NCBI GenBank assembly: GCA_951406725.2
Contig: OX597822.1
Coordinates: forward strand, 93,310,001-93,374,000
Reading direction: 5' to 3'
DNA: 64,000 nt
From: Octopus vulgaris
Taxonomy: Eukaryota
Position 1 is the stretch's first letter. The number at the start of each line of letters is the position of its first letter. The position numbers were made by a program, and so were the translations under genes. Under the pieces are notes generated by a model. It did no database searches. It was not told the DNA's origin and saw only the letters and a program-made list of their open reading frames with translations. Positions 1-64,000 of the stretch are shown here, one piece after another.

Positions 1-1165
1 GAATCCCATTTATCATAGATCTCGTTGTTAAGGGCTTGCCTAAAGGCTACAGAACACAGTAACAAGAAATCAAGCCCGATGCCTTAGTTATGGAGGCCAA
101 TACTTTTAGATAAAACTGAAATGAAGATGACAATGTCTATATGATACCGACTCTCTTTCAAAACTGTTATTTTTTAATAACATAAGAATATGCTTTGAAG
201 TTTATTGCCAAATATTTGTTCGTCGTTACTGCCACATTCGTACTACAATAAATATTAATGAAAGACCACCATATTTGAAACTTTTATCATTGCAAAGCTT
301 GATAATTTGCTATGTTTGACTAGGGAAACATTAATTCACTGCACTGTTTTCAGCTTGGCGCAAACATGTCTCAGAAGTTTAGTTGCTTCACAAACCGTAG
401 AAGGCTGTTATGTTAAACAAACTATCATCGGAAAGATTATTTAATCTACATTAGCACAGTTGTCAGATTAAACACATTTGAACTAGAGAGAAAGAACAGC
501 TCCACGCCTTTCCTTATTCAGAATATAGCTGTTTCATTCCATGATAGAAATCTTTTTGTGAAATATAATTTAAAGCTGATACGAGTATCACTTTCTCGGC
601 GTGATATCACATCAAACGAAAACTTTATCCTCATGAAAACCCAGAGAAGGGGGACCCTCTCCAAACAAACCTGTTGATTATCGTGTTATCTTAATAAATT
701 TGTTAACAACTCTAATCTGATAGCAATTATTAAAGCAATAAGTTATAGTGTAAAAATTCTCTAAGCAAGCCTAAGATATTTAGGAAAGGAAATGTTGAAA
801 GAATTAGGTCAGATAAAGTACAGGAGGTGGAGGATAATCTTCACTTACTGTGTTGATAGAATGTCGATCTAGCAACCTAAGGACTAACAGTTCAAATACT
901 AATACGAGCACTGAACTACTTTATTAACAAAGTTATCTGTCAATTGTCGAGTCTGCCTAGCAATAAATATATCCTGTAAGGAAGTGTGGTTTACACTTTA
1001 AGGCCATGGGTTTGTGTATAGTTTACAAATGTTCCATTGGTTAATTGTCTTGAGAGAAACTACTTTCTTTAGCATGGATGTTCTCCATTCTAAAGATGGA
1101 TATTTCTAATTTAAATTAACATGGAACTGTTTCTGTTGCAGATATGTGAAGTAAATTAAATATTG

Positions 1166-1399
1166 ATTTCTTTATTGCCCACCGGGGGGATAAACATAGA
1201 GGGGACAAACAAGGACAGACAAAGGGATTAGGTCGATTACATCGACCCCGTGCGTAACTTGTACTTATTTAATCGACCCCAAAAAGATGAAAGACAAAGT
1301 CGACCTCGGTAGAATTTGAACTCAGAACGTAACGGCAGACGAAATACCGCTAATCACTTCACCCGGCGTGCTAATGATTTTACCAGCTCGCTGCCCCAG
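1166..1399 (-). mobile_element. tRNA-headed SINE, family A (tail type A1), full length
   Basis: Matches many other copies in the window (head GGCxGCGAGCTGGCAGAA..., B-box-like GAGTTCAAATTC, tail ...CAATAAAGAAAT). Flanked by a perfect 15-bp TSD GTAAATTAAATATTG at 1151-1165 and 1400-1414. Confidence 0.9.
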
Positions 1400-1810
1400 G
1401 TAAATTAAATATTGTAGGGGAGACTCAAGAGAAGTTGTGATATTCATTCCCATTCTGAAGAAATAGAGGCCAAAGTGGATTTCATATGGCGATCAATTGG
1501 GAAACGAAATTGCATAGCAAACGGAGCTCGTTGGGCTTGTTCCATCATGATATTTACCTTAGTAAATGGGATACATAAATCCATTCTTGATGGAGCCCAA
1601 TTAGCCAGCATCTACGTGATCGTTGGAATTGCTAGAAATATCTGCCAGTTCTCCCTCACTAATGCCCACCATCTTCGGAGTGGAAAGACGTATTGGATAA
1701 TGTAGTCATGGTTACACCGCAAAAAAAAATGGCACGGTCACGGCTGGAATGTCTTTGATGCTAGGTCTACTCCTTCAATGCTAACTTGGGTTTGAACAAC
1801 AATAGCAAGT

Positions 1811-2176
1811 GGAGGCGCAATGGCCCAATGGCTAGGGCAGCGGACTCGCGGTCGGAGGATCGCGGTTTCGATTCCCAGACCGGGCGTTGTGTGTGTTTAT
1901 TGAGCGAAAACACCTAAAGCTCCACGAGGCTCCGGCAGGGGGTGGTGGTGATCCCTGTTTTACTCTTTCGCCCCAATTTTCTCTCACTCTTTCTTCCTGT
2001 TTCCTCTCCCCGACTTCCTACGCAACCACTGAGCCTGGATACGCATTCATCCATCCGTCGATGCACTCGGCGTCAGGGGTTGACCTGCTTTCTCTTCTGC
2101 GGGTCTTATGAATAGCAAAGGACCACGTTTCGGACTTCTCCCATCTTGCGAGCCCTGGGACGAAGACCGTTCGCTC
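1811..2176 (+). mobile_element. tRNA-derived SINE, family C
   Basis: Head has A-box TGGCCCAATGG and B-box GGTTTCGATTCCC, followed by about 300 bp of non-tRNA body and a (CAA/CAG)n tail. Confidence 0.75.
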
Positions 2177-2595
2177 AACAGCAACAGCAACTACAACAGC
2201 AACAACAACGACAGAAAGAAAAACAACGTACGACGGTAACAAAAACTGCAACAACAATCCACAAGAACAACAAAAGCATTAACAATAACAATACCACCAC
2301 TACGATCGCCGCCGCCACCACTACCACTAGTACCAGCGCCACCAGTACCTTACTACCACCACCACCACCACCACCACCACCGCCACCACTACCACCACCA
2401 CCACTACCACCACCACCACCACCAACACCACCACCACTACCACCACGACAAGCCACCACCACCACCACTACCACCACCACAACCACCACCACCATCACCA
2501 CTACCACCACTACTACTACTAACACTACCACCACAACCACCACAATCATCCCCCACTACCACCACTGTTATTACTACCATCACGACCATCACCAT
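2176..2595. repeat. Degenerate (CAA)n/(CAC)n trinucleotide tract
   Basis: Low-complexity triplets seen directly; source of the poly-Q/P/T ORFs. Confidence 0.9.
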
Positions 2596-3167
2596 ATAAC
2601 ATGCTGTATTGATTTCTTCCACTGGCACAAGTCCTCAGATATATTGGCGCTCGGAAATTAGATACTGTGTTGTTGGCTTCTTTCTCAAGAGCATTACCAA
2701 CATAAATGATGTGAAATGTCTAAACCAGTGAGATAAATGATGAAAGAAAATTAAAAACTAGGCGAGAAATAAAGGCAGAAGAAGAATTGAGCTTAACGGC
2801 TGGAAAACAGATGTTTTAAACAGAAAAGCAATTTGTGATAATTCTTTACAAGTTTAGAAGAACTGATAGAGCGAAGTGATACACTTCAAAATCTCTTCCG
2901 ATGACTGAAGTAAATGTCTTCGGATTGTGTAACATTAAGAACCAGTATTAGGTTGGCATATTAGAAGGATCAAAGGAATTCTTTGAATTATTGGCTGTAA
3001 ATATAAGAATATATATTATATAAGCCACTTATAATTCGATTACATCGACAGTAACCCAATCAAATGGAGCAGAGATCAGTTGCTGCGATTTGAGGCCGAC
3101 TCAACGGTTCATCGTAATTTATACACTTTCTACCAACCTCTTCCCTTCTCTATCTATCTATCTATCA

Positions 3168-3261
<94 letters not shown>

Positions 3262-3348
3262 ACATACATACATACATACATATATGTATGTACTATTATT
3301 TATTTATTTAATATTTTATATTTATTTATTTCGTATTTTATATTGATG

Positions 3349-3386
<38 letters not shown>

Positions 3387-4073
3387 CTATAAATACATAT
3401 AAATATATCATATATATATATATATACCATAATCAAATATCCCCCAAAATGGGGGAAAAAGATGTTGAATCAAAATTAAAGCAACGATCACAGACAGGAC
3501 CTGTCGGTGTATTCAAGAGAGTTACCTTACTAAAAAGTTTAGCCCGGAGTAGGGGTGACTATAAAAAAAGAATAGGAACAAAAGCGAATATATGAAGGAG
3601 AAACTTATCTAAAATTTACATATATATATATTAACATATATATATTTATACATATATATAAACACACATACAAAGACATACACACATATATATATATACA
3701 CACATACATACACACATACATATATATGCATACACACGCACACATATACATATGCACACACACATGCACACACACATATATAAATATATACATATACATA
3801 TATATACATATATATATACACATATATACGAATTTACACATAAATACATATACACCAAAGAAAATACATATATAAAAACATATATAACTATACACATATT
3901 TATACACAGATATACACATGTATATGCGTGCATGCTAATGTATCAATACACGAAAAATATGCATATACAAAGAAGTGTACATACATACATACACACATAC
4001 ATATACAAGTATAAACATATATAGACATAAACATAAAATGCATTCATGCGCAAACACACAAAAAAACACAAAA

Positions 4074-4250
4074 GGCGCAGGAGTGTCTGTGTGGTAAGAA
4101 GCTTGCTTACGAACCACATTGTTCCGGGTTCAGTCCCAATGTGTTGCAACTTGGGCAAGTGTATTCTGCTATAGCCTCGGGCCGACCAATGCCTTGTGAG
4201 TGGATTTGGTAGACGGGAACTGAAACAAGCCTGTCGTATATATGTATGTA

Positions 4251-4346
<96 letters not shown>

Positions 4347-4649
4347 CAACAATTGAGGGTAAAATTAATTAATTATTAATCAATTTCACCAAGTGTTCAG
4401 TATGCAAAGGGACCATTTAAGGCGAATTCAAATTATTACATTATATAAAAGGGCTTAGTAAAATAAATTAGATTTATTTGATTTTTGATTTTTTAATGTC
4501 CTTACCCCCAAACTTTTGTGAGTTGAATTAAGCAAACACTATATATGAGAGAGATTTTCTTTAAGTATTAGAAATAGCTTTAAAAAAGTTTTTTAGTTGC
4601 TATTTCTAATGAGTTCAGTATGCGGCAAAGTAATTTATTTTACTAAGCC

Positions 4650-4712
<63 letters not shown>

Positions 4713-4936
4713 GTGTGTATATGTTTGTGCGTTTGTGTTTGTCCCCACTAACATCGCTTGACAACCGATGCTGGTGTGTTTACGTCCCCGTCACTTAGCG
4801 GTTCGGCAAAAGAGACCGATAGAATAAGTACTGGGCTTATAAAGAATAAGTCCCGGGTTCGATTTGCTCGACTAAAGGCGGTGCTCCAGCATGGCCACAG
4901 TCACATGACTGAAACAAGTAAAAAGAGAAAAAGAGA
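4074..4936 (+). mobile_element. SINE family B (CORE-like) with central microsatellite and nested insert
   Basis: Head GGCGCAGGAGTG..., CTTGGGCAAGT motif, central (TA)n, tail ...GACTGAAACAAGTAAAAAGAG. About 310 bp of foreign sequence (4345-4658) sits in the (TA)n. Confidence 0.85.
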
Positions 4937-4985
4937 ATACATACATACATACATATATACATACATACATGCTTTAAGCCTTTGG

Positions 4986-5039
<54 letters not shown>

Positions 5040-5275
5040 TTCAATATTAATATGTATACGTATAACTCTCTATGGCTTTTTTCTGCTTGTGAACCTGTTG
5101 CATTATATTCTACTATACACACTTGGCCTTGTTTGCATTATACTTCGTCTCGACCTATTACTATTTCTCTGAACATATCCGTTAGATCTTTATTTTTATG
5201 TTATAGTTTACTGCAAATATAGACTTGCATACACATTGATATGTCTTTCTTTTTCTTTCTCGTTTCTCTCACTAT

Positions 5276-5356
5276 TTATTATTATTGTTATTGTTATTGT
5301 TATTGTTATTGTTCTTGTTCTTGTTCTTCTTGTTCTTGTTGTTGTTGTTGTTGTTG

Positions 5357-5387
<31 letters not shown>

Positions 5388-5403
5388 CATTAGTACTACT
5401 ACA

Positions 5404-5458
<55 letters not shown>

Positions 5459-5592
5459 TTACTATTACTACTACTACTACTACTACTACTACTATTACTA
5501 TTACTATTACTATTACTACTATTACTATTACTATTACTATTACTATTACTATTATTATTATTATTATTATTATTATCATTATTTTTATTATT

Positions 5593-5664
<72 letters not shown>

Positions 5665-5668
5665 ATTA
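5276..5668. repeat. Compound (TTG)/(TTA)/(CTA)n microsatellite
   Basis: Seen directly. Confidence 0.95.
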
Positions 5669-5702
5669 TTTTTCCCTCTTACAACTTGTTTGTAAATATC
5701 CG

Positions 5703-5760
<58 letters not shown>

Positions 5761-5764
<4 letters not shown>

Positions 5765-6196
5765 CCAAGGCAGTGTGAAAGTTCTAGGACATTTATAAAG
5801 AGAAAGGTAGTCTTACAGCTGTTTCAGGGACGATATGAGAGACGATATGAGAGAGTTAAATAGAGGGAAATAGTTGAATTCAATATAAGAAGTTATTTTG
5901 GAAAGGGAGAGATATAGGAAGAATTAAGGAAAATAAGAGAATAAAAACAAAAATATATGTTGGCTGTTACAGTCGTAGTTCCATCATCTAAGAAAAGTGT
6001 TGTGTAAAATCGGTAGAAAGTGTTATGATAGATTCAAAGTTGGGCAGGGAGGAGTTGGATAGCTAATAAAGATTTCCCTTTATTTAACACTCTCATATCG
6101 TCACTGATGAAGGAATATCTCTCATATCCCCGAAACAGCTGTAAGACTACCTTTCTCTTTATAAGTGTCCTAAAAATTTCAAACTACGTTGGCTTT
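5761..6196. mobile_element. Inverted-repeat element carrying a hammerhead-like motif (Penelope-like terminal repeat)
   Basis: 5761-5871 is the reverse complement of about 6072-6196 (TTATAAAGAGAAAGGTAGTCTTACAGCTGTTTC / GAAACAGCTGTAAGACTACCTTTCTCTTTATAA). Confidence 0.7.
6100..6147 (+). ncRNA. Minimal type-I hammerhead ribozyme motif (canonical core)
   Basis: GUC-a-CUGAUGA-a-GGAAUAU(cucuc)AUAUCCC-c-GAAAC-AGCU-GUA^aGAC, with palindromic helix III ACAGCUGU. Confidence 0.7.
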
Positions 6197-6345
6197 GTTG
6201 ACTCATTTTATTTAACACATACATGTACACACACGACCCGCATTAGACTATTATCACACATACTATTATCGAACCTGGAACCAAACTACAGTCCTTCCGT
6301 AGCGCTTCTTACATAGCCTTACCTGCCATCTTCTGGATACCGAAA

Positions 6346-6408
<63 letters not shown>

Positions 6409-6498
6409 CACACACATATATATATATAAAGAGGGTTCCTGGGCTGGGATTTCAGCTTTTCGCTTAATATTTATATGTATGATTGTATTTATATATAA

Positions 6499-6586
<88 letters not shown>

Positions 6587-6641
6587 GTATATGTATATGA
6601 ATATGTATGTATGTATATGTATATGTATACATGTATGTATA

Positions 6642-6805
6642 GGCGCAGGAGTCGCTATGTGGTAAGAAGGTTGCTTCCCAATCACATGGTTCAGGGTTCA
6701 GTCCCACTGCGTGGTACCTTGGGCAAGTGTCTTCTACTATAGCCTCGAGCCGACCAAAGCCTTGTAAACAGATTGGTAGACAGAAACTGAAAGAAGCCCA
6801 TCGGA
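6642..6805 (+). mobile_element. SINE family B, 5' half
   Basis: Same head as 4074 and 52568; ends at the central microsatellite. Confidence 0.85.
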
Positions 6806-6818
6806 TACATATATATGT

Positions 6819-6851
<33 letters not shown>

Positions 6852-6873
6852 AATAAATACATAAATAAATATA

Positions 6874-6947
<74 letters not shown>

Positions 6948-6954
6948 TATATCA

Positions 6955-7242
<288 letters not shown>

Positions 7243-7429
7243 TTATGTGTGTGTGTGTGTGTGTCTGTGTGTGCGTGCGAGTGGCCGTGAACGTACATGC
7301 GTGTGTGTTTATTCAAGCTAATTCCTGCTTGTTTAGCAATTCGAGTTTCAGTCACAGCGATTGCCAGACGGTCACTGTGAAACTCGTCTCGTGATAGAAT
7401 GTATTCAGTAACAACAACAACAACAGCAC

Positions 7430-7465
<36 letters not shown>

Positions 7466-7590
7466 ACGCACTCACACACACATCTTATTTAAAATGTTTT
7501 GACTTCAAGTTTCCCGGGTCTATAACAGAAGCCCGTCTCTTTCAGGCTTAGAGTACTAAATACATACATACATACATACCTACATACCTA

Positions 7591-7634
<44 letters not shown>

Positions 7635-7863
7635 AGTCACTGGCCTAATACAAAACCCTTCTTTACTCGAAATGAATGCTATAGCATATTTCATTATCAT
7701 TCATTTGAAAATTTGATAGGCTTCCATGATATCGTTTGGTAACACATATCACCTGATTAACCTTTAACGGAGTATTGCTTGAAGAACTGGAAATGTTACA
7801 GAAAGTCGTTATTGCATAATCTTATATAACTTCGTATATGCTAAGTTTTGGGATACACTGAAT

Positions 7864-8580
<717 letters not shown>

Positions 8581-8584
8581 CCCC

Positions 8585-8826
8585 GAAATATATTACTGTG
8601 TCTGGGGAGTGTTCACATCCTTTAGTGCCTTATTACTTAATAAACTCACCGGTTCGATTTCCACTCATTTATAATTTCTTTTTTTTCTAAAGTTTTCGTG
8701 GCGTCTTGCAACCTTTCCAATAGTCGTTGACTCTCAGTAAATGAGTGGAAATCGAACTGGTACGTGTATTAAATAATAAGGCACTAAAAGAGAATGACTG
8801 TTCCCAAACACAATACAATATGTTTC
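8585..8826. mobile_element. Inverted-repeat element enclosing a U3-A8 hammerhead-like motif (8687-8723, minus)
   Basis: Arms 8585-8671 / 8739-8826 (TTTAGTGCCTTATT..GTTCGATTTCCACTCATTTA). Spacer on minus reads CUA-UUGGAAA-g-GUUGC(AAGAC)GCCAC-GAAA-ACUU^UAG. Confidence 0.6.
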
Positions 8827-9654
8827 AGCACTCGAATTCACATAAAGAATCTTGCAAACCAGATACAAAAACAATATATATATATTTTAAAAAGTCTTTG
8901 CGAAAATTACTTGACACAGTTTTACTAAGTATAAAAAAGAATTTTTTAAAAATTATTTTTTAGAAAAAGTTGTAAATTCTTTATCAGAACGTCGCTAACC
9001 TTTTGGAAGAAGTTTCTTTCTAGTGTGTGTTAGCGCTTTCGACGTTATAGAGAGAATGTGAAAGGAAGGGAGGAAAGAGAGAGAGAGAGAGAGACGGAGG
9101 AAGACAGGCAGATAAGAGAATGAGAGAAGACTTGTCAAAGTGTGCGTTTTTTTCCCTAGTAACCACACCTTTTAAGATAGGGATTTCTAGCCCACTCACA
9201 TCCTCATCTCATTTTACATGTCCCTGTAAATTTTGGAGTCAATGCGACGGGTCTAGTGCCCTTTAACCCGTTCCAATGCCAAAACCAGATAAACAAACTT
9301 TTTGCATTTCAGAATTATAATATAGAGATAAATATATAATTATTTGTTAGATCCATTTGAATCAACACTTTTTAATATTAAGCACACCAAGCAAGGGTCG
9401 AGATCTGCACATCCGTGTATATACCATATACAAACACCTCCGTATATACTCATGCATATACAGACATATTCATATACTAACACATACATGTATATGCACA
9501 CACAAATATACACATACGTATAAATATACAAGTACCGGCATTGAATTTCACGATCCAATGTATGTTCGAGATCCAACGTAGGGAAGGTTTCAGGAAGGGT
9601 GTTTACATAAAATATGAACACAAATGGGTGAAGGATTCACTACAGCTGTTTCAG

Positions 9655-10025
9655 ACGCATTTTTCATTGATGTAGAAAGTCGAGCCTATCCGCTGATTTA
9701 ACTCCTGTAAGTTCTGTGGAAGTAGGAGCATGTCTTTTAGGTACCCCAAAAGGAAAGAAGTCACAAGACGTTAGATCGAGGGACCTACCGAGCCAGTCCA
9801 TCAATGGCAAATCATTCCCCCCAAAAAAAACAGCTAATCCGGCGTTTTTGGAAGATGCTGGTTGAGGTAGCCGTGTAGGTGTCTATGCTAATGTGCGGGA
9901 CACCATCTTGCTTCATAGTGAAGTCGGTCACCTCCTCTTCCAACTGGGGTAACAACCAAATGGGCAGCATGTCGAGGTAGGTGTACCTTCTAACGGTGTA
10001 CCATTCATTTTGAATTACCTTCTGT
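9655..10025 (-). pseudogene. Tc1/mariner-superfamily transposase fragment
   Basis: Frameshifted translation YLDMLPIWLLPQL..KQDGVP.. then WLGRSLDLTSCDFF.WGYLK resembles the WPPRSPDLTPCDFFLWGYLK motif; TA-CAG-type end near 10025. Confidence 0.75.
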
Positions 10026-10259
10026 ATATGTATATATGTATGTATGTGTGTGTATGTATGTATGTATGTATGTATGTATGTATGTATGTGTGTATGTATG
10101 TAAGTATGTATGTATGTATGTATGTATGTATATATATACATGTGTATATTTTATGTATTAGAATTTTCTTTGATTTTTCAAATTTTTGTATGCTAAGCTA
10201 CTGGTTTTAAATTGATAGTAATTAAATTAATATTCAATTTATCTTCCTCATTATTTATA

Positions 10260-10299
<40 letters not shown>

Positions 10300-10327
10300 C
10301 CAGTTGTATTAAGATACAACATCCTCA

Positions 10328-10867
10328 TTTTCACGTTTTTTATTATTCTATTAAAATATTTTTTTACAATGTTAAATTATGTTAAACATTAAAAAATATT
10401 TTGTAATGTTCATAAGTTCAATTAGTGCTTCCATACGTTCGTATTAATCGTCAGATTTCAGAAAGTATTAACTGGCATTTGAGTTGAGTGCTTGACATCT
10501 GTAGTAAAATGACTGACTTCTCCCTTTTTACACCTTTTAGAAGGTACCGACAAGTTGAATTTTTTTAATACCGTTTTGACCAATCAGTAATACCGGTGCG
10601 CCCGGTACTCGGTCAAAACCGTATTCGAAAAATCCAGCTTGTCGGAGCCTTTTAAAAGTATAAAAAGGGTGAAGTCAGTCATTTTACTACAGTGTCAAGC
10701 ACTCATCTCAACTGTCAGTCAATACATTTTGAAATCTAACGATTACTACGAACATAAGAAAGCGCTAATTGAACTTTATGGACATTACAAGATATTTTTT
10801 TTTAATGTTTAACACAATTCAACATTGTAAAAAAAATTGTTTAATACCATAATAAAATCCGTGAAAA
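10328..10867. mobile_element. Palindromic foldback element (MITE-like), ~265-bp arms
   Basis: Arms align along their length (e.g. TGTAGTAAAATGACTGACTTC / GAAGTCAGTCATTTTACTACA); centre TACCGGTGCGCCCGGTA near 10598. Confidence 0.85.
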
Positions 10868-10972
10868 CCAGACCATGTTGTAACTTTATTCAACTTATAT
10901 ATTTTTGTATACACATTTACACAAATTAGGACATGTGTGTGTGTGTGTGTATGTGTGTGTGTGTGTGTGTTT

Positions 10973-11153
10973 AAGACGAAGACAGGTGAAGGAACAACAA
11001 ACAGGTATATTAGTTTAACGTTCAGGAAGAATGGAAAAGTCTTTGACGTTTCGGGCCTACGGTCTTCGACAGAAAAGTCCGATAGAAAAAAATGGAGAAA
11101 GAACATAAAAAACAGAGAGGAAAAATGCGTAGGAGTTAACGGGTCAACATGAT
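10973..11153 (-). mobile_element. Short repeat family H1, copy 2 (motif 11041-11076)
   Basis: Minus strand CUGUCGA-a-GACC(GUAG)GCCC-GAAAC-GUC^AAAG; helix II damaged. Confidence 0.7.
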
Positions 11154-11194
11154 GAAATGTATATGTTGTGTGTATGTATTTATGTGTGTATGCA

Positions 11195-11242
<48 letters not shown>

Positions 11243-11516
11243 CACATACACATTTCAAAAAGTTGTACTAAATACTATACAAGATAAATTCTTGATTTAT
11301 CGAAATCACTTTTGTTTCGAAAGGAAGCGAACAAACACCTAGTGGTAATTAAAACCGATCCTGAATGAGAAGAGGAGATATTTTGAAGCAACTAACATGG
11401 TATATATTCTTAGCATGGCTGCAGTCCAATAACTAAAACCAGCGAAAGTACACAGCTAAATAGCTCGCGGCAGGACGATCTACCGATTTGGCCTTCCACG
11501 GCTTCAATAATAATAT

Positions 11517-11739
11517 ATTTCTTTACTACCCACAAGGGGATAAACACAGAGGGGACAAACAAGGACAGACAAAGGGATTAAGTCGATTATATCGACCCCA
11601 GTGCGTAACTAGTACTTAATTTATCGACCCCGAAAGGATGAAAGGCAAAGTCGACCTCGGCGGAATTTGAACTCAGAACGTAACGGCAGACGAAATACGG
11701 CTACGCATTTCACCCGGCGTGCTAACGTTTCTGCCAGCT
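11517..11739 (-). mobile_element. SINE family A (A1)
   Basis: Near-identical to 1166-1399 and to the 25.1-26.5 kb units. Confidence 0.9.
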
Positions 11740-11883
11740 AAGCAGGAAGCTTTTGTTCTTGTCTCGCTTCTCCCATTCAGCACCTTTGTATCAATTCCCC
11801 TACCCCTATCAATCACATGACCCCTCTCTATGGAATCAGTTTCTATTTTACCCATATCGTTCTCCTTGAAAAAAAAAACGTCG

Positions 11884-11980
<97 letters not shown>

Positions 11981-12125
11981 TATAACAATGAATGCATAAG
12001 CAATCAAATGTATCTCGCTCTCTCCCTCTCTTCCTTTCACTTTCTCTAAGTCTATATCTTCTACCTATTGCCTTCTCTCTCTCATTTCTCTTCCTCTCTC
12101 TCCCGCTCATGGACTATCTCTTTTG

Positions 12126-12190
<65 letters not shown>

Positions 12191-12219
12191 GTCTGTCTAT
12201 CTGTCTATCTATCTGTCTG

Positions 12220-12368
<149 letters not shown>

Positions 12369-12854
12369 TTTATCTTCTATTGTCTATCCCATATCTCTAT
12401 CTAAACGATCGCCAAAAACAGCCAACATATTCTTGTCCTACGTGTGTGGAGAGTTGGCTGCCAGTAACTATGGACGCCGGTGTTTCAACAGACTAAACAG
12501 GAAGCGAACGTTGCTCTGGCGATTGATGGCCAACATAGATGTCAGAAGTTAACCTAAATATATACATACGCCAGACATACGTTCATATTTCCCAGAGGAA
12601 TCTGAATTTACCGTTCTGTTAATTTGAATTGCGCTGAAACAAACAAACAAACACACGGACACACAGATACACATAAACACAAACACATACAAAATAAAAC
12701 TATGATGTAGGTTGACTTCAGGACGAAATCTGGATTTCGTGGAAATTATCATAAAGCATACGCTTCCAACTCCACGTTTATTTGTGACGACGATGCCCCT
12801 CTATTAAATACGCATGCGTAAAAGATATAAATAAAAAAAATTGATAGATTAAGC

Positions 12855-13280
12855 TGATATTCCTTCTACTATTATGATAAAGCTTGAAATTTGGGTGGTG
12901 ATGGTGGTGATAGTAGTTGGGGGGCAAAGATCTAGTAGGTTACATTAATCTCAGTTTCCGACTGGTATTTATTCTATAGATGAATGGATGAAAGGTAAAG
13001 TTAATTGAAATTAGACTCTAACGTTGGAAGAAATGCTGCTAAGCATTTCAGCATTTCGCCCGGCGTGCTAATGGATTCTACCAGCAAGACGTCTTCACAA
13101 TAATCCTTTCTGCTATAGTCACAAAGTCTGGAATTTTGGGGGGAAAGGGATTTAGTCGATTATATCGACCCCAGTACTTATTTTAGCCCTAGTACTTATT
13201 TTATCGACTCCAAAAGGAAGAAAAGGAAACAGTCGATCCCGGCGGAATTTGAGCTCAGAATGTGAAGACGGACGAAATAC
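12855..13280 (-). mobile_element. Two decayed SINE A (tail type A2) copies
   Basis: Retain GCATTTCGCCCGGCGTGCTAA, GTCGATTATATCGACCCCAGT and CGGCGGAATTTGA blocks. Confidence 0.7.
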
Positions 13281-13635
13281 AGAAGCAGCAGTAATAACAC
13301 CAACGACGACTGCAGAAACAATTGCTTACATTCGTTCACCTCATTTTACAGACAATGTCCACGTCCACCCTCTCCTTAGTACACCCGACGCACCCAACCA
13401 AAAGCCCCTACAGTACCTACCCCATCGTTCTATTTTTCTTCTTATCACTGCTTTAGAATTTTGTGACAAAGCTCAGCTTAGCTAAGATAAACCATTAATA
13501 ATTATTCTTCAAAAGCTTGCTCATTTATTCATTAAAAAGTCATTACATGTATGTATATACGTATACGTAATGTATGTATATATGGATATATGTATGTACA
13601 TATGTGTGTATGTATATGTATGTGTATGCATATGT

Positions 13636-13684
<49 letters not shown>

Positions 13685-14127
13685 CGCAATACGTACAGTG
13701 GTAGTCAGAGATCACTTCGTGACAGAGTCTTTTAGATGATTAACTGGCGATAACTTTAAGTAACTTTAGGCAGGAGACAAAATCTACTGTGCTTGGAACG
13801 TACAGATTTTGATGACGATACGTGTTGGATAACATCATATGTGACTATGCGCGCACAGACATACACACACACCCGCACATACATCTATGCGTGGGATGAG
13901 ATGGACGTGTTCTATGCGTCCATCATATTATGTAGAGCTGAGTCATGTTATTAAAAATATATCTGACTCCTACCAATGTGTTGAGTCCTACTTTCTTTTG
14001 TTTGTTCACTCGCTCGTGTACACACACACACACATATAGCTTATGCAGTTAAAAGTTATGTCCGGTCATAGGGTGACCATTGGTTTTGCACCTATAAAGC
14101 GCCTAGGAGTATAACTTACTTGTCAGA

Positions 14128-14192
<65 letters not shown>

Positions 14193-14194
<2 letters not shown>

Positions 14195-14348
14195 GGAAAG
14201 TTTGCGAAAATAAACAAAAGACGAAGGCAGGTGTAGTACAAACAAACAAATGTATTAGTATAGCGCTCAGGAATAGAAAAAGTCTTTTACGTTTCGAGCC
14301 TATGCTCTTCGACAGAAAGATACACAGAAAAAAACAAAGAGAGAAACC
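14193..14348 (-). mobile_element. Short repeat family H1, copy 3 (motif 14283-14320)
   Basis: Minus strand UCUUU-CUGUCGA-a-GAGC(AUAG)GCUC-GAAAC-GUA^AAAGA with a 5-bp helix I. Confidence 0.75.
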
Positions 14349-14520
14349 GAAGACTGTTTGATTTCATTATTTTCCCTCTTTTTTTTGCCCGTGTGAATTA
14401 CAGGGAGGGTTGTCTGTGGAGTCATATTTTGTAGCGAAAAGAAATAACGGTCTTTTGGCTGCTATTTCTAAACTCTTCGGTATGTGGTTAAGCAACTCGT
14501 TGCTAAACCCTTAATTGTTG

Positions 14521-18916
<4,396 letters not shown>

Positions 18917-18941
18917 ATATGCTTTCTTGTTTGGATTAACT

Positions 18942-18979
<38 letters not shown>

Positions 18980-19015
18980 GTTTAAATATTTGTTGTGCAA
19001 GATAACAATATATAT

Positions 19016-19054
<39 letters not shown>

Positions 19055-19084
19055 CATACATACATACATTCATACATACATACA

Positions 19085-19187
<103 letters not shown>

Positions 19188-19345
19188 ATATGGGAGAGTA
19201 TTGTAGTTCGCTTGATGCATTGTGTTTTCTTTGTAAAGAATAATAAAAAGTTTTGAGTGGTACAACAATGCACTATTATACAAAATATGGGCTATATACC
19301 TGTTGTAATTTAGTCATCCATAGTCTGATATGATATTTGGGAAGA

Positions 19346-19399
<54 letters not shown>

Positions 19400-19518
19400 T
19401 GTATGTATGTATGTATGTATGTATATAGTAGTGGATACCTGGAGAGGAGCTTTGGAAAGCACACTTTAAGGTTATTACCCAGATCACACACACACACACA
19501 CAAGCACACATACACACA

Positions 19519-19549
<31 letters not shown>

Positions 19550-19796
19550 TACTCGTCCTGTTTTGATTTCGTTTTCCGTTTTCTTTAATATATATGAAGT
19601 TTATATGTATATAAAACAATAAAGGTGGCTGGAAGCAATTTAAAGCCAAAAAAGAAATAATTCAACTTCACTGAAAGTAACCTAGGTTGCAATGAGCACC
19701 AGCATTGCTAGAAATAGAAGTCAAAGACCCCTTAGTCCCAATATACATACATGCCTACATACATACATACATACATACATACCTACATACATACAT

Positions 19797-19831
<35 letters not shown>

Positions 19832-20109
19832 TCTTCTTTCTATTCTTGTCTTTCAAATCTATCAAATTCATTCGCAATGCAACGCACTCTTTGTGCCATG
19901 TCGTAGTTGTGAACACGAAAACACGTGGTTGCAGAGTGGTACAAAGCCCTACCTCTACTTACTTCTCACCTAGCTCCCCAAGTTACTCCTATATTCTCTT
20001 TCTATTGCACCTGCTCTCCCTTTTCCCCCTCCACTCTAACCATCCCCTCCTCTCTCTCTGTTTTCTCTCTCTTTTCTTCCCTTTCTTAGTTTTTGTTTCA
20101 AATTTTAAC

Positions 20110-20345
20110 ACAAAGCCACCAGTTTCAAAATGGGGATAAGTCGATTGCATTGACCTCAGTGCTCAGCTGGTACTTATTTTATGGACTCCGATAGGATGAA
20201 AGGCAAAGCGGACTTCGGCGGCATTTAAACTCAGAAATTGAAGTCGGACGAAATACCACAAGGGGCTAAACACAGAGGGGACAAACAAGGACGAAATACC
20301 ACTAAGCGTTTTTCTCGGCGCGGTAACGATTCTGCCAGCTCACGA
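20110..20345 (-). mobile_element. SINE A (A2) containing a 29-bp A1-tail insert
   Basis: GGACGAAATACCAC is duplicated at 20246-20259 and 20289-20302 around AAGGGGCTAAACACAGAGGGGACAAACAA. Confidence 0.8.
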
Positions 20346-20384
20346 CCTTTTTTGTCCAAATAATATTCCTTTGATTTATTCCGC

Positions 20385-20510
20385 CAATGCCTTTCATCCT
20401 CTCGGGGTCGATAAAGCCCCATAAAATAAGTACCAGTTGAACCCCGGGGTTAAAGTAATCGACTTACCCTTCTCTCCGATGTTGCTGGCCTTGTGCCAAA
20501 ATTTGAAACC
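20385..20510 (+). mobile_element. SINE A (A2) 3' fragment
   Basis: GCCTTTCATCC..GGGGTCGATAAA..AAGTACCAGTT..GGCCTTGTGCCAAAATTTGAAACC. Confidence 0.7.
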
Positions 20511-20700
20511 TCCTTTGATTTCTTACTTCTTCAGTCGAACTCTCTCTCTCCCTCTTTCTCTTTCCCTCTCTCACTCTTTTACTCCCCTTCTTTCTTACTC
20601 TCTTTAACGCTGTATCTCTTCTACTCACTTTTTCACCTTCTTTTAAAGGACCTTTCTTTCTCTCTCCCCTCTTTCAATTTCACTCTATCTCTCGTTCATG

Positions 20701-20731
<31 letters not shown>

Positions 20732-20763
20732 CTCTTTCTATTTCACTCTATCTCTCTATCATG

Positions 20764-20794
<31 letters not shown>

Positions 20795-22633
20795 CCCTTT
20801 ATTTTGCCCTGTCTCTCTATCACCCTTCTTGTTTCTCCTTCATCATGTCTCCCTTCAACATTCTATCTTTCTCTCACCCGTTCTCTCTTCCGCACTCCCT
20901 CTTTCTCTCTTCATTTTATACTCCCTTTCTCTCTCTCTCTCTTTATCTTTCTGCTTCTTTTTCACCTTGTCTCTTTTTCATACTCCTTCTTTCTCCCTGT
21001 CTTGCTCTTTCTCTCTTTCATGCTGTTTCTCTTTCACCCTGCCTCTTCCTATCTTCCATCCTGTCACTCTTTCACGCATATATTTCATTATCCCCCCTTC
21101 CTCTCCCTCCCCCTCTCACTCTCACTTTCCCTCTCAGTCTCCCTCTCCCTCTCCCTCACTCTTCTGTTTATTGCAACATCTTCGCCATCTTAATGTCTTT
21201 ATTTAACATAAAAGAACCAGAAAGATTTTTCGTTCTTGGAGATATCATAAATACCAGCATCCAAACTGTCCATTTTTAACCTCCATTTCTAGAACTTATC
21301 TTTTTATCTTTGGCCAAGTCACATGACATTTACAATGATATCCTTCCCATAATTCATTCGCAATCTAACAAACGTTCTTTCTGACAAGCTTAGAATAAAA
21401 GCGTATGTATGTATGTATGTATGTATGTATGTATGTATGTATGTGTATGTGTATATGTGTGTATGTATGTATGTGTGTGTATGTGCATGTATGTATTTTT
21501 ATATGTATATATGTATGCGTATGCATGTATATATGTATGTTTGTATATATGTATGTTTGTATATATGTATGTTTGTATATATGTATGTATGCATGTATGT
21601 ATGCAAGTGTGTATGTAAGTATGCATGTATGTATATGTATTCATGCATATACATGTATGTTTGTATATATGTATGTTTGTATATATGTATGTATGCATGT
21701 ATGTATGCAAGTGTGTATGTAAGTATGCATGCATGCATGTATGTATGTATGTATGTATGTATGTATGTATGCAAATGCATGTGTGTATATACATATATAT
21801 ATATGCACGTGTTTATGTTCGTATATGCATGTACATACATGTGAATGTATGTGTTATGTGTGTGTGTATGTAAGTTTATGTATATGTATGTGCTCGTACT
21901 CATGTGTGCGTGTATGTATATATATATGTGGGGGGGGTGTACGTATGTACTAACGTGTACGTAAGCATTTGAATGTGTGTGTATGTATTTGTGTATGTGT
22001 ACATGTATGTATGTATGTTTGTGTGTATGTACATGCATGTATGTGTACATGTCTGTATGCTTGTGTGTGAGTGTGTATGCATGCGTGTATGTATGCAGGT
22101 GTATGTACGTATATGTGTATACGTATATCTATGTGTCAATGTGTGTGTACGTATGCATGAATGTGCATGTGTATGTATGTTTGTGTGTATGTGCGTGTAT
22201 GTGTGTATATGTGTGCATGAGTGCATGTATGCATAACTGTATGTGCGTATGTGTAAAAGGGGGGGGGAGAGAAGGGGTATCATTTATTTATATTTATATT
22301 TATGTTTTTGTTTTTTTTAATATTGTCCCTTTATTTCAATGATATTGTCTGGTCGAAAGTCCTTCTTTTTGGCTGTTGATTTATCAGCAACACTAGCGAC
22401 CAAATGACGGCGGCGGCAGAGAGGAGACGATGGTGGAGATGGGGGGGGGGGCAGGAGAAATGGGTGGGTAATGACAGAAATATTTGGCGAAGTTTATAGA
22501 ATTGGGGGGATTCGAGAGAAGATAATTCTCTGACTCACAGACGATAGTTCGAAATAAATAAATAAATAAATAAATAGATAAATAAATAAATAAATAAGCT
22601 ATAACGAAGCTATAACGAAGATGGAAATGAGAA

Positions 22634-22682
<49 letters not shown>

Positions 22683-22709
22683 CGACGACGACGACGATGA
22701 TGATGATGG

Positions 22710-22788
<79 letters not shown>

Positions 22789-23110
22789 AGTGGTGGTGGT
22801 GGTGGTGGTGGTGGTGACGACGACGACTAAGAAGAAGAAGAAGAAGAAGACGAAGAAGAAGAAGAAGAAGAAGAAGAAGAAGAAGAAGAAGAAGAAGAAG
22901 AAGAAGAAGAAGAAGAAGAAGAAGAAGAAGAAGAAGAAGAAAATAAGGAAGATGAAGCAGCGATTGAAGTACAGGAGTAGGGGAGGAAGAGGTAGAAAAT
23001 GAAGAAAACGAGCATGAAGAAGAAAATGAAGAGAAAACAGGAAATTAGGAAAGAGAAGAAAATAAAGAAAATGAAGAAGAAAAGGAGGAGAAGGAGGAGG
23101 AGGAGGAGGA
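20510..23110. repeat. Low-complexity block: CT-rich, (TATG)/(TG)-rich, (GAT)n, (GAA)n
   Basis: Seen directly, with short unique interruptions. Confidence 0.9.
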
Positions 23111-23322
23111 GATGTGTTCTCTAGACTACAAAAGAAATTGTGCTGCATGCTAGAATGAATATTTGAGTAATTAGTTTTCTAAAAATGAGTATCACATGAA
23201 ATGAGTATTCATCTTGAGCACTCACCTAAGAGTCATTACCTCTCTGATAAAAATGGCATTTATTCGAATCGATACTGTGACTTGGGATTTACCACTTCCA
23301 TCAATATTGCCATATTTTTTAA

Positions 23323-23718
23323 GGCGGCAAGCTGGCAGAAACGTTAGCACGCCGGGCGAAATGCGTAGCCGTATTTCGTCTGCTGTTACGTTCTGAGTTC
23401 AAATTCCGCCGAGGTCGACTTTGCCTTTCATCCTTTTGGGGTCGATAAATTAAGTACCAGTTACGCACTGGGGTCGATGTAATCGACTTAATCCCGTTTG
23501 TCTGTCCTTGTTTCTCCTCTCTATGTTTAGCCCCTTGTGGGCAATAAAGAAATAGGTATTTCGTCTGTCTTTACGTTCTGAGTTCAAATTCCGCCGAGAT
23601 CGAGTTTGCCTTTCATCCTTTCAGGGTCGATAAATTAAGTACCAGTTGCATACTGGGGTCGATGTAATAGACTGGCCCCCTCCCTCAAAATTTCGGGCCT
23701 TGTACGTAGAGCAGAAAA
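23323..23718 (+). mobile_element. SINE A dimer (full A1 plus 5'-truncated A2)
   Basis: Junction AAAGAAATAG|GTATTTCGTC near 23555; whole unit flanked by AATATTGCCATATTTTT(T)AA at 23303-23322 and 23720-23738. Confidence 0.88.
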
Positions 23719-24680
23719 TAATATTGCCATATTTTTAAGGCTTATGACGCTTAAACTGGGATCAATGTTCGTATGTTAGCGCACACTAAGATATTCTCTG
23801 TGCGATGGACAGAGTGAGGTTAGTCCTCGTTAATCGAGACGTATAGATATATGGAAACTGAGAGGACATAAGCTAAAGCTAGCTTTTGAAGTGGAAGTTT
23901 AAAATGGACAAAGTTAATGCTTTATGAAGTTTGTAGCGAGAGCAAGTATAACTGACAGTTTGTGGTAGACTGAATAAAATTTATCCATACATCTTCATTA
24001 ACTTTTAAATACAATTTGGTAATACATATTCTAAATCGATTTTGAATAGATCACACCATTTTGCATTGTTTTAGTTCAGCTAGTTATGGAAACAGATAAC
24101 AGATCAACAGGGAATGTTACTTGCGACTGAACAGGTGAAATATTCTCTATCATCTGCTTGTTAAGCAGATGATAAAAAATATTTCACCATTACTCCAGCC
24201 TACAAGTTCCTGTCGGGGACTTGGAGACATTTTTATATTGGTTTTGTTTGAGCTCATGCAAACAACGTAAAGAATTCGAACGATATCAGAGATATTATGG
24301 AAAAAGTTAAACAATTGGAACGTGATAGTTCCACGAAAAATCAGAACCGAAGAACGTTAGGAAGTTCTTGTCAGAACAAAAGAATATCGAAGTCAAACAT
24401 AGTATATTTGGAGCATAGTAATTGTAGACAAGATTTTAACTGAAACCCAGGAAAACCAAACGGTTAATATGTAAAATCAAATCAAATCAAATATCTAAAA
24501 TAACATAATATGATATAATAAATTGTGTGTGTGGTCGAACAAACTAATCAGAGGTACAAGAGTTCAATATATGATCGCCCTGGCTGAAATACATTTATGT
24601 ACTTGTCATAGATTCGTTCTATGGGTCAAATATTTATCAATACTTGGCATACTCAGTACTGTCTTAAGGTATATGATCGC

Positions 24681-24990
24681 TGGGCAGTCCCCCGGGGACC
24701 TCACAGCTTTGGACGGTCGTTAGGGAACCTCACGCCTATGGGTAGTTGCCAGGAGGTTTCACGCCAGTGGCCAATTGCCAGGATGCCTCACGTCTCTGAG
24801 CAGTAACCGGAGGCCTCACGGCTCAGGGAAGTTGTCAAGTGGCCTCACAACTCTGAGTTGTCGCCAGTGGGGCTTAACTGTTCTGGACAATAACCTGGCA
24901 CCCCTACAGGTAGTATTTCGGACAATCGGCGTGAGGCCTCATGGCTTTGGATAGTTGATGGGTGGAGAATGGGAGCTCACGACTTTGGTG
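24681..24990. repeat. Degenerate ~29-bp GC-rich minisatellite
   Basis: CCTCAC..CTxTGG..AGTTGCCAG..GG recurs about every 28-31 bp. Confidence 0.75.
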
Positions 24991-25145
24991 GGCTATACGT
25001 AACAGTTTATCAGTTCAGTTGAAATACAATATTTTTAGTGTTGAGGGAGGCAGCTGAAGGGGTTCGGACACAATAAAGTGAAACATTATGGAAGCAGAAA
25101 CGGTGAGGCTTAAAGCTCATGTCGAAAATGTATTTGCTCACATAC

Positions 25146-26549
25146 ACCTATTTCTTTACTGCCCACAAGGGGCTAAACACAGAGGGGACAAACAAGGGCA
25201 GACATAGGTATTAAGTCGATTACATCGACCCCAGTGCGTAACTGGTACTTAATTTATCGACCCCGAAAGGATGAAAGGCAAAGTCGACCTCGGCGGAATT
25301 TGAACTCAGAACGTAACGGCAGACGAAATACCTATTTCTATTTCTATTTCTTTATTACCCACAAGGGGCTAAACACAGAGCGGACAAACAAGGACAGACA
25401 TAGGTATTAAGTCGATTACATCGACCCCAGTGCGTAACTGGTACTTAATTTATCGACCCCGAAAGGATGAAAGGCAAAGTCGACCTCGGCGGAATTTGAA
25501 CTCAGAACGTAACGGCAGACGAAATACCTATTTCTATTTCTATTTCTTTATTACCCACAAGGGGCTAAACACAGAGCGGACAAACAAGGACAGACATAGG
25601 TATTAAGTCGATTACATCGACCCCAGTGCGTAACTGGTACTTATTTAATCGACCCCGAAAGGATGAAAGGCAAAGTCGACCTCGGCGGAATTTGAACTCA
25701 GAACGTAACGGCAGACGAAATACCTATTTCTATTTCTATTTCTTTATTACCCACAAGGGGCTAAACACAGAGCGGACAAACAAGGACAGACATAGGTATT
25801 AAGTCGATTACATCGACCCCAGTGCGTAACTGGTACTTAATTTATCGACCCCGAAAGGATGAAAGGCAAAGTCGACCTCGGCGGAATTTGAACTCAGAAC
25901 GTAACGGCAGACGAAATACCTATTTCTATTTCTATTTCTTTATTACCCACAAGGGGCTAAACACAGAGCGGACAAACAAGGACAGACATAGGTATTAAGT
26001 CGATTAAATCAACTCCAGTGCGTAACTGGTACTTATTTAATCGACCCCGAAAGGATGAAAGGCAAAGTCGACCTCGGCGGAATTTGAACTCAGAACGTAA
26101 CGGCAGACGAAATACCTATTTCTATTTCTATTTCTTTATTACCCACAAGGGGCTAAACACAGAGCGGACAAACAAGGACAGACATAGGTATTAAGTCGAT
26201 TACATCGACCCCAGTGCGTAACTGGTACTTAATTTATCGACCCCGAAAGGATGAAAGGCAAAGTCGACCTCGGCGGAATTTGAACTCAGAACGTAACGGC
26301 AGACGAAATACCTATTTCTATTTCTATTTCTTTATTACCCACAAGGGGCTAAACACAGAGCGGACAAACAAGGACAGACATAGGTATTAAGTCGATTACA
26401 TCGACCCCAGTGCGTAACTGGTACTTAATTTATCGACCCCGAAAGGATGAAAGGCAAAGTCGACCTCGGCGGAATTTGAACTCAGAACGTAACGGCAGAC
26501 GAAATACCGCTAAGCATTTCGCCCGGCGTGCTAACGTTTCTGCCAGCTC
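25146..26549 (-). repeat. Tandem array of 7 SINE A1 units, exact 196-bp period
   Basis: GACGAAATAC starts at 25322, 25518, 25714, 25910, 26106, 26302 and 26498; only the unit at about 26310-26549 keeps the SINE head. Confidence 0.97.
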
Positions 26550-27170
26550 CCAATTCACTCACACATTCACCTTCCTCTATATATCTTGCAGAGTGAACTA
26601 ACACCCCGCACGTGACTGTCAGTGGACTGGACGAGTCTTATAAATAAATGAACCAGTAGACACAGTTGAGGTCGAACTGTGAGAGCGTTAATCTCCTTAC
26701 TGTTTCTGCGCTGGAGAGTATTGGATTTGTTATTGTGCGAACGGTTATAAGATAACCAACTCTTGTCACATTGCTTATTGTTATTCGCTTATATATGATA
26801 CCGTGTTATATTGTTACAGACACACATATCATGTGTCATCAGTGGCGATGTAAAATGGACATGCATTCATACATACACATTTACACATACATTCACACAC
26901 GCACTCGTATCATACACACATTCACACACAAGCATTTACATAAGATACACTCATTCTCACACATTCACATGCACATTAATTCTCTCTCATTCACACACGC
27001 CACCCACACACACACACACACATGTGCACGCAACATTTCCCAGCCGTTTCATCCAGTTAACGACCCGCAAGACAAGCTTGCAGGCTTGTTCCAGAGAGAC
27101 AGTCAGACACAAGCAAACCGAGTGGCAGGCAGGTAGGCAGACAGATAGATAACTGTCTAGATGTCAAAGT

Positions 27171-27622
<452 letters not shown>

Positions 27623-28104
27623 GAGAGGTGGGGGAAGAGAGGCGGAGTGGGAAATGAGGGAAAATCTGAAAGAGATCAATTGTTTATTTAGAGAAAGAGA
27701 GAGATCAGTTGCTTAACTTCCCTCGGGTTATTTTGGCAGCGGCTGCCTTATGTCCCTTGATCTTTACTTCACCCGCTTATCTTCACTTCATCGCCACTGT
27801 CTCGTGCCTACAGAATGGGGGTAACTTCCTAAAAATCGTGCCTGTTAAACACAAATCAAAACCTCTCTCGTCAATATGCATGTGTGTGTGTGTGGATGTG
27901 TGTGGTGAAACGTTGTTCAAATGTAAACTACGACAATGGCAGCAGGTGGAGGTGGTGGTGGGTAGGAGAGTAACATGGAGTGTATAAGGTGGAGGAACGT
28001 TATGGGGATGGTGGTAGTGATAGTGATGGTCGTGGTTGGGAATGGACAACAATAGTGGAAAATGTACAGAAAATGATAATTTCGCCACCAATATTACCAG
28101 CATC

Positions 28105-29040
28105 GGAAGGTAGCGGACTAGCAGAATCGTTAGTACGCCGGACAAAATGTTTAGCGCCATTTCGTCCGTCTTAACGTCCTTAGTCGAGGTCGCCATTTCG
28201 TCCGTCTTAACGTCCTTAGTCGAGGTCGACTTTGTCTTTCATCCCATTAGGGGTCGATAAAATAAGTACGAATTAAGCACTGGGGTCGATGTAATCGATC
28301 AACCCCCAAAATAAAGGCCTAGTGCCAAAATTTGAAACCAGTATAATTAGCATTGGCAATATTATTACTAGCTCTAGGGCGGCGAGTTGGCAGAAACGTT
28401 AGCACGCTGAGCGACATGCTTAACGGTATTTCGTCTGCCGTTACGTTCTGAGTTCAAATTCCGCCGAGGTCGACTTTGCCTTTCATCCTTTCGGGGGTCG
28501 ATTAAATTAGTACCAGTTACGCACTGGGGTCGATATAATTGACTTAATCCGTTTGTCTGTCCTTGTTTGTCCTCTCTCTGTGGTTAGCCCCTTGTGGGTA
28601 GTAAAGAAATAAGAATTGCTAGCACGGTCAGGCGAAATGCTTAGCGGTATTTCGTCTGTCCTTATGTTCTGAGTTCAAATTCCGCCGAGGTCAACTTTGC
28701 CTTTCATCCTTTCGGGGTCGATAAATTAAGTACCAGTTGCGTATTGGGGTCGATCTAATCGGCTGGTCCTCAAAAAATTCGGGCCTTGTACTTAGCGCAG
28801 AAAAGAATATCATGACTAGCTCTAGGGCGGTGAGCTGGCAGAATTGTTGGCACGGTCAGGTGAAATGCTTGGCGGCATTTCGTCCGTGTTAATGTCTTGG
28901 GAAAATTCCACCGAGGTCAGCTTTACATTTCATCCTTACGGGATCAATAAGATATGTACAGGGTCGATAAAATATGGGGCCGATGCAATCGAGGTATCCA
29001 CTTCCTCGAAACTGCTGGCCTTGTGCTAAAATTTTAAATC
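28105..29040 (+). mobile_element. Head-to-tail cluster of four SINE A copies
   Basis: Copies at about 28105-28340, 28378-28611, 28612-28808 and 28825-29040; flank AATATyATkACTAGCTCTAGGGCGG repeated at about 28358 and 28806. Confidence 0.85.
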
Positions 29041-29109
29041 AATATGACTAGCACAAGATTTCGGACTTGTGCATGTACACACACATAAATATACATAGAT
29101 ATAACCCCA

Positions 29110-29140
<31 letters not shown>

Positions 29141-29271
29141 CGTGCGCGTGAGTGTGTTATGTATGTCTGTGCGTGTGGGTGGGTGTATGTGTGTGTGTGC
29201 GTGCGTCATGTAAATATATATACATGTATGCATATATATGTATGTATATATATATTATATATATCACGTGA

Positions 29272-29380
29272 TCACGTGACCGACCAGACCATCAGATGTT
29301 GCTACACATCGCTGGTCACAATGCGTTCGCATTGTTTTAGCCTTCGAATGACGCCACCCCGCTGGCTAAGCGAGCAGGCC
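29272..29380. repeat. ~110-bp dispersed structured repeat, copy 2
   Basis: Matches 6955-7064. Confidence 0.8.
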
Positions 29381-29411
29381 AATATTATATATATGTATAT
29401 GTATACACACA

Positions 29412-29469
<58 letters not shown>

Positions 29470-29874
29470 CGAGCAAAACGCCCCCCTTCCAATGGACGGT
29501 GCTGAGTCGTCAAACATTTAAACCAAATTTTCTCAAACCAACTTGTCCGACCGTCCCATAGGCTTCCCCTTTGAGAAACACTGATTTAACTTAAATTTGA
29601 GACACCAAACAGGCCGGCTTTTTTTTTGCGCAAACTGAACGTGCAATTTTCTCGCGTACGCAGCTGATGTACTTGCGCGTACAAATGCACGTTCTCACGG
29701 CTTTATCGATCGCATTCTCACCTGGAATCGATTTTTGTAATTTTTTCAAGACTTATACACGCCCTGATACCGTCGGTATCTACATATCAAATTTGAACGC
29801 AATCGGATGGAGGATGCCTGAGATCCTACAAAACACACACACACAGACAAACAGAACGGATTATATATAATAGA
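29470..29874 (-). mobile_element. Non-autonomous Helitron-like element
   Basis: Minus strand begins A|TCTATTATATATAA with a subterminal (TG)/(TCTG) repeat and ends CTCG|T, the same CTAG-like end as 14584; no TSD. Confidence 0.55.
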
Positions 29875-30066
29875 TATTGTGTGTGTGTGTTTGAAAAGAT
29901 TAATCGAAAGCGCTCGCACACACTAGGAAAACAACTTCTTCCAAAAAGGTTAGTAACATTCCGATAAATGATTTTATAACTTTGTAAAATTTTTTTATCT
30001 TTTTAAAACAACAATCTCCTTTATACTTAAAAACAGTATTAAGTAATTTTCATATATATTTATATA

Positions 30067-30587
30067 CTACCCTAAGAGTTTAATTAATGATAAAATGTTT
30101 TTTGGCTAATTTCGGAAGAAAATCGGCAATTTACTTATTTAGTGCCGGTTGAGTTCCGCATTTGTGCGGTGGATTCGAAAAATTAGAACCTATAGTCACG
30201 TGGCTGATTATTTATCGCCCTGTGTCTATGCGTTCATTCCTGGCAACCTGCTGAAGAAGTAGCACCAGATATAGATTGAAATTATTTTATTTCAATCTGT
30301 ATTTAAGTCTGCAGAAACCTTGCAGAGTCTAGGATAATAAGGTAAAAGTTTTTATTTTTCAATCACTTTCGGAATTGCAACAATTAGTGGCTTGGAGTTT
30401 AACTGCTCTATCTAGTGAGTCAGATATCCTATTCTTTGGGTGTCTCTTTTGTGTTTGAATGTACACTGTATTCTTCTCTGAATAATGTATAGCTTATTGA
30501 CTAATTTTTTCCTTCTCGCCAGACCAATGGTAACTAAGAATTTTTTCGATAAATATTCTTGCTACCCTAAGATTTTAACTAATGATA
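30067..30587 (+). mobile_element. ~520-bp element with 26-bp terminal direct repeats and internal hammerhead-like motif
   Basis: CTACCCTAAGAkTTTAAyTAATGATA at 30067-30092 and 30562-30587. Confidence 0.6.
30247..30333 (+). ncRNA. Type-I hammerhead ribozyme motif with long helix-II extension
   Basis: CCUG-CUGAAGA-a-GUAG..[16-bp hairpin AGAUAUAGAUUGAAAU/AUUUCAAUCUGUAUUU]..CUGC-a-GAAAC-CUUGCAGA-GUC^UAGG. Confidence 0.65.
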
Positions 30588-31689
30588 TATATATATATAT
30601 ACATAGACATAAGGTTTCGCAGAATTAAAGTCAGGTGCGGTGAAGGATTTCGTCAATTGTTTATATGGAGCTGAGAAGTAGAACACAATCGGAGTAATTC
30701 AAAGAGGAAAGGCTGGAGCATCGGGTAAGCTTGGGTGGCAGCAGAACACTGCCTGCTAGTCCAGAGGAGTCAGAGCAAATGTAGCAGTGGTTATTTACTG
30801 ATGTCATATTATTGTCAGCCATTTGATGCCCCGAGTTATAAGATGGTTTTCCTACAAAGCTTTATAACAGACACATGTTGATATTACACAAAATTATGCT
30901 TTCATCTGAACAAAAATGCTAAACGAGGGATAATTCTTGCTATTCATTAAGTAAAAACAAAAATTAATGAAATTGCTGTCGGAGGAGACAGTTTCAACTT
31001 CAAAAGACGAAATAACTTGATGAGGGGAAAATATAAGTTAAAAAGTAATTTATTCCAGTGCAAAACACTCTTAACATTCCGAAGACATCCTCAAAAGAAT
31101 TGGGTCGACGGAACATAGATATAAAGAAAAGACAGTTTAATTTTCCTTTTTTTCTCCTTGTTTTGTTTTGCTTTCTTTTTTTTTTCTTTTTGCTAACGAT
31201 AACTTCAGTTGCACGATTATTGCGTTCTTATAACCGTAATGGCGTGGTTTCTGCTGATGAGAAACAACAAAGCCAAGTTGCAAACGACAGCTGATAAAGA
31301 GAACAGTTTGGCATTACTAAATTAAGATTATCTGAGAACATGTTTTGCTCGTCGACCAACCTCTGACGAAGAGGATCGCATGACAGATAATTGCCACCAG
31401 TGAAGATGAGTAAAGGTGGGTATAGTGGCCAAATGGTTTGCAAGCATAGATCTATAATAATCATGCGCATGTGAGCCGGAGAATACAACAGTTACAGAAC
31501 AGGGTAGCTATCTCTGTGGGCAGCTGTCGCTATTCTGGAGTGTGTCATGTAAGATATCTTTCTATTATTTTACTAAATAAATGTTTCTCTATCCCCGAAT
31601 TAAACTTAGTAACTTTAATAATTTACCTTCATCGCCTATAAGACAAAATTAAGGATTTAGTATTGTCTTATCCTCCTCATTATTATTAA

Positions 31690-31895
31690 TTTGGTTTGGC
31701 TCATGTTTGGTCTTATTCCCGATAAGATTTATGTGGTTAGCGGGTTACTACCTGTAACCTTAGGCATCTACAAGTTTCAGCAGTCTTTCAAATGCTTAGA
31801 ACTTCCCGATAATCCTTGCTGTCCTTAAGGGACAAACTTGCAGTACAATATCTACCGGGCAATCTATTTCAATTTCCTTCAGCCATTTGTCTCTA
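31690..31895 (-). mobile_element. R4/Dong-like non-LTR retrotransposon, extreme 3' fragment
   Basis: Translation DKWLKEIEIDCPVDIVLQVCPLRTARII resembles the LQK..LLGTA.I.R terminus of the neighbouring copies; short (TAA) tail. Confidence 0.6.
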
Positions 31896-31914
31896 TCATT
31901 GCTTACTGTTATTA

Positions 31915-62292: not shown

Positions 62293-62624
62293 AATATATG
62301 TAAACATGAACATACAGACACACGTACTCACGTACATATATAACCTACTTACATAGATACACACGCACACATATCATATGTGCAATAATGGCCGGATCAA
62401 TGGATGCATTTCTGTATGTGTGCACACGGGCACTTATGCATGCGTGTTTGTCTGTGTGTATGGACGGACGGATTTCGTCGCTTAGTGGAAATGTGCGGTA
62501 TGATAAGTATATTTTGTGAATAGTTGTTGGCATGGCTCTGACCACGAGTAATTATGAAATTATGAACCGACACAGCAATTTCAGTTCTTATGACAGCAGA
62601 TACTAACTCCTATTTTTGTAAGTG

Positions 62625-62656
<32 letters not shown>

Positions 62657-62726
62657 TGTATGTATGTATGTATGTATGTATGTATGTATGTATGTATGTA
62701 TGTATGTATGTATGTATGTATGTATC

Positions 62727-62826
<100 letters not shown>

Positions 62827-62879
62827 CACATAAATAAATATATTTGTAACTTTAAAGATAAGGAAACACATATATACAT

Positions 62880-63022
62880 GCGTAGGAGTGGCTGCAGAAT
62901 AAGTAGCTTGCTTACCAACCACATGGTTCCATGTTCAGTCCCACTGCGTAGCACCTTGGGCAAATGTCTTCTACTATAGCCTTGTGAGTGGATTTGGTTG
63001 AGAGGACTGAAAGAAACCCGTC

Positions 63023-63081
<59 letters not shown>

Positions 63082-63283
63082 GAATGGTTGTATACTGCCA
63101 ATCTAACGTGAACATCACCGCTTTTTAGCCCTAGGAAGAATCGACGCCTCCTGATGGCTTCCATGAGCTAAAAAGCGGTGGTGTAACCCCCTACTGTCAC
63201 GTTCACGTTAGATTGACGTATACAACCATTCTATCGCCCCACCACTGTACATATCTCTATGAGAGATTTAGAAATTTAATAGT

Positions 63284-63348
<65 letters not shown>

Positions 63349-63600
63349 CATATATATATATTATATGTATATATATGTGTGTGTATGTGTTTGTTTGCGT
63401 CTGTGTTTGTCCTCCCCCGCTCAACATCGCTTGACAACCGATGCACGTGCGTTTACGTCTCCGTAAGCTAGCGGTTCGGCAAAAGATACCGATAGAATAA
63501 GTACTAGGCTTATGAAGAATAAGTCCTGGGGTCGATTTGCTCGACTAAAGGTGGTGCTCCAGCATGGTCATAGTGAAATGACTGAAACAAGTAAAAGAAT
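62880..63600 (+). mobile_element. SINE B with a palindromic insert in its microsatellite
   Basis: Head 62880-63025, insert 63079-63290, tail 63400-63600. Confidence 0.85.
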
Positions 63601-63709
63601 ATATATATAAACATATACTACAAAGATATATCTTGATATATGATTGATTGATTGATTCTAGTTTCAGCCTATGAGCTGTGGCCATGCTGGGGCACCGCCA
63701 TGTATATTT

Positions 63710-64000
63710 TTTTTTACTTGTTTCAGTCATTTGACTGCGGCCATGCTGGAGCACCGCCTTTAGTCGAGCAAATCGACCCTGGGACTTATTCTTTGTTAGC
63801 CCAGTACTTATTCTATCGGTCTCTTTTGCCGAACCGCTAATGACGGGGACGTAAACACACCATCATCGGTTGTCAAGCAATGCTAGGGGGACAAACACAC
63901 ACACACAAACACACACACATACACATACACACATATATATATATATACATATATACGACAGGCTTCTTTCAGTTTCCGTCTACCAAATCCACTCACAAGG
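63710..64000 (-). mobile_element. SINE B 3' portion (runs off window)
   Basis: Matches 38470-38798. Confidence 0.9.

Follow-up and report, generated by a model that had tools for sequence, protein, structure and literature searches.

Recurrent joining of a SINE tail to one site within its own family's head in the Octopus vulgaris genome

The closest precedent for the octopus SINE described here (A1) appears to be SINEU-3 of crocodilians, which together with Tx1-Mar targets Mariner-N4_AMi and which, according to the available text of that study, shares with A1 the preference for one site within an abundant repeat, truncated copies at that site, tandem insertions and a short target duplication, of approximately 16 bp in SINEU-3 (PMC4494074). 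The same text counts a SINE as target-specific where more than 20% of its insertions are flanked by one target, and indicates that some families in the system display a weaker preference, of 13-23% (PMC4494074). The SINEU-3 target is an unrelated DNA transposon, whereas the A1 target lies in the SINE's own head, so that the passenger itself supplies the target and homology can give rise to head-less units; furthermore, the LINE partner was shown for SINEU-3, whereas that of A1 is putative (PMC4494074). Sequence-preferring insertion into multicopy targets, which A1 resembles both in its own site and in the sister-tail elements described below, is likewise reported for Tx1L (in Tx1D), Keno (in U2 genes) and Kibi and Koshi (in microsatellites); those are, however, the targets of coding LINEs, whereas A1 is known here from SINE copies, with no coding element, and a SINE head does not appear among the Tx1-type targets listed in the available text (PMC4494074).

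Two further classes of element bear comparison. SINE-derived satellites of squamates resemble the A1 array in their tandem partial-SINE units, longer terminal unit and locus-wide homogenisation; the available account attributes their founding step to unequal recombination or chance re-insertion and, in contrast to what is found for A1, describes no defined target site with a duplication (PMC10702118). Chimeric retrocopies, such as those of U6 and L1, resemble two A1 dimers in that, as the accessible parts of the reports describe them, a full-length 5' RNA copy and a 5'-truncated partner are enclosed by one duplication pair (PMC6789731, PMC4476161, PMC2104539). In the literature searched, chiefly open-access papers and no Repbase entries, targeting of a SINE head by the same SINE is nowhere described.

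The present analysis concerns a window of 64,000 nucleotides (the whole stretch of Octopus vulgaris DNA that was analysed), in which separate copies or fragments of a SINE of approximately 240 bp number more than 15; in one public sequencing run (X11), at least 258,157 contigs were placed on the A1 monomer. The element is short, dispersed, multicopy and non-coding, as tRNA-derived SINEs are; its target duplications vary (15 bp at 1166-1399, 14 bp at 20246-20302), and its fixed 3' end carries short repeats, which in A1 tails consist of one to three copies of GAAATA. Motifs resembling box A and box B were spotted by eye in the head, ARAGORN identified no tRNA, and an Rfam search of the head returned neither a ribozyme nor a tRNA match. 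Two octopus families, OR1 and OR2, are said to have been described by Ohshima and Okada in 1994 as tRNA-headed, with a common head and body and differing tails; A1 and A2 may resemble them, in that they too have a common head and body with different tails. OR1 and OR2 have been named CORE-SINEs, in accounts whose available portions do not mention self-targeting (PMC4824008, PMC4758252).

Within the window, the A1 tail was found joined to GGTATTTCGTC, which lies approximately 50 nt inside the SINE head, in three of eight separate A1 3'-end events (the window having been picked for this feature), an outcome with a chance of approximately 1e-8 against all positions and, post hoc, of approximately 2e-3 against only the four A1 ends that lie within SINEs. 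The other five tail ends are off the site, and non-SINE DNA receives four A1 ends, which the sequence-only reading had not mentioned. The sequence GAAATAGGTATTTCGTC occurs seven times in the window, at the six junctions of an array (minus strand; from 25322-25338 to 26302-26318) and at 23549-23565, and never in 100 shuffles. The following copies and structures serve as points of reference:

1166..1399, minus strand: dispersed A1 monomer whose 15-bp duplication is perfect, off the site; control
11516..11739, minus strand: dispersed A1 monomer, off the site; reference for mapping public reads and contigs
62071..62292, minus strand: dispersed A1 monomer with a GAAACA tail, off the site; control
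13098..13280, minus strand: A2-type copy that starts exactly at GTATTTCGTC, with no A1 tail or head detected upstream
26496..26525, minus strand: hairpin in the tRNA-like head (5' arm 26513-26525, loop 26509-26512, 3' arm 26496-26508)

The recurrent joint between the A1 tail and a single exact position within its own family's head is thereby confirmed as real, and its use is a preference and not an exclusive one, because five of the eight tail ends lie elsewhere. At this one register, the GGGYARTAAAG region displays three tail variants among the junctions of the window and the public runs, the downstream partner may be A1, a young A2 or an old host copy, and the 5' structure may be head-less, truncated or double-headed; the junction therefore recurs at a single register with different tails and hosts. 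The join usually involves the precise 3' terminus of the element, with an overlap of 0-1 bp and in constant orientation, and every junction retains the downstream half of the target. An exact 3' end and a constant orientation are the mark of target-primed reverse transcription. Elements with a tail approximately 80% like that of A1 were found inside (TATC)n in three of three cases, as expected for a target-choosing family. The sequence-only reading had placed the site at the 3' arm of a hairpin, and that hairpin is real as RNA in the SINE sense (13-bp stem, loop UAGC, z -3.17), with the first base of the 3' arm at the junction, although it is longer than had been proposed; it is not significant as antisense RNA (z -0.67) or as DNA (z -0.82 and -0.86), and neither is the RNA fold of the whole unit (z -1.24).

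Seven of 24 listed public runs were examined (X2, X5, X8, X11, X15, X22 and X23), using the best-supported results of mapping on the monomer (best 15 of 240 joints, 12 of 291 between-letter rows and 20 of 694 loose ends) and on the host locus described below (best 15 of 22, 12 of 37 and 24 of 324). The joint from 11698 to 11516 was present in all four runs mapped on the monomer, in one read of X22, two reads of X23, at least two contigs of X11 and at least 27 contigs of X15, where a contig is not equivalent to an insertion, X15 is guessed to be RNA, and X22 and X23 (with just 14 and 214 of 12.9 million reads each placed) are not a fair sample of the genome. The joints include several tail variants, and point-mutated versions leave the register unchanged. 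In X15, all three tail joints among the best 15 of 240 go to 11697/11698 and lead the tail joints, the A1 tail lies just upstream of the site in at least 591 contigs, and the consensus of at least 148 tail-end contigs tracks the target for 23 letters. In X23, 13 bp of target lead into an A1 tail that is truncated at its 5' end, the arrangement being tandem (39 and 25 reads), and in two records of X5, 13-16 bp of target are followed by a full second SINE head. Because the post-tail consensus is target-like for only 4-7 letters in the DNA contigs of X2, X5 and X8, and not at all in X11, the junction represents a minority of distinct loci. The leading joints of X11, at 11678-11683, were set aside, since A2-type copies diverge there from the A1 reference and the alignments break. 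Scans for the exact A1 tail located no loci in metagenome contigs and none in viral contigs. Preferential repeated joining at a single site, as proposed from the letters alone, is thus supported both in the window and in the public runs, and exclusive targeting is not; of the two contrary patterns that the proposal had named, neither was encountered, the junction positions being unevenly spread along the SINE and the junctions having no common haplotype that would point to one master dimer.

Insertion of an A1 tail into an existing DNA copy, accompanied by a duplication of 13-16 bp from the site, is demonstrated at one locus and indicated at two contigs (those of X5); since the duplication starts at the site, the target's downstream half is kept. 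The locus comprises the following features:

20100..20350, minus strand: old SINE host, its body 77-83% identical to 11 other copies in the window
20289..20302, minus strand: 14-bp duplication at the site, upstream copy, GTGGTATTTCGTCC
20246..20259, minus strand: 14-bp duplication, downstream copy, identical to the upstream GTGGTATTTCGTCC
20260..20288, minus strand: A1 tail insert of 29 bp, or 37 bp including the 4-bp ends common to the duplication

The sequence-only reading had described a 29-bp piece of A1 tail between duplications in an old copy, which was borne out, except that the match to A1 really extends over 37 bp, at 36 of 37 positions to each of four young copies tested. The insert ends 14 nt before the true tail end, and thus without GAAATA; the corresponding nick may have been placed 2 bp further upstream. 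The host body draws little depth from other copies at 90% likeness, and is therefore not a member of a young subfamily. A young tail piece between identical duplications, within a host diverged by approximately 20%, makes 20246-20302 the best demonstration of insertion into genomic DNA. As in target-specific SINEs, a target duplication is present at the site (14 bp here, 13-16 bp in the two X5 records) and 5'-truncated copies use the same site, namely the 20260-20288 insert and the truncated-tail unit in X23. An empty 20190-20387 locus was sought in X2, X5, X8 and X11, and no 43-bp skip was detected in any of the four runs; the locus is filled in X5, has no coverage in X2, and in X11 contigs break at the site, where records 1 and 2 hold the flanks and neither enters the insert. 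That neither X11 record enters the insert proves nothing, because the filled X5 is likewise without bridging pieces among those listed.

The array itself displays a different history:

25148..26549, minus strand: array of one SINE head and seven head-less A1 units, from repeat finding and junction comparison
26312/26311, 26116/26115, 25920/25919, 25724/25723, 25528/25527 and 25332/25331, minus strand: six junctions GAAATA/GGTATTTCGTC
25148..25331, minus strand: last array unit, with a single GAAATA followed by non-SINE DNA

Its tandem part (25148-26508) has a period of 196, 6.9 copies and 98% matches, with the head continuing up to 26549, and all six junctions proposed earlier are present. As in SINE-derived satellites, partial-SINE units stand in tandem, the terminal unit is extended, and the units are homogenised within the locus. 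The strong form of targeting, in which the array arose from six separate insertions, would account for the retention of the target's downstream half at each junction, has a parallel in the sequential tandem insertion of SINEU-3 as available text presents it (PMC4494074), and agrees with a last unit that is unlike the others in its tail only (four sites differ from unit 1, all within the final 50 bases); separate origins could also be masked by later homogenisation or assembly polishing. That history is nevertheless unlikely: units 1-6 differ from one another at 0-5 positions per 183 bases, as against 7-22 for dispersed copies; four of these six are identical; two variants are common to all seven units and missing from five of five dispersed copies; the repeat number is three in all six tails; and a two-base variant is common to units 3 and 5, as expected after duplication of two units. 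Because private variants and tail length are common to the units, growth unit by unit, as had been suggested, finds no support, and the array is likely to reflect one founding insertion followed by local DNA duplication. A candidate duplication bracketing the whole array is doubtful, its flanks (approximately 14 of 19 matching, with a gap) being too loose for so young an element.

Taken with these results, the reading that we hold to be probable is that the A1 tail was repeatedly joined at the site by a sequence-preferring LINE endonuclease, probably of Tx1 type, and that the array was multiplied later by local DNA duplication. The bottom strand would be nicked just 5' of GGTATTTC, and reverse transcription would then proceed from the A1 tail; the freed top-strand end, homologous to the new cDNA, could anneal in register and yield head-less tandem units, or join off register, which would account for a second full head as well as for the short insert at 20260-20288. 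Unequal exchange or slippage may then have multiplied one unit into the array. Pfam searches of 88 window frames (86 of 95 high-complexity frames, nine SINE frames having been dropped, and two added) produced hits in five, none of them a Tx1 endonuclease or reverse transcriptase; as there is no partner LINE in the window, the identity of the enzyme is one that we infer. In keeping with a Tx1-type carrier, O. vulgaris is reported to contain 13 recently active L1-Tx1 families (PMC13282606). It is distinctly doubtful that the system extends to a self-feeding loop with help from RNA, in which the SINE supplies the landing site of its carrier LINE and site choice is assisted by pairing between the target and the tail repeat GAAAUA: GAAAUA is the reverse complement of the SINE's single TATTTC, two bases from the junction, but the pairing (6 bp, -4.2 kcal/mol) was equalled in 134 of 2000 shuffles, and the insert at 20260-20288 has no GAAATA repeat at its junction.

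Two dimers on the plus strand bear on a further explanation:

23321..23555, plus strand: full-length A1 copy with an A1-type head, 5' half of the first dimer, from sequence comparison
23556..23719, plus strand: head-less A2-tailed copy starting from the site, 3' half of the first dimer, from sequence comparison
23303..23325, plus strand: direct repeat bracketing the whole dimer, left copy
23720..23741, plus strand: direct repeat, right copy, with one T different from the left
28358..28830, plus strand: second A1-A2 dimer, with its joint (28611/28612) at SINE position ~17

At 23555/23556, the A1 tail meets a body carrying the other (A2) tail. The same junction with an A2 tail downstream had been recognised earlier, in what was called an independent dimer; the junction stands, but the reading drawn from it went too far, one duplication pair enclosing the whole. 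The second dimer is likewise bracketed by one 25-bp direct repeat (28358-28382 and 28806-28830, matching at 23 of 25 positions); neither this dimer nor the single duplication pairs had figured in the sequence-only reading. A single pair and an A1-type head, found in both dimers, are directly explained by a template switch, and hence by RNA-level chimeras. In these, the hairpin loop would be the place where reverse transcriptase halts or the SINE RNA is severed; synthesis would then resume on the 3' end of an A1 RNA, or the severed RNA be ligated to it, and dimers, and arrays by way of repeated jumps or a circle, would be inserted anywhere in one step. Such chimeras would also suit a junction that borders a hairpin loop for which sense RNA alone gives significance, the copy at 13098-13280, whose start coincides with the site and which lacks an upstream tail, and the prominence of the junction in X15, the run guessed to be RNA; U6/L1 chimeras formed through RNA ligation are known from the available account (PMC6789731). 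They leave unexplained, however, the young insert and identical duplications within a host diverged by 20%, the target followed by a second full head in X5, and the target-plus-truncated-tail unit in X23, and a stalled enzyme would be expected to halt at the base of the stem and not at its loop. In chimeric retrocopies such as U6/L1, junctions fall at varied positions in the 3' partner, and none is known to carry a target duplication at the junction. Chimeras as the general origin of the joint are accordingly judged quite improbable; under targeted insertion, some dimers may have been re-copied as one RNA, or the head of the host overwritten, either of which would explain why just one duplication pair surrounds 23321-23719.

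It is more improbable still that the head hairpin is a fragile DNA site that breaks or stalls replication, with microhomology repair copying in A1 tail DNA at a place chosen by no enzyme. The 4-bp common ends flanking the 20260-20288 insert and hairpin-spanning deletions in X11 and X15 (skips 31 and 39) would fit such a site, as would one further feature:

28155..28228, plus strand: tandem duplication of 36 bp within an old SINE copy, its start at most 2 bp from the site, with no A1 tail

The hairpin is, however, not significant as DNA, and joins at the exact element 3' end, with 0-1 bp in common and in constant orientation, are what target-primed reverse transcription leaves. The 36-bp duplication, proposed earlier as a further instance of the site, is present and starts within 2 bp of it (its edges being ambiguous by a common CG), but it is weak as evidence of targeting and is given little weight, because it has no tail, is longer than 13-16 bp, and has counterparts at other SINE positions (for example 13169-13203, and an 8-bp repeat near 13050). 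Descent of all junctions from one master dimer or one spreading satellite, which would place one junction in many contigs and which would suit a 23555 dimer that may have moved as a single RNA, is scarcely credible and largely refuted by the different tails, downstream subfamilies and 5' structures at one register.

For students of octopus repeats, an immediate consequence is that dimers and arrays of this SINE are not to be annotated as independent insertions or as new SINE families. Self-insertion would give SINE-derived satellites a defined founding event, and natural junctions in their thousands would allow tests of 5'-end joining in a retrotransposon whose cDNA is homologous to the target. 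A SINE that is its own target would offer a simple route to the sequence specificity of a LINE endonuclease; and if the SINE is the preferred target of its carrier, it makes its own safe landing sites, the number of targets rising with the number of elements.

The AT-rich, microsatellite-laden window, within which neither a tRNA gene nor a host gene was detectable, contained more than 15 copies or fragments of a SINE family of approximately 240 base pairs, in which a common head and body were followed by either of two tails, A1 (terminating in AAAGAAATA) or A2. All four items from which the sequence-only reading had proposed that A1 tails repeatedly join one site in the head of their own family were present in the sequence. 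That site, approximately 50 nucleotides in from the SINE 5' end, coincides with the base that opens the 3' arm of a hairpin (13-bp stem) that was significant as sense RNA only, and the 17-letter junction formed there occurred seven times in the window, as opposed to none in 100 shuffles. With the six junctions of the tandem array (25148-26549, minus strand, 196-bp period) taken as one event, eight A1 3'-end events were counted in the window: (i) three at the site (the array, 23555 and 20256); (ii) one at SINE position ~17 (28611); and (iii) four in other DNA (1166, 11516, 25149 and 62071). For this window, which was chosen for the feature in question, the chance of three in eight was ~1e-8 against all positions and ~2e-3 among the four A1 ends that lie in SINEs. 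The second tail-to-head junction (28611/28612, position ~17) displayed short direct homology (AG/AGAAA). SINE copies were also clustered head to tail at 28105-29045, 35020-35420 and 12940-13280, several of them with an insertion point just upstream of an older copy's head.

The history of these junctions is most legible at 20246-20302 (minus strand), where an A1 tail piece lies between 14-bp duplications inside a SINE host (20100-20350). The host body displayed 77-83% identity to 11 other window copies, whereas the insert was identical to young tails at 36 of 37 positions and both 14-bp repeats were identical, indicating that the host was already old when it received the tail; 4 bp were common to insert and duplication at each end, and the nick position lay no more than 2 bp from the array register. 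The search for an empty allele found none, the public sequencing run X5 being filled and X11 not decisive. Two X5 records (depths 61 and 517) further presented a full SINE head immediately after 13-16 bp of target, the kind of 5' junction that a full-length insertion with duplication should leave. Targeting at the level of DNA is the reading that we consider probable. The young tail in its old host and the X5 records both run against an origin of the junctions at the level of RNA, which appears improbable, even though both dimers (A1-A2 pairs joined at 23555/23556 and 28611/28612) carry an A1-type head and are enclosed in their entirety by a single duplication pair, and nothing lies upstream of the copy at 13280, which begins at the site. 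The dimers and that copy fit template switching, re-copying of a dimer from its inner promoter, or cDNA overwriting a host head. DNA targeting and an RNA-level origin may both be at work.

Using the monomer 11380-11860 as reference, the joint linking the tail end (11516) with the site (11698) was present in all four public runs compared, with one read in X22, two in X23 (these two runs being an unfair sample, with only 14 and 214 matching reads, each of 12.9 million), at least two contigs in X11 and at least 27 in X15, which may be an RNA run. The best 15 of 240 X15 joints included three tail joints, all of which led to 11697/11698, as did six of the seven joints falling between letters among those listed, the seventh sharing the register within a diverged body. 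In at least 591 X15 contigs an A1 tail immediately preceded the site, and the consensus of its tail-end contigs (at least 148) matched the target over 23 letters with an agreement of 0.55; these and the following contig counts measure diversity, not insertions. Among DNA contigs from X2 (641), X5 (1105) and X8 (666), the post-tail consensus was target-like for 4-7 letters and then AT-rich, and in X11 (331) it read AGAAAC, resembling the position-17 junction or else a repeat of the tail; the preference for the site is therefore strong but concerns a minority of distinct loci, and it appears to be more pronounced in some lineages than in others. The position-17 junction was found in one X11 record and may be dominant in that organism. 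In X23, a truncated A1 tail together with 13 bp of target made up a tandem of ~79 bp (39 and 25 reads), and two more tail tandems, in 12 and 5 reads, were joined at different points. The loose ends of this run included short tandem repeats consisting solely of A1 tail, one of which (~79 bp) carried GAAATA-GC-TATTTC as a palindromic junction. The A1 copy at 11516-11739 was missing from X11, where one contig unites both flanks with 14 extra letters, which suggests arrival by insertion with a small target deletion.

The proposal that the array grew unit by unit was not supported. It consists of one head and seven head-less units, of which units 1, 2, 4 and 6 are identical and units 1-6 show 0-5 differences over 183 bases (as against 7-22 for dispersed copies), a likeness possibly exaggerated by assembly polishing. 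Two variants are common to all seven units and missing from all five dispersed copies compared. Six tails have exactly three repeats each, and units 3 and 5 have a two-base variant in common. The last unit's four differing sites all fall within its last 50 bases (chance 0.006), a pattern compatible either with a host body having received a new tail or with an edge left out of homogenisation. A single founding insertion followed by local duplication would be the simpler reading. Adjoining the array is a GC-rich single-copy stretch (24650-25060), without a match elsewhere in the window, that harbors a degenerate 29-bp repeat (24728-24792).

No coding partner for the SINE was found within the window. 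LINE 3'-coding remnants at 34358-35101 and 35802-36374 (both minus strand), which we take to be R4/Dong-like, lie amid (ATT)n/(CAT)n and gave a weak zf-RVT match, below cut-off. Pif1 helicase fragments (PF05970, PF21530) at 15645-16874 (minus strand) are likely a broken Helitron, and a Mariner/Tc1 transposase remnant at 32859-33876 (minus strand) matched HTH_48, with DDE_3 below cut-off. The junction itself forms an inverted repeat, GAAATA-GG-TATTTC, and TATTTC is single in the SINE; RNA-assisted targeting through tail-target pairing is nevertheless unlikely, since that pairing is weak (-4.2 kcal/mol, with 134 of 2000 shuffles equally good). Tails ~80% A1-like over 42-47 bp were found in three further elements:

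43390-43620, minus strand: T-rich element with A1-like tail, embedded in (TATC)n
45231-45470, plus strand: T-rich element with A1-like tail, embedded in (TATC)n
46120-46270, plus strand: T-rich element with A1-like tail, embedded in (TATC)n

Their common setting suggests that this tail family is tied to target-choosing enzymes, and they are likely a microsatellite-targeting sister family. Tx1 families target microsatellites and other transposons, according to PMC4494074, and in O. vulgaris 13 L1-Tx1 families with recent activity have been reported, the available portion of that source (PMC13282606) making no statement on their targets.

A literature search found no published report of a SINE targeting its own head. 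The self-joining SINE described here would work like the crocodilian SINEU-3 with Tx1-Mar and is a candidate member of that kind, the LINE carrier in the octopus being putative. Its array conforms to the description of a SINE-derived satellite, as given in PMC10702118.
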